From: Escherichia coli
GTDB lineage: Bacteria > Pseudomonadota > Gammaproteobacteria > Enterobacterales > Enterobacteriaceae
Assembly (NCBI RefSeq): GCF_016903815.1
Contig: NZ_CP069973.1
Length of the DNA stretch: 64,000 bases
Reading direction: 5' to 3' (one strand)
Shown here: positions 1 to 64,000 of the stretch, in pieces
Position numbering within the stretch: position 1 is the stretch's first letter
Layout: every line of letters begins with the position of its first letter
Position numbers and translations under genes: made by a program
The notes under the pieces: model-generated
Database searches by the model: none
Seen by the model: the letters and a program-made list of their open reading frames with translations, nothing else
What the model was told of the DNA's origin: nothing

Positions 1-473
1 GCCTGAATGTATCGGTACAGAAACTAGAAAATGCCATCGAGTTTTATGGCGCTATTTCGCATAACAAACTGCACGGCCTGTCAGTGCAGGTTGAAACCAA
101 TCACGTCAAATTACCGGCGGTGGTGGACGGCTTTGCCAGCGAAGGGATCATCCAGTTCTTCTTCGAAGAAACGCAAGACGAAAATGGCTTTAATATCTAC
201 ATTCTCGACGAAAGCAACCGGGTTGAGGTGTATCACCACTGCGAAGGCAGCAAAGAGGAGCTGGTGCGTGACGTCAGTCGCTTCTACTCGTCATCGCACG
301 ACCGTTTTACCTACGGCTCAAGCTTCATCAACTTCAACCTGCCGCAGTTCTATCAGATTGTGAAGGTTGATGGTCGTGAACAGGTGATTCCGTTCCGCAC
401 CAAATCGATTGGCAACATGCCGCCTGCCAATCAGGATCACGACACGCCGCTATTACAGCAGTATTTTTCGTGA
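1..473 (+). CDS. cyaA: adenylate cyclase, C-terminal fragment (5' end outside window; reading frame starts at nt 3)
   Basis: Open frame from window start to TGA at 471-473; tail ...[10 protein letters not shown] matches remembered CyaA C-terminus; convergent cyaY follows as in E. coli. Confidence 0.8.
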
Positions 474-512
474 TGAGCGTGCCGGAAAGCGAGGCTTATC
501 CGGCATGCAATC

Positions 513-833
513 TTAGCGGAAACTGACTGTTTCACCCGCTTGCTGCGTTGCCGCCTGTTCCAGCAAATCCCAGAAGGTTTCGCCGCTACGATCGCAAATC
601 CACTCATCGCCTTTCAGATCAAAATGGTAGCCGCCCTGTTTGGTTGCCAGCCATACCTGGTGCAGCGGTTCCTGGCGGTTGATAATGATTTTGCTGCCGT
701 TCTCAAAGGTAATGGTTAGTACACCGCCGTTGATTTCACAGTCGATATCGCTGTCGCCATCCCAGTCGTCCAGACGCTCTTCAATGGTCAGCCACAGTTG
801 ATCAGCCAGGCGATGAAATTCACTGTCGTTCAT
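513..833 (-). CDS. cyaY: frataxin-like iron-binding protein CyaY
   Basis: 106-aa [17 protein letters not shown]... matches remembered CyaY; conserved position. Confidence 0.9.
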
Positions 834-1298
834 TGTTGTATCCTGTTTTTAAGTGATGGCGGCAGTATAGCGGCATGGGGTCAGGGCTTCAAAGTTTGCT
901 CGTCTGCTGCGTTCTGGCATGATTCATCCGTCAACGGAATAATAATGTCTCTATATAGCGAAAGATTGGTCTTTTCATAAGGGCGCAAATACACCACGCC
1001 TTTTCCCTGTTTCTGGTAAATATTATGTTCCGCTCATCAAGCCGACATCCCCATGCCGACGATAAAAACAACGAACAAGCCAACAAACAAACCACATTGC
1101 GATAGTGCATAAAGCCATCCTGGCGCGAGGTGCCGATCACGAAACTACCAGCAAAACATAAATCGCCACGAGTAAGCGTTATACTCGCAGCATTTCCTCA
1201 CTTTTCAGACTTCATAAAGAGTCGCTAAACGCTTGCTTTTACGCCTTCTCCTGCGATGATAGAAAGCAGAAAGCGATGAACTTTACAGGCAATCCATA

Positions 1299-1502
1299 AT
1301 GAAAAACGTGTTTAAGGCACTCACTGTATTACTTACTCTCTTCAGCCTGACGGGCTGCGGTCTGAAAGGTCCGCTCTATTTCCCGCCTGCAGATAAAAAC
1401 GCACCGCCGCCGACCAAACCGGTAGAGACGCAAACGCAATCCACGGTGCCGGATAAAAACGACCGCGCCACTGGCGATGGTCCATCCCAGGTGAATTACT
1501 AA
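1299..1502 (+). CDS. yifL: small lipoprotein YifL (LptM)
   Basis: 67-aa ORF with signal peptide and lipobox LTGC; sits immediately upstream of dapF. Confidence 0.85.
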   Translation: MKNVFKALTVLLTLFSLTGCGLKGPLYFPPADKNAPPPTKPVETQTQSTVPDKNDRATGDGPSQVNY

Positions 1503-1538
1503 AAGTCAGTTTCTGTACCCGCGTGATTGGAGTAAATG

Positions 1539-2363
1539 ATGCAGTTCTCGAAAATGCATGGCCTTGGCAACGATTTTATGGTCGTCGACGCGGTAACGCA
1601 GAATGTCTTTTTTTCACCGGAGCTGATTCGTCGCCTGGCGGATCGGCACCTGGGGGTAGGGTTTGACCAGCTGCTGGTGGTTGAGCCGCCGTATGATCCT
1701 GAACTGGATTTTCACTATCGCATTTTCAATGCTGATGGCAGTGAAGTGGCGCAGTGCGGCAACGGCGCGCGCTGCTTTGCCCGTTTTGTGCGTCTGAAAG
1801 GGCTGACCAATAAGCGCGATATCCGCGTCAGCACCGCCAACGGGCGGATGGTTCTGACCGTCACCGATGATGATCTGGTTCGCGTAAATATGGGCGAGCC
1901 CAACTTCGAACCTTCCGCTGTGCCGTTTCGCGCTAACAAAGCGGAAAAGACCTATATTATGCGCGCCGCCGAGCAGACAATCTTATGTGGCGTGGTGTCG
2001 ATGGGAAATCCGCACTGCGTGATTCAGGTCGATGATGTCGATACTGCGGCGGTAGAAACGCTTGGTCCTGTTCTGGAAAGCCATGAGCGTTTTCCGGAGC
2101 GCGCCAATATCGGTTTTATGCAAGTGGTTAAGCGCGAGCATATTCGTTTACGCGTTTATGAGCGTGGGGCAGGAGAAACCCAGGCCTGCGGCAGCGGCGC
2201 ATGTGCGGCGGTGGCGGTAGGGATCCAGCAAGGTTTGCTGGCCGAAGAAGTACGCGTGGAACTCCCCGGCGGTCGTCTTGATATCGCCTGGAAAGGTCCG
2301 GGTCACCCGTTATATATGACTGGCCCGGCGGTACATGTCTACGACGGATTTATTCATCTATGA
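1539..2363 (+). CDS. dapF: diaminopimelate epimerase
   Basis: 274-aa product [17 protein letters not shown]... with the two catalytic Cys motifs (GNGARC, GSGACA); tandem ATG, second used. Confidence 0.95.
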
Positions 2364-3067
2364 AGCAACCAGGGGAAGAACTGCAGGAAACACTCACGGA
2401 GCTTGATGACCGGGCGGTTGTCGATTATCTGATTAAAAATCCTGAGTTTTTTATCCGCAATGCGCGCGCAGTTGAAGCGATACGTGTGCCGCATCCGGTA
2501 CGCGGCACCGTTTCGTTGGTCGAATGGCACATGGCCCGTGCACGTAATCATATTCATGTTCTGGAAGAGAACATGGCGTTGTTGATGGAACAGGCTATCG
2601 CCAACGAAGGGCTGTTTTATCGCTTACTCTACTTGCAGCGCAGTCTCACCGCCGCCAGCAGTCTCGATGATATGCTGATGCGCTTTCACCGCTGGGCGCG
2701 CGATCTCGGCCTGGCGGGTGCGAGTCTGCGCCTGTTCCCGGATCGCTGGCGTTTAGGTGCACCGTCGAACTACACTCATCTGGCATTAAGCCGTCAGTCT
2801 TTCGAACCGCTGCGTATTCAGCGTCTGGGGCAGGAACAGCACTATCTTGGGCCGCTTAACGGGCCGGAGTTGCTGGTGGTGCTACCTGAAGCGAAAGCGG
2901 TGGGATCGGTGGCGATGTCGATGCTGGGAAGCGATGCTGATTTGGGTGTTGTGCTGTTTACCAGTCGCGATGCCAGTCACTATCAACAAGGGCAGGGAAC
3001 GCAGTTACTTCATGAAATTGCGCTGATGTTGCCGGAGCTTCTGGAGCGTTGGATTGAACGCGTATGA
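2360..3067 (+). CDS. yigA: DUF484-family protein YigA
   Basis: 235-aa ORF overlapping dapF stop and xerC start; operon dapF-yigA-xerC-yigB. Confidence 0.85.
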
Positions 3068-3960
3068 CCGATTTACACACCGATGTAGAACGCTACCTAC
3101 GTTATCTGAGCGTGGAGCGCCAGCTAAGCCCGATAACCCTGCTTAACTACCAGCGTCAGCTTGAGGCGATCATCAATTTTGCCAGCGAAAACGGCCTGCA
3201 AAGCTGGCAGCAATGTGATGTGACGATGGTGCGCAATTTCGCTGTACGCAGTCGCCGTAAAGGGCTGGGAGCTGCAAGTCTGGCGTTACGGCTTTCTGCG
3301 CTACGTAGCTTTTTTGACTGGCTGGTCAGCCAGAACGAACTCAAAGCTAACCCGGCGAAAGGTGTTTCGGCACCGAAAGCGCCGCGTCATCTGCCGAAAA
3401 ACATCGACGTCGACGATATGAATCGGCTGCTGGATATTGATATCAACGATCCCCTCGCCGTGCGCGATCGGGCAATGCTGGAAGTGATGTACGGCGCGGG
3501 TCTGCGTCTTTCCGAACTGGTGGGGCTCGATATCAAACACCTCGACCTGGAGTCTGGTGAAGTGTGGGTGATGGGGAAAGGCAGCAAAGAGCGCCGCCTG
3601 CCGATTGGTCGCAACGCTGTGGCGTGGATTGAGCACTGGCTTGATTTGCGCGACCTGTTTGGTAGCGAAGACGACGCGCTTTTTCTGTCGAAACTGGGCA
3701 AGCGTATCTCCGCGCGTAATGTGCAGAAACGCTTTGCCGAATGGGGCATAAAACAAGGGCTGAATAATCACGTTCACCCGCATAAATTACGTCACTCGTT
3801 CGCTACGCATATGCTGGAGTCGAGCGGCGATCTTCGTGGTGTGCAGGAGCTGCTGGGTCATGCCAACCTCTCCACCACGCAAATCTATACTCATCTTGAT
3901 TTTCAACACCTTGCCTCGGTGTACGATGCGGCGCATCCACGCGCCAAACGGGGGAAATAA
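3064..3960 (+). CDS. xerC: site-specific tyrosine recombinase XerC
   Basis: 298 aa; C-terminal catalytic region [12 protein letters not shown]...[15 protein letters not shown] typical of tyrosine recombinases. Confidence 0.95.
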
Positions 3961-4676
3961 TGCGTTTTTACCGGCCTTTGGGGCGCATCTCGGCGCTCAC
4001 CTTTGACCTGGATGATACCCTTTACGATAACCGTCCGGTGATTTTGCGCACCGAGCGAGAGGCGCTTACCTTTGTGCAAAATTATCATCCGGCGCTGCGC
4101 AGCTTCCAGAATGAAGATCTGCAACGCCTGCGCCAGGCGGTACGGGAAGCGGAACCCGAGATTTATCACGACGTGACGCGCTGGCGTTTTCGTTCGATTG
4201 AACAAGCCATGCTCGACGCCGGGCTGAGTGCCGAAGAAGCCAGTGCAGGCGCACACGCGGCAATGATCAACTTTGCCAAATGGCGCAGCCGAATCGATGT
4301 CCCGCAGCAAACCCACGACACCTTAAAACAGCTGGCGAAGAAATGGCCGCTGGTGGCGATCACCAACGGTAACGCCCAGCCGGAACTGTTTGGTTTGGGG
4401 GATTATTTTGAGTTTGTGCTGCGCGCTGGCCCGCACGGGCGCTCAAAACCGTTCAGCGATATGTACTTTCTGGCTGCGGAAAAACTCAACGTGCCGATCG
4501 GCGAGATCTTACATGTTGGGGACGATCTCACCACTGACGTGGGTGGGGCAATTCGCAGCGGAATGCAGGCTTGTTGGATCAGACCGGAAAATGGCGATCT
4601 GATGCAAACCTGGGACAGCCGTTTACTCCCGCATCTGGAAATTTCCCGGTTGGCATCTCTGACCTCGCTGATATAA
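3960..4676 (+). CDS. yigB: HAD-family phosphatase YigB
   Basis: 238 aa; HAD motif I (FDLDDTLYD) near N-terminus; conserved position. Confidence 0.85.
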
Positions 4677-4683
4677 TCAGCAA

Positions 4684-4703
4684 ATCTGTATATATACCCA
4701 GCT
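4684..4703 (+). promoter_or_regulatory. LexA (SOS) box in the uvrD promoter
   Basis: atCTGTatatataccCAGct fits the CTGT-N8-ACAG consensus, ~60 bp upstream of the uvrD ATG. Confidence 0.75.
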
Positions 4704-4759
4704 TTTTGGCGGAGGGCGTTGCGCTTCTCCGCCCAACCTATTTTTACGCGGCGGTGCCA

Positions 4760-6922
4760 ATGGACGTTTCTTACCTGCTCGACAGCCTTAATGACAAACA
4801 GCGCGAAGCGGTGGCCGCGCCACGCAGCAACCTTCTGGTGCTGGCGGGCGCGGGCAGTGGTAAGACGCGCGTACTGGTGCACCGTATCGCCTGGCTGATG
4901 AGCGTGGAAAACTGCTCGCCATATTCGATTATGGCGGTAACGTTTACCAACAAAGCGGCGGCGGAGATGCGTCATCGTATCGGGCAGCTGATGGGCACCA
5001 GCCAGGGCGGCATGTGGGTCGGCACCTTCCACGGGCTGGCGCACCGTCTGCTGCGTGCGCACCATATGGACGCCAATCTGCCGCAGGATTTTCAGATCCT
5101 CGACAGCGAGGACCAGCTACGCCTGCTCAAACGCCTAATCAAGGCGATGAACCTCGACGAGAAGCAGTGGCCGCCGCGCCAGGCAATGTGGTACATCAAC
5201 AGCCAGAAAGATGAAGGCCTGCGTCCACATCATATTCAAAGCTACGGTAATCCGGTGGAGCAGACCTGGCAGAAGGTGTATCAGGCGTATCAGGAAGCGT
5301 GTGACCGCGCGGGCCTGGTGGACTTCGCCGAGCTGCTGCTACGTGCTCACGAGTTGTGGCTTAACAAGCCGCATATCCTTCAGCACTATCGCGAACGGTT
5401 TACCAATATCCTGGTGGACGAATTCCAGGATACCAACAACATTCAGTATGCGTGGATCCGCCTGCTGGCGGGCGATACCGGCAAAGTGATGATCGTTGGC
5501 GATGACGATCAGTCAATCTACGGCTGGCGTGGAGCGCAGGTGGAGAATATTCAGCGTTTCCTCAATGATTTCCCCGGTGCTGAAACTATCCGTCTGGAGC
5601 AGAACTACCGCTCTACCAGCAATATTCTGAGCGCCGCGAACGCCCTGATTGAAAACAACAACGGGCGTTTGGGTAAAAAACTGTGGACCGATGGCGCGGA
5701 TGGTGAGCCTATTTCCCTCTATTGCGCTTTTAACGAACTCGATGAAGCGCGTTTTGTGGTTAACCGTATCAAAACCTGGCAGGACAACGGCGGGGCGCTT
5801 GCCGAGTGCGCCATTCTCTACCGCAGCAACGCCCAGTCGCGTGTGCTGGAAGAAGCACTGTTACAGGCAAGTATGCCGTACCGTATTTACGGCGGGATGC
5901 GATTCTTCGAACGCCAGGAAATCAAAGATGCGCTCTCGTATCTGCGCCTGATTGCCAACCGTAATGACGACGCGGCCTTTGAGCGCGTGGTGAATACACC
6001 AACGCGGGGTATTGGTGACCGGACGCTGGACGTGGTACGTCAGACATCGCGCGATCGCCAGTTAACACTCTGGCAGGCATGTCGTGAACTGTTGCAGGAA
6101 AAAGCCCTCGCCGGACGTGCTGCCAGTGCCTTACAGCGGTTTATGGAACTGATCGACGCCTTAGCGCAGGAAACTGCCGATATGCCGCTGCATGTACAGA
6201 CTGACCGGGTAATTAAAGACTCCGGCCTGCGCACAATGTACGAGCAGGAGAAAGGCGAAAAAGGCCAGACGCGTATCGAAAACTTAGAGGAACTGGTGAC
6301 GGCGACGCGCCAGTTCAGCTACAACGAAGAAGACGAAGATTTAATGCCGCTGCAGGCGTTCCTCTCCCATGCGGCACTGGAAGCGGGCGAGGGGCAGGCG
6401 GATACCTGGCAGGATGCGGTGCAGTTGATGACGCTACACTCGGCGAAAGGTCTGGAGTTCCCGCAGGTGTTTATCGTCGGTATGGAAGAGGGCATGTTCC
6501 CAAGCCAGATGTCGCTGGATGAAGGTGGGCGTCTGGAAGAAGAACGCCGTCTGGCCTACGTTGGCGTAACCCGCGCGATGCAGAAACTGACGCTGACCTA
6601 CGCGGAAACCCGCCGTCTGTATGGCAAAGAAGTTTACCATCGCCCGTCGCGCTTTATCGGCGAGCTGCCGGAAGAGTGTGTGGAAGAGGTGCGCCTGCGC
6701 GCCACGGTAAGCCGCCCGGTCAGCCATCAACGGATGGGTACGCCGATGGTCGAGAACGACAGCGGCTACAAGCTCGGCCAGCGCGTACGCCACGCTAAGT
6801 TTGGTGAAGGCACCATTGTCAATATGGAAGGCAGCGGTGAGCATAGCCGTTTGCAGGTGGCGTTCCAGGGCCAGGGTATTAAATGGCTGGTGGCGGCTTA
6901 TGCCCGGTTGGAGACGGTGTGA
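4760..6922 (+). CDS. uvrD: DNA helicase II (UvrD)
   Basis: 720 aa from ATG at 4760 (MDVSYLLDSLNDKQREAV...); Walker A GAGSGKTRV; the track ORF at 4571 is an upstream in-frame extension. Confidence 0.95.
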   Translation: MDVSYLLDSLNDKQREAVAAPRSNLLVLAGAGSGKTRVLVHRIAWLMSVENCSPYSIMAVTFTNKAAAEMRHRIGQLMGTSQGGMWVGTFHGLAHRLLRAHHMDANLPQDFQILDSEDQLRLLKRLIKAMNLDEKQWPPRQAMWYINSQKDEGLRPHHIQSYGNPVEQTWQKVYQAYQEACDRAGLVDFAELLLRAHELWLNKPHILQHYRERFTNILVDEFQDTNNIQYAWIRLLAGDTGKVMIVGDDDQSIYGWRGAQVENIQRFLNDFPGAETIRLEQNYRSTSNILSAANALIENNNGRLGKKLWTDGADGEPISLYCAFNELDEARFVVNRIKTWQDNGGALAECAILYRSNAQSRVLEEALLQASMPYRIYGGMRFFERQEIKDALSYLRLIANRNDDAAFERVVNTPTRGIGDRTLDVVRQTSRDRQLTLWQACRELLQEKALAGRAASALQRFMELIDALAQETADMPLHVQTDRVIKDSGLRTMYEQEKGEKGQTRIENLEELVTATRQFSYNEEDEDLMPLQAFLSHAALEAGEGQADTWQDAVQLMTLHSAKGLEFPQVFIVGMEEGMFPSQMSLDEGGRLEEERRLAYVGVTRAMQKLTLTYAETRRLYGKEVYHRPSRFIGELPEECVEEVRLRATVSRPVSHQRMGTPMVENDSGYKLGQRVRHAKFGEGTIVNMEGSGEHSRLQVAFQGQGIKWLVAAYARLETV

Positions 6923-6966
6923 CGTTGCGGGATGCGGTGCGCCACACCGCATTCCGCATCAGCACC

Positions 6967-7869
6967 TTACTTAGCGCACTTCTTCACATCAATATTCCAG
7001 TCAGCACCAGACGCAACCTGATGTTTCTGCGCAAAATTATCCATATTCAGCGCCACGGAAACATTCAATAAGCTGTTCAGATACACCATCGGCTGGCCTT
7101 CCGGCACATCGCCGAAGCTTGCGACATACGGCATTTTCCCTGCGTATTTTTGCTGGGAACCTTCGGAAATGGTCACACACAACGTGTCGTTGAGTTTGAT
7201 TCCTGCCTGATTCAGCAACTCGTCGCTGATATTGCTCCAGACGTTGCCGTACTGAATATCGAGAATCGGGATATTGCCCTTCACTTCACCTTTTGTTGCT
7301 TTTGCTTTCTGATAAGAAAGTTCGACAACTTTTGCAGGAAGCTCTGGCCCCACCTGTTCGAACGTAATCGCTCCGGAAGCCAGACGCGCACCAGTGTAGG
7401 CATATACATCGCGACCATGGAAGGTATATGACTTTTCAGAACCTTTCAGGCGGTTAGCTTTTTCGTCGATTTCCCGGACGCTATCAATACCCAGAGTTTG
7501 TGCCACCAAAGTGAGCGTACCGTTATCTGGTGAAACGAAGTATTGACCGTTTTTGGTTTTCAGCACTACCGATTTACGGTCAGTGCCTACGCCCGGATCG
7601 ACCACGCTAACAAACACCGAACCTTGCGGCCAGTAACTGGCAGTCTGATACAGGCGATAAGCGCCTTCCCAGATGTTATACGGTGGAATTTCGTGTGTTA
7701 AATCAAAGATTTTAAGATTATGGTCAACGCCGAATGCGACCCCTTTCATCGCCGAGACGGCACCATCTTTCAGGCTAAAATCAGTTTGTAAAATCAAAGC
7801 GTTATCCGCATAGGCGGATGATGATCCCAGACACGTTAATAAAAATAACGTTGCGAGCGTTTTTTTCAT
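6967..7869 (-). CDS. secreted SAM hydroxide adenosyltransferase-like protein (DUF62 family)
   Basis: 300 aa; N-terminal signal peptide MKKTLATLFLLTCLGSSSAYA; motifs LQTDFSLKDGAVSAMKGV and FHGRDVYAYTGARLASG resemble the DUF62 fold; family call is from memory of motifs. Confidence 0.6.
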   Translation of the reverse strand: MKKTLATLFLLTCLGSSSAYADNALILQTDFSLKDGAVSAMKGVAFGVDHNLKIFDLTHEIPPYNIWEGAYRLYQTASYWPQGSVFVSVVDPGVGTDRKSVVLKTKNGQYFVSPDNGTLTLVAQTLGIDSVREIDEKANRLKGSEKSYTFHGRDVYAYTGARLASGAITFEQVGPELPAKVVELSYQKAKATKGEVKGNIPILDIQYGNVWSNISDELLNQAGIKLNDTLCVTISEGSQQKYAGKMPYVASFGDVPEGQPMVYLNSLLNVSVALNMDNFAQKHQVASGADWNIDVKKCAK

Positions 7870-7951
7870 TTTTGTTTCCCTTCATTTATCTGATGATTTT
7901 CCAGCTGTGTAGCCAGTCCCAGTTTGTCTGGCCTCCTCGAGTGTACAATGC

Positions 7952-8716
7952 TTAACCTTTCCGCTCGACGGAAATCATGGTGACAAAAGGATAGCGTTGC
8001 CACGGGATTGCCCCGCCTTTCATATACATATGTGAAATTGTGCCATCAAGATAAAGCAACTGCTCAACGTTCAGTTTCGCTTTGGCATAACAGACAAAAT
8101 CATAAAAATTTGTCGCCTGCTGGCTCAACAAAAACACGGCGTTCCCTTGTTTATTAATCCCTACACCGTTACGAATTTTACGCGAGGCAACATTCGGGTG
8201 AATACGCGGATTAATTACGCCGTTTTCCATCAACATTGGCCCTGACTGCACCGCAAACTGAATCTCTTTACTGGTTTTAAAGGCATCCAGACGAACGATG
8301 CCGACTTTATCTCCCGCGACATAAAACACGCCGCCAGGACGAATAAAGAAATTCCCTTCACCTGAAGCGAGATTTAACGCCACCTTCTGCTGACCGTTTT
8401 CGATGTACAAACCGAGCGGCGCATAGCTTTCATCATAGATGCCGCCGTTCATCGCCATCTGCACCTGACCCTGACTATTAATATCCGCCAGCAGAGCATG
8501 TAACGTTCCCCACGCTTCGCCATTGGCTTTTTGCCAGTACATTTTCACCCGCTCTGTTTGAGGATTAACGATATACGCCTGTACGGTCAGCGCCGGATCT
8601 GAGAGTGCGCAATCATCAGCGGCAACAGCAAACAAGGGAAGTAAGGTGAGGGTGAGAAAAATCCGTTTGAGATTCAAGGTGATCATTCCTTTACCAATGA
8701 GTAGCCGATGCGCCAT
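7952..8716 (-). CDS. yigE: DUF2233-family exported protein YigE
   Basis: 254 aa; N-terminal hydrophobic signal-like segment; conserved position upstream of corA. Confidence 0.8.
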   Translation of the reverse strand: MAHRLLIGKGMITLNLKRIFLTLTLLPLFAVAADDCALSDPALTVQAYIVNPQTERVKMYWQKANGEAWGTLHALLADINSQGQVQMAMNGGIYDESYAPLGLYIENGQQKVALNLASGEGNFFIRPGGVFYVAGDKVGIVRLDAFKTSKEIQFAVQSGPMLMENGVINPRIHPNVASRKIRNGVGINKQGNAVFLLSQQATNFYDFVCYAKAKLNVEQLLYLDGTISHMYMKGGAIPWQRYPFVTMISVERKG

Positions 8717-9085
8717 TATAGGTCCTGGATGTGGGATTTTTTTATCCTGTTAGCGACCTTGACGAGTACCAAAAAGCGCGAAGTTCAACTATTGTTCTGT
8801 GGTGTTCTGTTGCGTGTTGACGGCAAAATTTTGCTGGCGTAACATGCGCGCACGATCACTCTAAGAGGACATTCGCCTTGGACACACCCAGTAGATACTG
8901 GCTCACTATCCTGTCATCCAGGATCAACTCCTAAGGCTATCCCTTTTTGCTGATAGCCTTAGCGGTTGTCAGCGACCTCAATTTTTCCCGTCGCGCTGAG
9001 TCAGGCTGTTTAATGGTCTGAAACCCAATTTGTTTCTGTGTGCCCACCGAACTGTCCGATATTTTAAGCATTGGGAGTCCCGGTC

Positions 9086-10036
9086 ATGCTGAGCGCATTT
9101 CAACTGGAAAATAACCGACTGACCCGGCTGGAAGTCGAAGAGTCACAACCCCTTGTAAATGCAGTATGGATTGATCTTGTCGAACCGGACGACGACGAGC
9201 GACTGCGCGTACAATCTGAACTTGGCCAGAGCCTGGCAACCCGCCCGGAACTGGAAGACATCGAAGCATCGGCACGTTTCTTTGAAGACGATGACGGCCT
9301 GCATATTCACTCCTTCTTCTTCTTTGAAGATGCGGAAGATCACGCCGGTAACTCCACTGTGGCATTTACCATCCGTGATGGTCGTCTGTTTACTCTGCGT
9401 GAGCGTGAACTGCCCGCTTTTCGTCTATATCGTATGCGTGCCCGTAGCCAGTCGATGGTAGACGGTAATGCCTACGAGCTGCTGCTGGATCTGTTCGAAA
9501 CCAAAATCGAACAGTTGGCAGATGAAATTGAAAATATCTACAGCGACCTGGAGCAGTTGAGCCGGGTAATTATGGAAGGGCATCAGGGCGATGAGTACGA
9601 CGAGGCGCTCTCCACGCTGGCGGAACTGGAAGATATCGGCTGGAAAGTTCGCCTGTGTCTGATGGATACCCAGCGTGCGCTCAACTTCCTGGTGCGTAAG
9701 GCGCGTTTACCGGGCGGGCAACTAGAGCAGGCGCGTGAAATCCTGCGAGATATCGAATCCCTGCTGCCGCATAACGAATCTCTGTTCCAGAAGGTGAACT
9801 TCCTGATGCAGGCGGCGATGGGCTTTATCAACATCGAGCAGAACCGCATCATCAAAATCTTCTCGGTGGTATCCGTCGTGTTCCTGCCGCCAACACTGGT
9901 TGCTTCCAGCTACGGGATGAACTTTGAGTTTATGCCAGAACTGAAGTGGAGTTTCGGCTACCCAGGCGCGATTATCTTTATGATCCTCGCGGGCCTGGCA
10001 CCGTATCTGTACTTTAAGCGGAAGAACTGGTTGTAA
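9086..10036 (+). CDS. corA: Mg2+/Co2+ transporter CorA
   Basis: 316 aa [17 protein letters not shown]...; signature YGMNF and two C-terminal TM helices. Confidence 0.95.
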
Positions 10037-10041
10037 TATGA

Positions 10042-10068
10042 GTGCCGGATAAAGCTATTTTTTATCCG
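10042..10068. terminator. hairpin terminator downstream of corA (possibly bidirectional)
   Basis: gccggataaagctattttttatccggc inverted repeat with a T-run, directly after the corA stop. Confidence 0.5.
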
Positions 10069-10076
10069 GCTTATTT

Positions 10077-10568
10077 CTAAAAATTGTCTTTTTTAAAGTC
10101 ATGCGGATTGAAAACTCGCTCTATTTTATTTTCTTGTGTTAATTGATACTCAGTAAAATCGTTAATACCAATATGAGTGTTACGATAAGGGTATTCATTA
10201 ATAACCATTAAGTAATTTTTCACGATGCAATTATCATTGCTCTTAATTGTCGGGAAACAGTAGAGATCTTCATACGGCCCTTCGATATATTTTTTATAGT
10301 CAGTGAAGCCATTACCGATATCAATGACATACCAGGTATGCCAACTACCTTCTGGTAGGGGATGTTGATTTTTAATTTCATTCTGATGCTTCAGATACCA
10401 ATTTATTTTATCGCTGTCAGTCCATGGCAGATGATCAACGACCAGAAAGACTGAATTGCCAGCATCAGAGTATGTATACAAAATCTGTACAGGACGCAAT
10501 GTCCATAAATTATAGATGCAGCATAGAAGAAATAAACATAATATAATTTTCTGGAGTTTACTTTTCAT
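10077..10568 (-). CDS. hypothetical exported or membrane-anchored protein; candidate immunity partner of the upstream gene
   Basis: 163 aa; N-terminal hydrophobic segment (KIILCLFLLCCIYNLW); start overlaps the upstream stop (ATGA); very AT-rich; no family recognised. Confidence 0.55.
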   Translation of the reverse strand: MKSKLQKIILCLFLLCCIYNLWTLRPVQILYTYSDAGNSVFLVVDHLPWTDSDKINWYLKHQNEIKNQHPLPEGSWHTWYVIDIGNGFTDYKKYIEGPYEDLYCFPTIKSNDNCIVKNYLMVINEYPYRNTHIGINDFTEYQLTQENKIERVFNPHDFKKDNF

Positions 10569-11413
10569 AGATAATTTTCGATTCTTTCGATAGTGTTAAA
10601 ATTGGTGAAAAAAGGTTTGAAAGCAAAGTCTTTATGCCGTTGTAAAAAGAACCATATGCGAAAAAATCTATATTTGCTGTAAGTCTTGTTTTTTATATCA
10701 GTTACATCCAAACCAAAGTGGTCTTGTGCTATGAAATGAATGGTAGCGCTCCAGCCCATAGGATATTTTTGAAAATTTAAAAGAGAGATTTTTTGAGCTG
10801 AGATATCATGAATGCTGATTCCCAGGCCATTAAAATTATCTTTAAAATCATTGAATTTATTTAGTCTTGATGAAAGTAATTCGATCTTAATCTTTTGTAG
10901 GAGAAGAGGCCGGTATCCTATCGTAGGTGTTGAAGAAATATCATTTTCGATACATTCTTTGATTACACGTATTGGGCTATTATAATCATATTTGTTTATT
11001 CGTTCATGAAAAGATAAGTTCAATTCCTGGCTATGGAAACTGTTGCCATTTCCATATCTAAAATGATCAATCAGATCCTGGATGAGTGTTTTGTATTGTC
11101 CAAAAAAGGAAAACATTTTTGCCAGATCTTTCATTTCTGCAAATAAAATATCAATACATTCACTTTGTGATATTTTTGTTCCGGAAGTTGGAACACTAAA
11201 AGCACCATAAGTAGAATTCGGCCCAGGAAAATGGTATTTAATGAGGCGGTAAGGATCAACTTTTGCAGAGATGTCGCTTAAGCCGAGTGAGAGAAAATCT
11301 TGTTCTTCCATATCCCCATATTGCATATCATCAGCAGAAAAATCATCGAATAAAGTAATAGTTTCGAAAAGTGTACAGGGCATATTAATTGATGAGCCTA
11401 ATATGTTGTTCAT
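10565..11413 (-). CDS. hypothetical 282-aa soluble protein; candidate orphan effector/toxin
   Basis: Long ORF in a strongly AT-rich block between corA and rarD; no signal peptide; translationally coupled to the downstream 163-aa gene; family not recognised. Confidence 0.55.
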   Translation of the reverse strand: MNNILGSSINMPCTLFETITLFDDFSADDMQYGDMEEQDFLSLGLSDISAKVDPYRLIKYHFPGPNSTYGAFSVPTSGTKISQSECIDILFAEMKDLAKMFSFFGQYKTLIQDLIDHFRYGNGNSFHSQELNLSFHERINKYDYNSPIRVIKECIENDISSTPTIGYRPLLLQKIKIELLSSRLNKFNDFKDNFNGLGISIHDISAQKISLLNFQKYPMGWSATIHFIAQDHFGLDVTDIKNKTYSKYRFFRIWFFLQRHKDFAFKPFFTNFNTIERIENYL

Positions 11414-11723
11414 TTATATTCTCCTTTCTTATAATTAAGGGCAATGTTAATTTGATAAGAAATAATAGGGTAAAAAAATTTTAAAAAAGAAATGCACTTC
11501 ACATTTTTCATTACATTCTGAAGAGAACTTGGTTAATGATTGGTCTTGCTCATCGCTAATAACATAATGCTGAATTTACTAAAAATGAAATTTATTAAAG
11601 CAAATGAAAATATACAACGACGTCTGGAAATTCTGCCTTTCCTTATGTGAGTCTCCTGTCAGCATGGCAATATGCCCACTCTCATGCAAGAGTCGGCATA
11701 TTTTTTCAGAATATATTTATTTT

Positions 11724-12614
11724 TTATTTGGACGTTCTACGCTGCGTATAAATCGCATCCATCACAAAAATTGCCAGCGCCACCCAAATAAAGGCGAAGG
11801 TCACCATCTTATCGGCACCCGGTTTTTCACCATAAAACGTCACAGCCAGCAGGAACATCAGCGTCGGGCCAATGTACTGAAAAAAGCCTAACGTTGAGAG
11901 ACGCAGGCGTGTCGCAGCCGCAGTAAAACACAACAGCGGTACGGTAGTGACAATCCCGGCGGCGATCAGCAGTAAATTCAGTGACATCGGGTTTTGCCCC
12001 ATATGGCTAGTTGAGCTGTCGGCAATAGCAAACAGGTAAATCGCCGCCACGGGCAGCAACCACATAGTTTCGATTAACATGCCGGTTTGCGCTTCAACAG
12101 CAATCTTCTTGCGTACCAGGCCGTAGAAGGCAAAACTAAACGCCAGCCCCAGCGCGATAATCGGTAGTGAACCAAAAGTCCACAACTGAACCAACACGCC
12201 ACATATCGCCAGAATCACCGCCAGCCATTGCATCCGGCGGAATCGCTCGCCGAGGAAAATCATCCCTAGCACAATGTTCACCAGCGGGTTAATAAAGTAA
12301 CCAAGGCTCGCTTCCAGCATATGGTGATTGTTCACCGCCCAGATAAACAGTAGCCAGTTGCCACCAATCAGCACGGCAGAGACTGCCAGCATAAAAATTT
12401 TCTGTGGCGTCTGAATCAGCGTTTTTAAATAGGACCACTGGCGGCAGATGCTCATCAGCACCACCATAAAGAAAAACGACCAGATCACGCGATGCGTCAG
12501 GATCTCATCGGCGGGCACGTAGTAAATTAGCTTGAAGTACGCTGGCGCAATACCCCAAATAAAATAAGCGGCAAGAGCGAGTAATACGCCCTGCCGCGTT
12601 TGTTTTGCATCCAT
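11724..12614 (-). CDS. rarD: DMT-superfamily transporter RarD
   Basis: 296 aa, about ten hydrophobic helices; conserved position. Confidence 0.9.
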   Translation of the reverse strand: MDAKQTRQGVLLALAAYFIWGIAPAYFKLIYYVPADEILTHRVIWSFFFMVVLMSICRQWSYLKTLIQTPQKIFMLAVSAVLIGGNWLLFIWAVNNHHMLEASLGYFINPLVNIVLGMIFLGERFRRMQWLAVILAICGVLVQLWTFGSLPIIALGLAFSFAFYGLVRKKIAVEAQTGMLIETMWLLPVAAIYLFAIADSSTSHMGQNPMSLNLLLIAAGIVTTVPLLCFTAAATRLRLSTLGFFQYIGPTLMFLLAVTFYGEKPGADKMVTFAFIWVALAIFVMDAIYTQRRTSK

Positions 12615-12665
12615 CGGGAATACTCATTTTTAATTGGTAACAGCAGTTTACCTGCTTTTACGTTA

Positions 12666-13133
12666 TCAACCTACCATATAGGTGGCTGTAGCACTGGCAA
12701 TATAAAGCTGTTCTTCATTGTGTAATTCAACGCGGGCGACGGCGACTTTATTGCCTGCACGTAACAGGCTACTGGTAGCAGTAAAACGCTCGCCTCTGCC
12801 TGGGCGCAGATAATCGACGCGAAGATCAATGGTCCCCATTCGCGATAGCCGCTGACGTAGTTCATCTTCACTGATGGTTTCGTGGCGGGTTAAGGTACTT
12901 CCCACGCACACCAGACCGGCGGCGACATCCAGCGCCGACGCAATGACCCCGCCGTGCAAAATGCTTTGCGCCCAGTTACCCACCATCATTGGCTGATTTT
13001 TAAAGGCCAGCTGTGCGAACTCTTTTTCGTAACGCTCCAGTTCCATCCCCAATGCGCGGTTAAATGGCATGTGATAAACAAACATCTCACCCACTAATTT
13101 CAGGGCTTGTTCAGCGGTCAGTACGGCAGACAT
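12666..13133 (-). CDS. yigI: PaaI-like acyl-CoA thioesterase YigI
   Basis: 155 aa from ATG at 13133 ([14 protein letters not shown]...); hotdog-fold family. Confidence 0.85.
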
Positions 13134-13297
13134 ATCATCCTTACACTTCATTAGTTAATGAAATGTTGATTTTATGCTTCTTTGTTGTTGGTTTCTACTT
13201 TAGGAAGGGATAACTAACGGCTATGGAGTTAAGTATGTAAAATAGCCCGCAGAAAAATATTCACCTTATCAATAATTCGTTACGGAGAACACGAGCG

Positions 13298-14167
13298 ATG
13301 CGGACTCTGCAGGGCTGGTTGTTGCCGGTGTTTATGTTGCCTATGGCAGTATATGCACAAGAGGCAACGGTGAAAGAGGTGCATGACGCGCCAGCGGTGC
13401 GTGGCAGTATTATCGCCAATATGCTGCAGGAGCATGACAATCCGTTCACCCTTTATCCTTATGACACCAACTACATCATCTATACCCAAACCAGCGATCT
13501 GAATAAAGAAGCGATTGCCAGTTACGACTGGGCGGAAAATGCGCGTAAGGATGAAGTAAAGTTTCAGTTGAGCCTGGCGTTTCCGCTGTGGCGTGGGATT
13601 TTAGGCCCGAACTCGGTGTTGGGTGCGTCTTATACGCAAAAATCCTGGTGGCAACTGTCCAATAGCGAAGAGTCTTCACCGTTTCGTGAAACCAACTACG
13701 AACCGCAATTGTTCCTCGGTTTTGCTACCGATTACCGTTTTGCAGGTTGGACGCTGCGCGATGTGGAGATGGGGTATAACCACGACTCTAACGGGCGTTC
13801 AGACCCGACCTCCCGTAGCTGGAACCGCCTTTATACCCGCCTGATGGCAGAAAACGGTAACTGGCTGGTAGAGGTGAAGCCGTGGTATGTGGTGGGTAAT
13901 ACTGACGATAACCCGGATATCACCAAATATATGGGTTACTACCAGCTTAAAATTGGCTATCACCTCGGTGATGCGGTGTTGAGTGCGAAAGGACAGTACA
14001 ACTGGAACACGGGCTACGGCGGCGCGGAGTTAGGCTTAAGTTACCAGATCACCAAACATGTGCGCCTTTATACTCAGGTTTACAGCGGTTACGGCGAATC
14101 GCTCATCGACTATAACTTCAACCAGACCCGCGTTGGTGTAGGGGTTATGCTAAACGACTTGTTTTGA
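13298..14167 (+). CDS. pldA: outer-membrane phospholipase A
   Basis: 289 aa with signal peptide; matches remembered PldA including the catalytic region around YNHDSNGRSD. Confidence 0.95.
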   Translation: MRTLQGWLLPVFMLPMAVYAQEATVKEVHDAPAVRGSIIANMLQEHDNPFTLYPYDTNYIIYTQTSDLNKEAIASYDWAENARKDEVKFQLSLAFPLWRGILGPNSVLGASYTQKSWWQLSNSEESSPFRETNYEPQLFLGFATDYRFAGWTLRDVEMGYNHDSNGRSDPTSRSWNRLYTRLMAENGNWLVEVKPWYVVGNTDDNPDITKYMGYYQLKIGYHLGDAVLSAKGQYNWNTGYGGAELGLSYQITKHVRLYTQVYSGYGESLIDYNFNQTRVGVGVMLNDLF

Positions 14168-14293
14168 TGAACGGTTGAGTGGTTGGCAAATCTGGAATCC
14201 AGTATCCAGGATTACCCTCTCAGAGACTAAAAGCATTGCAGTTTCTCGCGCAGGCGCTGAAAATAGCGCCTGTTTTTATTTCAGGCAATCGGG

Positions 14294-16129
14294 GTGAATG
14301 TGGCGCAGGCGGAAGTGTTGAATCTGGAGTCCGGAGCTAAACAGGTTTTACAAGAAACCTTTGGCTACCAACAGTTTCGCCCCGGCCAGGAAGAAATTAT
14401 CGACACTGTGCTTTCCGGCCGCGATTGCCTCGTCGTCATGCCCACTGGTGGCGGAAAATCCCTTTGCTATCAAATTCCTGCCTTATTGCTAAACGGCCTT
14501 ACCGTGGTTGTTTCACCGCTGATTTCGTTGATGAAAGATCAGGTGGATCAACTGCAAGCCAACGGCGTGGCGGCGGCGTGCCTTAACTCGACGCAAACCC
14601 GCGAGCAGCAACTTGAAGTTATGACAGGCTGTCGCACCGGGCAAATCCGCCTGCTTTATATCGCGCCGGAACGTCTGATGCTGGATAACTTTCTTGAGCA
14701 TCTGGCGCACTGGAATCCGGTGTTATTAGCCGTTGATGAAGCGCACTGTATCTCCCAATGGGGTCACGATTTCCGCCCGGAATACGCTGCCCTCGGTCAG
14801 CTGCGTCAGCGTTTTCCGACGCTGCCGTTTATGGCGCTGACTGCCACAGCCGATGACACCACGCGCCAGGATATCGTGCGCCTGCTGGGGCTGAACGATC
14901 CGCTGATTCAAATCAGCAGTTTTGACCGTCCGAATATTCGCTACATGCTGATGGAGAAATTCAAACCGCTCGATCAGTTGATGCGTTATGTACAGGAACA
15001 ACGCGGTAAGTCGGGGATTATTTACTGTAATAGTCGTGCGAAAGTAGAAGACACCGCTGCGCGCCTGCAAAGCAAGGGAATTAGCGCGGCGGCCTATCAT
15101 GCCGGGCTGGAAAATAATGTTCGCGCTGATGTGCAGGAGAAATTCCAGCGCGATGACCTGCAAATTGTGGTGGCGACGGTGGCGTTCGGCATGGGCATCA
15201 ATAAACCAAACGTTCGCTTCGTGGTGCATTTTGATATTCCGCGCAACATTGAATCCTATTATCAGGAAACCGGACGCGCCGGGCGTGATGGCCTGCCCGC
15301 GGAAGCGATGCTGTTTTACGATCCGGCGGATATGGCGTGGCTGCGTCGTTGTCTGGAAGAGAAACCGCAGGGGCAGTTACAGGATATCGAACGTCATAAA
15401 CTCAATGCGATGGGCGCGTTTGCCGAAGCGCAAACTTGCCGTCGTCTGGTGCTGCTGAACTACTTTGGCGAAGGGCGGCAGGAGCCGTGCGGGAACTGCG
15501 ATATCTGCCTCGATCCGCCGAAACAATACGATGGTTCAACCGATGCTCAGATTGCCCTTTCCACCATTGGTCGTGTGAATCAGCGGTTTGGGATGGGTTA
15601 TGTGGTGGAAGTGATTCGTGGCGCTAATAACCAGCGTATCCGCGACTATGGTCATGACAAACTGAAAGTCTATGGCATGGGCCGTGATAAAAGCCATGAA
15701 CATTGGGTGAGCGTGATCCGCCAGCTGATTCACCTCGGCTTGGTGACGCAAAATATTGCCCAGCATTCTGCCCTACAACTGACAGAGGCTGCGCGTCCGG
15801 TGCTGCGCGGCGAATCCTCTTTGCAACTTGCCGTGCCACGTATCGTGGCGCTCAAACCGAAAGCGATGCAGAAATCCTTCGGCGGCAACTACGATCGCAA
15901 ACTGTTCGCCAAATTACGCAAACTGCGTAAATCGATTGCCGATGAAAGCAATGTCCCGCCGTACGTGGTGTTTAACGACGCAACCTTGATTGAGATGGCG
16001 GAACAGATGCCGATCACTGCCAGCGAAATGCTCAGCGTTAACGGCGTTGGGATGCGCAAGCTGGAACGCTTTGGCAAACCGTTTATGGCGCTGATTCGTG
16101 CACATGTTGATGGCGATGACGAAGAGTAG
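14294..16129 (+). CDS. recQ: ATP-dependent DNA helicase RecQ
   Basis: ~610 aa; helicase motifs PTGGGKS, DEAH, zinc-binding and HRDC regions; start is a GTG at 14294 or 14300. Confidence 0.95.
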
Positions 16130-16192
16130 TCAGCAGGATAAAAAAGTGCCAGGATGAAGACTCCGTAAACGTTTCCCCCGCGAGTCTAATGT

Positions 16193-16813
16193 ATGTTGAT
16201 GTTATTCCTCACCGTCGCCATGGTGCACATTGTGGCGCTTATGAGCCCCGGTCCCGATTTCTTTTTTGTCTCTCAGACCGCTGTCAGTCGTTCCCGTAAA
16301 GAAGCGATGATGGGCGTGCTGGGCATTACCTGCGGCGTAATGGTTTGGGCTGGGATTGCGTTGCTTGGCCTGCATTTTATTATCGAAAAAATGGCCTGGC
16401 TGCATACACTGATTATGGTGGGCGGTGGCCTGTATCTCTGCTGGATGGGTTATCAGATGCTGCGTAGCGCACTGAAAAAAGAGGTCGTTTCTGCGCCTGC
16501 GCCACAGGTAGAACTGGCAAAAAGCGGACGCAGTTTCCTGAAAGGCTTACTGACCAATCTCGCCAATCCGAAAGCGATTATCTACTTTGGTTCGGTATTC
16601 TCGCTGTTTGTCGGCGATAACGTCGGCACCACTGAGCGCTGGGGCATTTTCGCGTTGATTATTATCGAAACACTGGCGTGGTTTACCGTCGTTGCCAGCC
16701 TGTTTGCCCTGCCGCAAATGCGCCGTGGTTATCAACGTCTGGCGAAGTGGATTGATGGTTTTGCCGGGGCGTTATTTGCCGGATTTGGCATTCATTTGAT
16801 TATTTCGCGTTGA
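16193..16813 (+). CDS. rhtC: threonine efflux protein RhtC (LysE family)
   Basis: 206 aa polytopic membrane protein; matches remembered RhtC. Confidence 0.9.
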   Translation: MLMLFLTVAMVHIVALMSPGPDFFFVSQTAVSRSRKEAMMGVLGITCGVMVWAGIALLGLHFIIEKMAWLHTLIMVGGGLYLCWMGYQMLRSALKKEVVSAPAPQVELAKSGRSFLKGLLTNLANPKAIIYFGSVFSLFVGDNVGTTERWGIFALIIIETLAWFTVVASLFALPQMRRGYQRLAKWIDGFAGALFAGFGIHLIISR

Positions 16814-16835
16814 TGCCAGACGCGTCATCAGAGTA

Positions 16836-16870
16836 AGTCGGATAAGGCGTTTACGCCGCATCCGACATTA
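16836..16870. repeat. REP (palindromic unit) between rhtC and rhtB
   Basis: gtcggataaggcgtttacgccgcatccgac imperfect palindrome typical of E. coli REP. Confidence 0.5.
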
Positions 16871-16874
16871 TTTT

Positions 16875-17495
16875 TCACGCATGCCTCGCCGATGCTAACA
16901 GCGCTCCCACCAGCATAAACAACGAGCCGAAAATCTTATTCAGCGCCTTCATCTGCTTTGGTCCTTTAATCCATAGAGCAATCCGTTGAGCAAGGGTGGC
17001 GTAACCGATCATCACAATAATATCGACCACAATAGTCGTGACGCCGAGCACGATATACTGCATCAGCTGCGGCTGTTGCGGCATGATGAATTGCGGAAAT
17101 AGCGCCGCCAGAAACACAATACTTTTGGGATTGGTGAGATTCACAAAAACTGCGCGCTGGAACAAATGTCGACGCGATTGAGTAGAGGCCAGCGATTTAA
17201 GATCAATTGCGCCAGCGGCGCGCCACTGCTGAATCCCAAGCCAAATCAGATAAGCTGCGCCCGCCCACTTCAACACTTCAAACGCAATCACTGAGCGGGA
17301 AAATAGCGTCCCCAAACCCACGCCAACCAGCACAATATGAATCGCCAGTCCGGTCTGAAGCCCAGCAATAGACGCCACCGCGCCGCGATAACCATGGTTG
17401 AGCGAGGTGGTCATGGTGTTGATTGCGCCAGAGCCTGGCGACAGGCTTAAAATGATCGATGTCAGCAGGTAGGCAAACCACCATTCTAAGGTCAT
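16875..17495 (-). CDS. rhtB: homoserine/homoserine-lactone efflux protein RhtB (LysE family)
   Basis: 206 aa polytopic membrane protein convergent with rhtC. Confidence 0.9.
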
Positions 17496-17605
17496 GATGA
17501 ACTCCCGGTGTGTCTATTTTTGTGCCACAATACGCTACTGTCGCAGCGTTGTGTCAGGCACGCTTAAAAAAACGATTTTACGTGGTTTAAGAGGCAGATT
17601 ACCCG

Positions 17606-18628
17606 ATGTTTCAGCAGCAAAAAGACTGGGAAACAAGAGAAAACGCGTTTGCTGCTTTTACCATGGGACCGCTGACTGATTTCTGGCGTCAGCGAGATGA
17701 AGCAGAGTTTACTGGTGTGGATGACATTCCGGTGCGCTTTGTCCGTTTTCGCGCACAGCACCATGACCGGGTGGTAGTCATCTGCCCGGGGCGTATTGAG
17801 AGCTACGTAAAATATGCGGAACTGGCCTACGACCTGTTCCATTTGGGGTTTGATGTCTTAATCATCGACCATCGCGGGCAGGGACGTTCCGGTCGCCTGT
17901 TAGCCGATCCGCATCTCGGGCATGTTAATCGCTTTAATGATTATGTTGATGATCTGGCGGCATTCTGGCAACAGGAAGTTCAGCCCGGTCCGTGGCGTAA
18001 ACGTTATATACTGGCACATTCGATGGGCGGTGCGATCTCCACATTATTTCTGCAACACCATCCAGGTGTATGTGACGCCATTGCGCTAACTGCGCCAATG
18101 TTTGGGATCGTGATTCGTATGCCGTCATTTATGGCACGGCAGATCCTCAACTGGGCCGAAGCGCATCCACGTTTCCGTGATGGCTATGCAATAGGCACCG
18201 GGCGCTGGCGCGCGTTGCCGTTTGCTATCAACGTACTGACCCACAGCAGACAGCGATATCGACGTAACTTACGCTTTTATGCTGATGACCCAACGATTCG
18301 CGTCGGTGGGCCGACCTACCATTGGGTACGCGAAAGTATTCTGGCTGGCGAACAGGTGTTAGCCGGTGCGGGTGATGACACCACGCCAACGCTTCTCTTA
18401 CAAGCTGAAGAGGAACGCGTGGTGGATAACCGCATGCATGACCGTTTTTGTGAACTCCGCACCGCTGCGGGCCATCCTGTCGAAGGAGGACGGCCGTTGG
18501 TAATTAAAGGTGCGTACCATGAGATCCTTTTTGAAAAGGACGCAATGCGCTCAGTCGCGCTCCACGCCATCGTTGATTTTTTCAACAGGCATAACTCACC
18601 CAGCGGAAACCGCTCTACAGAGGTTTAA
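17606..18628 (+). CDS. pldB: lysophospholipase L2
   Basis: 340 aa alpha/beta hydrolase with GHSMGG nucleophile elbow. Confidence 0.9.
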   Translation: MFQQQKDWETRENAFAAFTMGPLTDFWRQRDEAEFTGVDDIPVRFVRFRAQHHDRVVVICPGRIESYVKYAELAYDLFHLGFDVLIIDHRGQGRSGRLLADPHLGHVNRFNDYVDDLAAFWQQEVQPGPWRKRYILAHSMGGAISTLFLQHHPGVCDAIALTAPMFGIVIRMPSFMARQILNWAEAHPRFRDGYAIGTGRWRALPFAINVLTHSRQRYRRNLRFYADDPTIRVGGPTYHWVRESILAGEQVLAGAGDDTTPTLLLQAEEERVVDNRMHDRFCELRTAAGHPVEGGRPLVIKGAYHEILFEKDAMRSVALHAIVDFFNRHNSPSGNRSTEV

Positions 18629-18635
18629 ATTTCTT

Positions 18636-19436
18636 ATGTACCAGGTTGTTGCGTCTGATTTAGATGGCACGTTACTTTCTCCCGACCATACGTTATCCCC
18701 TTACGCCAAAGAAACTCTGAAGCTGCTCACCGCGCGCGGCATCAACTTTGTGTTTGCGACCGGTCGTCACCACGTTGATGTGGGGCAAATTCGCGATAAT
18801 CTGGAGATTAAGTCTTACATGATTACCTCCAATGGCGCGCGCGTTCACGATCTGGATGGCAATCTGATTTTTGCTCATAACCTGGATCGCGACATTGCCA
18901 GCGATCTGTTTGGCGTAGTCAACGACAATCCGGACATCATTACTAACGTTTATCGCGACGACGAATGGTTTATGAATCGCCATCGCCCAGAAGAGATGCG
19001 CTTTTTTAAAGAAGCGGTGTTCAAATATGCGCTGTATGAGCCTGGATTACTGGAGCCGGAAGGCGTCAGCAAAGTGTTCTTCACCTGCGATTCCCATGAA
19101 CAACTGCTGCCGCTGGAGCAGGCGATTAACGCTCGCTGGGGCGATCGCGTCAACGTCAGTTTCTCTACCTTAACCTGTCTGGAAGTGATGGCGGGCGGCG
19201 TGTCGAAAGGCCATGCGTTGGAAGCAGTGGCGAAGAAACTGGGCTACAGCCTGAAGGATTGTATTGCCTTTGGTGACGGGATGAACGACGCCGAAATGCT
19301 GTCGATGGCGGGGAAAGGCTGCATTATGGGCAGTGCGCACCAGCGTCTGAAAGATCTGCATCCGGAGCTGGAAGTGATTGGTACTAATGCCGACGACGCG
19401 GTGCCGCATTATCTGCGTAAGCTCTATTTATCGTAA
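18636..19436 (+). CDS. yigL: HAD-family sugar phosphatase YigL (Cof-type)
   Basis: 266 aa from ATG at 18636; HAD motif I SDLDGTLL. Confidence 0.85.
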   Translation: MYQVVASDLDGTLLSPDHTLSPYAKETLKLLTARGINFVFATGRHHVDVGQIRDNLEIKSYMITSNGARVHDLDGNLIFAHNLDRDIASDLFGVVNDNPDIITNVYRDDEWFMNRHRPEEMRFFKEAVFKYALYEPGLLEPEGVSKVFFTCDSHEQLLPLEQAINARWGDRVNVSFSTLTCLEVMAGGVSKGHALEAVAKKLGYSLKDCIAFGDGMNDAEMLSMAGKGCIMGSAHQRLKDLHPELEVIGTNADDAVPHYLRKLYLS

Positions 19437-19511
19437 TCGTTCTTTATTTGGCCAGTTGTCAACCTGATACTTCGCTACAATGGATACTCGTTAATCAAAG
19501 AGTTTTCCATT

Positions 19512-20411
19512 GTGGCGCTACTTATCATCACCACGATTCTGTGGGCCTTCTCCTTTAGCTTTTATGGCGAGTACCTTGCGGGGCACGTCGATAGCTATTT
19601 TGCGGTGCTGGTGCGCGTTGGCCTGGCGGCACTCGTTTTTTTGCCGTTTCTGCGTACCCGTGGCAATAGCCTGAAAACGGTCGGCCTGTATATGCTGGTG
19701 GGCGCGATGCAGCTCGGCGTGATGTATATGCTGAGTTTTCGCGCCTATCTCTACCTGACGGTCTCCGAATTGTTGCTGTTCACCGTACTGACGCCGCTCT
19801 ACATTACGTTGATTTATGACATCATGAGTAAGCGCCGTCTGCGCTGGGGCTATGCTTTTAGCGCCTTGTTGGCGGTGATTGGTGCCGGGATTATTCGCTA
19901 TGATCAGGTCACCGACCACTTCTGGATTGGCCTGCTGCTGGTGCAGCTCTCCAATATCACTTTTGCCATCGGCATGGTGGGTTACAAACGTCTGATGGAA
20001 ACTCGCCCGATGCCGCAGCATAACGCCTTTGCGTGGTTCTATCTTGGCGCGTTCCTGGTGGCGGTGATTGCATGGTTCTTGCTGGGAAATGCGCAGAAAA
20101 TGCCACAAACCACGTTGCAATGGGGCATTCTGGTGTTTCTTGGCGTGGTGGCTTCCGGGATTGGCTACTTTATGTGGAACTACGGCGCAACCCAAGTAGA
20201 CGCCGGAACGCTGGGTATTATGAATAATATGCACGTTCCGGCAGGGCTGCTGGTAAACCTGGCTATCTGGCACCAACAGCCGCACTGGCCAACGTTCATT
20301 ACAGGCGCGCTGGTGATCCTGGCCTCACTGTGGGTGCATCGTAAGTGGGTCGCTCCGCGCTCTTCACAAACGGCAGATGATCGCAGGCGTGATTGCGCGC
20401 TGAGCGAATAA
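19512..20411 (+). CDS. yigM: DMT-family transporter YigM (biotin transporter BioP)
   Basis: 299 aa, ten TM helices, GTG start; 3' end overlaps the 3' end of convergent metR. Confidence 0.8.
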
Positions 20412-21252
20412 ACGCTTCAGTAATCGGCTGACGCTGCTCGCCATCGCGCACGGCGGCGTACAGTCGGCTCCACAAGCCTTCGCCCAGGGTTTTGGTCACC
20501 ACCAGACCCTGGCGCTCAAAACTCTCTACTACCCAATGCGGCAGGGCGGCAATACCCATCCGCGCGGCAACCATCTGAATCAACAATAAGGTGTTATCGA
20601 CGCTTTTCAGTGACGGGCTGACGCCTGCCGGCTGAAGAAAATGCCGCCAGACATCCAGTCGGCTACGCTGCACCGGATAAATCAACAGCGTCTCGCTGGC
20701 GAGATCTTCCGGTGTAATACGCGTTTTTGCCGCCAGCGGATGGTCAGGTGCCAACACCAGACGCACTTCATAATCGAACATCGGCGAATAATGCAGGCCA
20801 CTGCGCGGCAGAATATCTGACGTCATCACCAGATCCAGCTCGCCCTGTTGCAACGCAGGCTGCGGGTCAAACGTCACGCCCGATTTAAAGTCCATCTCGA
20901 CCTGCGGCCAGTTCTTATGGAAATTTTCTAACGCGGGCGTCAGCCACTGAATACAGCTATGGCACTCAATGGCGATGCGCAGACGCGTCTGCTGCGGTTC
21001 ATTGCAGGCTTGCAGTGCCTGGCTAATTTGTGGCAGCACCTGGTTTGCCAGTTGCAACAGGATTTCTCCCTGCGGTGTAAAGCGAAGCGGCTGGCTCTTA
21101 CGCACAAATAGCCGGAAGCCAAGGCGTTGTTCCAGATCGCTAAACTGGTGAGACAGGGCGGATTGCGTCTGATGCAACGTCGCCGCAGCGGCTGCGAGCG
21201 AGCCGCAGTTCCGCAACGCTTGTAGCGTTTTCAGATGTTTTACTTCGATCAT
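20299..21252 (-). CDS. metR: LysR-type transcriptional regulator MetR
   Basis: 317 aa with N-terminal HTH; divergent from metE. Confidence 0.9.
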
Positions 21253-21369
21253 GAAAGTCCTTCACTTCGGCATGAATAATTTGCGCTTGAGGAATATACA
21301 GTAACCGCCAATTATGGATGTGTAAACATCTGGACGGCTAAATACTAAAAATTCCATAAGGGGCATATA

Positions 21370-23631
21370 ATGACAATTCTTAATCACACCCTCGGTTTCC
21401 CTCGCGTTGGCCTGCGTCGCGAGCTGAAAAAAGCGCAAGAGAGTTATTGGGCGGGGAACTCCACGCGTGAAGAACTGCTGGCGGTAGGGCGTGAATTGCG
21501 TGCTCGTCACTGGGATCAACAAAAGCAAGCGGGTATCGACCTGCTGCCGGTGGGCGATTTTGCCTGGTACGATCATGTACTGACCACCAGTCTGCTGCTG
21601 GGTAACGTTCCGGCGCGTCATCAGAACAAAGATGGTTCGGTAGATATCGACACCCTGTTCCGTATTGGTCGTGGACGTGCGCCGACTGGCGAACCTGCGG
21701 CGGCAGCGGAAATGACCAAATGGTTTAATACCAACTATCACTACATGGTGCCGGAATTCGTTAAAGGCCAACAGTTCAAACTGACCTGGACGCAGCTGCT
21801 GGACGAAGTGGACGAGGCGCTGGCGCTGGGCCACAAGGTGAAACCTGTGCTGCTGGGGCCGGTTACCTACCTGTGGCTGGGTAAAGTGAAAGGTGAACAG
21901 TTTGATCGCCTGAGCCTGCTGAACGACATTCTTCCGATTTATCAGCAAGTGCTGGCAGAACTGGCAAAACGCGGCATTGAGTGGGTACAGATTGATGAAC
22001 CCGCGCTGGTACTGGAACTGCCGCAGGCGTGGCTGGACACATACAAACCCGCTTACGACGCGCTCCAGGGACAGGTGAAACTGCTGCTGACCACCTATTT
22101 TGAAGGCGTAACGCCAAATCTCGACACGATTACTGCGCTGCCTGTTCAGGGTCTGCATGTCGATCTTGTACATGGTAAAGATGACGTTGCTGAACTGCAC
22201 AAGCGTCTGCCTTCTGACTGGCTGCTGTCTGCGGGTCTGATCAATGGTCGTAACGTCTGGCGCGCCGATCTTACCGAGAAGTATGCGCAAATTAAGGACA
22301 TTGTCGGCAAACGCGATTTGTGGGTGGCATCTTCCTGCTCACTGCTGCACAGCCCCATCGACCTGAGCGTGGAAACGCGTCTTGATGCAGAAGTGAAAAG
22401 CTGGTTTGCCTTCGCCCTGCAAAAATGTCATGAACTGGCACTGCTGCGCGATGCGCTGAACAGTGGTGACACGGCTGCTCTGGCAGAGTGGAGCGCTCCG
22501 ATTCAGGCGCGTCGTCACTCTACTCGTGTTCATAATCCGGCAGTAGAAAAGCGTCTGGCGGCGATCACCGCCCAGGACAGTCAGCGTGCGAATGTCTATG
22601 AAGTGCGTGCTGAAGCCCAGCGTGCGCGTTTTAAACTGCCCGCGTGGCCGACCACCACGATTGGTTCCTTCCCGCAAACCACGGAGATTCGTACCCTGCG
22701 TCTGGATTTTAAAAAGGGTAATCTCGACGCCAATAACTACCGCACGGGCATTGCGGAACATATCAAGCAGGCCATTGTTGAGCAGGAACGTTTGGGACTG
22801 GATGTGCTGGTACATGGCGAGGCTGAGCGTAATGACATGGTGGAATACTTTGGCGAGCACCTCGACGGTTTTGTCTTTACGCAAAACGGTTGGGTACAGA
22901 GCTACGGTTCACGCTGCGTGAAGCCACCGATTGTTATTGGTGACGTTAGCCGCCCGGCACCGATTACCGTTGAGTGGGCGAAGTATGCGCAATCCCTGAC
23001 TGATAAACCGGTGAAAGGGATGTTGACCGGCCCGGTGACTATTCTCTGCTGGTCGTTCCCGCGTGAAGATGTCAGCCGTGAAACCATCGCCAAACAAATT
23101 GCGCTGGCGCTGCGTGATGAAGTGGCGGACCTGGAAGCCGCTGGAATTGGCATCATCCAGATTGATGAACCGGCACTGCGCGAAGGTTTACCGCTGCGTC
23201 GCGGCGACTGGGATGCCTATCTCCAGTGGGGCGTGGAGGCTTTCCGTATCAACGCCGCCGTGGCGAAAGATGACACACAAATCCACACTCACATGTGTTA
23301 CTGCGAGTTCAACGACATCATGGATTCGATTGCGGCGCTGGACGCAGACGTCATCACCATCGAAACCTCGCGTTCCGACATGGAGTTGCTGGAGTCGTTT
23401 GAAGAGTTTGATTATCCAAATGAAATCGGTCCTGGCGTCTATGACATTCACTCGCCAAACGTACCGAGCGTAGAATGGATTGAAGCCTTGCTGAAGAAAG
23501 CGGCAAAACGCATTCCGGCAGAGCGTCTGTGGGTCAACCCGGACTGTGGCCTGAAAACGCGCGGCTGGCCAGAAACCCGCGCGGCACTGGCGAACATGGT
23601 GCAGGCGGCGCAGAATTTGCGTCGGGGATGA
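21370..23631 (+). CDS. metE: cobalamin-independent methionine synthase
   Basis: 753 aa [22 protein letters not shown]...; matches remembered MetE. Confidence 0.95.
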
Positions 23632-23799
23632 CGAATATTAACGAGTCACTGTAAATTGCAGTACGATAATGGCTTCCAGCACTGGAAGCCATTTTGCATG
23701 AGTGCCAGATTGAAGCTGATCTTCAGGAGCAGAAATAACCGAATCGTTTTTTTCGCAAAACACAGTTTTGAGTGATTCCGTTCAGTAATCAACGCTACG

Positions 23800-24060
23800 T
23801 TATTTATTCTCACGTTGCACGAGATTGTATCCCTTTTCACTAACGTGGTAGTGAGGCATAGACTTATTCCCGCTATCCTCAATAATAACCAAACCTTCGT
23901 TAGCTAATTTGTTAACAATGTTAACAACATTCCCGAATCCTGGAATTTGCCTTATGGATAGTGTGCGATCGAGATTCATCCAGTTCCAGTTTATATCTTT
24001 CTCAGTCATAACGTTCAGCACGTTAAGTTCATTTTTAGTGATCACGATATTCTGTACCAA
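23800..24060 (-). CDS. small winged-helix-like protein, paralogue 2; candidate immunity protein
   Basis: 86 aa; roughly 55-60% identical by eye to the neighbouring 85-aa ORF (shared IPGFGNV..NIV.KL...GLV core); AT-rich island. Confidence 0.55.
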   Translation of the reverse strand: MVQNIVITKNELNVLNVMTEKDINWNWMNLDRTLSIRQIPGFGNVVNIVNKLANEGLVIIEDSGNKSMPHYHVSEKGYNLVQRENK

Positions 24061-24119
24061 AATTGATGAGTATCTTATTGAAAGATCACAATGTAAATCA
24101 TGCTCCTGTAATGGCTGGA

Positions 24120-24377
24120 TCAGAAGAGGTTGTCTTGTTGTTCTTTGATAAGATTCAATCCATATTGAGAAACTCTGTAGCGTGGTCTAGAGTTGCCCTC
24201 ACCATTTACGATATCAACCAACCCATGATTAACCAGCTTTGTTACGATATTCGCTACGTTGCCAAATCCTGGAATATTTCGTATAGCTAAAGTACGATCC
24301 AGCACCATCCAGCTCCAGTCAATATCTTTCTCAGCCATAACTTTCAGCACGTTAAATTCAACTATCGTAATCGTCAT
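24120..24377 (-). CDS. small winged-helix-like protein, paralogue 1; candidate cognate immunity protein
   Basis: 85 aa; start overlaps the stop of the Hcp-extension gene (ATGA), implying translational coupling. Confidence 0.55.
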   Translation of the reverse strand: MTITIVEFNVLKVMAEKDIDWSWMVLDRTLAIRNIPGFGNVANIVTKLVNHGLVDIVNGEGNSRPRYRVSQYGLNLIKEQQDNLF

Positions 24378-25507
24378 TTTGTTGCATCCGGATGAAATAA
24401 GTCAGTATCTTTAATTTTAAAGTCTTCTAGAGTTGCAGTATGTACATTATTCCATAATTCATATCCATCTAAACCTTTCGGTTCACCTGTTTCCCATCCT
24501 AAATTACAATAACGCTGATACTCGCGACATTCATGAGTATAGTAGTTCAGATCGTATTTTTCAGGAAGCAATTCTTTATTTGCTATTTTCTTTAGCCTTG
24601 AAATCATTACATCATTAGCTGGATCATGATCAAATCTGGAGATATGCTTTTCAACAATAGCGATACCTTCCCTGTTGATTGTTACGCCATCTATCGTCAG
24701 GTTTTCAATTGGACCACCGGCAAGGTCGGGATTAAATGGTCTTCCTGATACTGCTCCTCTGGCTCCGAAATGCTCAAGTGATTCCAAATCAGGGAATCTC
24801 ATTCTTCCCAGAACAACTCCAGCAACTATTGAAGCACCAGCGATGAGTAACCCTTTGTTATCCATAACTTGATCGTAACCAGCAGGTGCATCTCCTCCCA
24901 ACTTGTTTGCTGTTTCCCTGAATCCTTCGATATTCCCATTGTATATGCCGCCAGCAGCAAGCAGTCTGCCAACCGCTTTACTATTGAGTGTTTTGAGGCC
25001 ATTATCATCTTTAGTTTTTGGCCGTGGTATAAACAGACGGTTGTAGTTATCGGGAAATGCCAAATAACTAAATTCAGTATTAGCAATCAGATGCCTGGAG
25101 AGTATATATTCATAACTGACAGTGATGGTTTCTGTATCCAGATTGTTCTCAGTAAACAGGTGATTGATTGCTGATAAGAGCGCGCCGCGAAGTTGAATGT
25201 TGTAATATTTCTCCCATCGACCAAATCTATTGATCCGATAGAAGTCAAACTCCATGAACAACTGCTCGTTATTGTTAATAGCGTTAATAAGTAACGGGGA
25301 GCTTTTGTCAATCAATTTACAGAAACTAAGGCCATGCAATTGTGACCCTTTGCCTGTATTCGTAATACTATTAGAGAGCGAGAACGCGAAGATTTCATCT
25401 TCATGGCCAATCTGCCAGCGATTACCTATTGATGCGCTCGTTCCACAACGAGAGGAAATACATCCTTGTTGTTCTCCGGTTATGTTCAGGTAAATAATAT
25501 CACTCAT
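24374..25507 (-). CDS. Hcp (T6SS tube protein) fused to a C-terminal extension: candidate 'extended Hcp' toxin
   Basis: 377 aa; N-terminal ~150 aa aligns by eye to Hcp (IYLNITGEQQG ~ IKGESKD; FCKLIDKSSPLL ~ FTKYIDKSTPNL; FYRIN ~ WYKIN); ~220-aa extension with a Gly/Ala-rich hydrophobic stretch and an unassigned C-terminal domain. Confidence 0.75.
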   Translation of the reverse strand: MSDIIYLNITGEQQGCISSRCGTSASIGNRWQIGHEDEIFAFSLSNSITNTGKGSQLHGLSFCKLIDKSSPLLINAINNNEQLFMEFDFYRINRFGRWEKYYNIQLRGALLSAINHLFTENNLDTETITVSYEYILSRHLIANTEFSYLAFPDNYNRLFIPRPKTKDDNGLKTLNSKAVGRLLAAGGIYNGNIEGFRETANKLGGDAPAGYDQVMDNKGLLIAGASIVAGVVLGRMRFPDLESLEHFGARGAVSGRPFNPDLAGGPIENLTIDGVTINREGIAIVEKHISRFDHDPANDVMISRLKKIANKELLPEKYDLNYYTHECREYQRYCNLGWETGEPKGLDGYELWNNVHTATLEDFKIKDTDLFHPDATK

Positions 25508-25898
25508 CCTTGAAAAACCTTTTGTTAATTCTTTTGTGAAAGAAAAATAGTATTGTTATTTTTTACCTTTATTTACGCCTAAAAGGGATGAACTAAAATG
25601 TGAAAAACAAAATGTTTCACTTTAATATCTTTTTATCAGGAAGGTCTGAGATAATTTATAATTAATGTGAATGTGTTGATAATAATTAATGTTTGTTTGA
25701 GAATGGGAGTTGATGGTAAATCTCTAAGGTGTCTGCCAGTGAAGAGACTCACTTATGACTATTACTTGCCGACTTTCTTAAGGTCAAATAGCGGAGTCGT
25801 GCTCTCCAATCAATTCATACTGATTATTTTTTGGGGGACAGAGATGGCAGCAAAACGCACTCGTTCACTCACCATCTCAAATATAGACTAAGAGGAAA

Positions 25899-26711
25899 CT
25901 AATTCCGCTTCCCACCATACTGCTTAAACCACTCCAGCATACGCTGCCAGCCATCTTTCGCAGATTCGGCATGATAGCTCGGGCGATAATCGGCGTTGAA
26001 TGCATGCCCGGCATCCGGGTAGACGATAATCTCTGCTTTCGCATTAGCAGCCCGCAGCGCCTGGCGCATGGTTTCAACGCTCTCCTGCGGAATGCTGTTA
26101 TCCTGACCACCATATAAGCCGAGAACCGGCGCGTTAAGATCGGTTGCGATATCAACAGGTTGTTTCGGTGAATTCAGCGACTTATCGCCTGTCAGTTTGC
26201 CGTACCATGCCACCGCCGCTTTCAGTTGCGGGTTATGCGCAGCATACAGCCAGGTGATACGTCCACCCCAGCAGAATCCGGTGATCATTAAACGATGAAC
26301 ATCGCCGCCGTTGCGGGAAGCCCAACTGGCGACATGATCGAGATCGGCCAGCACCTGCGAGTCAGGCACTTTTGCTACCAGACCGCTAAGCAACGTGGGG
26401 ATATCGGCAAAATCATTCGGATCGCCTTCGCGGAAGTAAAGTTCAGGTGCAATAGCCAGATACCCCTCCAGCGCCAGACGGCGACAAATGTCGCGGATAT
26501 GTTCATGCACGCCAAAAATATCCTGCACTACAATGACCACTGGCAGTGGGCCATCGCTCTGCTTTGGTCTGGCATGGTAAGCAGGCATGTTATCCCCTTG
26601 TGAAGGGATAGAGGTGAAGCCCGCCACAATCGCGTCGTCCGGAGTCTGAACGATGGTCGAAGCGAGAGGCGATGCAGCAGGTGCAAATCCAGATTGTTGT
26701 GTTGTTGCCAT
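25899..26711 (-). CDS. ysgA: dienelactone hydrolase-family protein YsgA
   Basis: 271 aa from ATG at 26711 (MATTQQSGFAPAAS...); track ORF extends upstream in frame. Confidence 0.85.
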   Translation of the reverse strand: MATTQQSGFAPAASPLASTIVQTPDDAIVAGFTSIPSQGDNMPAYHARPKQSDGPLPVVIVVQDIFGVHEHIRDICRRLALEGYLAIAPELYFREGDPNDFADIPTLLSGLVAKVPDSQVLADLDHVASWASRNGGDVHRLMITGFCWGGRITWLYAAHNPQLKAAVAWYGKLTGDKSLNSPKQPVDIATDLNAPVLGLYGGQDNSIPQESVETMRQALRAANAKAEIIVYPDAGHAFNADYRPSYHAESAKDGWQRMLEWFKQYGGKRN

Positions 26712-26829
26712 GGTATTCTCCGTACCCTTATAAAAATGTTGCGCAATGTTAACTATAGTCAGCATGCAACAAATCACATTGCCTGAATCGGCTCATCTTT
26801 TATGCAGTCCTGCAGAATGAAGAGTGATT

Positions 26830-26899
26830 TATGTGATTTGCATCACTTTTGGGGGGTAAATTTATGCAACGCATTTGCGTCATGGTGATGAGTATCACG
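26830..26899 (+). promoter_or_regulatory. udp promoter with two CRP-like sites
   Basis: TGTGAtttgcaTCACT (26832-26847) and GGTGAtgagtaTCACG (26884-26899), ~53 bp apart, upstream of udp; matches known CRP/CytR control of udp. Confidence 0.5.
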
Positions 26900-26972
26900 A
26901 AAAAATGTTAAACCCTTCGGTAAAGTGTCTTTTTGCTTCTTCTGACTAAACCGATTCACAGAGGAGTTGTAT

Positions 26973-27734
26973 ATGTCCAAGTCTGATGTTTTTCATCTCG
27001 GCCTCACTAAAAACGATTTACAAGGGGCTACGCTTGCCATCGTCCCTGGCGACCCGGATCGTGTGGAAAAGATCGCCGCGCTGATGGATAAGCCGGTTAA
27101 GCTGGCATCTCACCGCGAATTCACCACCTGGCGTGCAGAGCTGGATGGTAAACCTGTTATCGTCTGCTCTACCGGTATCGGCGGCCCGTCTACCTCTATT
27201 GCTGTTGAAGAGCTGGCACAGCTGGGCATTCGCACCTTCCTGCGTATCGGTACAACGGGCGCTATTCAGCCGCATATTAATGTGGGTGATGTCCTGGTTA
27301 CCACGGCGTCTGTTCGTCTGGATGGCGCGAGCCTGCACTTCGCACCGCTGGAATTCCCGGCTGTCGCTGATTTCGAATGTACGACTGCGCTGGTTGAGGC
27401 TGCGAAATCCATCGGCGCGACGACTCACGTTGGCGTGACGGCTTCTTCTGATACCTTCTACCCAGGTCAGGAACGTTACGATACTTACTCTGGTCGCGTA
27501 GTTCGTCACTTTAAAGGTTCTATGGAAGAGTGGCAGGCGATGGGCGTAATGAACTATGAAATGGAATCTGCAACCCTGCTGACCATGTGTGCAAGTCAGG
27601 GCCTACGTGCCGGTATGGTAGCGGGTGTTATCGTTAACCGCACCCAGCAAGAGATCCCGAATGCTGAGACGATGAAACAAACTGAAAGCCAAGCGGTGAA
27701 AATCGTGGTGGAAGCGGCGCGTCGTCTGCTGTAA
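26973..27734 (+). CDS. udp: uridine phosphorylase
   Basis: 253 aa [28 protein letters not shown]... Confidence 0.95.
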
Positions 27735-27874
27735 TCCTCTTCTCCTGTCTGAAGGCCGACGCGTTCGGCCTTTTGTATTTTTGCGTAGCGCCTCGCAGGA
27801 AATGCCTTTCCAACTGGACGTTTGTACAGCACAATTCTATTTTGTGCGGGTAAGTTGTTGCGTCAGGAGGCGTT

Positions 27875-29302
27875 GTGGATTTCTCAATCATGGTTTACGC
27901 AGTTATTGCGTTGGTGGGTGTGGCAATTGGCTGGCTGTTTGCCAGTTATCAACATGCGCAGCAAAAAGCCGAGCAATTAGCTGAACGTGAAGAGATGGTC
28001 GCGGAGTTAAGCGCGGCAAAACAACAAATTACCCAAAGCGAGCACTGGCGCGCTGAGTGCGAGTTACTCAATAACGAAGTGCGCAGCCTGCAAAGTATTA
28101 ACACCTCTCTGGAGGCCGATCTGCGTGAAGTAACCACGCGGATGGAAGCCGCACAGCAACATGCTGACGATAAAATTCGCCAGATGATTAACAGCGAGCA
28201 GCGCCTCAGTGAGCAGTTTGAAAACCTCGCCAACCGTATTTTTGAGCACAGCAATCGCCGGGTTGATGAGCAAAACCGTCAGAGTCTGAACAGCCTGTTG
28301 TCGCCGCTGCGTGAACAACTGGATGGTTTTCGCCGACAGGTACAGGACAGCTTTGGTAAAGAAGCACAAGAACGCCATACCCTGACCCACGAAATTCGTA
28401 ATCTACAACAACTCAACGCGCAAATGGCCCAGGAAGCGATCAACCTGACCCGCGCGCTGAAAGGCGATAACAAAACCCAGGGGAACTGGGGCGAAGTGGT
28501 ACTGACGCGGGTGCTGGAGGCTTCCGGACTGCGTGAAGGGTATGAATACGAAACCCAGGTCAGCATCGAAAATGACGCCCGCTCGCGGATGCAGCCGGAT
28601 GTCATCGTGCGGCTACCGCAGGGGAAAGATGTGGTGATCGATGCCAAAATGACGCTGGTCGCCTATGAACGCTACTTCAACGCGGAAGACGACTACACAC
28701 GCGAAAGCGCATTGCAGGAGCATATTGCTTCGGTACGTAATCACATCCGCTTGCTTGGGCGCAAAGACTATCAACAGCTGCCGGGGCTACGAACGCTGGA
28801 TTACGTGCTGATGTTTATCCCTGTGGAACCCGCTTTTTTACTGGCGCTTGATCGCCAGCCGGAGCTGATCACCGAAGCATTAAAGAACAACATAATGCTG
28901 GTTAGCCCCACCACGCTGCTGGTGGCGTTGCGTACTATCGCCAACCTTTGGCGTTATGAGCATCAAAGCCGTAACGCCCAGCAAATCGCCGATCGCGCCA
29001 GCAAGCTGTACGACAAGATGCGTTTGTTCGTCGATGACATGTCAGCGATTGGTCAAAGTCTCGACAAAGCGCAGGATAACTATCGCCAGGCAATGAAAAA
29101 ACTCTCTTCAGGTCGCGGAAATGTGCTGGCGCAGGCAGAAGCGTTTCGCGGTTTAGGGGTAGAAATTAAACGCGAGATTAATCCGGATTTGGCTGAACAA
29201 GCGGTGAGCCAGGATGAAGAGTATCGACTGCGGTCGGTTCCGGAGCAGCCGAATGATGAAGCTTATCAACGCGATGATGAATATAATCAGCAGTCGCGCT
29301 AG
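27875..29302 (+). CDS. rmuC: DNA recombination protein RmuC
   Basis: 475 aa; N-terminal TM segment, long coiled-coil, C-terminal RmuC domain. Confidence 0.9.
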   Translation: MDFSIMVYAVIALVGVAIGWLFASYQHAQQKAEQLAEREEMVAELSAAKQQITQSEHWRAECELLNNEVRSLQSINTSLEADLREVTTRMEAAQQHADDKIRQMINSEQRLSEQFENLANRIFEHSNRRVDEQNRQSLNSLLSPLREQLDGFRRQVQDSFGKEAQERHTLTHEIRNLQQLNAQMAQEAINLTRALKGDNKTQGNWGEVVLTRVLEASGLREGYEYETQVSIENDARSRMQPDVIVRLPQGKDVVIDAKMTLVAYERYFNAEDDYTRESALQEHIASVRNHIRLLGRKDYQQLPGLRTLDYVLMFIPVEPAFLLALDRQPELITEALKNNIMLVSPTTLLVALRTIANLWRYEHQSRNAQQIADRASKLYDKMRLFVDDMSAIGQSLDKAQDNYRQAMKKLSSGRGNVLAQAEAFRGLGVEIKREINPDLAEQAVSQDEEYRLRSVPEQPNDEAYQRDDEYNQQSR

Positions 29303-29396
29303 CCCATTGGGGGTAGTTAAGCCGGGTAGAAATCTAGGGCATCGACGCCCAATCTGTTACACTTCTGGAACAATTTTTTGATGAGCAGGCATTGAG

Positions 29397-30152
29397 ATGG
29401 TGGATAAGTCACAAGAAACGACGCACTTTGGTTTTCAGACCGTCGCGAAGGAACAAAAAGCGGATATGGTCGCCCACGTTTTCCATTCCGTGGCATCAAA
29501 ATACGATGTCATGAATGATTTGATGTCATTTGGTATTCATCGTTTGTGGAAGCGATTCACGATTGATTGCAGCGGCGTACGCCGTGGGCAGACCGTGCTG
29601 GATCTGGCTGGTGGCACCGGCGACCTGACAGCGAAATTCTCCCGCCTGGTCGGAGAAACTGGCAAAGTGGTCCTTGCTGATATCAATGAATCCATGCTCA
29701 AAATGGGCCGCGAGAAGCTGCGTAATATCGGTGTGATTGGCAACGTTGAGTATGTTCAGGCGAACGCTGAGGCGCTGCCGTTCCCGGATAACACCTTTGA
29801 TTGCATCACTATTTCGTTTGGTCTGCGTAACGTCACCGACAAAGATAAAGCACTGCGTTCAATGTATCGCGTGCTGAAACCCGGCGGCCGCCTGCTGGTG
29901 CTTGAGTTCTCGAAGCCAATTATCGAGCCGCTGAGCAAAGCCTATGATGCATACTCCTTCCATGTGCTGCCGCGTATTGGCTCACTGGTCGCGAACGACG
30001 CCGACAGCTATCGTTATCTGGCAGAATCCATCCGTATGCATCCCGATCAGGATACTCTGAAAGCCATGATGCAGGATGCCGGATTCGAAAGTGTCGACTA
30101 CTACAATCTGACGGCAGGGGTTGTGGCGTTGCATCGTGGTTATAAGTTCTGA
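29397..30152 (+). CDS. ubiE: ubiquinone/menaquinone C-methyltransferase UbiE
   Basis: 251 aa; SAM-binding motif LDLAGGTGD. Confidence 0.95.
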
Positions 30153-30165
30153 CAGGAGACCGGAA

Positions 30166-32408
<2,243 letters not shown>

Positions 32409-32486
32409 TTTTTTCATCGCTCAAGGCGGGCCGTGTAACGTATAATGCGGCCTTGTTTAATCATCATCTACCACAGAGGAACATGT

Positions 32487-32756
32487 ATGGGTGGTATCAG
32501 TATTTGGCAGTTATTGATTATTGCCGTCATCGTTGTACTGCTTTTTGGCACCAAAAAGCTCGGCTCCATCGGTTCCGATCTTGGTGCGTCGATCAAAGGC
32601 TTTAAAAAAGCAATGAGCGATGATGAACCAAAGCAGGATAAAACCAGTCAGGATGCTGATTTTACTGCGAAAACTATCGCCGATAAGCAGGCGGATACGA
32701 ATCAGGAACAGGCTAAAACAGAAGACGCGAAGCGCCACGATAAAGAGCAGGTGTAA
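32487..32756 (+). CDS. tatA: twin-arginine translocase subunit TatA
   Basis: 89 aa [27 protein letters not shown]... Confidence 0.95.
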
Positions 32757-32759
32757 TCC

Positions 32760-33275
32760 GTGTTTGATATCGGTTTTAGCGAACTGCTATTGGTATTCAT
32801 CATCGGCCTCGTCGTTCTGGGGCCGCAACGACTGCCTGTGGCGGTAAAAACGGTCGCGGGCTGGATTCGCGCGTTGCGTTCACTGGCGACAACGGTGCAG
32901 AACGAACTGACCCAGGAGTTAAAACTCCAGGAGTTTCAGGACAGTCTGAAAAAGGTTGAAAAGGCGAGCCTCACTAACCTGACGCCCGAACTGAAAGCGT
33001 CGATGGATGAACTACGCCAGGCCGCGGAGTCGATGAAGCGTTCCTACGTTGCAAACGATCCTGAAAAGGCGAGCGATGAAGCGCACACCATCCACAACCC
33101 GGTGGTGAAAGACAATGAAACTGCGCATGAAGGCGTAACGCCTGCTGCTGCACAAACGCAGGCCAGTTCGCCGGAACAGAAGCCAGAAACCACGCCAGAG
33201 CCGGTGGTAAAACCTGCTGCGGACGCTGAACCGAAAACCGCTGCACCTTCCCCTTCGTCGAGTGATAAACCGTAA
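32760..33275 (+). CDS. tatB: twin-arginine translocase subunit TatB
   Basis: 171 aa, GTG start, [26 protein letters not shown]... Confidence 0.95.
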
Positions 33276-33277
33276 AC

Positions 33278-34054
33278 ATGTCTGTAGAAGATACTCAACC
33301 GCTTATCACGCATCTGATTGAGCTGCGTAAGCGTCTGCTGAACTGCATTATCGCGGTGATCGTGATATTCCTGTGTCTGGTCTATTTCGCCAATGACATC
33401 TATCACCTGGTATCCGCGCCATTGATCAAGCAGTTGCCGCAAGGTTCAACGATGATCGCCACCGACGTGGCCTCACCGTTCTTTACGCCGATCAAGCTGA
33501 CCTTTATGGTGTCGCTGATTCTGTCAGCGCCGGTGATTCTCTATCAGGTGTGGGCGTTTATCGCCCCAGCGCTGTATAAGCATGAACGTCGCCTGGTGGT
33601 GCCGCTGCTGGTTTCCAGCTCTCTGTTGTTTTATATCGGCATGGCGTTCGCCTACTTTGTGGTCTTTCCGCTGGCATTTGGCTTCCTTGCCAATACCGCG
33701 CCGGAAGGGGTACAGGTATCCACCGACATCGCCAGCTATTTAAGCTTCGTTATGGCGCTGTTTATGGCGTTTGGTGTCTCCTTTGAAGTGCCGGTGGCAA
33801 TAGTGCTGCTGTGCTGGATGGGGATTACCTCGCCAGAAGACTTACGCAAAAAACGCCCGTATGTGCTGGTTGGTGCATTCGTTGTCGGGATGCTGCTGAC
33901 ACCGCCGGATGTCTTCTCGCAAACGCTGTTGGCGATCCCTATGTACTGTCTGTTTGAAATCGGTGTCTTCTTCTCACGCTTTTACGTTGGTAAAGGGCGA
34001 AATCGGGAAGAGGAAAACGACGCTGAAGCAGAAAGCGAAAAAACTGAAGAATAA
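33278..34054 (+). CDS. tatC: twin-arginine translocase subunit TatC
   Basis: 258 aa, six TM helices. Confidence 0.95.
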
Positions 34055-34095
34055 ATTCAACCGCCCGACAGGGCGGTTGTCATATGGAGTACAGG

Positions 34096-35408
<1,313 letters not shown>

Positions 35409-35529
35409 TTACGCTAAGTTAATTATATTCCCCGGTTTGCGTTATACCGTCAGAGTTCACGCTAATTTAACAAATTTACAGCATCGCAAAGATGAACGCC
35501 GTATAATGGGCGCAGATTAAGAGGCTACA

Positions 35530-37023
35530 ATGGACGCCATGAAATATAACGATTTACGCGACTTCTTGACGCTGCTTGAACAGCAGGGTGAGCTAAAACG
35601 TATCACGCTCCCGGTGGATCCGCATCTGGAAATCACTGAAATTGCTGACCGTACTTTGCGTGCCGGTGGGCCTGCGCTGTTGTTCGAAAACCCTAAAGGC
35701 TACTCAATGCCGGTGCTGTGCAACCTGTTCGGTACGCCAAAGCGCGTGGCGATGGGCATGGGGCAGGAAGATGTTTCGGCGCTGCGTGAAGTTGGTAAAT
35801 TATTGGCGTTTCTGAAAGAGCCGGAGCCGCCAAAAGGTTTCCGCGACCTGTTTGATAAACTGCCGCAGTTTAAGCAAGTATTGAACATGCCGACAAAGCG
35901 ACTGCGTGGTGCGCCGTGTCAGCAAAAAATTATCTCCGGCGATGACGTCGATCTTCACCGTATCCCCATTATGACCTGCTGGCCGGAAGACGCCGCGCCG
36001 CTGATTACCTGGGGGTTGACCGTGACGCGCGGCCCGCATAAAGAGCGGCAGAATCTGGGCATTTATCGCCAGCAGCTGATTGGTAAAAACAAATTGATTA
36101 TGCGCTGGCTGTCGCATCGCGGCGGCGCGCTGGATTTCCAGGAGTGGTGTGCGGCGCATCCGGGCGAACGTTTCCCGGTTTCTGTGGCGCTGGGTGCTGA
36201 TCCCGCCACAATTCTCGGTGCAGTCACCCCCGTTCCAGATACGCTTTCAGAGTATGCGTTTGCCGGATTGCTGCGCGGCACCAAGACCGAAGTGGTGAAG
36301 TGTATCTCCAATGACCTTGAAGTGCCCGCCAGTGCGGAGATAGTGCTGGAAGGGTATATCGAACAAGGCGAAACTGCGCCGGAAGGGCCGTATGGCGACC
36401 ACACCGGTTACTATAACGAAGTCGATAGTTTCCCGGTATTTACTGTGACGCATATTACCCAGCGTGAAGATGCGATTTATCATTCCACCTATACCGGGCG
36501 TCCGCCGGATGAACCTGCGGTGCTGGGTGTCGCACTGAACGAAGTGTTTGTGCCGATTCTGCAAAAACAGTTCCCGGAAATTGTCGATTTTTACCTGCCG
36601 CCGGAAGGCTGCTCTTATCGCCTGGCGGTAGTGACGATCAAAAAACAGTACGCCGGACACGCGAAGCGCGTCATGATGGGCGTCTGGTCGTTCTTACGCC
36701 AGTTTATGTACACTAAATTTGTGATCGTTTGCGATGATGACGTCAACGCACGCGACTGGAACGATGTGATTTGGGCGATTACCACCCGTATGGACCCGGC
36801 GCGGGACACGGTGTTGGTCGAAAATACGCCTATTGATTATCTGGATTTTGCCTCGCCTGTGTCCGGGCTGGGTTCAAAAATGGGGCTGGATGCCACGAAT
36901 AAATGGCCAGGGGAAACCCAGCGTGAATGGGGACGTCCCATCAAAAAAGATCCGGATGTTGTCGCGCATATTGACGCCATCTGGGATGAACTGGCTATTT
37001 TTAACAACGGTAAAAGCGCCTGA
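35530..37023 (+). CDS. ubiD: 3-octaprenyl-4-hydroxybenzoate decarboxylase UbiD
   Basis: 497 aa [20 protein letters not shown]... Confidence 0.95.
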
Positions 37024-37068
37024 TGCGCGTTTGTTTTGCCCTATTTATCGATCCGACAGAGAAAGCGC

Positions 37069-37770
37069 ATGACAACCTTAAGCTGTAAAGTGACCTCGGT
37101 AGAAGCTATCACGGATACCGTATATCGTGTCCGCATCGTGCCAGACGCGGCCTTTTCTTTTCGTGCTGGTCAGTATTTGATGGTAGTGATGGATGAGCGT
37201 GACAAACGTCCGTTCTCAATGGCTTCGACGCCGGATGAAAAAGGTTTCATCGAGCTGCATATTGGCGCTTCTGAAATCAACCTTTACGCGAAAGCAGTCA
37301 TGGACCGCATTCTTAAAGATCATCAAATCGTGGTCGATATTCCGCACGGTGAGGCATGGCTGCGCGATGATGAAGAACGTCCAATGATTCTCATCGCGGG
37401 CGGCACCGGGTTCTCTTATGCGCGCTCGATTTTGCTGACGGCGCTGGCGCGTAACCCAAACCGTGATATCACCATTTACTGGGGCGGGCGTGAAGAGCAG
37501 CATCTTTATGATCTCTCCGAGCTTGAGGCGCTTTCGCTTAAGCACCCTGGTCTGCAAGTGGTGCCGGTGGTTGAACAACCGGAAGCGGGCTGGCGTGGGC
37601 GTACTGGCACTGTGTTAACGGCGGTATTGCAGGATCACGGTACGCTGGCAGAGCATGATATCTATATTGCCGGACGTTTTGAGATGGCGAAAATTGCCCG
37701 TGACCTGTTTTGCAGTGAGCGTAATGCGCGGGAAGATCGCCTGTTTGGCGATGCGTTTGCATTTATCTGA
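37069..37770 (+). CDS. fre: NAD(P)H-flavin reductase Fre
   Basis: 233 aa from ATG at 37069 ([16 protein letters not shown]...). Confidence 0.9.
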
Positions 37771-37781
37771 GATATAAAAAA

Positions 37782-37800
37782 CCCGCCCCTGACAGGCGGG
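37782..37800. terminator. hairpin between convergent fre and fadA
   Basis: cccgcccctgacaggcggg stem-loop; A-run on the plus side means a T-run on the minus strand, so it more likely terminates the minus-strand fadBA transcript. Confidence 0.45.
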
Positions 37801-37842
37801 AAGAACGGCAACTAAAACTTTATACAGTGGCATTTAGATCTA

Positions 37843-37948
37843 TGTCGCATCCGGCATACGCTGCCTGATGCGACGCTGGCGCGTCTTATCAGGCCTACAT
37901 TGGTGCTGGATCGGTAGACCGGATAAGGCGTCACGCCGCATCCGGCAA
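37843..37948. repeat. BIME / cluster of REP palindromic units
   Basis: Three REP-like units (tgtcgcatccggcatacg; gcctgatgcgacgctggcgcgtcttatcaggcctac; cggataaggcgtcacgccgcatccggcaag). Confidence 0.65.
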
Positions 37949-37952
37949 GTGG

Positions 37953-39125
<1,173 letters not shown>

Positions 39126-41315
39126 TTAAGCCGTTTTCAGGTCGCCAACCGGACGGGCTGGCTCAACCGGGGGATAGTACGGTTCGTTATGACGCGCTTT
39201 ATTACGCAGACCTTCCGGCACTTCATACAGCGGGCCGAGGTGCTGATATTGCTGTGCCATATCGAGGTATTTTGCGCTACCGAGGGTGTCCAGCCAGCGG
39301 AACGCACCGCCGTGGAACGGAGGGAAGCCCAGGCCGTAGACCAGCGCCATATCCGCTTCTGCCGGAGTGGCGATAATGCCTTCTTCCAGACAGCGGACCA
39401 CTTCGTTGACCATCGGGATCATCATGCGGGCGATAATCTCTTCTTCGCTGAAATCGCGCTTCGGCTGGCTCACTTCTGCCAGCAGGTCGTCAACGACGGC
39501 GTCTTCTTCTTTCTTCGGCTTACCTTTGCTGTCTTCTTTATAACGCCAGAAACCGAGGCCGTTCTTCTGACCAAAGCGGTTGGCATCAAACAGCGCGTCG
39601 ATGGTATCGCGATAATCTTTCTGCATCCGCTGCGGGAAGCCTGCTGCCATGACAGCCTGGGCATGATGCGCGGTGTCAATGCCCACAACGTCCAGCAGAT
39701 ATGCCGGACCCATAGGCCAGCCAAACTGTTTTTCCATCACTTTGTCGATCTTGCGGAAATCCGCGCCGTCGCGCAGCAGCTGGCTGAAACCCGCGAAGTA
39801 GGGGAACAGCACGCGGTTAACGAAGAATCCGGGGCAGTCGTTAACCACAATCGGCGTTTTGCCCATCTTGCTCGCCCAGGCGACGACTTTCGCGATGGTT
39901 TCGTCGGAGCTTTTCTCGCCGCGAATAATTTCCACCAACGGCATCCGGTGCACCGGGTTAAAGAAGTGCATCCCGCAGAAGTTTTCCGGACGTTCCAGCG
40001 CGTTGGCCAGTTCGCTGATAGGAATGGTTGAAGTGTTAGACGCCAGCACGGTATCCGGGCGTACTTTCTGCTCGGTTTCTGCCAGTACGGCTTTTTTCAC
40101 TTTCGGGTTTTCGACAACCGCTTCTACCACAACATCCACGCGGTCAAAACCAGAGTAATCGAGCGTTGGGTGGATTGTGGAGATCACGCCAGCCAGTTTC
40201 AGACCATCGATCTTGCCGCGCTCAAGCTGCTTGTTCAGCAGTTTCGCGGCTTCGGTCATGCCGAGGGTTAACGACTTGTCGTTGATATCTTTCATGACAA
40301 CCGGTACGCCTTTCCACGCAGACTGGTAAGCGATGCCGCCACCCATAATGCCTGCGCCCAGCACAGCGGCCTGTTTCGGGGTTTCAACGTCTTTGGTGAG
40401 TTTCTTCGCTTTGCCTTTTACATATTGATCGTTAAGGAAAATGCCGACCAGTGCGCGGGCTTCGTTGGTGTGCGCCAGCGGGACAAAGCTTTTGTTTTCC
40501 AGATTTAATGCTTCTTCACGACCAAAACGGGCCGCCGCTTCAATGGTTTTTACTGCGGTGATGGGGGCCGGATAATGTTTCCCCGCCGTTTGTGCGACCA
40601 TCCCTTTAGCGATGGTGAAGCTCATGGTGGCTTCAATCTTGCTCAGTTTTAGCGGTTCCAGCTTCGGCTGACGTTTCGCTTTCCAGTCGAGGTCGCCGTT
40701 AATGGCCTGGCGTAAAATCGCCATCGCCCCTTCAACCAGTTTTTCTGCTTTGACTACACCATCCACCAGACCGATTTTCAGCGCCTGATCCGCGCCGACA
40801 TCTTTACCGGCGGCAATGATTTCCAGCGCACTGTCAGCGCCCAGCATACGTGGCATACGTACAGAACCGCCAAAGCCCGGCATGATGCCCAGTTTGGTTT
40901 CCGGCAGACCGATGCGCAGATCCGGCGTCGCCAGACGATAATCGGTCGCCAGCACGCATTCGCAGCCACCGCCCAGCGCATAGCCGTTGACGGCAGCAAT
41001 GGTCGGCACCGGGAGATCTTCCAGGCGATTAAACACGCTATTGGCAAAGTGCAGCCACTGACTTAACTGTTCTTCAGGAACGAGGAACAGGGACAAAAAT
41101 TCGGTGATATCAGCACCGACGATAAAGGCTGATTTGTTCGAACGTAGCAGCAGCCCTTTTAGATCTGATTGCTGTTCCAGCACGCCGATGGCCTCGCCGA
41201 GGCTGGCGACGGTCGCAGTGTCGAGTTTATTAACTGAACCTGGGGCATCAAATACCAGTTCGGCAATGCCATCTTCCAGCCAGTCAAGGTACAGGGTGTC
41301 GCCTTTGTAAAGCAT
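39126..41315 (-). CDS. fadB: fatty-acid oxidation complex alpha subunit FadB
   Basis: 729 aa from ATG at 41315 ([22 protein letters not shown]...); track ORF over-extends upstream. Confidence 0.95.
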
Positions 41316-41340
41316 GTCAGTCTCCTGAATCCGCAAGGTG

Positions 41341-41357
41341 ATCTGGTCGTACCAGAT
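41341..41357. promoter_or_regulatory. FadR operator of the fadBA promoter
   Basis: ATCTGGTCGTACCAGAT, a 17-bp near-perfect palindrome matching the FadR consensus (TGGT-N-ACCAG core), ~25 bp upstream of the fadB start. Confidence 0.75.
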
Positions 41358-41504
41358 GCATCGAAGTGTGTATTTTGTGTTAAAAATATGCAAATAAAAG
41401 ATTAAAGAAATGCCGATCTGATCACGCTCGGCAGAAATCACGCTCTGGATGAACGATGTGCTAAGATGCGGAGACTTAAGGTCAAAAAAACAGAAGGGTA
41501 AAAA

Positions 41505-42836
41505 ATGGAATCACTGGCCTCACTCTATAAAAATCATATAGCTACCTTACAAGAACGGACTCGCGATGCGCTGGCGCGCTTCAAGCTGGATGCGTTACTT
41601 ATTCACTCCGGCGAACTGTTCAACGTTTTTCTCGACGATCATCCCTATCCGTTTAAAGTGAATCCGCAATTCAAAGCGTGGGTGCCGGTAACTCAGGTGC
41701 CAAACTGCTGGCTGTTGGTGGATGGCGTGAACAAGCCGAAACTGTGGTTTTATCTGCCGGTTGATTACTGGCACAACGTCGAACCGCTGCCGACCTCCTT
41801 CTGGACTGAAGATGTAGAAGTGATCGCGCTGCCGAAAGCCGATGGCATTGGTAGCCTGCTGCCTGCTGCGCGCGGGAATATCGGTTATATCGGTCCGGTG
41901 CCGGAGCGTGCGCTGCAACTGGGTATTGAGGCCAGCAATATCAACCCGAAAGGGGTGATCGACTACCTGCATTACTACCGCTCCTTCAAAACCGAGTACG
42001 AACTGGCCTGTATGCGTGAAGCGCAGAAAATGGCGGTCAACGGTCATCGCGCGGCAGAAGAAGCGTTCCGTTCTGGCATGAGCGAGTTCGATATCAATAT
42101 TGCCTATCTGACCGCGACCGGTCATCGTGATACCGACGTACCTTACAGCAACATTGTGGCGCTTAACGAACACGCTGCGGTGTTGCATTACACCAAACTG
42201 GACCACCAGGCACCGGAAGAGATGCGCAGCTTCCTGCTGGATGCCGGGGCCGAATATAACGGCTATGCGGCTGACCTGACCCGTACCTGGTCGGCAAAAA
42301 GCGATAACGACTACGCACAGCTGGTGAAAGACGTAAATGATGAACAACTGGCGCTGATCGCCACCATGAAAGCAGGCGTCAGCTATGTGGATTACCACAT
42401 CCAGTTCCATCAGCGCATCGCCAAACTGCTGCGTAAACATCAAATCATCACCGATATGAGTGAAGAAGCGATGGTCGAAAACGATCTCACCGGACCGTTT
42501 ATGCCGCACGGTATCGGCCATCCGCTGGGCCTGCAGGTGCATGACGTAGCCGGTTTTATGCAGGATGATAGCGGTACGCACCTCGCGGCACCGGCAAAAT
42601 ATCCGTACCTGCGCTGCACCCGTATTCTCCAGCCGGGCATGGTGTTAACCATCGAGCCGGGTATCTACTTCATCGAATCGCTACTGGCACCGTGGCGTGA
42701 AGGGCAGTTCAGTAAACACTTTAACTGGCAGAAAATTGAAGCACTGAAACCGTTCGGCGGCATTCGTATCGAAGACAACGTGGTGATCCACGAAAACAAC
42801 GTGGAAAACATGACCCGGGATCTGAAACTGGCGTGA
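41505..42836 (+). CDS. pepQ: Xaa-Pro dipeptidase (prolidase)
   Basis: 443 aa [21 protein letters not shown]... Confidence 0.95.
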
Positions 42837-43450
42837 TGGAAAGCTGGTTAATTCCTGCGGCACCAGTCACGGTCGTTGAAGAGATCAAAAAGAGCCGCTT
42901 CATAACGATGTTGGCGCATACCGATGGCGTTGAGGCGGCGAAAGCGTTTGTTGAATCGGTGCGGGCAGAACACCCCGATGCCCGCCACCATTGCGTGGCG
43001 TGGGTGGCGGGTGCGCCGGATGATTCTCAACAGCTCGGTTTCTCTGACGACGGGGAACCGGCGGGAACGGCCGGTAAACCGATGCTCGCCCAACTAATGG
43101 GCAGCGGCGTCGGGGAAATTACCGCTGTGGTGGTGCGCTACTACGGCGGCATATTGCTTGGTACCGGTGGGTTAGTGAAAGCGTATGGCGGCGGAGTGAA
43201 TCAGGCGCTGCGCCAGCTAACGACCCAACGCAAGACGCCATTAACCGAATATACTTTGCAATGTGAATATAGTCAGTTAACCGGCATTGAAGCGTTGCTG
43301 GGGCAGTGTGACGGCAAAATTATCAACAGTGATTATCAGGCATTCGTTCTGCTGCGGGTGGCGCTTCCGGCGGCGAAAGTGGCTGAATTTTCCGCAAAGC
43401 TGGCGGATTTTAGCCGTGGTTCATTGCAATTGTTAGCGATTGAAGAATAA
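42836..43450 (+). CDS. yigZ: IMPACT-family protein YigZ
   Basis: 204 aa; ATG overlaps the pepQ stop. Confidence 0.9.
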   Translation: MESWLIPAAPVTVVEEIKKSRFITMLAHTDGVEAAKAFVESVRAEHPDARHHCVAWVAGAPDDSQQLGFSDDGEPAGTAGKPMLAQLMGSGVGEITAVVVRYYGGILLGTGGLVKAYGGGVNQALRQLTTQRKTPLTEYTLQCEYSQLTGIEALLGQCDGKIINSDYQAFVLLRVALPAAKVAEFSAKLADFSRGSLQLLAIEE

Positions 43451-43488
43451 TCCCCACTTCGTTTTGCAGAACTAAGGAAGCGGCAGAG

Positions 43489-44940
43489 ATGCATTTTCGC
43501 GCCATTACCCGAATCGTTGGACTACTGGTCATCTTATTTTCAGGGACCATGATTATCCCTGGGCTGGTAGCACTCATCTACCGGGATGGAGCGGGCCGCG
43601 CTTTTACCCAGACCTTTTTTGTCGCCCTCGCCATTGGCTCTATGCTGTGGTGGCCGAACCGCAAAGAGAAGGGCGAACTGAAATCCCGTGAGGGGTTTCT
43701 GATAGTGGTGCTGTTCTGGACCGTGCTGGGTAGCGTCGGTGCGCTCCCTTTTATCTTCTCGGAAAGCCCGAACCTCACGATTACCGATGCGTTTTTTGAA
43801 TCTTTCTCTGGCCTGACCACCACGGGGGCCACTACGCTGGTGGGGCTGGATTCGCTCCCTCACGCCATCCTCTTTTATCGCCAGATGCTGCAATGGTTTG
43901 GCGGGATGGGGATCATCGTGTTGGCGGTTGCGATACTGCCTATCCTCGGCGTGGGTGGGATGCAGCTCTATCGCGCAGAAATGCCCGGCCCGCTGAAAGA
44001 TAACAAAATGCGCCCGCGAATTGCGGAAACGGCGAAAACCCTGTGGTTGATTTATGTCTTGCTGACCGTCGCCTGTGCGCTGGCGTTGTGGTTTGCCGGA
44101 ATGGATGCCTTTGATGCCATCGGCCATAGCTTTGCGACTATCGCTATTGGCGGCTTCTCGACACATGATGCCAGTATCGGTTATTTCGACAGCCCGACAA
44201 TTAACACTATCATTGCTATCTTCCTGTTGATCTCCGGCTGTAACTACGGTCTGCACTTTTCGCTGTTAAGTGGGCGTAGTCTGAAGGTTTATTGGCGCGA
44301 TCCGGAATTTCGCATGTTTATCGGCGTACAGTTTACGCTGGTGATTATTTGTACCCTCGTGCTGTGGTTTCATAATGTCTATAGTTCGGCGCTGATGACA
44401 ATTAACCAGGCGTTTTTCCAGGTGGTGTCGATGGCGACAACCGCCGGGTTTACGACTGACAGCATTGCCCGCTGGCCGCTCTTTTTGCCGGTACTGCTCT
44501 TATGTTCAGCTTTTATCGGCGGTTGTGCCGGGTCAACGGGCGGTGGCCTGAAAGTGATCCGCATCCTGCTGCTGTTTAAGCAGGGGAACCGTGAGCTGAA
44601 ACGACTGGTGCATCCGAACGCCGTCTATAGCATTAAGCTGGGGAATCGCGCACTGCCGGAACGTATCCTCGAAGCCGTTTGGGGATTTTTCTCCGCCTAT
44701 GCATTGGTGTTTATTGTCAGTATGCTGGCGATTATCGCCACGGGCGTGGATGACTTTTCTGCCTTTGCCTCAGTTGTTGCGACATTGAATAACCTGGGGC
44801 CAGGGCTTGGCGTGGTTGCTGATAACTTTACCAGTATGAACCCGGTGGCTAAATGGATCCTGATTGCCAACATGCTGTTTGGTCGTCTTGAGGTCTTTAC
44901 ATTGCTGGTGCTCTTTACCCCGACTTTCTGGCGTGAATGA
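43489..44940 (+). CDS. trkH: potassium uptake protein TrkH
   Basis: 483 aa polytopic membrane protein. Confidence 0.95.
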   Translation: MHFRAITRIVGLLVILFSGTMIIPGLVALIYRDGAGRAFTQTFFVALAIGSMLWWPNRKEKGELKSREGFLIVVLFWTVLGSVGALPFIFSESPNLTITDAFFESFSGLTTTGATTLVGLDSLPHAILFYRQMLQWFGGMGIIVLAVAILPILGVGGMQLYRAEMPGPLKDNKMRPRIAETAKTLWLIYVLLTVACALALWFAGMDAFDAIGHSFATIAIGGFSTHDASIGYFDSPTINTIIAIFLLISGCNYGLHFSLLSGRSLKVYWRDPEFRMFIGVQFTLVIICTLVLWFHNVYSSALMTINQAFFQVVSMATTAGFTTDSIARWPLFLPVLLLCSAFIGGCAGSTGGGLKVIRILLLFKQGNRELKRLVHPNAVYSIKLGNRALPERILEAVWGFFSAYALVFIVSMLAIIATGVDDFSAFASVVATLNNLGPGLGVVADNFTSMNPVAKWILIANMLFGRLEVFTLLVLFTPTFWRE

Positions 44941-44951
44941 TGGAGTAATAC

Positions 44952-45497
44952 GTGAAAACATTAATTCTTTTCTCAACAAGGGACGGACAAACGCGCGAGA
45001 TTGCCTCCTACCTGGCTTCGGAACTGAAAGAACTGGGGATCCAGGCGGATGTCGCCAATGTGCACCGCATTGAAGAACCACAGTGGGAAAACTACGACCG
45101 TGTGGTCATTGGTGCTTCTATTCGCTATGGTCACTACCACTCTGCGTTCCAGGAATTTGTCAAAAAGCATGCGACGCGGCTGAATTCGATGCCGAGCGCC
45201 TTTTACTCCGTAAACCTGGTGGCGCGTAAACCTGAGAAGCGTACTCCACAGACCAACAGCTACGCGCGGAAGTTTCTGATGAGTTCACAATGGCGTCCCG
45301 ATCGCTGCGCGGTCATTGCCGGGGCGCTGCGTTACCCACGTTATCGCTGGTATGACCGTTTTATGATCAAGTTAATTATGAAGATGTCAGGCGGTGAAAC
45401 GGATACGCGCAAAGAAGTTGTCTATACCGATTGGGAGCAGGTGGCGAATTTCGCCCGAGAAATCGCCCATTTAACCGACAAACCGACGCTGAAATAA
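44952..45497 (+). CDS. hemG: menaquinone-dependent protoporphyrinogen oxidase HemG
   Basis: 181 aa flavodoxin-like protein [25 protein letters not shown]... Confidence 0.95.
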
Positions 45498-45546
45498 GCA
45501 TAAAGAATAAAAAATGCGCGGTCAGAAAATTATTTTAAATTTCCTC

Positions 45547-45574
45547 TTGTCAGGCCGGAATAACTCCCTATAAT
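45547..45574 (+). promoter_or_regulatory. rrn P1 promoter
   Basis: TTGTCA (-35), 16-bp spacer, TATAAT (-10), GC-rich discriminator GCGCCACC; AT-rich UP/Fis region upstream (45505-45545). Confidence 0.8.
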
Positions 45575-45665
45575 GCGCCACCACTGACACGGAACAACGG
45601 CAAACACGCCGCCGGGTCAGCGGGGTTCTCCTGAGAATCTCAACAGGGAAAAGCAAAAAAAATGC

Positions 45666-45693
45666 TTGACTCTGTAGCGGGAAAGCGTATTAT
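45666..45693 (+). promoter_or_regulatory. rrn P2 promoter
   Basis: TTGACT (-35), 16-bp spacer, TATTAT (-10), ~120 bp downstream of P1. Confidence 0.75.
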
Positions 45694-45730
45694 GCACACC
45701 CCGCGCCGCTGAGAAAAAGCGAAGCGGCAC

Positions 45731-45743
45731 TGCTCTTTAACAA
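45731..45743 (+). promoter_or_regulatory. rrn leader boxA antitermination element
   Basis: TGCTCTTTAACAA matches the boxA consensus in the 16S leader. Confidence 0.75.
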
Positions 45744-45874
45744 TTTATCAGACAATCTGTGTGGGCACTCGAAGATACGGATTCTTAACGTCGCAAGACG
45801 ATAAATGAATACCAAGTCTCAAGAGTGAACACGTAATTCATTACGAAGTTTAATTCTTTGAGCATCAAACTTTT

Positions 45875-47416
<1,542 letters not shown>

Positions 47417-47484
47417 CCTTAAAGAACTGTGCTTTGCAGTGCTCACACAGATTGTCTGATGAAAATGAGCAGTAAAACCTCTAC

Positions 47485-47561
<77 letters not shown>

Positions 47562-47603
47562 AATTTGCACCGCAAATTTGAAGAGGTTTTAACTACATGT
47601 TAT

Positions 47604-47679
47604 GGGGCTATAGCTCAGCTGGGAGAGCGCCTGCTTTGCACGCAGGAGGTCTGCGGTTCGATCCCGCATAGCTCCACCA
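47604..47679 (+). tRNA. alaT: tRNA-Ala (anticodon TGC)
   Basis: GGGGCTATAGCTCAGCTGGGAGAGCGCCTGCTTTGCACGCAGGAGG...GCTCCACCA; G3:U70 alanine identity pair. Confidence 0.95.
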
Positions 47680-47863
47680 TCTCTGTAGTGATTAAATAAA
47701 AAATACTTCAGAGTGTACCTGCAAAGGTTCACTGCGAAGTTTTGCTCTTTAAAAATCTGGATCAAGCTGAAAATTGAAACACTGAACAATGAAAGTTGTT
47801 CGTGAGTCTCTCAAATTTTCGCAACACGATGATGAATCGAAAGAAACATCTTCGGGTTGTGAG

Positions 47864-50767
<2,904 letters not shown>

Positions 50768-50859
50768 ACAACGCCGAAGGTGTTTTGGCGGATGAGAGAA
50801 GATTTTCAGCCTGATACAGATTAAATCAGAACGCAGAAGCGGTCTGATGAAACAGAATT

Positions 50860-50979
50860 TGCCTGGCGGCCTTAGCGCGGTGGTCCCACCTGACCCCATG
50901 CCGAACTCAGAAGTGAAACGCCGTAGCGCCGATGGTAGTGTGGGGTCTCCCCATGCGAGAGTAGGGAACTGCCAGGCAT
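50860..50979 (+). rRNA. rrfA: 5S ribosomal RNA
   Basis: TGCCTGGCGGC...GGGAACTGCCAGGCAT; 120 nt. Confidence 0.95.
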
Positions 50980-50990
50980 CAAATTAAGCG

Positions 50991-51018
50991 AAAGGCCATC
51001 CGTCAGGATGGCCTTTTT
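50991..51018 (+). terminator. rrn operon T1 rho-independent terminator
   Basis: aaaggccatccgtcaggatggccttttt: GC-rich stem-loop followed by a T-run, right after the 5S gene. Confidence 0.85.
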
Positions 51019-51585
51019 GCATTGGTGCAAAACAAATGCCGGATGCGACGCTGGCTGAACTGCACCCCAAATGTTGGACATAATCTGACATCTGAAGGTG
51101 CAGTTTATGAAACATTCATTTGAAGTAAAAATTGCCGCTGTAAATCATTACCTGGCCGGTCATGCAGGCATCATTTCTACGGCAAAACTCTTTCAACTTT
51201 CTCACACCAGCCTCTCACACTGGATTAATCTTTTTCTTCTTCACGGTCCTCAGGCACTGGATTGCAGACACAAGCGTAGCTATTCTCCTGAAGATAAACT
51301 TTGCGTGGTTCTTTATGCTCTCGGGCATTCTGAGTCTCTACCCCGGGTAGCTGCCCGGTTTAACATTCCCAGCCACAACACGGTTAAAAACTGGATAAAA
51401 GGCTACCGCAAATCTGGTAATGAGGCCTTTATCAGGCGCAGGAAGGAGAAATGCATGACCCGTTCTGATGATACCCATGAAAACGAGGCAAACATGACGC
51501 CGGAAGAGATGAAGAATGAGCTGCGTTATCTTCGCGCAGAAAATGCATATCTGAAAGCCATGCAGGAGCATCTCCTGGAAAAAAA

Positions 51586-52488
<903 letters not shown>

Positions 52489-52515
52489 GGCGCGTCTTAT
52501 CCAGCCTACTCTTGC

Positions 52516-53043
52516 TTATCCGTTCTGCTTTTGCATCCACTCCACCACAAAATCAGCCAGCCCCTCAACATCATTAATATCCAGTAATGCGACATCAAGA
52601 TTAAGCGGCACATCACTGGCTACAGCAATAACATGCCTGTCTATCACTAATTCTTCCGGTCGATGTCCGGCTCCATCGCGAAACAGCACAATCTTTGCGA
52701 TCTCTTCATGCTTAAACCCTTCGACCAGAATCAAATCCAGCTTTGAGGTATCCATTCGACTTGCGAGAAAATGTAGATCCAGCTCTTCTTCGTCTGGTGT
52801 TTCCGTCATCAAGGCCCATCGTTGCTGGCTGGCAACGATGGTTTGTGCCGCGCCAGCCTTGCGCAGCTCATAGCTATCTTTGCCTGGCTTATCAACATCC
52901 ATATCATGGTGCGTATGCTTAATCAGCCCTGGACGGATCCCTCTGGCGCATAATGCCGGGATCAGTTTTTTCAGCAGCGTAGTTTTTCCAGTGCCACTCC
53001 ACGCGGCAAAGGCGAGTAACGGTATCATCGTTTTTCCTGCCAT
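52516..53043 (-). CDS. mobB: molybdopterin-guanine dinucleotide biosynthesis adapter MobB
   Basis: 175 aa with Walker A GTGKTT. Confidence 0.9.
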
Positions 53044-53609
53044 CGGGCAAGCTCCTCTGGCGTATTCACGTTAACAAATGCATCTTTATGATCGCTGAAA
53101 TCAACCGCATGCCCGCCAGCCAGACGCATAAATGCCATTACCCGGCGTTCTCCTGCTTGCAGATATTCCAGTAATAAAGGCTCAATAGCGCGGTTTACCA
53201 GAGCAATAGTCGGGTGATCGCGTTCACCGTCATGGACCCACACGACAGGCGCATCTTTGCGCTGATGATTAAGCCGGGCTGCTAAATCCTCGGGAATATA
53301 AGGAGTATCGCACGGACAAAACAAAAACCACTCGCCTGCTTCCTGCTGCATTACTGAAAGCATTCCTGCCAGAGGGCCTGGGTAATCCGCCAGTGAATCT
53401 TCAATCACTTTCAGACCGCTTGCCTGATAGATTTCCTGATGACGATTAGCATTAACCACGACGTGAGAGAGCTGCGCCATAAGCGCGTCAGCGACATGTT
53501 GCCATAATGGTTTGCCGTTTAATTCAAGCAATCCTTTATCTACGCCGCCCATTCGTCTGGCTTTACCGCCTGCCAGCACAACGCCTGTTATCGTCGTCAT
53601 CAGATTCAC
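53025..53609 (-). CDS. mobA: molybdenum cofactor guanylyltransferase MobA
   Basis: 194 aa [28 protein letters not shown]... Confidence 0.95.
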
Positions 53610-53678
53610 CGATATCGCCTCTTTTATTGTGGGATTGACCCTGCTAACGTGTCTGTCTCAAGAGTAAGGAGCATTACT

Positions 53679-53948
53679 ATGAAATGTAAACGTCTGAATG
53701 AAGTTATTGAACTCCTCCAGCCAGCCTGGCAAAAAGAGCCAGACCTTAACCTGTTGCAATTTTTGCAGAAACTGGCGAAAGAGTCAGGTTTTGACGGCGA
53801 ACTGGCGGATTTGACGGATGACATTCTGATCTATCACCTGAAAATGCGTGATTCCGCGAAAGATGCGGTGATCCCGGGTTTGCAGAAAGATTATGAAGAA
53901 GACTTCAAAACGGCGCTGTTACGCGCTCGCGGCGTAATTAAAGAGTAA
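53679..53948 (+). CDS. yihD: DUF1040-family protein YihD
   Basis: 89 aa from ATG at 53679 ([14 protein letters not shown]...). Confidence 0.85.
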
Positions 53949-54024
53949 AAGCTTGTAAGCGGCGCCACCAAAATCATCGTGAAATGATATCCTTCATCAT
54001 TCGTAATGTTTTCCGGATGATGGG

Positions 54025-55011
54025 ATGAACAACAGCGCTTTTACTTTCCAGACACTACACCCGGATACCATCATGGACGCTCTGTTTGAGCATGGGATCC
54101 GGGTGGATTCCGGTCTTACCCCGCTTAACAGCTATGAAAACCGTGTCTATCAATTTCAGGACGAAGATCGTCGACGTTTTGTCGTCAAATTTTATCGCCC
54201 TGAACGTTGGACTGCCGATCAAATCCTCGAAGAACATCAATTTGCGTTGCAGCTGGTTAACGATGAAGTTCCGGTCGCAGCGCCTGTGGCCTTTAACGGT
54301 CAGACTTTATTGAATCATCAGGGATTTTATTTCGCTGTTTTTCCAAGCGTCGGTGGTCGCCAGTTCGAAGCTGATAATATCGATCAGATGGAAGCGGTTG
54401 GGCGTTATTTAGGGCGTATGCACCAGACGGGGCGCAAACAGCTTTTTATCCATCGCCCGACCATCGGTCTGAATGAATATCTCATTGAGCCACGCAAGCT
54501 GTTTGAGGACGCTACACTGATACCTTCCGGGTTGAAAGCGGCATTCCTGAAAGCGACAGATGAGCTGATCGCCGCCGTTACAGCACACTGGCGGGAAGAT
54601 TTCACCGTTCTGCGGCTACATGGAGACTGCCACGCCGGGAATATTCTCTGGCGCGATGGTCCAATGTTTGTTGATCTGGATGATGCACGTAATGGTCCAG
54701 CCGTTCAGGATTTGTGGATGTTGCTCAATGGCGATAAAGCCGAGCAGCGGATGCAACTGGAAACTATTATTGAAGCTTATGAAGAATTTAGCGAGTTCGA
54801 CACCGCTGAAATCGGACTGATTGAACCTTTACGCGCCATGCGTTTGGTTTATTATCTTGCCTGGCTAATGCGGCGTTGGGCTGATCCCGCGTTCCCGAAA
54901 AATTTCCCGTGGTTAACCGGGGAAGATTACTGGCTGCGACAGACGGCGACTTTTATAGAACAGGCAAAAGTTCTACAAGAACCCCCTTTGCAATTAACAC
55001 CTATGTATTAA
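54025..55011 (+). CDS. srkA: stress-response Ser/Thr kinase SrkA (YihE/RdoA)
   Basis: 328 aa; kinase-like fold with HGDCHAGN catalytic loop and DLDD motif. Confidence 0.9.
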   Translation: MNNSAFTFQTLHPDTIMDALFEHGIRVDSGLTPLNSYENRVYQFQDEDRRRFVVKFYRPERWTADQILEEHQFALQLVNDEVPVAAPVAFNGQTLLNHQGFYFAVFPSVGGRQFEADNIDQMEAVGRYLGRMHQTGRKQLFIHRPTIGLNEYLIEPRKLFEDATLIPSGLKAAFLKATDELIAAVTAHWREDFTVLRLHGDCHAGNILWRDGPMFVDLDDARNGPAVQDLWMLLNGDKAEQRMQLETIIEAYEEFSEFDTAEIGLIEPLRAMRLVYYLAWLMRRWADPAFPKNFPWLTGEDYWLRQTATFIEQAKVLQEPPLQLTPMY

Positions 55012-55027
55012 TCGGAGAGAGTAGATC

Positions 55028-55654
55028 ATGAAAAAGATTTGGCTGGCGCTGGCTGGTTTAGTTTTAGCGTTTAGCGCATCGGCGGCGCAGTATGAAGATG
55101 GTAAACAGTATACTACCCTGGAAAAACCGGTAGCTGGCGCGCCGCAAGTGCTGGAGTTTTTCTCTTTCTTCTGCCCGCACTGCTATCAGTTTGAAGAAGT
55201 TCTGCATATTTCTGATAACGTGAAGAAAAAACTGCCGGAAGGCGTGAAGATGACTAAATACCACGTCAACTTCATGGGTGGTGACCTGGGCAAAGATTTG
55301 ACTCAGGCATGGGCAGTGGCGATGGCACTGGGCGTGGAAGACAAAGTCACTGTTCCGCTGTTTGAAGGCGTACAGAAAACCCAGACCATTCGTTCAGCAT
55401 CTGATATCCGCGATGTATTTATCAACGCAGGTATTAAAGGTGAAGAGTACGACGCGGCGTGGAACAGCTTCGTGGTGAAATCCCTGGTCGCTCAGCAGGA
55501 AAAAGCTGCAGCTGACGTGCAATTGCGTGGCGTTCCGGCGATGTTTGTTAACGGTAAATATCAGCTGAATCCGCAGGGTATGGATACCAGCAATATGGAT
55601 GTTTTTGTTCAGCAGTATGCTGATACTGTGAAATATCTGTCCGAGAAAAAATAA
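55028..55654 (+). CDS. dsbA: periplasmic thiol:disulfide oxidoreductase DsbA
   Basis: 208 aa; signal peptide and CPHC active site. Confidence 0.95.
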
Positions 55655-55671
55655 CTCAATGTAAATTACAT

Positions 55672-55700
55672 AAAGCCCGTGAATATTCACGGGCTTTTTT
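55672..55700 (+). terminator. dsbA rho-independent terminator
   Basis: aaagcccgtgaatattcacgggctttttt: perfect stem-loop plus T-run. Confidence 0.85.
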
Positions 55701-55702
55701 GT

Positions 55703-56410
55703 GCACAGAAAACCCCCAGCTAGGCTGGGGGTTCCGGAAAGCTTTCAGCTTTAAGCCAGTTATTAAAACCCCTTTTGATTTGTTAAAACACCTTGCGGTC
55801 TGGCAACTGCAAGTGTCAAACAAGAAATCAAAAGGGGGTCCCAATGGGGAACGAAAAGAGCTTAGCGCACACCCGATGGAACTGTAAATATCACATAGTT
55901 TTTGCGCCAAAATACCGAAGACAGGTGTTCTACAGAGAGAAGCGTAGAGCAATAGGCAGTATTTTGAGAAAGCTGTGTGAGTGGAAAAGTGTACGGATTC
56001 TGGAAGCTGAATGCTGTGCAGATCATATCCATATGCTTGTGGAGATCCCGCCCAAAATGAGCGTATCCGGCTTTATGGGATATCTGAAAGGGAAAAGCAG
56101 TCTGATGCTTTACGAGCAGTTTGGTGATTTGAAATTCAAATACAGGAACAGGGAGTTCTGGTGCAGAGGGTACTACGTCGATACGGTGGGTAAGAACACG
56201 GCGAAGATACAGGATTACATAAAGCACCAGCTTGAAGAGGATAAAATGGGAGAGCAGTTATCGATTCCCTATCCGGGCAGCCCGTTTACGGGCCGTAAGT
56301 AACGAAGTTGGATGCAAATGTCAGATCGTGTGCGCCTGTTAGGGCGCGGCTGGTAAGAGAGCCTTATAGGCGCATTTGAAAAACCTCCGGCTATGCCGGA
56401 GGATATTTAT
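55703..56410 (+). mobile_element. IS200-family (IS200/IS605) insertion sequence; boundaries approximate
   Basis: Y1 transposase gene preceded by a hairpin (aaacccccagctaggctgggggtt, 55709-55732) and a long-range pairing ccccttttgatt / aatcaaaagggggtc that buries the RBS, and followed by a hairpin (cctccggctatgccggagg, 56384-56402); all typical of IS200. Confidence 0.7.
55844..56302 (+). CDS. tnpA: IS200-family Y1 (HUH) transposase TnpA
   Basis: 152 aa from ATG at 55844; HUH motif (DHIHMLVEIPP) and catalytic Tyr region (YIKHQ). Confidence 0.9.
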   Translation: MGNEKSLAHTRWNCKYHIVFAPKYRRQVFYREKRRAIGSILRKLCEWKSVRILEAECCADHIHMLVEIPPKMSVSGFMGYLKGKSSLMLYEQFGDLKFKYRNREFWCRGYYVDTVGKNTAKIQDYIKHQLEEDKMGEQLSIPYPGSPFTGRK

Positions 56411-56519
56411 TTATTATTTAATAAATATAAATACATTCTGATAATGCGTCCTGCCGCTGGACATTATTTCAGCATAAGTGGATATTCAAAGTTTTGCTGT
56501 TTTATCAGGGAATATTTAT

Positions 56520-57950
56520 ATGATACGTAAGTCAGCTACAGGTGTTATTGTTGCGTTAGCCGTAATCTGGGGGGGTGGCACATGGTACACAGGTACGCAA
56601 ATTCAGCCTGGTGTCGAAAAGTTTATTAAAGATTTTAACGATGCTAAAAAGAAAGGTGAACATGCCTACGATATGACGTTAAGTTATAAAAACTTTGACA
56701 AAGGCTTTTTTAATTCTCATTTTCAAATGCAAATAACATTTGATAACGGTGCACCCGATCTCAATATCAAGCCAGGCCAGAAAGTTGCATTTGATGTGGA
56801 TGTTGAGCACGGTCCGTTGCCCATCACAATGTTAATGCGTAGTAATGTCATCCCCGCACTGGCAGCGGCAAAAGTGAACTTAGTGAATAATGAACTGACA
56901 CAACCGCTATTTATCGCCGCAAAAAATAAATCGCCCGTGGAAGCGACATTGCGATTCGCGTTTGGTGGCTCATTCTCCACGACATTAGATGTTGCCCCTG
57001 CAAAATATGGAAAGTTTTCTTTTGGTGAGGGCCAGTTTACTTTTAATGGTGATGGTAGTTCATTGTCTAACCTGGATATTGAAGGCAAAGTCGAAGATAT
57101 TGTTCTGCAATTATCACCAATGAACAAAGTAACGGCGAAAAGTTTTACCATTGATTCTCTGGCGCGATTAGAAGAAAAGAAATTTCCGGTTGGTGAAAGC
57201 GAGTCGAAATTTAATCAGATTAACATTATCAATCACGGGGAAGACGTTGCCCAAATCGATGCTTTCGTTGCAAAAACCAGGCTGGATCGCGTTAAAGACA
57301 AAGATTATATCAATGTCAATCTGACCTACGAACTTGATAAGTTAACAAAAGGGAATCAGAAACTCGGTAGTGGTGAGTGGTCATTGATTGCTGAATCTAT
57401 TGATCCCTCAGCGGTGCGCCAATTTATCATCCAGTATAACATTGCGATGCAGAAGCAGCTTGCTGCACACCCTGAGTTAGCAAACGATGAAGTTGCTCTG
57501 CAAGAAGTGAATGCTGCATTGTTCAAAGAGTATTTACCGTTATTACAAAAAAGTGAGCCGACCATTAAACAACCGGTAAGATGGAAGAACGCACTCGGCG
57601 AACTAAATGCCAATCTGGATATCAGTATTGCCGACCCAGCCAAATCCTCATCATCCACAAACAAAGATATTAAATCGCTCAATTTTGATGTGAAGTTACC
57701 GCTTAATGTCGTCACAGAAACCGCAAAACAGCTTAATTTATCTGAAGGGATGGATGCTGAAAAAGCGCAAAAGCAGGCTGATAAACAAATCAGCGGGATG
57801 ATGACCTTAGGTCAGATGTTTCAGTTAATCACGATTGACAACAATACCGCCTCGCTGCAACTGCGTTATACACCGGGTAAAGTTGTTTTTAACGGACAGG
57901 AGATGAGCGAAGAAGAATTTATGTCTCGTGCCGGACGTTTTGTTCATTAA
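56520..57950 (+). CDS. yihF: DUF945-family protein YihF
   Basis: 476 aa from ATG at 56520 (MIRKSATGVIVALAVIWGGG...); N-terminal TM anchor. Confidence 0.85.
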   Translation: MIRKSATGVIVALAVIWGGGTWYTGTQIQPGVEKFIKDFNDAKKKGEHAYDMTLSYKNFDKGFFNSHFQMQITFDNGAPDLNIKPGQKVAFDVDVEHGPLPITMLMRSNVIPALAAAKVNLVNNELTQPLFIAAKNKSPVEATLRFAFGGSFSTTLDVAPAKYGKFSFGEGQFTFNGDGSSLSNLDIEGKVEDIVLQLSPMNKVTAKSFTIDSLARLEEKKFPVGESESKFNQINIINHGEDVAQIDAFVAKTRLDRVKDKDYINVNLTYELDKLTKGNQKLGSGEWSLIAESIDPSAVRQFIIQYNIAMQKQLAAHPELANDEVALQEVNAALFKEYLPLLQKSEPTIKQPVRWKNALGELNANLDISIADPAKSSSSTNKDIKSLNFDVKLPLNVVTETAKQLNLSEGMDAEKAQKQADKQISGMMTLGQMFQLITIDNNTASLQLRYTPGKVVFNGQEMSEEEFMSRAGRFVH

Positions 57951-57990
57951 AATACTCACTCGCCTCTGCTCATTCAGAGGCGAGCAAAAT

Positions 57991-58923
57991 TTACTTGTCC
58001 TGCCGCTGTGATGACATCAACGACGTCAGAAGCCGGTCTTTTTCCTGCCACAGTGAGTTCAGCCATTGCTGAAAATGGCGCTTAAAGCTTTTGTCATTGA
58101 TGTAGTCGCCATGTAACTCATCGGCAATAGGCTGTAAATCCACATGTACGACAATCCGCGTCAGTTTACCGCTTAACATATCGAAGAACGGCTGACGGTT
58201 ATTGTCCGGATAACACAGCGTAACATTAAGCAGTTTATCGAATTGTTTACCCAGTACATTTAGCGCCATCGCAATGCCTGCCGCCTTTGGTGGCAACAAG
58301 TTTTGAAAAGTGGAGTGGGTTTGCTGATGTTTTTCTTGCGTGAAACGGGAGCCTTCAACGAAATTGACAATGGTGGTGGGATGCAGGCGAAACTTTTCAC
58401 AAGAACGCCGAGTGGTTTCAACATCTTTACCACGTCGCTCCGGATGACGTAATAAATAAGCGCGGGAATAACGCTTCATAAACGGCATATCCAGCGCCCA
58501 GCATGCCAGGCCAAGAAAAGGCACCCAGGCCAGCTGCTGCTTGAGGAAATATTTATTCATCGGAATGTGCTTACGAAACAGCACGCACAGTACGACAATA
58601 TCTGCCCAACTACGGTGGTTACAAATAAGCAGATACCAGTTCTTCTTACTTAACCCTTCCAGCCCGTGAACTTCCCATTGCAGGTGTGGGTTCAGATGCA
58701 GTAATACCGCAAGGCATTCACACCAGCAATACATCATAAAATCACAAAAACGCGAAACCTTTCGCCAAATGACTGGCACAGGTAGCAATAGTTTTACAAT
58801 CCCGGCAATGATGATCGGGACGGAACAAAAAATAGTGACCAAAATGGTCAATACGATACTCAGCAAAAGGGTTATCGCAGCGAGTATTCTCGTCATAATG
58901 AATTTATTCAAAAGGTTAGCCAT
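57991..58923 (-). CDS. yihG: PlsC-family acyltransferase YihG
   Basis: 310 aa from ATG at 58923 ([14 protein letters not shown]...); acyltransferase NHRSWAD motif; alternative upstream start at 58947. Confidence 0.85.
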
Positions 58924-59286
58924 AGACAGTGCGCTAAAGAAGCGCAAGGCGCAGATTTTAGCAGAAAACGACCCAAATAACGGATGATCCTTAAGGAGAA
59001 AAATAATTCATATCTATCCACATTAGAAAAAATCCCATTATCTTAATTACTAGGGATGGTCTTATTTTTAACTGCATGAAAAACAAAGACAAACATCATG
59101 CTGTAAAAAGCATGATAATAAATTAAAAGCGATGTAAATAATTTATGCACAAAGTTATCCACATGACGATTTGCGAGCGATCCAGAAGATCTACAAAAGA
59201 TTTTCACGAAAAGCGGTGAAAAACTCATGTTTTCATCCTGTCTGTGGCATCCTTTACCCATAATCTGATAAACAGGCACGGACATT

Positions 59287-62073
59287 ATGGTTCAGATCCC
59301 CCAAAATCCACTTATCCTTGTAGATGGTTCATCTTATCTTTATCGCGCATATCACGCGTTTCCCCCGCTGACTAACAGCGCAGGCGAGCCGACCGGTGCG
59401 ATGTATGGTGTCCTCAACATGCTGCGCAGTCTGATCATGCAATATAAACCGACGCATGCAGCGGTGGTCTTTGACGCCAAGGGAAAAACCTTTCGTGATG
59501 AACTGTTTGAACATTACAAATCACATCGCCCGCCAATGCCGGACGATCTGCGAGCACAAATCGAACCTCTGCACGCGATGGTTAAAGCGATGGGACTGCC
59601 GCTGCTGGCGGTTTCTGGCGTAGAAGCGGACGACGTTATCGGTACTCTGGCGCGCGAAGCCGAAAAAGCCGGGCGTCCGGTGCTGATCAGCACTGGCGAT
59701 AAAGATATGGCGCAGCTGGTGACGCCAAATATTACGCTTATCAATACCATGACGAATACCATCCTCGGACCGGAAGAGGTGGTGAATAAGTACGGCGTGC
59801 CGCCAGAACTGATCATCGACTTCCTGGCGCTGATGGGTGACTCCTCCGATAACATCCCTGGCGTACCGGGCGTCGGTGAAAAAACCGCGCAGGCATTGCT
59901 GCAAGGTCTTGGCGGCCTGGATACGCTGTATGCCGAGCCAGAAAAAATTGCCGGGTTGAGCTTCCGTGGCGCGAAAACAATGGCAGCGAAGCTCGAGCAA
60001 AACAAAGAAGTTGCTTATCTCTCATACCAGCTGGCGACGATTAAAACCGACGTTGAACTGGAGCTGACCTGTGAACAACTGGAAGTGCAGCAACCGGCAG
60101 CGGAAGAGTTGTTGGGGCTGTTCAAAAAGTATGAGTTCAAACGCTGGACTGCTGATGTCGAAGCGGGCAAATGGTTACAGGCCAAAGGGGCAAAACCAGC
60201 CGCGAAGCCACAGGAAACCAGTGTTGCAGACGAAGCACCAGAAGTGACGGCAACGGTGATTTCTTATGACAACTACGTCACCATCCTTGATGAAGAAACA
60301 CTGAAAGCGTGGATTGCGAAGCTGGAAAAAGCGCCGGTATTTGCATTTGATACCGAAACCGACAGCCTTGATAACATCTCTGCTAACCTGGTCGGGCTTT
60401 CTTTTGCTATCGAGCCAGGCGTAGCGGCATATATTCCGGTTGCTCATGATTATCTTGATGCGCCCGATCAAATCTCTCGCGAGCGTGCACTCGAGTTGCT
60501 AAAACCGCTGCTGGAAGATGAAAAGGCGCTGAAGGTTGGGCAAAACCTGAAATACGATCGCGGTATTCTGGCGAATTACGGCATTGAGCTGCGTGGGATT
60601 GCGTTTGATACCATGCTGGAGTCCTACATTCTCAATAGCGTTGCCGGGCGTCACGATATGGACAGCCTCGCGGAACGTTGGTTGAAGCACAAAACCATCA
60701 CTTTTGAAGAGATTGCGGGTAAAGGCAAAAATCAACTGACCTTTAACCAGATTGCCCTCGAAGAGGCCGGACGTTACGCCGCCGAAGATGCTGATGTCAC
60801 CTTGCAGTTGCATCTGAAAATGTGGCCGGATCTGCAAAAACACAAAGGGCCGTTGAACGTCTTCGAGAATATCGAAATGCCGCTGGTGCCAGTGCTTTCA
60901 CGCATTGAACGTAACGGTGTGAAGATCGATCCGAAAGTGCTGCACAATCATTCTGAAGAGCTCACCCTTCGTCTGGCTGAGCTGGAAAAGAAAGCGCATG
61001 AAATTGCAGGTGAGGAATTTAACCTTTCTTCCACCAAGCAGTTACAAACCATTCTGTTTGAAAAACAGGGCATTAAACCGCTGAAGAAAACGCCGGGTGG
61101 CGCGCCGTCAACGTCGGAAGAGGTACTGGAAGAACTGGCGCTGGACTATCCGTTGCCAAAAGTGATTCTGGAGTATCGTGGTCTGGCGAAGCTGAAATCG
61201 ACCTACACCGACAAGCTACCGCTGATGATCAACCCGAAAACCGGGCGTGTACATACCTCTTATCACCAGGCAGTAACCGCAACGGGACGTTTATCGTCAA
61301 CCGATCCTAACCTGCAAAACATTCCGGTGCGTAACGAAGAAGGTCGTCGTATCCGCCAGGCGTTTATTGCGCCAGAGGATTATGTGATTGTCTCGGCGGA
61401 CTACTCGCAGATTGAACTGCGCATTATGGCGCATCTCTCGCGTGACAAAGGCTTGCTGACCGCATTCGCGGAAGGAAAAGATATCCACCGGGCTACGGCG
61501 GCAGAAGTGTTTGGTTTGCCACTGGAAACCGTAACCAGCGAGCAACGCCGTAGCGCGAAAGCGATCAACTTTGGTCTGATTTATGGCATGAGTGCTTTCG
61601 GTCTGGCGCGGCAATTGAACATTCCACGTAAAGAAGCGCAGAAGTACATGGACCTTTACTTCGAACGCTACCCTGGCGTGCTGGAGTATATGGAACGCAC
61701 CCGTGCTCAGGCGAAAGAGCAGGGCTACGTTGAAACGCTGGACGGACGCCGTCTGTATCTGCCGGATATCAAATCCAGCAATGGGGCTCGTCGTGCAGCG
61801 GCTGAACGTGCAGCCATTAACGCGCCAATGCAGGGAACCGCCGCCGACATTATCAAACGGGCGATGATTGCCGTTGATGCGTGGCTACAGGCTGAGCAAC
61901 CGCGTGTACGTATGATCATGCAGGTACACGATGAACTGGTATTTGAAGTTCATAAAGATGATGTCGATGCCGTCGCGAAGCAGATTCATCAACTGATGGA
62001 AAACTGTACCCGTCTGGATGTGCCGTTGCTGGTGGAAGTGGGGAGTGGCGAAAACTGGGATCAGGCGCACTAA
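59287..62073 (+). CDS. polA: DNA polymerase I
   Basis: 928 aa; 5' nuclease, 3'-5' exonuclease and polymerase domains recognisable. Confidence 0.97.
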
Positions 62074-62220
62074 GATTCGCCTGAACATGCCCTTTTTTCG
62101 TAAGTAAGCAACATAAGCTGTCACGTTTTGTGATGGCTATTAGAAATTCCTATGCAACAACTGAAAAAAAATTACAAAAAGTGCTTTCTGAACTGAACAA
62201 AAAAGAGTAAAGTTAGTCGC

Positions 62221-62329
62221 GTAGGGTACAGAGGTAAGATGTTCTATCTTTCAGACCTTTTACTTCACGTAATCGGATTTGGCTGAATATTTTAGCCGCC
62301 CCAGTCAGTAATGACTGGGGCGTTTTTTA
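62221..62329 (+). ncRNA. spf: Spot 42 small regulatory RNA
   Basis: GTAGGGTACAGAGGTAAGATGTTCTATCTTTCAGACC...CCCCAGTCAGTAATGACTGGGGCGTTTTTT matches remembered Spot 42 (~109 nt) with its intrinsic terminator; canonical polA-engB location. Confidence 0.9.
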
Positions 62330-62352
62330 TTGGGCGAAAGAAAAGATCCGTA

Positions 62353-62436
62353 ATGCCTGATACGCCATGTTTATCAGGCCAACGGTAAAATCGTAATCTA
62401 TTGAATTTACGGGCCGGATACGCCACATCCGGCACA
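62353..62436. repeat. REP-like palindromic units between spf and engB
   Basis: gcctgatacgccatgtttatcaggc and gccggatacgccacatccggc imperfect palindromes. Confidence 0.45.
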
Positions 62437-62454
62437 AGCATTAAGGCAAGAAAA

Positions 62455-63087
62455 TCATTCGCCGTCCTGCGTTTCTTCTACAGGCTGCATCTCGCTAAAC
62501 CAGGTATCCAGTTTCTGCCGCAGCTTGTCCACGCCTTGTTTCTTCAACGAAGAAAACGTTTCAACCTGCACATCACCGTTAAACGCCAGCACCGCTTCAC
62601 GCACCATATTCAATTGCGCTTTACGTGCGCCGCTTGCCAGTTTGTCCGCTTTGGTCAGCAGCACCAGCACGGCGATATTGCTGTCTACCGCCCACTCAAT
62701 CATCTGCTGATCCAAATCTTTCAGCGGATGGCGAATATCCATTAGCACCACCAGACCTTGCAGGCTCTGACGTTTTTCGAGGTATTCGCCGAGCGCGCGT
62801 TGCCATTTGCGCTTCATCTCTTCCGGGACTTCCGCGTAGCCATAGCCGGGCAGGTCAACCAGACGCTTGCCGTCAGCCACTTCAAACAGGTTGATAAGCT
62901 GGGTGCGCCCTGGGGTTTTTGAGGTACGAGCCAGGCTTTTCTGGTTAGTCAGCGTGTTCAGCGCGCTGGATTTACCTGCGTTGGAACGGCCTGCAAAAGC
63001 CACTTCAATTCCGGTATCGGAAGGTAGGTGGCGAATATCAGGCGCACTCATCACAAAATGCGTCTGTTGATAATTCAAATTAGTCAA
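62455..63087 (-). CDS. engB: ribosome biogenesis GTPase EngB (YihA)
   Basis: 210 aa; G1 motif [10 protein letters not shown]4 TKADK. Confidence 0.95.
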
Positions 63088-63358
63088 AGCGGTCGTCTCC
63101 GTCAGTCAAAGCTTTGCGGCGATTATACCTGAACCATAATAAAAGGCGGATTTTTCGGCGTGAGCGTTGTAAGTAAAAGCCATACGCTTTGTGAGACATT
63201 GCCGATAGTCTTTATGCGAAATAGCAGAGAAAATTCTGCGATGCATGTCAAATAAGCTATATAAATCAGTTAATTGCTTTTATATAAAACTCTGAAAATG
63301 TGCAAATACTGATGGCGGTTGATTGTTTGTTTAAAGCAAAGGCGTAAAGTAGCACCCA

Positions 63359-63603
63359 TAGAGCGAGGACGCTAACAGGAACAATGACTCAGGATGAGGG
63401 TCAGGAGCGCCAGGAGGCGAAGACAGAGGATTGTCAGGAAGACAAACGTCCGGAGACGTAATTAAACGGAAATGGAATCAACACGGATTGTTCCGGCTAA
63501 TGGAAAAACAGGGTGTGTTGGCGGCCTGCAAGGATTGTAAGACCCGTTAAGGGTTATGAGTCAGGAAAAAAGGCGACAGAGTAATCTGTCGCCTTTTTTC
63601 TTT
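63359..63603 (+). ncRNA. csrC: CsrC small RNA (CsrA-sequestering)
   Basis: Starts ATAGAGCGAGGACGCTAACAGGAACAATGACTCAGGATGAGGGTCAGGAGCG; many GGA motifs; ends at terminator aaaaaaggcgacagagtaatctgtcgccttttttc; ~245 nt; canonical engB-yihI location. Confidence 0.85.
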
Positions 63604-63668
63604 GCTTGCTTTCTGTTAGATTCCGCCGCAAATCTATACTGAATAAAACGGCTAAAAGACGAACCATT

Positions 63669-64000
63669 ATGAAACCATCATCTTCAAACTCACGCAGCAA
63701 AGGTCATGCAAAAGCGCGTCGAAAAACACGCGAGGAGCTGGATCAGGAAGCTCGTGACCGTAAGCGTCAGAAAAAACGTCGTGGTCATGCGCCGGGCAGC
63801 CGCGCAGCGGGCGGTAACACCACGTCAGGCAGCAAAGGCCAGAACGCACCGAAAGATCCACGTATTGGCAGTAAAACCCCTATTCCATTGGGCGTGACTG
63901 AAAAAGTCACCAAACAGCACAAACCGAAGAGTGAGAAACCTATGCTTTCACCGCAGGCGGAGTTGGAGTTACTGGAAACGGATGAGCGTCTGGATGCGCT
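63669..64000 (+). CDS. yihI: Der GTPase-activating protein YihI, N-terminal fragment (3' end outside window)
   Basis: ATG at 63669; [39 protein letters not shown]... highly basic N-terminus; open to window end. Confidence 0.85.

Follow-up and report, generated by a model that had tools for sequence, protein, structure and literature searches.

The locus lies within a window of 64,000 nt (the whole stretch of DNA that was analysed) from contig NZ_CP069973.1 of Escherichia coli. The setting is chromosomal, flanked by metR-metE and, at the opposite end, by ysgA-udp-rmuC-ubiE, and three genes form an island of approximately 2.2 kb between metE and ysgA. This metE..ysgA site is already known as a variable region of the genome, GR29 (PMC12928451). 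In genomes carrying the island the large gene is named tssD in RefSeq, and the two small genes, designated A and B in the following, are named "hypothetical protein". The features are given below in window coordinates, v1 and v2 being the two alleles of the island; loci collected for comparison are designated with L and a number.

23668..23693, no strand: inverted repeat with perfect 12-bp arms (100% complementary) and 2 nt between them, located between the stop codons of metE and B
23800..24060, minus strand: gene B, 86 aa from TTG, or 81 aa from GTG at 24045; candidate orphan immunity gene, orthologue of the putative cognate partner of the v2 toxin
24061..24119, minus strand: A-B spacer, 59 bp, holding a sigma-70-like site
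24097..24069, minus strand: sigma-70-like site in the A-B spacer, TTTACA-17-GATACT, 9 of 12 matches, from a consensus scan only
24120..24377, minus strand: gene A, 85 aa, ATG start; winged-helix fold, putative cognate immunity gene of the resident (v1) toxin
24045..24640, minus strand: allele-specific cassette, composed of a diverged toxin tip (24640-24377) and gene A with the spacer (24377-24045)
24374..25507, minus strand: Hcp-toxin fusion gene, 377 aa, RefSeq tssD
25058..25507, minus strand: Hcp (TssD) tube-protein domain, residues 1-150; Pfam T6SS_HCP, E 4.8e-14; NCBIfam TIGR03344, E 2.8e-36
24803..25057, minus strand: linker or pre-toxin module, residues 151-235, with the hydrophobic stretch KGLLIAGASIVAGVVLGRM
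24377..24802, minus strand: C-terminal toxin domain, residues 236-377 (142 aa), mostly helical

The two ORFs of 85 and 86 aa lie exactly where the original prediction had placed them, on the minus strand. The paralogy of about 55-60% claimed there was borne out by BLASTP, which aligned A and B without gaps over 80 positions with 47 identities (59%, E 3e-32), a similarity far above chance level. The core motif quoted in the prediction was likewise found in both proteins, as LDRTLAIRNIPGFGNVANIVTKLVNHGLV in A and LDRTLSIRQIPGFGNVVNIVNKLANEGLV in B, and the proposed overlap of the first ORF with the toxin stop was seen as a shared ATGA, formed by the ATG of A and the stop of the Hcp-toxin gene. 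RefSeq starts B at the GTG, which yields the 81-aa product. No obvious Shine-Dalgarno sequence was found before B in the window allele. Together with its GTG or TTG start and the 59 bp separating it from A, this makes the expression of B uncertain; the promoter-like site in the spacer could drive B independently. The inverted repeat is a probable bidirectional terminator at the end of the island operon. Neither A nor B contains a strongly hydrophobic stretch suggestive of a signal peptide.

The T6SS_HCP match covers residues 6-135 of the 377 residues of the fusion protein. Hcp-ET proteins are recognised by a C-terminal extension of more than 60 aa after the Hcp domain, and the 377-aa protein carries one, so by its architecture it is a predicted specialised T6SS effector of the Hcp-ET type. 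The hydropathy maximum is at residues 218-238, in the region joining the two domains. The linker of about 85 aa (GRLLAAGGIYNGNIEGF..GGDAPAGY..KGLLIAGASIVAG) has a TM-like hydrophobic stretch and was also observed in L016-L019 and L023-L027. It is 65-99% conserved in Hcp-fused and non-Hcp toxins bearing at least four different C-terminal domains, and it may be a pre-toxin or membrane-translocation module. The toxin domain had no match in Pfam, NCBIfam, PHROG, PADLOC or PDB sequences; in Pfam, this extension gave no match to HNH, DUF2235, Pyocin_S or colicin DNase. In the alignment of toxin domains H53, R56, N63, R69, D84, N86, H90, E91, R93, E94, R97, W117, H121 and H137 (domain numbering) are invariant. 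The domain was modelled as four helices and a hairpin, with a core pLDDT of 89-97, and none of the PDB fold matches listed for the model covers the toxin domain. Two assignments of activity were considered and rejected. An HNH nuclease, called to mind by the H...N...H spacing and by the NCBI fragment names "colicin" and "HNH endonuclease", was unsupported by profiles or model, and was discarded since the conserved residues sit on two long helices and not on a beta-beta-alpha finger. A cysteine protease or papain-like toxin was put aside since the conserved Cys92 is replaced by Leu in several members.

The AlphaFold model of the small protein was a confident winged helix (pLDDT 88), similar to RosR, PadR and MarR. 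The suspected winged helix-turn-helix thus found support in structure prediction; the regulatory role which the original prediction left open on these grounds shares the fold, and support for it beyond the fold was not found. Only one helix follows the wing in the 85-aa model, and the dimerisation helices of MarR-type proteins (MarR has about 140 aa) are absent. Neither A nor B matched Pfam at E <= 0.001 or any NCBIfam model, and nothing above threshold was found in PHROGs, PADLOC or PDB sequences. Across 29 family members, all matches to PadR, MarR and EarA were sub-threshold, and one member reached E 9e-4 to the generic HTH_45; a broad family profile showed weak sequence similarity to MarR/PadR (E 2e-4 to 1e-2). 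The family is small: in a set of 1.84 billion proteins, 62 representative clusters matched at E <= 1e-3. Almost all members are stand-alone proteins of 75-105 aa, and a W-x-W motif is near-invariant. Among the papers retrieved by accession, by the metE/ysgA locus and on winged-helix immunity, none described the family. The toxin domain was also modelled as a fusion to A through a (GGGGS)6 linker, from a block alignment with nine paired rows. The model gave a pTM of 0.72, an uncontrolled value with no interface read-out, and residues 143-170 (28 residues, mostly the added linker) had pLDDT below 50. Since this pTM is above expectation for two independently placed domains, the model hints at a defined complex.

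The island was found in 857 of the 5,426 complete E. coli genomes, in every case chromosomal and in single copy. Gene A was present in 729 complete genomes and a B-type sequence in 848. The difference, 119 genomes without A, equals the number with B identity in the band of 90-95%. These were assigned to a second allele, v2, from the examples examined within the group. In strain WL297 this allele encodes an Hcp fusion of 382 aa followed by a single gene, 85% identical to B at the amino-acid level and overlapping the toxin stop by 11 nt. The two alleles were compared by a sliding-window DNA alignment of the window against L015. The DNA identity was 96-100% over the promoter region, the Hcp domain and the linker, as far as about 24640, whereas the last approximately 80 codons of the toxin (24640-24377) were only 56-82% identical. 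Gene A and the spacer (24377-24045, about 330 bp) are exclusive to the window allele and missing in v2, and across B the identity is again about 95%. No detectable remnant of the displaced toxin tip was seen between A and B in the allele alignment. As far as DNA comparison goes, this pattern is the signature of cassette exchange in polymorphic toxins.

There were two consequences of the allele structure. Firstly, v1 differs by its toxin tip together with A ahead of a retained B, which suggests that A is cognate to the resident toxin. Secondly, the v2 toxin is directly followed by a single B-type gene, which points to B as the partner of the rival allele, kept in v1 as an orphan. The specificities of A and B are what we infer from the structure of the alleles alone. 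The earlier idea that one copy guards against a variant toxin agrees well with a variant allele at the same E. coli locus whose single downstream gene is of B type, and the question it raised, whether other genomes carry one or both copies, is answered by the counts above, with v2 genomes carrying the B-type gene alone. Its description of the genes as tandem duplicated holds in so far as two paralogues are adjacent, but is slightly misleading, because the arrangement reflects a cassette replacement with the older immunity gene retained: a cassette of toxin tip and A upstream of a pre-existing B, and not a local duplication.

In strain NRG 857C, codon 98 of the toxin gene is TAG (W98*), and both A and B are intact, each with a single amino-acid substitution. 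The site corresponds to window positions 25214-25216, where TGG is kept, and to L013:4085-4087. Exact matches to the TAG allele were found in at least 257 complete genomes of E. coli, those of Nissle 1917 and the type strain ATCC 11775 among them, and exact matches to the TGG allele in at least 533. STEC genomes carried degraded v2 alleles, with frameshifts and an IS3 insertion, in which the B-type gene was intact. That both small genes are kept after loss of the toxin fits protective immunity, and does not fit a dedicated regulator or chaperone of that toxin.

Outside E. coli, loci were gathered from four sources: contigs with A homologues, a scan of species-representative genomes, contigs with homologues of the toxin domain, and contigs with distant members. 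Homologues of A occur across Enterobacterales and often bear the NCBI name "MarR family transcriptional regulator". In every occurrence examined the toxin domain was followed by an adjacent family member, usually with a 4-nt overlap. These were E. coli v1, v2 and STEC, Lonsdalea, Enterobacter, Pantoea, a Phytobacter-like metagenome, the metagenomic contigs L026 and L027, Salmonella salamae (where the member is a pseudogene), L029 and L031-33; L028 probably has an adjacent member likewise, judged from resemblance by eye alone. An overlap with the toxin stop was also seen in L018, L019, L023, L026, L027, L029 and L032. The pairing persists on three carriers, Hcp, a domain of about 145 aa, and PAAR, with the small protein down to 25-30% identity. 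At the PAAR locus, an effector with a DcrB/Eag-type chaperone matched the toxin profile at its C-terminus with E 2e-68, and the gene after it is only about 25% identical to A. In L031-L033, toxin fragments (E 4e-40) are followed by a family member matched at E 1.6e-5. At least three toxin subtypes were distinguished, each with its own small-protein subfamily: A-like, B-like, and a type of 89-92 aa that occurs in Cronobacter. The comparative data, from the alleles and from the linkage to the toxin domain, support the original suggestion of immunity genes after a polymorphic toxin, as a predicted function. Among nine cognate pairs, the identity of the toxin core was correlated with that of the adjacent small protein (Mantel r 0.93, p 1e-4), and of the two the small protein diverged faster; the correlation is supportive and is not independent evidence, as it is expected for co-inherited, tightly linked neighbours.

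Several details of these loci deserve mention. In Lonsdalea, Enterobacter, Pantoea and the Phytobacter-like contig the carrier consists of the N-terminal domain of about 145 aa and the same linker. This domain (MLHHYQAKSL...YLEDIP...) was observed at L018:4958-5400, L019:4928-5400 and L023:4928-5400, with further copies at L024:4693-5100, L027:306-698 and L008:3957-4350; it had no match in Pfam, NCBIfam or PDB sequences, and could be an Hcp-cargo or another delivery domain. The most divergent toxin homologue, L028:13-1103, is 60% identical and has a HELRE motif. The protein downstream of it has at least 186 aa, with an N-terminus that by eye resembles a distant winged helix, fused to an extra C-terminal domain. 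In Salmonella enterica subsp. salamae (L025:156-1080), an Hcp-linker-toxin protein has H90P in the invariant YYTHE motif, and the family member downstream is a pseudogene with stop codons, which looks like joint decay of the toxin and its putative immunity gene.

Family members without this toxin directly upstream were found as well; most of them come at the end of arrays, behind other toxins, and a few stand alone. Citrobacter and Kosakonia arachidis have such arrays, in which the other toxins share the Hcp or linker scaffold but are accompanied by immunity genes of their own, unrelated to the family; the pairs ahead of the family member include a classic HNH together with a YrhA-family protein, a colicin-D-like domain, and an Imm35 gene. 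In Kosakonia sp. S29 the member comes directly after an immunity-like gene and no toxin, with IS remnants and an integrase adjacent. Cronobacter and Pseudescherichia have toxin-less tandem pairs, and Brenneria a lone single copy. The pairs at L006:5001-5511 (Cronobacter) and L021:5929-6595 (Pseudescherichia) consist of an A-like gene and an 89-92-aa paralogue, 31-36% identical to A, and in L027 a gene of the 89-92-aa type is cognate to the third toxin subtype. Judged from gene content, the Cronobacter and Pseudescherichia pairs are putative orphan immunity arrays. The Citrobacter loci were considered as instances of the same tandem pair and rejected: by tblastn, only the second gene is A-like, and the first, of 84 aa, is unrelated and the partner of another toxin domain. 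At L005:1154-3254 (Citrobacter), a second Hcp fusion of 401 aa lies upstream of the first, giving two Hcp-toxin modules in tandem; after the 401-aa fusion come a gene of 85 aa, an Imm35 gene and a B-like orphan that shares 75% identity with B.

We consider it likely, at roughly 85%, that A is the immunity protein for the resident toxin and B the one for the toxin of the rival allele, both belonging to a winged-helix family with a T6SS toxin as partner. The Hcp tube subunit, joined through the linker to a toxin domain acting in the cytoplasm, would be a type VI "specialised Hcp". Gene A, translationally coupled to the Hcp-toxin gene, would encode the cognate immunity protein, and we infer that it binds and blocks the toxin domain both in the producing cell and in its sisters. 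B would be the immunity gene of the second toxin allele circulating in E. coli, left downstream when recombination swapped the toxin tip and brought in A. With A cognate and B directed to the other allele, and provided that B is expressed, a strain with the window allele would withstand its own toxin as well as attack by neighbours carrying the other one. The minimal winged helix, from MarR/PadR-like ancestors, would here serve as a protein-binding scaffold. Some points count against immunity: the net charge of A and B is near zero, unlike that of the acidic immunity proteins of many nucleases, the fold is that of DNA-binding regulators, and the broad family profile has the weak similarity to MarR/PadR given above. 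The pI of the family spans 4.4 to 9.9 across members, an uninformative range, and charge and pI were dropped as discriminators.

The fold and the names are the reasons for seeing in A and B ordinary MarR/PadR-type regulators with no role in immunity. "MarR family transcriptional regulator" is the name given to many homologues and to a truncated E. coli copy, and a winged helix is compatible with such a function. No Pfam or NCBIfam model reaches threshold, the small genes swap together with the toxin tip, the same toxin domain precedes them on three unrelated carriers, they take the last-gene position in toxin/immunity arrays, and the family is tiny beside the true MarR and PadR families; on these grounds we regard plain regulators as very unlikely. 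Still less probable, and the least likely of the readings weighed here, is that A and B are adaptors or chaperones needed for loading the Hcp-toxin fusion or for its stability. Both are small and cytoplasmic, their genes adjoin a T6SS effector, and the fused toxin-A model is compatible with a predicted complex of that sort. Adaptors would be expected to track the delivery domain, whereas the small genes go with the toxin domain, whether its carrier is Hcp, PAAR or the domain of about 145 aa; the PAAR locus already has its DcrB/Eag-type chaperone upstream, and orphan copies persist both with no effector and after inactivation of the toxin.

A and B might also do both, neutralising the toxin and, in the manner of type II antitoxins, using the winged helix to bind DNA and so autoregulate the Hcp-toxin operon. 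We find this improbable. The residues of helix 3 (NVANIVTKLV) are for the most part hydrophobic or neutral, B has a wing that is not basic, the 85-aa proteins have no counterpart of the additional dimerisation helices found in MarR, the search for an operator-like palindrome upstream of the operon gave only AT-rich imperfect repeats, which are not convincing, and the promoter region is 96-100% identical in alleles with different sets of small genes. In its fullest form, in which a lineage of winged-helix transcription factors turned to immunity and still binds DNA, repressing the operon when free and releasing it on titration by a toxin whose mostly helical fold and whose activity would both be new, the idea strikes us as a shade less improbable, and would, if true, mean that DNA-binding immunity proteins couple immunity to expression, as type II antitoxins do. 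The reading of A and B as cognate and orphan immunity proteins is thus the preferred one, and it places the locus in a known kind of system, a T6SS effector with cognate and orphan immunity, made up here of an uncurated winged-helix family and an uncharacterised toxin domain.

The closest arrangement is that of the Hcp-ET/ETI modules of Enterobacteriaceae, in which, in the account of Ma et al. (2017) given in PMC6730261 and PMC6099711, an Hcp with a C-terminal toxin is followed by downstream immunity genes. The window locus is similar, an orphan island outside the T6SS cluster with an Hcp-toxin gene and one or more small putative immunity genes downstream. Multiple immunity copies are reported in that account for Hcp-ET3-4; the window pair differs from such repeats as a presumed cognate gene and an orphan for a rival allele, and not copies of one immunity gene. 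The immunity proteins of the Imm-NMB0513 family (Pfam DUF596), which belongs to polymorphic toxin systems, have a wHTH fold and conserve two tryptophans (Zhang et al., 2012, PMC3482391). By analogy it is a precedent for the winged helix as an immunity protein, and its tryptophans recall the W-x-W of the A/B family. A and B had no Pfam match to DUF596, the structure 2O5H was absent from the sequence matches and from the fold matches listed, and, the partner toxins of Imm-NMB0513 being Ntox20 and Ntox7, the toxin here had no Pfam match beyond Hcp. As in the displaced cassettes of Rhs, CDI and T6SS toxins, a new tip with its immunity gene stands upstream and an older immunity gene is kept downstream, and immunity-only loci persist in strains with no working toxin; unlike in those cassettes, no toxin-tip remnant is detectable between A and B, and the carrier is Hcp and not Rhs or CdiA. 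From MarR, PadR and RosR the small proteins differ in their length of about 85 aa, in scoring below the family thresholds, and in behaving in genomes as the partner of a toxin. The immunity proteins of the colicin DNases, Im7 and Im9, are about 85 aa long, are encoded directly after the toxin gene, and occur as related alleles of differing specificity in one species. A and B resemble them in size, in gene position after the toxin, and in the existence of toxin/immunity alleles within a species. Im7 and Im9 are four-helix bundles, in contrast to the winged helices of A and B, and no sequence relationship between them was found.

Approximately one sixth of the complete E. coli genomes have the island, including ExPEC lineages and the probiotic Nissle 1917 with its nonsense allele of the toxin. 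Reading the small genes as immunity genes would correct widespread labels such as "MarR regulator" and "hypothetical", and would define an uncurated pair of toxin and immunity families on Hcp, PAAR and a further carrier domain. The v1 toxin with A and the v2 toxin with B would make a natural two-allele system for immunity specificity and orphan protection in the competition of gut strains.

Two minor observations concern the flanks of the island. In B2 strains, sugar genes resembling hxlB-ptsG-tkt follow the island (L013:4863-7075 in NRG 857C), and not directly ysgA, as in the window (25900-26780). In STEC, a 40-aa "hypothetical protein", WP_001230617.1 (L012:1624-1746 and L014:1624-1746), is annotated over the region of the metE terminator hairpin, and is probably spurious and not a gene.

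Follow-up and report, generated by a model that had tools for sequence, protein, structure and literature searches.

The closest described relatives of the toxin treated here are bacteriocins. The killing domain of SX2 has been called 'pyocin G-like' and homologous to carocins D and S3 (PMC10422930), and that of pyocin G was stated to be homologous to no other pyocin (PMC7322526). Toxicity and immunity are experimentally established for the domain of pyocin G, SX2 and carocin D/S3 (PMC7322526, PMC10422930, PMC7461348); the immunity proteins are ImG, ImSX2, CaroDI and CaroS3I. In carocin S3 a small downstream immunity gene overlaps the toxin gene by ATGA, as in the locus described here. Receptor-binding, TonB-box and IMT domains serve for delivery. 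Killing by pyocin G requires FtsH and the IMT domain (PMC7322526, PMC9040868), the latter being strongly associated with nucleases (PMC9040868).

Toxin domains are also found at the end of Hcp proteins. A specialised Hcp effector (Hcp-ET) has an N-terminal Hcp/TssD domain, followed by an extension of more than 60 aa with a toxin domain and adjoining immunity genes. In Enterobacteriaceae five clans have been described (Ma et al. 2017): ET1 (HNH-DNase), ET2 (DUF2235/Tle1), ET3 ('Pyocin S3'), ET4 (Colicin-DNase) and ET5 (papain-like) (PMC6099711). Their members, including Usp (UTI89_C0121), have in common the Hcp domain and a conserved linker with a hydrophobic segment; the C-terminal toxin varies, at least one immunity gene lies downstream, and the genes are located in an orphan island away from the T6SS cluster. 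The locus described here agrees with them in all of these features.

Two wider groups are comparable. Nuclease colicins and pyocins, such as ColE9/E7 (HNH DNase), ColE3 (rRNase), ColD and ColE5 (tRNases) and pyocin S3 (non-HNH DNase), likewise pair a cytoplasmic C-terminal module of about 130 aa with an immunity protein of about 85 aa. In polymorphic toxins (Rhs, PAAR, WXG100/LXG) alleles diverge in the tip of the toxin only, and an additional immunity gene fits another allele, as is the case here. The hcp-ET locus belongs to this general class; nothing essential differs.

Organization and distribution of the hcp-ET locus

The locus was found in the window (the whole 64-kb stretch of Escherichia coli DNA analysed), in an island between metE and ysgA with a G+C content of 35-46%, as compared with about 50-59% in the flanks. 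The features are listed in Table 1. No T6SS cluster is present within the 64-kb window. The locus occurs in 806-848 of 5426 complete E. coli genomes (about 15%), most E. coli being devoid of the island. Carriers include ExPEC and APEC strains, e.g. 536 and IMT5155; STEC lineages have a sister allele. A scan for promoters and terminators gave consensus-level matches alone, nothing decisive.

RefSeq annotates the same three genes at an identical locus, with WP_001521777.1 as the hcp-ET product, and the cluster containing the identical protein has 1511 members. Because of this cluster, the number of genomes carrying the locus and the matching RefSeq calls, hcp-ET is not a chance ORF. The region singled out in the earlier note (24377..25060, minus strand) corresponds to residues 150-377 of the 377-aa ORF 24374..25507, and the strings quoted there, LAAGGIYNGNIEG, GGDAPAG, GLLIAGASIVAGVVLG, EKHISRFDHDPANDVMISRLKK and YYTHECREYQRYCNLGWETGEP, were all found in the protein.

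The Hcp fold ahead of the extension, recognized in the same note, is agreed upon by TIGR03344 (residues 1-147, E 2.8e-36, 124.9 bits, cut-off 58.9), by Pfam T6SS_HCP (PF05638), which covers residues 6-135, and by PDB Hcp chains, which align with residues 2-145 only. The protein thus has the N-terminal Hcp/TssD domain of an Hcp-ET, and its extension of 230 aa contains the toxin domain and adjoins the immunity genes. These features suggest that the product is secreted by a T6SS as a putative specialised effector. In the full-length AF2 run the Hcp part was poorly modelled because the alignment is shallow there, and the run was used for the linker and the C-terminal domain only. Residues 138-174 have a pLDDT below 50; judging from this model, the spacer is probably disordered.

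The linker module is matched by PHROG 31266 and 14497 at E about 1e-15, PHROGs matching nothing else of the extension. Its predicted helices comprise residues 176-184, 193-203, 207-216 and 220-232, the last with a pLDDT of about 50-64 in the full-length model. The 16-residue hydrophobic stretch pointed out earlier is real: residues 219-234 form the hydropathy maximum of the protein (Kyte-Doolittle 1.69 over 19 residues). Other Hcp-ETs retain its hydrophobic character, and the linker module is also found before unrelated toxins and after other, non-Hcp N-terminal carriers.

Table 1. Features of the hcp-ET locus in the window
Feature	Coordinates	Strand	Basis
Low-GC island, between metE and ysgA	23632..25898	.	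Composition profile; flanking genes
Immunity gene 2 (Imm2), 86 aa, paralogue	23800..24060	-	59% identity to Imm1
Immunity gene 1 (Imm1), 85 aa, winged-helix, presumed cognate	24120..24377	-	ATGA overlap; synteny; PDB profile
hcp-ET gene, putative specialised Hcp effector, 377 aa	24374..25507	-	ORF list; RefSeq; cluster of 1511
Stop codon of hcp-ET	24374..24376	-	
C-terminal toxin domain (CTD), residues 248-377, very probably of pyocin G / SX2 / carocin D type	24377..24766	-	462 representatives; conservation; AF2
Hcp-ET linker (pre-toxin) module, conserved, residues ~171-236	24800..24997	-	PHROG 31266 + 14497
Hydrophobic Gly/Ala-rich segment GLLIAGASIVAGVVLG, residues 219-234	24806..24853	-	Top Kyte-Doolittle window
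Spacer, low-confidence, residues 148-174	24986..25066	-	Full-length AF2 model
Hcp/TssD tube-protein domain, residues 1-147	25067..25507	-	TIGR03344; PF05638; PDB Hcp chains

The C-terminal domain and its relatives

Homologues of the C-terminal domain (CTD) form 462 cluster representatives. The proteins that carry it range from 100 to 5200 aa, and almost always the CTD is their last element, followed by a median of 3 residues. It has been swapped among scaffolds of the Rhs, PAAR, Hcp and WXG100 kinds and S-type pyocin/colicin-like proteins. Cyanobacterial stand-alone toxins of 136 aa are paired with an immunity-HicB fusion. Residues H288, R304, D319, H325, E326, E329, W352 and H356 are invariant, and a further four arginines (R256, R291, R328 and R332) are conserved at 89-99%. 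The AF2 model is all-helical with a pLDDT of 92. The domain begins with an extended, conserved stretch, FGARGxxSGRxFxPxxAGGPI, of pLDDT 96-98. Because this stretch belongs to the CTD, the terminal domain measures about 130 aa: the charged domain that the earlier note had described exists and is well folded, but its size of about 110 aa was set too low by comparison with model and conservation (residues 248-377). The family is acidic, with a median pI of 5.3 and 82% of members below pI 7, unlike the nuclease domains of colicins, which are basic.

The Pfam searches covered the entire hcp-ET product, 70 CTD sequences and 43 relatives at full length. The CTD has no match in the Pfam-A library searched, NCBIfam, PADLOC, PHROGs or PDB. 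In the hcp-ET protein Pfam reported no family besides Hcp with the threshold relaxed to E 10; among the 70 CTD members there was no HNH-family match at E up to 0.001; and the PDB profile search with the CTD family gave nothing below E 0.99. Neither fold nor profile revealed any nuclease or metallohydrolase likeness. The earlier reading that there is no HNH, GxSxG lipase or obvious amidase motif agrees with the Pfam searches, which gave no such match, and the remote-homology search and structure prediction proposed with it yielded the 462 representatives and a confident helical model without PDB counterpart. The authors of the SX2 study similarly call its fold unlike solved bacteriocin domains (PMC10422930).

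The CTD is 48% identical to the killing region of an S-type pyocin from the pys2 locus of P. aeruginosa (E 2e-32) and, again at 48%, to that of an E. coli ColE1-type plasmid bacteriocin (E 3e-33) accompanied by immunity and lysis genes. Both retain all invariant residues. Of the published primers for ImSX2, the reverse one specifies FVTEKKYGIV, exactly the last residues of the immunity protein of the P. aeruginosa pys2 locus, and the forward one specifies MLDLEG, with which the immunity proteins beside CTD genes in two loci (L057 and L068) begin. [quoted passage not shown] The resemblance to colicin-type modules suggested earlier is therefore a literal one, the CTD being the killing domain in S-type pyocins and in colicin/klebicin-like operons of ColE1 plasmids. 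The thought that it may be a new toxin domain holds for Pfam-A, NCBIfam and PDB, where it has no match, but not for the literature, which knows it from pyocin G, SX2, carocin D and S3, as far as the indirect link goes. By Pfam, for which no model of the pyocin S3 killing domain exists, the CTD matches none of the five published Hcp-ET clans and would form a further one (PMC6099711).

The Pyocin_S (IMT) domain (PF06958) was detected in 20 of 43 full-length CTD proteins scanned, and by Pfam not in the hcp-ET protein; it is a feature of the bacteriocin scaffold, not of the toxin domain. Like nuclease colicins, the bacteriocin members of the family follow an IMT domain and are FtsH-dependent, whereas the hcp-ET toxin is fused to Hcp (T6SS).

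Several identities were considered and rejected. HNH or colicin-DNase domains (beta-beta-alpha-Me) have no Pfam or PDB match with the CTD, whose model is all-helical; the database names 'HNH endonuclease' and 'colicin' probably derive from the linker common to HNH-bearing Hcp-ETs. The tRNase of colicin D and carocin S2 is a different domain, the PDB profile search being empty below E 0.99, and AFDB matches called 'Colicin-D' or 'klebicin D' probably owe these names to N-terminal regions. The HNH, E3, D and E5 colicin domains show no sequence or fold likeness to the CTD. T6EC4, a Citrobacter Hcp effector (Geller et al. 2024), is Tox-REase-5-like and distinct.

The CTD as a sixth toxin type of Hcp-ETs would tie T6SS biology to the pyocin G / SX2 / carocin D bacteriocins, which are under development as protein antibiotics and whose killing mode is disputed and structure unsolved.

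Immunity genes

The start of Imm1 overlaps the stop codon of the toxin gene (ATGA), and Imm1 and Imm2 are 59% identical. An immunity gene of about 85-90 aa directly downstream is typical of the pyocin G type, and the 85-aa Imm1 occupies this position. The partner genes of about 85 aa noticed earlier are these two; both products appear soluble (GRAVY -0.02 and -0.38), and on inspection of the sequence neither shows a signal-peptide- or TM-like hydrophobic stretch. Homologues of Imm1 account for 41 of 65 ORFs directly downstream of CTD genes in other genomes, across phyla. Immunity genes beside the CTD encode 85-96 aa (85-90 aa in the individually examined loci), as against 153 aa for the immunity protein of pyocin S3.

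The profile of the immunity family matches PadR/MarR winged-helix structures in PDB (best E 8.6e-6). A weak similarity between the immunity protein and the S4 domain of ribosomal uS4 (E 0.017) was lost once the family profile was used, winged-helix proteins being matched instead. The Imm1/Imm2 family and the bacteriocin-type family reach an hhalign probability of only 37%. The immunity proteins of the window belong to another family, the winged-helix 'group 1' family, than the KGPNWKEPKF...KKYG family of pyocin G-type bacteriocins.

Imm2 is near-identical to the product of L087 1524..1766, the lone immunity gene of the sister toxin allele of STEC O145:H28, which diverges from hcp-ET only past about residue 288. 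Because of this match Imm2 is probably an orphan, cross-protecting immunity gene. The arrangement of alleles and orphan immunity genes predicts strain-level incompatibility groups within E. coli.

Proposed mode of action

The hcp-ET product is probably, with some reserve, an Hcp-ET whose CTD acts in the cytoplasm as a metal-dependent hydrolase, blocking gene expression, with winged-helix proteins conferring immunity and the linker serving delivery. This proposal builds on what was observed here (the order of domains, the membership in the family, the synteny of toxin and immunity genes and the structure of the alleles) and on what papers report for relatives: that they are toxic, are neutralised by immunity proteins, depend on FtsH and inhibit protein synthesis. 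An Hcp tube subunit would be followed by the low-confidence spacer, a helical linker with one hydrophobic helix and the 130-residue toxin domain. The hydrophobic segment might act in delivery or packaging rather than in killing. The toxin may be an enzyme working in the cytoplasm of the target cell. A cytoplasmic target is indicated by the dependence of pyocin G on FtsH and IMT, by the stand-alone 136-aa cyanobacterial toxins with their immunity-HicB fusion, and by immunity proteins in which inspection showed no signal-peptide-like stretch. A His/Glu/Asp/Arg stripe on helices 1, 3 and 4 (H288; D319, H325, E326, E329, R332; H356, E361) is a candidate hydrolytic site, most likely a metal-dependent one. 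Likenesses to the H...HxxxE...HxxxxD of hemerythrin/HHE, the HD domain, the ExxE...ExxD of MazG and the HExxH of zincins are no more than leads, none being borne out by profile or fold. Gene expression would be blocked by cleavage of an RNA or of a different phosphoester within the transcription-translation apparatus, which is most probably to be preferred over bulk degradation of DNA. The translationally coupled 85-aa winged-helix protein would bind the toxin and protect the producer, and the Imm2 paralogue may protect against the sister toxin allele of other E. coli.

What is reported on the activity of the relatives is divided. For SX2, DNase activity was absent, and in vitro transcription-translation was inhibited dose-dependently and partially (50%) (PMC10422930). 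Purified free of its immunity protein, SX2 left plasmid DNA un-nicked in the presence of Mg, Zn or Ni; in the same assay the HNH pyocin SX1 nicked it (PMC10422930). For carocins D and S3, in vitro DNase activity blocked by the immunity protein was reported, which contradicts the RNA/translation reading. Also counting against the proposal are the distinct family of the immunity proteins, the lack of a T6SS cluster in the window and of a Pyocin_S/IMT domain in the hcp-ET protein, and the negative fold and profile searches for nucleases and metallohydrolases. That the CTD is a metal-dependent DNase degrading the chromosome, as with HNH-type Hcp-ET1 and Usp, is nevertheless unlikely, if by no means far-fetched. 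The carocin reports speak for it, the invariant His, Glu and Asp residues would fit a metal site, and in the bacteriocins the CTD follows the nuclease-associated IMT domain (PMC9040868), Pyocin_S being present in 20 of 43 proteins. Against it stand the plasmid assay on SX2, the lack of a beta-beta-alpha-Me, PD-(D/E)xK or other nuclease signature or fold, and the acidity of the family, which weakens every model of nucleic-acid binding, the RNA reading included, and would allow for a protein or a small molecule as substrate. In addition, the 'H-N-H endonuclease' annotation to which domain III-B was ascribed in the carocin S3 paper is not borne out by the sequence. A substrate other than nucleic acid (nucleotides or cofactors that are hydrolysed, or a protein of the translation apparatus that is cleaved or modified) would make the CTD a cytoplasmic enzyme of a new catalytic class and new helical fold. 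The acidic pI of the toxin beside near-neutral immunity proteins, the missing PDB fold match and the partial, dose-dependent inhibition of the coupled extract by SX2 without DNase activity are consistent with this; moreover, we take H325-E326-x-x-E329 on one helix to resemble the zincin HExxH, and H...HxxxE...HxxxxE to resemble metal sites of helical bundles. The five conserved arginines, however, equally suit binding of a phosphate backbone, the IMT association has so far been seen with nucleases, and no family of the kind is supported by profile or fold, which makes an enzyme acting on substrates other than nucleic acids unlikely.

The earlier note had also considered a membrane-active mechanism, in which the Gly-zipper-like hydrophobic helix enters the inner membrane and dissipates its potential, the terminal domain being accessory. 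Residues 219-234 do have the highest hydropathy of the protein, a predicted helix and small-xxx-small spacing. Yet the segment has just 16 residues and lies in a linker shared by Hcp-ETs with papain-like or other unrelated toxins and by non-Hcp carriers, and killing is therefore not due to it. Members of the CTD family are toxic where the segment is missing, the family occurs without it in pyocins, Rhs proteins and stand-alone cyanobacterial toxins, and conservation is centred on polar, catalytic-type residues of the CTD. A pore-former would have a hydrophobic helical hairpin inside the toxin and membrane-embedded immunity; here a single segment is found, in the linker, and the partners are soluble winged-helix proteins, so that this mechanism did not hold up and is very improbable. 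The winged-helix partners could themselves be MarR-type transcription regulators, in which case an orphan Hcp would carry an extension with a structural or regulatory role and no toxicity. The 85-aa proteins are named 'MarR family transcriptional regulator' in databases, and their profile fits PadR/MarR structures. They are, however, single winged-helix domains, as compared with matched MarR/PadR-type chains of 98-207 residues; they are coupled by ATGA and, in various phyla, trail the CTD whether it is carried by Rhs, PAAR or WXG100 proteins or stands alone; papers have established the immunity function for family members; and an allele-matched orphan copy is typical behaviour of an immunity gene. 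A purely regulatory role is hardly credible.

Apart from the hydrolase proposed above, it is conceivable, though short of even, that the CTD represents a structurally new enzyme class, neither of a classical colicin nuclease type nor DNA-degrading. This is suggested by the modelled four-helix domain with its invariant H / D / HExxE / H constellation, which has no counterpart among solved structures. It might be, e.g., an RNA-, nucleotide- or translation-factor-targeting metallohydrolase of a new type, spread from cyanobacterial two-gene modules into T6SS, T7SS-type (WXG100-fused), Rhs and bacteriocin weapons. If so, the mechanism could conveniently be studied in the Hcp-ET of E. coli, as a genetically tractable representative. 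The family is large and phylogenetically wide, without a model in the Pfam-A and NCBIfam libraries searched, and the invariant residues, the two immunity families and the list of carriers are handles for solving its mechanism. In the current annotation the hcp-ET product is named no more than 'tube protein TssD' and its neighbours are 'hypothetical' or 'MarR'.

Island and effector gene

[quoted passage not shown] The island occupies 2.3 kb of the E. coli chromosome, is flanked on the left by metR and metE and on the right by ysgA, udp and rmuC, and has a G+C content of 35-46% vs about 50-59% in the flanks. At an identical locus, RefSeq names 'tssD' and two hypothetical proteins. No T6SS cluster is present in the 64-kb window. 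The effector is not a chance ORF, since its 90%-identity cluster has 1511 members and the toxin end together with both small genes occurs in 806-848 of 5426 complete E. coli genomes, strains 536 and APEC IMT5155 among them. In several genomes whose island is otherwise 100% identical (e.g., locus L001 and genome match H15), IS1 or IS3 stands in the gap separating hcp-ET from ysgA, immediately upstream of the effector; the window is without the IS. For UTI89 and APEC O1, AFDB lists the gene only as proteins of 229 aa and 163 aa.

Features of the island and of related loci (L numbers) in other genomes
Feature	Location	Strand	Source
Hcp-ET effector, 377 aa	24374..25507	-	ORF list
Imm1, 85 aa	24120..24377	-	ORF list
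Imm2, 86 aa	23800..24060	-	ORF list
IS-bearing example, E. coli WP4-S17-ESBL-08	L001 5007..5704
First non-Hcp module	L003 3386..4432; L004 3356..4432; L006; L008
Second non-Hcp module	L005 3335..4432; L009 310..1452
Second immunity family	L048, L052, L057-L081 (downstream ORFs); L082 3851..4123; L084 2412..2675
Stand-alone toxin, Microcoleus vaginatus	L031 3992..4402
160-aa protein after this toxin	L031 4399..4884
Hcp-ET with other C-terminus, Salmonella enterica subsp. houtenae	L085 2051..3489
P. aeruginosa pyocin adjoining toxA	L086 1312..3704
Sister allele, STEC O145:H28 RM12761	L087 1521..2904

Residues 1-147 are Hcp/TssD (TIGR03344, E 2.8e-36, 124.9 bits against a cut-off of 58.9; also PF05638), and PDB Hcp chains align to residues 2-145 only. 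The extension noticed earlier at 24377..25060 is real; it encodes residues 150-377 and contains all peptides quoted for it. The Hcp-ET construction is ordinary for specialists, and the window toxin matches none of the five published Hcp-ET clans (PMC6099711). Its toxin family is widespread, structurally unmatched and disputed in mechanism.

The C-terminal toxin domain and its bacteriocin relatives

A terminal domain exists as the earlier note proposed, but its folded part is about 130 residues long (248-377, the CTD), encoded by 24377..24766, rather than about 110, and includes the conserved extended stretch FGARGxxSGRxFxPxxAGGPI. Pfam gave no match to the CTD of the window protein even with the threshold relaxed to E 10, and with a threshold of E 0.001 it assigned a family to none of 70 CTD relatives; NCBIfam, PADLOC and PHROGs gave zero matches, and sequence and profile searches of the PDB nothing below E 0.99. 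Homologues are numerous all the same: with clustering at 50% identity, 462 cluster representatives match at E up to 1e-3, and 339 do so at E up to 1e-10. An AlphaFold2 model from an alignment of 70 diverse relatives is confident (mean pLDDT 92.1, pTM 0.85). In it an ordered, strand-like segment at the N-terminus is joined by four helices (279-289, 296-309, 317-335 and 346-362 of the full protein), and helices 1, 3 and 4 carry invariant residues. Invariant or nearly so, in window-protein numbering, are G251, S254, R256, G264, H288, R291, F292, R304, D319, Y323, H325, E326, E329, R332, Y333, W352, H356 and E361; the two cysteines of the earlier note are not conserved, being Leu and Arg in most members.

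The CTD lies at the very C-terminus (median 3 residues beyond) of proteins of about 100 to 5214 aa. S-type pyocin/colicin-like bacteriocins are the foremost carriers (of the 43 full-length relatives scanned, 20 have Pyocin_S, PF06958); others are Rhs/YD-repeat, PAAR and RHS proteins, Hcp and a WXG100 protein from an actinobacterial MAG. The hosts are Enterobacterales, Pseudomonas, Burkholderiales, many cyanobacteria, Planctomycetota, Bacteroidota, Acidobacteriota and Actinomycetota. At the cyanobacterial loci L026-L034, L031 of M. vaginatus among them, the CTD is a stand-alone ORF of 136 aa, and the next gene codes for a 160-aa fusion of the winged-helix immunity domain with a HicB-like antitoxin domain (PF15919, E 5.9e-12), the pair being a two-gene, toxin-antitoxin-like module.

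The colicin-like reading of the earlier note is supported by bacteriocin ends that are 48% identical to the CTD and have small immunity genes downstream. One belongs to an E. coli plasmid bacteriocin (E 3e-33), the other to the P. aeruginosa pyocin adjoining toxA (E 2e-32). Classical colicin operons occur on small plasmids of ColE1 type in E. coli (6995 bp) and in Klebsiella (5783 bp); in these operons a bacteriocin of about 750 aa, with the CTD at its end, is directly followed by a gene of about 90 aa, and a lysis gene is present. A plasmid bacteriocin bears the seemingly misleading name 'colicin-like bacteriocin tRNase domain-containing protein', probably from its N-terminal Cloacin domain. 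Gene position and N-terminus of the P. aeruginosa pyocin are those of pyocin S2; it terminates in the CTD instead of an HNH DNase domain. Its downstream neighbours are a gene for an 85-aa immunity protein, a gene with a colicin-immunity domain, pyocin S6-type toxin fragments and an S6 immunity gene, so that the locus is a graveyard of exchanged killing modules. Its record (NZ_CP131792.1) is labelled an 846-kb P. aeruginosa plasmid and carries chromosomal genes such as toxA.

The primers for the immunity gene of pyocin SX2 encode ...EKKYGIV (reverse) and MLDLEG (forward) (PMC10422930). The former matches exactly the C-terminus, FVTEKKYGIV, of the 85-aa immunity protein beside the P. aeruginosa pyocin, and MLDLEG is the N-terminus of immunity proteins beside CTD genes in L057 and L068. 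The SX2 domain is described as 'pyocin G-like' and homologous to carocin D and S3 (PMC10422930), and the kinship of pyocin G (PyoG) and carocin D is likewise stated in the pyocin G paper (PMC7322526). On the indirect evidence of the 48% identities, the primer-encoded termini and these statements, the CTD is very probably a member of the pyocin G / SX2 / carocin D family. The 'new toxin domain' of the earlier note is new only in being absent from the libraries searched and the PDB. The literature searched contained no link of this Hcp-ET toxin to the pyocin G family, and in January 2026 the PyoG-ImG complex was still an AlphaFold3 model (PMC12927319).

Probable activity of the toxin

Pyocins G and SX2 are lethal at nanomolar concentrations, and the immunity protein of each neutralises it (PMC7322526, PMC10422930). 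PyoG reaches the cytoplasm via FtsH and its own IMT (Pyocin_S) domain (PMC7322526, PMC9040868). For the CTD a cytoplasmic target is supported, as judged from sequence, by soluble immunity proteins without a signal-peptide-like stretch on inspection, and by the stand-alone cyanobacterial toxins with HicB-fused immunity. Residues D319, Y323, H325, E326, E329, R332 and Y333 form a continuous polar stripe on helix 3 of the model, as would be expected of an active site where a metal and a substrate with phosphate are bound. Members of the family are acidic, with a median pI of 5.3 and 82% of the 159 in its alignment A1 under 7, and the immunity proteins are close to neutral, the opposite of nuclease colicin domains, which are basic and have acidic immunity proteins; this argues against a classical nuclease.

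Taken with the papers on relatives, these features favour a cytoplasmic metal-dependent hydrolase that would block gene expression, probably through RNA or another phosphoester substrate. RNA or translation is put forward as the target only tentatively, at somewhat under an even chance; SX2 lowers coupled in vitro transcription-translation by 50%, dose-dependently (PMC10422930). That the CTD is a DNase appears unlikely: carocin D and S3 are reported to degrade DNA in vitro (PMC10422930, PMC7461348), but immunity-free SX2 did not nick plasmid with Mg, Zn or Ni (PMC10422930). Action on a substrate other than nucleic acid is judged slightly less likely still.

Linker and immunity genes

The segment GLLIAGASIVAGVVLG (residues 219-234) is the most hydrophobic window of the 377-aa protein. 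It lies in a linker (residues about 171-236) that matches two PHROG families without known function (E about 1e-15) and recurs in several other settings, where the hydrophobic stretch keeps its character. In the full-length model, residues 138-174 are of low confidence and the linker consists of short helices of modest confidence, with 220-232 helical. Linker fragments elsewhere run into further, unrelated C-termini. At L085, beside the ryhB RNA gene, the same Hcp and linker precede a C-terminus that looks, by sequence inspection, like a papain-like peptidase, followed by a 92-aa gene; the record gives Usp (UTI89_C0121) as KEGG relative. This record is a 582-kb chromosomal contig, yet filed in a 'phages' collection. 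Linker and CTD are also fused to two unannotated N-terminal modules in place of Hcp, which may be unrecognised secretion or loading domains. One (about 140 aa, starting MLHHYQAKS...) is found in Lonsdalea, Pantoea, Enterobacter and Phytobacter, the other (about 170 aa, starting MFTLY..W..ERELAP) in Enterobacter chuandaensis, next to fadE, and Citrobacter freundii. AFDB names the C. freundii protein 'DUF8093 domain-containing protein'; a fragment carries PF26362. Because the linker recurs with other C-termini and other N-terminal carriers, the hydrophobic segment belongs to a shared delivery or pre-toxin module. The membrane mechanism that the earlier note called possible for it is not supported, the CTD family being toxic without the segment; possible roles are membrane insertion that aids inner-membrane crossing of the toxin, or packing inside or against the Hcp tube.

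The toxin gene ends in ATGA, whose ATG is the start codon of Imm1. At 65 of 79 loci from other genomes an ORF begins no more than a few bases from the stop codon of the toxin, and 41 of these ORFs are homologous to Imm1 in an iterative search. A second immunity family (85-96 aa, conserved end KGPNWKEPKF(V/M)TEKKYG) accompanies the bacteriocin-type members; iterative searching from the window immunity protein brought no match to this family, which is at best distantly akin to the first (hhalign probability 37%). The profile of the Imm1 family hits winged-helix structures of PadR/MarR type (best E 8.6e-6), which accounts for the database name 'MarR family regulator'.

Imm1 and Imm2 are 59% identical. 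A sister allele is found in STEC O145:H28 and O121; in O145:H28 it is 89% identical overall to the window Hcp-ET, near-identical to about residue 287 and divergent only in the last 90 residues. Its single immunity gene agrees with Imm2 at 71 of 81 aligned positions (about 88%, counted by eye) and with Imm1 at 59%, and Imm2 is therefore best read, on this comparison, as an orphan immunity gene directed at the sister allele. What determines specificity is probably located in helices 2-4 of the CTD. Sister alleles with matching immunity genes predict incompatibility groups among E. coli strains. Of the public names, 'HNH endonuclease' and 'colicin' on CTD or linker fragments look misleading, as does 'MarR family transcriptional regulator' on the immunity proteins.

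Follow-up and report, generated by a model that had tools for sequence, protein, structure and literature searches.

The analyzed window, a stretch of 64,000 nucleotides, represents the part of the Escherichia coli chromosome which reaches from cyaA to yihI. It is collinear with the genome of E. coli strain 7/2 (NZ_CP023820.1, 4325499-4389498), with three mismatches over 64 kb which are all located in the rRNA operon, and the gene calls for fadB and the other genes were adopted from the RefSeq annotation of this collinear strain. The site described here lies within the 189-bp spacer between fadB and pepQ, at -42 to -26 relative to the fadB ATG. The two genes diverge from this spacer and the pepQ ATG is found at a distance of 148 nt from the site. 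On the fadA side of fadB the genes ubiD and fre are encoded on the plus strand. A stretch of 601 bp around the site was matched in 5425 of 5426 complete E. coli genomes. The fadR gene itself lies outside the window and is present in 5422 of the 5426 genomes. All features of the locus and their coordinates are listed in Table 1. The spacer between fre and fadA (window 37771-37952) comprises 182 bp here versus 380 bp in K-12 MG1655 (L004, 2230-2609), which suggests either a repeat element inserted in K-12 or a deletion in the present sequence.

Table 1. Features of the fadBA locus, with their positions in the window and the basis of each assignment.
Feature	Position	Strand	Basis or remark
fadB CDS, first gene of the regulated operon	39126..41315	-	RefSeq annotation, collinear genome
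fadA CDS, second gene of the operon	37953..39116	-	RefSeq annotation, collinear genome
pepQ	41505-42836	+	followed by yigZ, trkH, hemG and rrnA
FadR operator of the fadBA promoter (OB), almost certain assignment	41341..41357	-	identity with published operator and EMSA probe, top matrix match, sole consensus match, conservation
Promoter-proximal half-site ATCTGGTA, operator positions 1-8	41350..41357	-	8/8 positions invariant (n=45); carries the CTGGT core
Central dyad base, "n" of the consensus	41349..41349	-	C in E. coli; other genera have T or A
Promoter-distal half-site GACCAGAT, operator positions 10-17	41341..41348	-	GACCAG invariant; final AT variable
Inferred fadBA transcription start +1, first operator base	41357..41357	-	published numbering applied to the window sequence
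Putative weak -10 hexamer CACACT	41365..41370	-	spaced 17 nt from the -35 and 7 nt from +1; four positions invariant, two at least 90% conserved
Putative -35 hexamer TTGCAT	41388..41393	-	TTGCA invariant in 45 sequences; spacing fits the published numbering
Putative FIS site TTGCATATTTTTAACACAA	41375..41393	-	sequence named in PMC3460868, unchanged in the window
fadB ribosome-binding site AGGAG	41322..41326	-	6 nt before the ATG; block ATTCAGGAGACTGAC invariant in 45 sequences

Several further features were observed in the window. Between metE and ysgA a gene annotated as tssD (window 23800-25507, minus strand) encodes a protein of 377 amino acids, of which only residues 6-135 form an Hcp domain (PF05638) while the remaining approximately 240 residues are without a Pfam match. 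Two small ORFs after tssD (24120-24377 and 23800-24045) do not match any Pfam family either. The locus resembles an orphan Hcp which is extended at its C-terminus, possibly by a toxin domain, and accompanied by candidate immunity genes; K-12 is not known to carry this insert between metE and ysgA. Between corA and rarD, an overlapping DUF3289 (YPO3983-family) gene and a gene for a DUF943 membrane protein are encoded on the minus strand (10077-11413). Mobile elements are represented by an IS3-family IS1397 transposase gene (51107-52455), which immediately follows the 5S rRNA gene in the rrn operon, and by an IS200C tnpA between dsbA and yihF (55711-56302), with the Rfam RNA STnc490 (55711-55834) just upstream of tnpA. 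Rfam matches at the gathering level were moreover obtained for the Erse sRNA inside the 3' part of ubiJ (30520-30771), for StyR-44 just upstream of the 23S rRNA gene (47747-47855), for Spot 42 (62211-62329) and for CsrC (63358-63611). These four RNAs are known from E. coli and lie where they are expected.

Read directly from the window, positions 41341-41357 of the plus strand are ATCTGGTCGTACCAGAT, which corresponds to ATCTGGTACGACCAGAT on the minus strand, i.e., in the sense of fadB. A repeat finder returned two arms of 7 nt, ATCTGGT and ACCAGAT, which are 100% complementary and separated by a gap of 3 nt. The earlier note had described a near-perfect 17-bp palindrome at this position, and the wording is accurate, since the exact sequence is present and 7 of the 8 possible symmetric pairs of the 17-mer are formed. 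The 17-mer occurs exactly once in the 64-kb window, in which about 0.1 chance matches with up to three mismatches are expected. Symmetry as such is common: the window holds 31 17-mers in which at least seven of the eight pairs are symmetric, versus 28 +/- 4.5 in random sequence with matched dinucleotide frequencies. Palindromy was therefore rejected as evidence for an operator because such 17-mers appear at chance rate in the window, and the case rests on the specific sequence and its location.

Letter for letter, the window site equals the 17-bp "fadO" operator ATCTGGTACGACCAGAT, which is bound by FadR and used for biosensors (PMC7372789), and also the core of the fadBA EMSA probe ACTTCGACTC-ATCTGGTACGACCAGAT-CACCTTGCGG, for which a shift was obtained with wild-type E. 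coli FadR and none with the W60G mutant (PMC4259882). In a fadR deletion, fadBA-lacZ was de-repressed more than 3-fold (PMC4259882). The FadR consensus is given as aaCTGGTCnGACC(T/A)Gtt, and the FadR site of fadBA overlaps the transcription start, in keeping with its role in repression (PMC9329746). The same review cites DiRusso 1992, the primary footprint paper (PMC9329746). The proposed match to the FadR recognition sequence is thus borne out by identity with the published operator, and 11 of the 12 specified core positions agree with the consensus. Likewise, the proposed repressing position fits the locus, where the site lies upstream of fadB-fadA and covers +1 to +17 by the published numbering. 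Hence, the site is almost certainly the FadR operator (OB) of the E. coli fadBA operon. This operator is already known, and its detection is a correct but ordinary finding. It is the textbook high-affinity FadR operator and was reportedly described in 1992.

Motif searches within the window were carried out with the consensus core and with two weight matrices. For the core CTGGTCnGACCWG the site was the only match with at most one mismatch in 64 kb, where 0.22 such matches are expected. The first matrix was built from seven sites (two each from fadL and fadD, and those of fabA, fabB and iclR), with fadB left out. With this matrix the fadB site reached 9.6 bits and was only the 9th-best in the window; each of 100 random 64-kb sequences contained a higher score. 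The weak score is due to overfitting at the flanking positions 2 and 16 together with degenerate right halves in the training set, and not to a poor site. As a refutation the result of the 7-site matrix was rejected, because the site stands out with an 11-site matrix as well as with the consensus core. The 11-site matrix was symmetrised, again excluded fadB, and contained training sites of fadE, fadI, fadH and fadM which had been located by consensus in the K-12 promoters. Here the fadB site was the top 17-mer of the window with 15.3 bits versus 11.7 bits for the next best, a value covered by the leave-one-out scores of the other known sites, which run from -1.6 to 19.1. At a per-position P of 3e-6, 0.39 matches are expected in 64 kb and 0.001 in the 189-bp spacer. 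Since 12-15% of random 64-kb sequences reach 15.3 bits somewhere, the matrix alone is suggestive, and it becomes convincing only in combination with position and conservation. The weight-matrix check named in the earlier note was passed with the 11-site matrix, for which the site ranks at the top of the window; with the 7-site matrix it does not rise above background.

The second check, a comparison with the fadL, fadD and fadE operators, was carried out on K-12 sequence and extended to the promoters of fadE, fadIJ, fadL, fadD, fadH and fadM, each of which contains a consensus-like site near the gene start. With one core mismatch, the fadB site is equal best with fadL site 1 and the site of fadI. 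A second candidate FadR site in the spacer (41411-41427, TGCCGATCTGATCACGC) was rejected with four core mismatches and a score below 3 bits; only its GTGATC part is conserved. The searches illustrate that a weight matrix built from few sites may overlook even the best-known one, and that position and phylogenetic footprinting identify it unambiguously.

For the phylogenetic footprint, one genome per species was scanned with a degenerate DNA pattern for the FadB N-terminus, so that the loci were chosen independently of the operator. A total of 46 Enterobacteriaceae loci was retrieved, including Escherichia, Salmonella, Citrobacter, Klebsiella, Enterobacter, Siccibacter and Yokenella. In all 46 species ATCTGGTA-N-GACCAG is located at -41 to -43 from the fadB ATG, and within the operator only position 9 and positions 16-17 vary. 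Of 47 sequences (the 46 species loci and the window), 16 have C as the central base, 22 have T and 9 have A; most Citrobacter fadBA operators carry a central T, in contrast to the C of E. coli. The last two operator bases are TA instead of AT in nine of the 46 species, and these are the same nine that have the central A. In a column alignment of 45 sequences (44 species loci and the window), 14 of the 17 operator columns were invariant versus 4 of the 17 columns just upstream. The other conserved islands of this alignment (n=45) are the putative -35 and -10 hexamers and the ribosome-binding site. Judged from these alignments, constrained half-sites around a free central base are the very pattern predicted for the site of a FadR dimer, and they indicate that both half-sites, though not the central base, are under strong purifying selection.

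Within the species the operator is nearly uniform. Of 5426 E. coli genomes searched, 5420 hold the 45 nt of operator and leader, 5414 of them with at least 99% identity, and among the matches listed every one is 100% identical. A contig deposited as "Chryseobacterium sp. 18061" (CACSKA010000013.1, L048) carries an enterobacterial fadB start with the operator variant ATCTGGTAAGACCAGTA. The variant is shared with "Citrobacter sp. 18056" (L056) from the same submission series, and the Chryseobacterium contig is probably a mislabelled or contaminated assembly.

The architecture of the promoter could be anchored by a published landmark. The sequence TTGCATATTTTTAACACAA occupies -36 to -18 of the fadBA promoter and was proposed as a putative FIS site (PMC3460868). 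Because it is found at 41393-41375 of the minus strand, +1 is placed at 41357 and the operator extends from +1 to +17. A scan of 41250-41560 with the strict sigma-70 consensus did not return a promoter, so the -10 and -35 hexamers in Table 1 were assigned solely from the published numbering and from conservation. The empty scan is consistent with a weak, activator-dependent fadBA promoter. ArcA, as well as CRP and FIS indirectly, are described to modulate the fadBA promoter (PMC3460868). A terminator-like match at 41455-41441 of the minus strand was discarded, as it lies upstream of the promoter and at chance level.

Two further conserved elements were observed in the spacer. The block GTGATC at 41420-41425 (-110 to -105 from the fadB ATG) is invariant in the 45 Enterobacteriaceae sequences and could be half of a CRP-like element or an ArcA-related element. 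Further upstream, a conserved island CGCATCTTAGCAC is located at approximately 41457-41469 (n=45). Its plus-strand reading TGCTAAGAT, at about 41461-41469, is probably the extended -10 of pepQ.

With +1 as the first base of the operator, an operator-derived stem-loop of 7 bp would form the 5' end of every fadBA transcript. This opens another reading of the conserved bases, in which the selected feature is an RNA hairpin (AUCUGGUACGACCAGAU, 7-bp stem) that stabilises the transcript at the 5' end of the fadBA mRNA and FadR binding is secondary. 5'-terminal stem-loops can shield E. coli mRNAs from decay, and if +1 is indeed 41357, the transcribed operator forms a stem of 7 bp closed by a 3-nt loop, at -6.8 kcal/mol. 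However, the whole leader does not fold better than its shuffles (z = -1.04, 32 of 200 shuffles being as good), and Rfam contains no family that matches at the leader. In the nine of 46 species with TA for AT the outer two pairs are broken with no compensation at positions 1-2, so that a stem of only 5 bp remains; since the arms otherwise never vary, there is no covariation that supports a hairpin. In addition, the invariant bases are exactly those of the FadR consensus core. We therefore consider it very improbable that a hairpin is what selection maintains. A weaker version, in which the operator-derived stem-loop adds a post-transcriptional layer by shielding the 5' end against RppH/RNase E or by affecting fadB translation, appears unlikely as well, though less so. 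If true, it could help to explain why both half-sites are perfect in the fadB operator, unlike in other FadR sites.

That the site is a chance palindrome without function, which lies upstream of fadB by accident, is hardly conceivable. It would agree with the ordinary frequency of such 17-mers in the window and with the 7-site matrix, by which the site is not distinguished. Against it stand the identity with an experimentally bound operator and the roughly 0.001 matrix matches of this strength expected in the spacer, and the pattern of half-sites that are invariant in 46 species while the neighboring bases vary refutes it in practice. Practically no weight can be given either to the operator of another regulator, e.g., another GntR-family protein, or to a control of the divergent pepQ instead of fadBA: short inverted repeats are common to GntR-family operators and the site does lie in the divergent spacer, 148 nt from the pepQ ATG, but the published binder of the exact sequence is FadR, and the site is located on the fadBA start, about 100 nt upstream of the candidate pepQ -10, a non-repressing position which makes control of pepQ unlikely.

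For the preferred assignment as the FadR operator of fadBA, the mechanism is already established. Structures of FadR have been solved (entries 1HW1/1HW2 and 1E2X/1H9G/1H9T), of which we take 1HW2 and 1H9T to be the DNA-bound complexes. A dimer of FadR, a GntR-family winged-helix repressor, binds the CTGGT/ACCAG half-sites of ATCTGGTA-C-GACCAGAT via its N-terminal winged-helix domains. The residues of FadR which contact DNA are R35, T44-T47, R49 and H65 (PMC4259882). Because the operator covers +1 to +17, just downstream of a weak -10, bound FadR keeps RNA polymerase from initiating at fadBA. Once long-chain fatty acids are imported and activated, the resulting long-chain acyl-CoA (C14 or longer) binds to the C-terminal domain of FadR; the acyl-CoA-bound protein leaves the DNA, and fadBA, which encodes the multienzyme complex of beta-oxidation, is transcribed. 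FadR binding, release by acyl-CoA and the regulation of fadBA are reviewed in PMC9329746.

The site is of little discovery value, as the fadBA operator is widely reused as "fadO" in acyl-CoA biosensors. It serves rather as a positive control for the earlier note, by showing that the sequence alone is enough for a first-stage reader to recognise a real regulatory site.

Comparison with the fadBA operator (OB) of E. coli K-12 revealed the same 17 bp, the same flank to the fadB ATG and the same distance to this ATG as in the window, and the gene context ubiD-fre-fadA-fadB / pepQ is shared as well. Differences are restricted to the upstream side: just upstream of the operator K-12 reads CGACTC and the window CGATGC, given as three substitutions, and one further base differs near the -35, whereas none differs inside the operator. 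The FadR sites of fadL, fadD, fadE, fadIJ, fadH, fadM, fabA, fabB and iclR are likewise 17 bp long and built on aaCTGGTCnGACC(T/A)Gtt. Those of the fad genes are located near the gene or transcript start, as at fadB, while the sites of fabA and fabB are upstream of the promoter and activating (PMC4259882). Among the FadR sites compared, the fadB site is the only one with CTGGT in both halves. It also carries T/A at positions 2/16, where the other FadR sites mostly have A/T. At operator position 8 (window 41350, fadB sense) it has an A, in contrast to the C found in 20 of 22 symmetrised half-sites of the other FadR operators; since this A is invariant in all 46 species, the deviation from the consensus is itself conserved.

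What the first reader, a model, noticed from the sequence alone, without database searches (positions are those of the whole stretch)
55703..56410. IS200-family element between dsbA and yihF with RBS-occluding stem
The Y1 transposase gene is preceded by a terminator-like hairpin and by a long-range pairing (ccccttttgatt with aatcaaaagggggtc) that would sequester its Shine-Dalgarno sequence. This is the known self-silencing architecture of IS200. It lies immediately after the dsbA terminator and upstream of yihF, so it may displace or alter the yihF promoter.
Basis: partly seen in the sequence, partly recalled or inferred. Interest (0 to 1): 0.4.

Follow-up and report, generated by a model that had tools for sequence, protein, structure and literature searches.

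The report
Ordinary IS200C insertion after dsbA
This is an intact copy of the well-known small mobile element IS200 (variant IS200C), sitting in the tail of the dsbA transcription terminator in one E. coli clone and carrying the element's textbook self-silencing RNA structures, so it is real but ordinary.

Summary
Window 55701-56411 (711 bp, + strand) is an intact IS200C. It has one gene, tnpA (55844-56302), encoding a 152-aa Y1/HUH transposase. It has no terminal inverted repeats. It has directly repeated subterminal hairpins at its left and right ends (LE, RE). It made no target duplication.

The LE hairpin (55711-55733) and the stem that buries the Shine-Dalgarno (SD) sequence (55769-55784 with 55822-55837) sit where published IS200 maps place them. 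Rfam STnc490 matches at 146 bits. The SD stem shows compensatory changes across relatives from several phyla.

Deleting 55701-56411 restores the empty dsbA-yihF spacer exactly. Only 106 of 5,426 complete E. coli genomes carry the insertion. Every one of the 60 listed has 17-32 matching places, about one of which is the dsbA-yihF flank.

The idea that the yihF promoter is displaced is not supported. The 108 nt upstream of yihF are untouched.

One extra result: the element entered the T-tract of the dsbA terminator, 6 nt past the stem. All 74 distinct left-end sites folded (10 in E. coli, the rest in relatives from other phyla) lie a few nt into the T-run after a hairpin, with target TTNTT. This matches the family's guide-sequence mechanism. 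It may reflect real targeting of terminators.

Verdict: already known, low interest.

The parts
55672..55700 (+). dsbA intrinsic terminator: hairpin AAAGCCCGTGAAT/ATTCACGGGCTTT plus T-tract 55695-55700. This is the target site. The element entered after the 6th of 7 T's.
   Evidence: Perfect 13-nt inverted repeat (I4). DNA fold z = -7.2. Comparison with the empty site.
55701..56411 (+). Complete IS200C element, 711 bp, no target-site duplication.
   Evidence: Deleting it gives an ungapped 1740/1740 alignment to empty sites L002 and L003. Positions 55701-56409 are 100% identical to copies at other loci. The right terminus is defined by the conserved tail in relatives.
55709..55712 (+). Putative left guide sequence AAAA, just 5' of the left-end hairpin core (its last two A's form the two basal A-T pairs of the 10-pair hairpin). 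Inferred to pair with the T-rich target.
   Evidence: Position inferred by analogy with IS608 AAAG/TTAC (PMC5027513; PMC6006769). Target pentamers are TTTTT or TTNTT at 62 of 77 sites. Inference only.
55711..55733 (+). Left-end subterminal hairpin. It is inferred to serve as the transposase binding structure and as the bidirectional transcription terminator that blocks read-in (published IS200 nt 12-34).
   Evidence: Rfam structure line. PMC4513863. PMC5435999, about 85% termination in Salmonella.
55769..55837 (+). [quoted passage not shown] Arms are 55769-55784 and 55822-55837.
   Evidence: Covariation: 7 of 13 pairs have compensatory changes, 94% of cells are paired, and 0 of 500 shuffles reach the whole-structure score.
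55832..55839 (+). Shine-Dalgarno sequence AAGGGGGT of tnpA. Positions 55832-55837 lie inside the stem.
   Evidence: Sequence. The same SD is quoted in PMC4513863.
55844..56302 (+). tnpA, a 152-aa Y1/HUH transposase with H61-I62-H63 and catalytic Y125.
   Evidence: Alignment to IS608 TnpA 2A6M and to other solved TnpA structures. Residue positions.
55763..55852 (-). [quoted passage not shown] Coordinates are inferred.
   Evidence: Definition from PMC4513863 and PMC2515195. The minus strand folds as a long stem followed by UUUU, z = -4.6.
55860..55888 (-). Candidate art200 promoter: -35 TTTACA (reverse complement of 55883-55888), 17-nt spacer, weak -10 CTAAGC (reverse complement of 55860-55865).
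   Evidence: Sequence. Fits the published description of a good -35 and an almost unrecognisable -10. Not tested.
56331..56374 (+). Additional imperfect hairpin in the right-end region, downstream of the tnpA stop codon.
   Evidence: I9. DNA fold.
56379..56411 (+). Right end: putative guide AAAAA (56379-56383), subterminal hairpin CCTCCGGC-TAT-GCCGGAGG (56384-56402), and 9-nt tail ATATTTATT (56403-56411) ending in the cleavage pentamer TTATT. It also looks like a terminator on both strands.
   Evidence: Direct repeat of the left-end hairpin, 78% over 23 nt (D5). Terminator scan. Fold. Tail conserved at 38 right-end sites in relatives.
56412..56519 (+). Undisturbed 108-nt region upstream of yihF. 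It holds two weak sigma-70-like sites (56418-56445 and 56458-56486).
   Evidence: The yihF ATG is at 56520.

Best explanation
Window 55701-56411 is an intact and recently mobile copy of insertion sequence IS200C. It belongs to the IS200 subgroup of the IS200/IS605 family.

**Transposition (inferred from the family).** Its only gene encodes a Y1/HUH transposase. In this family the transposase binds subterminal hairpins on one DNA strand. It excises that strand as a circle. It then re-inserts the circle, without target duplication, 3' of a short sequence that pairs with a 'guide' lying 5' of the left-end hairpin.

**What is shown here.** The guide is an A-run and the target is a T-run. The copy landed 6 nt into the T-tract of the dsbA intrinsic terminator. 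Its active strand lies on the lagging-strand template.

**Silencing.** Expression is held down by the published IS200 devices.
- The left-end hairpin terminates read-in transcription. Here it stands in tandem with the dsbA terminator.
- A conserved 5'UTR stem buries the Shine-Dalgarno sequence.
- An antisense RNA (art200) covers the same region.

The sequence features, the ends, the polymorphism and the covariation are shown directly. The transposition chemistry, the termination and the art200 expression are inferred from work on Salmonella IS200, IS608 and ISDra2.

**Local effect.** The likely effect is neutral. dsbA keeps its hairpin plus six U's. yihF keeps its own 108-nt upstream region. 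yihF becomes more insulated from any dsbA read-through.
For: - **Transposase family.** Pfam Y1_Tnp 3.8e-38. NCBIfam transpos_IS200 equivalog at 147.7 bits against a cut-off of 55. HUH and the catalytic Tyr align with IS608, ISDra2 and Sulfolobus TnpA structures.
- **Annotation.** RefSeq annotates the identical DNA as IS200C.
- **Single gene.** Only one plausible gene is present.
- **Ends.** There are no terminal inverted repeats. Instead there are directly repeated end hairpins, each preceded by an A-run (D5).
- **Excision point.** Precise deletion of 711 bp recreates the empty site with no gap. The right-end tail is conserved in 38 sites of relatives.
- **Target.** The target is TTNTT.
- **Distribution.** 106 of 5,426 genomes are filled. 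The rest that were sampled are empty.
- **Recent mobility.** Copies 100% identical over 709 bp occur at lacZ-lacY, nagE-glnS, ydcL-ydcO, yfeX-pbp4B and a prophage site; a 99.9% copy sits at uhpT-adeD.
- **Silencing structures.** Rfam STnc490 at 146 bits. Folds. Covariation. Positions match PMC4513863 and PMC5435999.
- **Strand.** GC skew is positive on the + strand across the whole window, and the rrn operon is on the + strand. This puts the element's top strand on the lagging-strand template, as reported for the family (PMC5027513).
Against: - Nothing contradicts the identification.
- Mobility, termination by the left-end hairpin, art200 expression and the guide-target pairing were not tested for this E. 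coli variant.
- The published IS200 length is 707 bp against 711 bp here. I could not read the ISfinder IS200C reference to check its annotated ends.
- A 2-bp TT duplication (709 bp + TT) cannot be excluded from the E. coli data alone. Every target ends in TT.
- The Rfam model matches the sense strand, whereas STnc490/art200 is described as antisense. The Rfam hit therefore marks the region, not the transcript.
Confidence: 0.93

Rival explanations
1. The copy is an immobile relic, kept only as a source of small RNAs (art200, 5'tnpA), as has been proposed for Salmonella IS200.
For: IS200 is described as transposing at a notoriously low frequency and as apparently not mobile (PMC4513863; PMC12594629 abstract). 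All the silencing devices are intact in this copy.
Against: The ORF, both ends and the catalytic residues are intact. Copies 100% identical over 709 bp sit at several different loci. The genomes that carry this insertion each show 17-32 matching places, against a median of 1 in genomes that have any. This site is filled in only 2% of genomes. Together these point to recent transposition in this clone.
Confidence: 0.07
2. The insertion displaces or rewires the yihF promoter and changes yihF expression.
For: The element lies between dsbA and yihF. It replaces the sequence upstream of position -108 relative to the yihF ATG. It adds two more hairpin terminators between dsbA and yihF.
Against: The insertion point is inside the dsbA terminator T-tract. 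Both sigma-70-like sites (56418-56445 and 56458-56486) and the whole 108-nt upstream region lie downstream of the insertion. Over that stretch the allele differs from the empty alleles at only three positions. No hybrid promoter spans the right-end junction. No literature on a yihF promoter was found.
Confidence: 0.1
3. The constant position after terminators is not targeting of terminators. The element needs only a T-run. Selection removes insertions elsewhere, so the survivors sit at the neutral spot just past a terminator.
For: The family's target recognition needs only 4-5 nt. A paper lists IS200C copies simply as lying 'within a T-rich region' (PMC6963479). Genomic copies are survivors, not raw events.
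Against: In this window only 11.8% of intergenic TTTTT sites have a strict GC hairpin within 9 nt upstream. Among the E. coli IS200C sites the figure is 8 of 10, and the other 2 have looser hairpins. The binomial probability is about 1e-6. All 74 sites folded sit after a hairpin, and in 46 of them the insertion is 6-7 nt past the last G:C pair. In T-runs of 8 and 10, insertion still fell after T7. The E. coli copies are near-identical, so selection has had little time to act.
Confidence: 0.4

Closest known systems
IS200 of Salmonella enterica (Lam & Roth; Beuzon et al. 1999; Ellis et al. 2015, PMC4513863)
   Same: Same organisation: a single tnpA gene, a left-end terminator hairpin at nt 12-34, an SD-sequestering stem at nt 69-138, the SD sequence AAGGGGGU, and an antisense art200 region. 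The Rfam model built on Salmonella sequence matches end to end at 146 bits.
   Different: This is the E. coli variant IS200C. By my end definition it is 711 bp, against the published 707 bp. It is present at high copy number in this clone, whereas LT2 has 6 copies and the element is reported as nearly immobile there.
IS1541 of Yersinia pestis / Y. pseudotuberculosis
   Same: Described as closely related to IS200. It also expresses STnc490 and reaches high copy number. One copy lies between pheL and pheA, which is at an attenuator terminator (PMC3082878).
   Different: Different host and sequence variant. I did not compare it directly here.
IS608 (Helicobacter pylori) and ISDra2 (Deinococcus radiodurans), the mechanistic paradigms of IS200/IS605
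   Same: Same Y1/HUH TnpA fold family, with E 4e-19 and 2e-16 to their solved structures. Also shared: subterminal hairpins, a guide sequence 5' of the hairpin foot, insertion 3' of a 4-5 nt target, no duplication, and a bias toward the lagging-strand template.
   Different: Those elements also carry tnpB. Their targets are TTAC and TTGAT. Here there is no tnpB, the target is TTNTT and the guide is an A-run. Insertions are found after hairpins.
REP sequences and their RAYT (TnpA-REP) transposases
   Same: Related Y1 proteins act on extragenic hairpins that carry a 5' guide tetranucleotide. There is a weak NCBIfam match to REP_Tyr_transpos at 32 bits.
   Different: That match is below the family cut-off of 80 bits. 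This element is a bounded, multi-copy IS that carries its own gene. It is not a domesticated single-copy RAYT.

Membership tests
IS200/IS605 family (IS200 subgroup) | Encodes a roughly 150-aa Y1 HUH transposase (Pfam PF01797) with the HUH motif and a single catalytic Tyr. | tested here: met
   Pfam at 130.7 bits against a cut-off of 23. NCBIfam transpos_IS200 at 147.7 bits against 55. H61-I-H63 and Y125 align with the corresponding HIH and Tyr of IS608 TnpA.
IS200/IS605 family (IS200 subgroup) | No terminal inverted repeats. Subterminal hairpins at both ends, on the same strand. | tested here: met
   No inverted repeat links the two termini. The two end hairpins, each with a 5' A-run, form a 23-nt direct repeat at 78% identity (D5). 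Both hairpins fold in single-stranded DNA. The two ends are printed side by side.
IS200/IS605 family (IS200 subgroup) | Insertion without target-site duplication. | tested here: met
   Deleting 55701-56411 gives an ungapped match to two empty sites. The terminal TT belongs to the element. The tail ATATTTATT is conserved at 38 right-end sites, and A, C, G or T follows it. Caveat: the E. coli data alone cannot exclude a TT duplication.
IS200/IS605 family (IS200 subgroup) | Left end always abuts a specific 4-5 nt target, related to the element's own right terminal sequence. | tested here: met
   Among 77 distinct left-end sites: TTTTT 45, TTGTT 7, TTCTT 5, TTATT 5. The right end terminates in TTATT.
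IS200/IS605 family (IS200 subgroup) | IS200 subgroup carries tnpA only, with no tnpB. | tested here: met
   tnpA is the only plausible gene in the 711 bp; the other ORFs are an N-terminally extended tnpA frame and overlaps without family support. Annotated copies list only tnpA.
IS200/IS605 family (IS200 subgroup) | Active (top) strand lies on the lagging-strand template. | tested here: met
   GC skew is positive on the + strand in all eight 8-kb bins. The rrn operon is on the + strand. This is a single copy, so it is consistent rather than statistical.
IS200/IS605 family (IS200 subgroup) | Single-strand 'peel and paste' transposition through a circular ssDNA intermediate. | not testable with these tools
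   Requires biochemistry or genetics. Inferred from IS608 and ISDra2.
IS200 self-silencing architecture (Beuzon 1999; Ellis 2015) | Left-end hairpin at nt 12-34 that terminates impinging transcription. | tested here: met
   The hairpin is present at 55711-55733, which is nt 12-34 if nt 1 is 55700. Its termination activity was not tested.
IS200 self-silencing architecture (Beuzon 1999; Ellis 2015) | [quoted passage not shown] | tested here: met
   Located at 55769-55837. It appears in both the MFE and centroid folds, z = -4.4. Seven of 13 pairs are compensatory across 13 relatives, and 0 of 500 shuffles reach the whole-structure score.
IS200 self-silencing architecture (Beuzon 1999; Ellis 2015) | [quoted passage not shown] Hfq binds upstream of the SD. 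| tested here: inconclusive
   The region matches Rfam STnc490, but on the sense strand. The minus strand folds as a stem plus a U-run. A plausible -35 TTTACA / weak -10 promoter is present. Expression and Hfq binding cannot be tested here.

The most novel reading that the evidence does not exclude
IS200-group elements actively select intrinsic transcription terminators as integration sites. In single-stranded form, a terminator is a GC hairpin followed by a T-run. That resembles the element's own right end, which is a hairpin followed by ATATTTATT. The element's A-run guide pairs with the T-tract, and integration falls about 6-7 nt past the stem.

An alternative route to the same result is that the non-template T-tract becomes accessible in RNA polymerase paused at the terminator.

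The pattern holds in Enterobacteriaceae, Vibrio, Desulfovibrionaceae, Oxalobacter, Firmicutes and candidate phyla. It would explain how these elements spread while doing almost no harm and while staying transcriptionally insulated. In the searchable literature I found only partial statements: 'T-rich region' (PMC6963479) and an over-representation of terminators upstream of IS200/IS605 (bioRxiv 10.1101/2025.07.22.666184). Older subscription papers and the family review could not be read, so this may already be described.
Probability: 0.3. Interest if true: 0.45.

Novelty: already known. Interest (0 to 1): 0.15.

Why it matters
As submitted, the finding matters little. It is a correctly recognised copy of a long-studied insertion sequence with its textbook regulatory structures. 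RefSeq already annotates it.

It has three practical uses:
- It is a clone marker. The dsbA-yihF insertion is present in about 2% of complete E. coli genomes, and the listed carriers are rich in IS200C copies.
- It gives an exact definition of the IS200C ends: 711 bp with no duplication.
- It illustrates that 'immobile' IS200 has clearly expanded in some E. coli lineages.

The side observation is the only part with wider interest. IS200-group elements across phyla sit a few nucleotides into the T-tract of intrinsic terminators. If this is true targeting, it would explain the benign, silent lifestyle of the smallest autonomous IS. It could also suggest a way to direct single-strand integration to terminator-like structures.

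Tried and rejected
- **MAFFT alignment of filled and empty alleles.** It misplaced the short left flank of the empty alleles. I replaced it with an explicit in-silico deletion and an ungapped comparison.
- **Weak Rfam hits near 55590-55740.** Hits to Leu, Thr and Trp leaders, MicC and MicX are all far below their gathering scores. They only reflect the dsbA terminator and left-end hairpins, so I rejected them.
- **First hairpin classifier.** It labelled many true terminators as 'tail not T-rich' because it extended stems into A-run/T-run pairs. I replaced it with a stricter detector plus a control and with DNA folds. The strict detector still misses two E. coli sites: one has a G-T pair and the other a long loop.
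- **Literature that could not be read.** The He et al. 2015 family review and Beuzon 1999 are not held.
- **Literature searches that found nothing.** No paper was found on a yihF promoter. No explicit statement of terminator targeting was found.
- **Sequence type of the clone.** One carrier is labelled O102:H6. PMC6963479 reports that serotype for ST38, and from memory it is also typical of ST405. The sequence type is therefore left open.
- **Scan hits that are not IS ends.** L014, L022, L023, L046, L067, L084, L090 and L130 were set aside.
- **Copies within one genome.** I did not list all copies inside a single genome, because the search tool returns one place per record.
Full report
**1. 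What is in the sequence**

The region lies in an E. coli chromosome segment running cyaA ... rrnA ... mobAB-yihD-srkA-dsbA-[element]-yihF-yihG-polA-spf-csrC. The window has 0 mismatches over 7.4 kb around the element, and 3 mismatches over 50 kb, to strain 7/2, NZ_CP023820.1.

- dsbA ends at 55654.
- A perfect 13-bp-arm hairpin (55672-55697) followed by six T's (55695-55700) forms the dsbA terminator.
- From 55701 the sequence is foreign.
- An ORF at 55844-56302 encodes a 152-aa protein. It matches Pfam Y1_Tnp (3.8e-38) and the NCBIfam IS200 transposase equivalog (147.7 bits against a cut-off of 55).
- The protein aligns over its whole core to the solved transposases of IS608, ISDra2 and two Sulfolobus elements. 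The HUH motif (H61-I-H63) and the catalytic tyrosine (Y125) are conserved.
- RefSeq annotates the identical DNA as 'IS200/IS605-like element IS200C family transposase'.

**2.

AACCCCCAGC-TAG-GCTGGGGGTT (55711-55733) is a perfect 10-bp hairpin. A match was never seen in 100 shuffles.

CCCCTTTTGATT (55769-55780) is the exact complement of AATCAAAAGGGG (55826-55837). The full arms are 55769-55784 and 55822-55837, and they are 94% complementary. They enclose most of the Shine-Dalgarno sequence AAGGGGGT (55832-55839), upstream of the ATG at 55844.

RNA folding of 55703-55870 gives exactly these two helices in both the minimum-energy and centroid structures. The z-score is -4.4, and 0 of 200 shuffles fold as well.

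Rfam's STnc490 model covers the IS200 left end and 5'UTR. It matches 55711-55834 end to end at 146 bits, against a gathering score of 56.

These positions coincide with the published map of Salmonella IS200, which places the terminator at nt 12-34 and the SD-sequestering stem-loop at nt 69-138 (PMC4513863). Setting nt 1 at 55700 gives 55711-55733 and 55768-55837.

I tested the SD stem for covariation. I aligned 13 left ends: E. coli, two Vibrio species, Budvicia, Brenneria, Tatumella, Mailhella, and genomes labelled Saccharibacteria and Clostridiaceae.
- In the SD helix, 7 of 13 pairs show compensatory double changes.
- 94% of cells in that helix are paired.
- None of 500 column shuffles reached the observed score for the whole structure.
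- Slid registers collapse to 39-59% paired.

The left-end hairpin itself cannot be judged this way, because the search pattern fixed it.

**3. Exact ends and polymorphism**

Against 5,426 complete E. coli genomes, the dsbA-yihF interval is filled in 106 (2%). In the others that were sampled it appears as a two-piece, 740-bp match, which is an empty site.

Deleting 55701-56411 (711 bp) from the window gives a sequence that aligns without any gap to two empty alleles (1740 of 1740 positions). Only scattered SNPs remain, and the junction is identical...CACGGGCTTTTTT|TATTATTTAAT....

The target run is all T, so E. coli alone cannot separate '709 bp + TT duplication' from '711 bp, no duplication'. 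Relatives settle it. At 38 right ends from other taxa, the hairpin is followed by a conserved 9-nt tail (ATATTTATT or close variants). After that tail, A, C, G or T occurs. The TT therefore belongs to the element, and there is no target duplication.

**4. Anatomy as a member of IS200/IS605**

- There are no terminal inverted repeats.
- Instead, the left-end hairpin with its 5' A-run (55709-55731) and the right-end hairpin with its 5' A-run (56380-56402) form a direct repeat, 78% identical over 23 nt (D5). Both fold in single-stranded DNA.
- This matches the family's hallmark. The transposase binds subterminal hairpins on one strand. The cleavage sites are read by a 'guide' just 5' of each hairpin foot (PMC6006769; PMC5027513).
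- Here the guides would be AAAA (55709-55712) and AAAAA (56379-56383). The sequences they would read are the T-run flanking the left end and the terminal TTATT of the right end. This assignment is by analogy and is not tested.
- No tnpB is present.
- GC skew is positive on the + strand throughout the window, and the rrn operon is on the + strand. The element's top strand is therefore the lagging-strand template, which is the orientation reported for the family.

**5. Regulation**

The published picture for Salmonella IS200 has four layers:
- a weak promoter with a start near nt 40;
- a bidirectional left-end terminator that stops about 85% of read-in transcription;
- an SD-occluding stem that represses translation about 20-fold;

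All the corresponding sequence features are present in this copy. The inferred art200 would run on the minus strand from about 55852 to about 55763. That stretch folds as one long stem followed by UUUU, with z = -4.6. Upstream of it lie TTTACA, a 17-nt spacer and CTAAGC. This fits the paper's remark that the -35 is good and the -10 is almost unrecognisable. Expression was not tested.

The Rfam hit is on the sense strand, although STnc490 is antisense. The original table gave intergenic-region coordinates for STnc470-640. The model probably represents the region rather than the transcript. That is my inference.

**6. Is it active?**

The copy is 100% identical over 709 bp to copies at lacZ-lacY, nagE-glnS, ydcL-ydcO, yfeX-pbp4B and a prophage site, in this and other strains. 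Copies at 99.2-99.9% identity sit at uhpT-adeD, plaP-tsuA, fdnI-yddM and downstream of pgm.

The 60 best genomes carrying the dsbA-yihF insertion are all 100% identical over 1,451 bp. Each shows 17-32 matching places, about one of which is the dsbA-yihF flank. The median among genomes with any IS200C match is 1. A population study lists IS200C at up to 17 copies.

This points to recent expansion in one clone. One member of that clone is labelled O102:H6; the sequence type is left open.

**7. Effect on neighbours**

dsbA keeps its hairpin and six U's.

yihF starts at 56520. The 108 nt upstream of it (56412-56519) are contiguous with yihF. Over that stretch the window differs from the two empty alleles at only three positions. 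Both sigma-70-like matches (56418-56445 and 56458-56486) lie inside those 108 nt.

The right-end hairpin plus its T-rich tail looks like a terminator on both strands. The element most likely insulates yihF rather than activating or displacing its promoter. No literature on a yihF promoter was found, so this remains an inference.

**8. Side result: terminators as targets**

All 10 E. coli sites examined have the left end abutting a hairpin plus T-run that follows the 3' end of a co-directional upstream gene.

A scan of one genome per species for the hairpin motif returned 120 loci.

Among 77 distinct left-end junctions, the five bases before the element are:

| Pentamer | Count |
|---|---|
| TTTTT | 45 |
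| TTGTT | 7 |
| TTCTT | 5 |
| TTATT | 5 |

In the 74 junctions whose left-end boundary fits the T-run-then-G/A rule:
- The 45 nt upstream fold into a hairpin in every case, though a few are weak. The median is -11.6 kcal/mol with DNA parameters.
- In 46 of the 74, the insertion point lies 6-7 nt after the last G:C pair.

As a control, only 11.8% of intergenic TTTTT sites in this window have a strict GC hairpin within 9 nt. Among the E. coli IS sites the figure is 8 of 10, giving a binomial probability of 1.4e-6.

In E. coli sites where the T-run is longer than 7 (8 and 10 T's), insertion was still after the 7th T.

Supporting anecdotes come from the literature. Two Salmonella small RNAs lie 'just upstream' of IS200 copies. 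Yersinia IS1541 lies between pheL and pheA.

Published statements I could find stop short of this. One calls the sites a 'T-rich region'. [quoted passage not shown]

Two readings remain open. One is true structural targeting, either because a terminator mimics the right end or because ssDNA is exposed at paused RNA polymerase. The other is a T-run preference plus survivorship. Key older papers were not readable.

**9. Verdict**

The finding is a correct identification of a known, annotated insertion sequence with its known self-silencing architecture.

- Novelty: already known.
- Interest: low (0.15).
- The most novel reading not excluded is active targeting of intrinsic terminators by the IS200 group. 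I give it a probability of about 0.3 of being both true and undescribed, with moderate interest if so.

Noticed in passing
window 55672-55700; loci L004-L013 and about 65 further left-end sites in L024-L132: IS200-group elements from many phyla sit a few nt (mostly 6-7) into the T-tract of a GC hairpin, which is an intrinsic terminator. The left end faces the T-run. The target pentamer is TTNTT, like the element's own right terminus TTATT.
   Followed up: partly
window 51107-52455: An IS3-like IS1397 transposase gene lies just downstream of the rrnA 5S rRNA and before mobB. It is annotated in the identical strain 7/2 record. This is a second mobile element close to the IS200C copy.
   Followed up: no
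window 23800-25507 (minus strand): Between metE and ysgA there is an isolated gene annotated as type VI secretion tube protein TssD, 377 aa. Two small hypothetical genes sit next to it. It looks like a small inserted island.
   Followed up: no
window 10077-11413 (minus strand): A gene pair annotated as a DUF943 family protein and a YPO3983 family protein lies between corA and rarD. Function unknown.
   Followed up: no
window 55711-55834: The Rfam STnc490 model matches the strand that is sense to tnpA. The papers that define STnc490/art200 say the RNA is antisense to tnpA. The family hit marks the region, not the transcribed strand.
   Followed up: partly
L014:9075-9093, L067:8303-8321, L084:10363-10381, L090:6508-6526, L130 (near 9684): Citrobacter, Enterobacter, Kluyvera and Pluralibacter, plus one further locus, share a conserved non-IS site. 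It carries a near-identical 19-nt hairpin, CCGCCAGCTAGGCTGGCGG. A second hairpin and the sequence ACAAAACAGCA precede it. Its nature is unknown.
   Followed up: no
E. coli plasmid records H57-H61 and others: Many E. coli plasmids carry only nt 1-337 of IS200C, a truncated left part. O157 plasmids carry a roughly 140-bp right-end fragment at about 92% identity with no annotation.
   Followed up: no
L015-L020, L031-L035, L059-L066, L072-L083, L093-L123: In metagenome-assembled and draft genomes (Clostridia, Mailhella, Oxalobacter, Vibrio ruber and others), contigs very often end 50-220 nt from this hairpin motif. High-copy IS200-like elements appear to break assemblies there.
   Followed up: no

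Follow-up and report, generated by a model that had tools for sequence, protein, structure and literature searches.

Towards its 3' end, the window (the whole stretch of Escherichia coli DNA that was analysed, 64,000 nt in length) carries five genes in the order polA – spf – engB/yihA (opposite strand) – csrC – yihI, two of which specify small regulatory RNAs. Coordinates are given as window positions.

59287–62073, plus strand: polA, encoding DNA polymerase I (928-aa open reading frame, named from public annotation); the neighbour upstream of spf
62221–62329, plus strand: spf, encoding the Spot 42 sRNA (109 nt; the RefSeq K-12 end corresponds to 62331)
62455–63087, minus strand: engB (yihA), encoding a ribosome-biogenesis GTPase (210 aa, TTG start); located between the two sRNA genes
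63358–63603, plus strand: csrC, encoding the CsrC sRNA (246 nt in the current K-12 annotation; the classical 245-nt form starts at 63359)
63669–64000, plus strand: 5' part of yihI, encoding the Der GTPase-activating protein (from annotation and alignment); downstream of csrC and continuing beyond the window

The engB/yihA assignment is based on the open reading frame listing, on the RefSeq annotation of identical DNA as YihA/YsxC, and on K-12 b3865. The start of spf lies 147 nt downstream of the end of polA. A preliminary description of this DNA had placed CsrC and Spot 42 on either side of engB and had proposed a covariance-model search as the means of checking this. A scan of positions 58000–64000 with the Rfam models at their gathering thresholds returned exactly two matches, to CsrC (277.9 bits against a threshold of 61) and to Spot 42 (122.8 bits against 80), both far above threshold and in agreement with the curated K-12 MG1655 annotation, in which spf, spfP and csrC occupy the homologous positions. 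The boundaries given originally, 63359–63603 and 62221–62329, correspond to the classical lengths of 245 and 109 nt and differ by 1–2 nt from the current RefSeq ends. It is as good as certain that the region comprises the standard E. coli genes for Spot 42 (spf) and CsrC at their usual place on the chromosome (polA-spf-engB/yihA-csrC-yihI), and no observation speaks against this. Both sRNAs are intact, textbook E. coli regulators at their known positions, with ordinary sequence and context, and both were already known; indeed, they are among the best-studied E. coli sRNAs, and in terms of biology the analysis of this locus adds nothing new.

The match of csrC to the Rfam CsrC model (RF00084) extends over positions 63358–63611 on the plus strand with an E-value of 1e-88, and covers model positions 1–255 of 255 without truncation. 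The gene is identical at 245 of 246 nt to K-12 csrC (b4457), the sole substitution being at 63501 (T/U here, A in K-12). The Rfam alignment puts this base in the apical loop of the central hairpin, directly before a GGA. The T/U allele at this position is common within E. coli, with 100% matches to the present sequence being found in many lineages, including O157:H7. The GGA count that had been suggested as a second check on CsrC revealed 14 such motifs in the 246 nt of the plus strand, as opposed to only two TCC (GGA when read from the minus strand). The count is the highest within the 64 kb on either strand, where the mean is 3.4 per 246 nt (standard deviation 1.95), and is in keeping with the 'many GGA motifs' described originally. 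Shuffled versions of CsrC in which dinucleotide composition, and hence GG and GA content, was preserved reached 14 GGA in 52 of 5000 cases.

In order to place the motifs within the RNA, the Rfam consensus structure was projected onto the window sequence, which forms 59 of the 59 consensus pairs. The distribution of GGA motifs in this structure, listed by start position, is as follows.

63367, 63392, 63413, 63428, 63452 and 63532: six motifs in hairpin loops
63378, 63404, 63437, 63468 and 63474: five motifs wholly in single-stranded linkers
63485 and 63502: two motifs in the longer central hairpin
63564: one motif at the foot of the terminator, straddling linker and stem

The predicted fold of CsrC is considerably more stable than those of shuffled controls (z = −6.98; 0 of 200 shuffles as good). 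The single-sequence minimum free energy fold, which features a long-range helix between the 5' and 3' regions and places only four GGA motifs fully within hairpin loops, was set aside in favour of the consensus structure, since the latter is supported by pairing across species.

Sequences associated with the initiation and termination of csrC transcription were examined also, and the following elements were recognised.

63168–63173, plus strand: TGTAAG, an upstream UvrY half-site 16 bp farther upstream than TGTGAGACATTGCCGATA
63190–63207, plus strand: TGTGAGACATTGCCGATA, the UvrY-binding inverted repeat, −168 to −151 relative to the csrC start
63323–63328, plus strand: TTGTTT, a putative −35-like element at −35 spacing from TAAAGT
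63345–63350, plus strand: TAAAGT, the putative csrC −10 hexamer as read from the sequence, 7 nt upstream of +1
63563–63602, plus strand: csrC intrinsic terminator, a hairpin of A-tract/GC-core/T-tract type for which the terminator scan gave an 18-pair stem, with a T-rich tail after it

The terminator contains a 16-nt perfect inverted repeat (63565–63580 and 63585–63600), 12 of the 16 pairs of which are invariant across 43 species, and together with the 18-pair stem and T-rich tail this bears out its earlier characterisation as strong. A scan of positions 62000–63750 with a sigma-70 consensus returned no promoter-like sites as compared with 2.0 expected. The known promoters of both sRNA genes deviate too far from the consensus to be detected in this way, and the proposed −10 and −35 elements are based instead on position and cross-species conservation. 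For csrC, the elements GTAaAGT and TTGT are conserved at 90% or above in 41 upstream regions. The repeat TGTGAGACATTGCCGATA occurs once in the window and is an exact match to the 18-nt sequence that Zere et al. 2015 identified by footprinting (PMC4682653). In the same study the UvrY ChIP-exo crosslinking region at csrC extended from −223 to −143, and the window repeat falls inside this interval. A TGTGAGA half-site at −168 to −153 is present in 27 of the 41 upstream regions (from 40 other species plus the window). Potential CRP sites were also sought, using the consensus TGTGA-N6-TCACA with up to three mismatches, and gave 168 matches in the window as compared with 221 expected by chance. Since matches are fewer than expected by chance, no statistical weight attaches to the CRP-like sites at 62129–62144 (two mismatches), 63190–63205 and 63237–63252, the second of which overlaps the UvrY repeat.

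The second sRNA gene, spf, is 100% identical (as mapped to 62221–62331) to K-12 spf b3864. The corresponding match to RF00021 lies at 62211–62329 on the plus strand (E = 3e-25) and spans the full model, positions 1–115. The minimum free energy fold comprises three hairpins, of which the last is the terminator (z = −5.08; 0 of 200 shuffles as good). Features within or adjacent to the gene are listed below.

62208–62213, plus strand: TAAAGT, the putative spf −10 hexamer, 7 nt upstream of +1, which failed the consensus promoter scan
62239–62286, plus strand: spfP, a 15-codon open reading frame within Spot 42 (MFYLSDLLLHVIGFG*), an exact match to K-12 spfP b4837
62297–62322, plus strand: spf intrinsic terminator, an 11-pair stem with eight GC pairs and a perfect 11-nt inverted repeat, followed by TTTTTT at 62323–62328

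A GAGG sequence sits 7 nt upstream of the spfP ATG. Aoyama et al. 2022 showed that the SpfP peptide is produced and binds CRP, making Spot 42 a dual-function RNA (PMC8916003). This dual function, the 15-aa SpfP component of which is intact here, was absent from the preliminary description, whose statement that Spot 42 is intact is otherwise borne out by the K-12 identity, the full-length Rfam match and the uninterrupted spfP. It was also observed that spf and csrC have an identical −10-like hexamer, TAAAGT, located in both cases 7 nt from the annotated start, which may reflect coincidence or, possibly, similar promoter kinetics.

The two sRNAs had also been proposed to account for the long non-coding spacers on either side of engB. 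This holds in part, in that both spacers are partly filled by the RNA genes, but Spot 42 occupies only 109 of the 381 nt (29%) between polA and engB, and CsrC 246 of the 581 nt (42%) between engB and yihI. Two REP-like palindromes, the promoters and the UvrY-binding repeat known from the literature (PMC4682653) take up much of what is left; on the engB–csrC side this is the UvrY site together with the region of the divergent promoters. The REP-like elements lie after the spf terminator and before the stop codon of engB.

62355–62379, plus strand: REP-like imperfect palindrome, GCCTGATACGCC…ATCAGGC
62413–62433, plus strand: REP-like imperfect palindrome, GCCGGATACGCC…ATCCGGC

The REP-like motif GCCKGATRCGNC has 20 matches in the window versus 4.95 expected, and two exact copies are in the spf–engB spacer. 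Both palindromes fold as hairpins; they were identified by motif search and folding, having been missed by an inverted-repeat finder operated with a minimum length of 10, and no repeat feature is listed at their positions in the K-12 record. Further occurrences of the motif are found elsewhere in the window, for example as a cluster at 37844–37946. Comparison of the polA-yihA spacer with that of K-12 revealed five differing positions. One is an indel of a single nucleotide upstream of spf, at 62090; the other four (62362, 62366, 62388 and 62392) are substitutions in the region of the REP-like palindromes.

The distribution of the locus was then considered, both within E. coli and in related species. 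The locus is present in 5424–5425 of 5426 complete E. coli genomes. Sequences at least 99% identical to csrC were found in 5359 of 5424 E. coli records, and to spf in 5423 of the 5424 records with a match, whereas only 507 records reach 99% across the whole 1751-nt region; both RNAs are therefore more conserved than their surroundings. Matches to csrC were recorded at 5488 places in the 5424 records, with a maximum of two per genome, as against exactly 5424 for spf. It follows that approximately 64 genomes have a second csrC-like stretch that excludes spf; it could have arisen by duplication or be just a partial copy. Records labelled as plasmids contain two of the spf matches and two of the csrC matches; such records may in fact be chromosomal replicons under a wrong label, or the matches may sit in large inserts of chromosomal DNA.

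Homologues outside E. coli were retrieved with a 31-nt degenerate pattern derived from the conserved CsrC core, applied as a single exact-pattern scan of species-representative genomes. This yielded 42 loci, from Citrobacter, Salmonella, Escherichia, Pluralibacter, Pseudocitrobacter, Superficieibacter, Trabulsiella, Leclercia, Lelliottia, Yokenella, Enterobacter and others. The polA–spf–engB–csrC–yihI order is kept in every locus with enough flanking sequence, representing about a dozen genera. In all 33 such loci, each from another species, spf is on the csrC strand, 907–1155 nt upstream of csrC, and is full-length and 96–100% identical to the window gene, while the SpfP peptide is invariant in the 33 species. 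A polA tblastn probe gave 85.5–100% identity in 31 loci. One of the contigs encountered, CACSKA010000012.1, is titled 'Chryseobacterium sp. 18061' despite bearing a typical enterobacterial polA-spf-engB-csrC-yihI locus with an spf that is 99% identical; the assembly is probably mislabelled or contaminated.

Across the 42 species the identity of CsrC falls to about 80%, and yet the number of GGA motifs remains at 13–16. Of the 14 motifs in the window, 13 have a counterpart no more than three alignment columns away in at least 41 of the 42 species. The search pattern itself fixes columns 63391–63421; with these columns and the terminator excluded, identity is 94% at GGA positions and 76% at the others. 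The consensus structure, which derives from an Rfam model built on the same family, is 91.5% paired across the 43 sequences, compared with 39–47% when the 3' partners are slid by one to three columns. Compensatory changes were observed at five CsrC pairs, including one in helix 1 for which 24 sequences have AU and 18 have GC, although covariation is modest because the species compared are all close relatives (Enterobacteriaceae). As judged from the alignment, the GGA motifs of CsrC (94% identity) are under much stronger selection than the intervening sequence (76%), a pattern that would illustrate the sponge mechanism described below.

The treatment of csrC in public records is at odds with these data. 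RefSeq (PGAP) places a pseudo-CDS, described as 'hypothetical protein; frameshifted; internal stop', at window positions 63384–63550, inside csrC, which amounts to a proposal that the region is a decayed protein-coding gene. The feature recurs in the RefSeq records of BL21 and of a strain that is 100% identical across the locus, and a 'hypothetical protein' is the sole feature at csrC in every one of 60 RefSeq E. coli genomes sampled at even intervals. Nevertheless, the coding potential of the region was rejected, with stop codons occurring in all three forward frames of 63384–63550 and no forward open reading frame of 40 aa or more being present within csrC. Likewise, the ATG at 63384 is kept in only six of the 42 other species (21 have ACG), and the longest same-strand open reading frame varies from 10 to 55 aa among csrC homologues, indicating that there is no conserved reading frame. 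What is conserved is the set of GGA motifs and base pairs, not codons, and this is consistent both with the Rfam score and with the decision of the K-12 curators to annotate an ncRNA. The probability that csrC is a pseudogene is thus vanishingly small; the pseudo-CDS is an annotation artefact that is effectively refuted as a gene. Since same-strand open reading frames over csrC reach 55 aa in some other species, it was probably seeded by a spurious open reading frame called in some other genome.

The accompanying prediction that a protein-only annotation would miss the two RNAs proved accurate. The 100%-identical RefSeq record lists only the three protein genes polA, yihA and yihI and the pseudo 'hypothetical protein', no ncRNA being among its features, and the sampled RefSeq records mostly show nothing at spf, or only the spfP CDS. 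The practical value of the analysis therefore lies in annotation, namely the recovery of RNA genes omitted by RefSeq automated annotation of most E. coli genomes, and the csrC locus should be masked in pangenome counts of E. coli pseudogenes or 'empty' intergenic regions.

With the region taken as a pair of canonical sRNA genes, their action may be outlined by reference to the literature on K-12-type genes, from which CsrA binding, activation by UvrY, repression by CRP, Hfq dependence and SpfP function are presumed to extend to the present strain. CsrC would act as a protein-sponge RNA whose dozen or so GGA motifs, exposed in short loops of hairpins and in unpaired linkers, would bind CsrA dimers and titrate CsrA away from its mRNA targets. 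CsrC, like CsrB, has been described as sequestering CsrA dimers via multiple high-affinity GGA sites (PMC7652899), an activity established for the K-12 RNA, from which the present one differs by a single nucleotide. Transcription of csrC would be stimulated by phosphorylated UvrY, of the BarA-UvrY system, bound at the upstream inverted repeat, and would stop at the strong intrinsic terminator. Synthesis of CsrC is also stimulated by ppGpp and DksA, and its turnover proceeds via CsrD and RNase E (PMC7652899; PMC4682653). Spot 42, for its part, is expected to function as an Hfq-dependent base-pairing sRNA that additionally encodes the 15-aa SpfP, a binder of CRP. Published work shows that Spot 42 is repressed by cAMP-CRP and uses base pairing to silence genes for non-preferred carbon sources, and that SpfP blocks activation by CRP at some promoters (PMC8916003).

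The nearest known systems are the K-12 genes themselves. K-12 CsrC (b4457; RF00084, clan CL00106, the CsrB/RsmB family) has the same yihA/yihI flanks, terminator and UvrY repeat, and differs from the window CsrC by the one substitution at 63501; K-12 Spot 42 (spf, b3864; RF00021) with spfP (b4837) is identical in the RNA, the SpfP open reading frame, the terminator and the position after polA. CsrB, the larger E. coli paralogue of CsrC, shares its CsrA-sequestering action, its activator UvrY and its Rfam clan. However, it contains 22 GGA sequences (PMC7652899) as opposed to 14 in the window CsrC, is encoded at a different locus (yqcC/syd), and requires IHF for activation, which csrC does not (PMC4682653; PMC7652899; PMC1488887).

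The fixed arrangement of these genes raises the question of whether spf, engB and csrC comprise a functionally coupled unit, in which a carbon-status pair of sRNAs is tied to a GTPase of ribosome biogenesis. Each of the 33 loci, which represent about a dozen genera, has the same gene order and relative orientation, and Kulkarni et al. 2006 noted that csrC is always near yihA/yihI (PMC1488887). However, the sampled species are all Enterobacteriaceae, in which core-gene synteny is generally high, and conserved order alone accordingly proves little. In Salmonella, Spot 42 raises the levels of CsrC but not of CsrB (PMC7591399), and passages of the same source describe both Spot 42 and CsrC as being repressed by CRP-cAMP, citing Pannuri et al. 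2016 for CRP binding at csrC. The −10 hexamer TAAAGT is common to the two promoters, and UvrY/SirA crosslinks at both in ChIP-exo (PMC4682653), but SirA does not regulate spf expression (PMC7591399), and Spot 42 and CsrC have separate promoters and terminators. On balance, functional coupling of the three genes seems unlikely. The more specific proposal, that an spf–engB–csrC module coordinates carbon status, CsrA activity and ribosome biogenesis in cis, is less likely still; such coupling could feasibly be exerted via shared local occupancy by UvrY or CRP, or via promoter interference with the divergent engB promoter. The only support for cis coupling comes from conserved synteny among close relatives and the published link from Spot 42 to CsrC.

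Other RNA features were observed elsewhere in the window, and are listed below.

30520–30771, plus strand: Rfam match to 'Erse small RNA' (RF02757), 317 bits against a gathering threshold of 138
45875–50977, plus strand: complete rRNA operon, with the following parts
45875–47416, plus strand: 16S rRNA
47485–47561, plus strand: tRNA-Ile(GAT)
47604–47679, plus strand: tRNA-Ala(TGC)
47863–50767, plus strand: 23S rRNA
50862–50977, plus strand: 5S rRNA
55711–55834, plus strand: Rfam match to STnc490, an Hfq-binding RNA (RF01405), 146.1 bits against a gathering threshold of 56

An Rfam match to StyR-44 was also recorded at 47747–47855, just upstream of the 23S gene.
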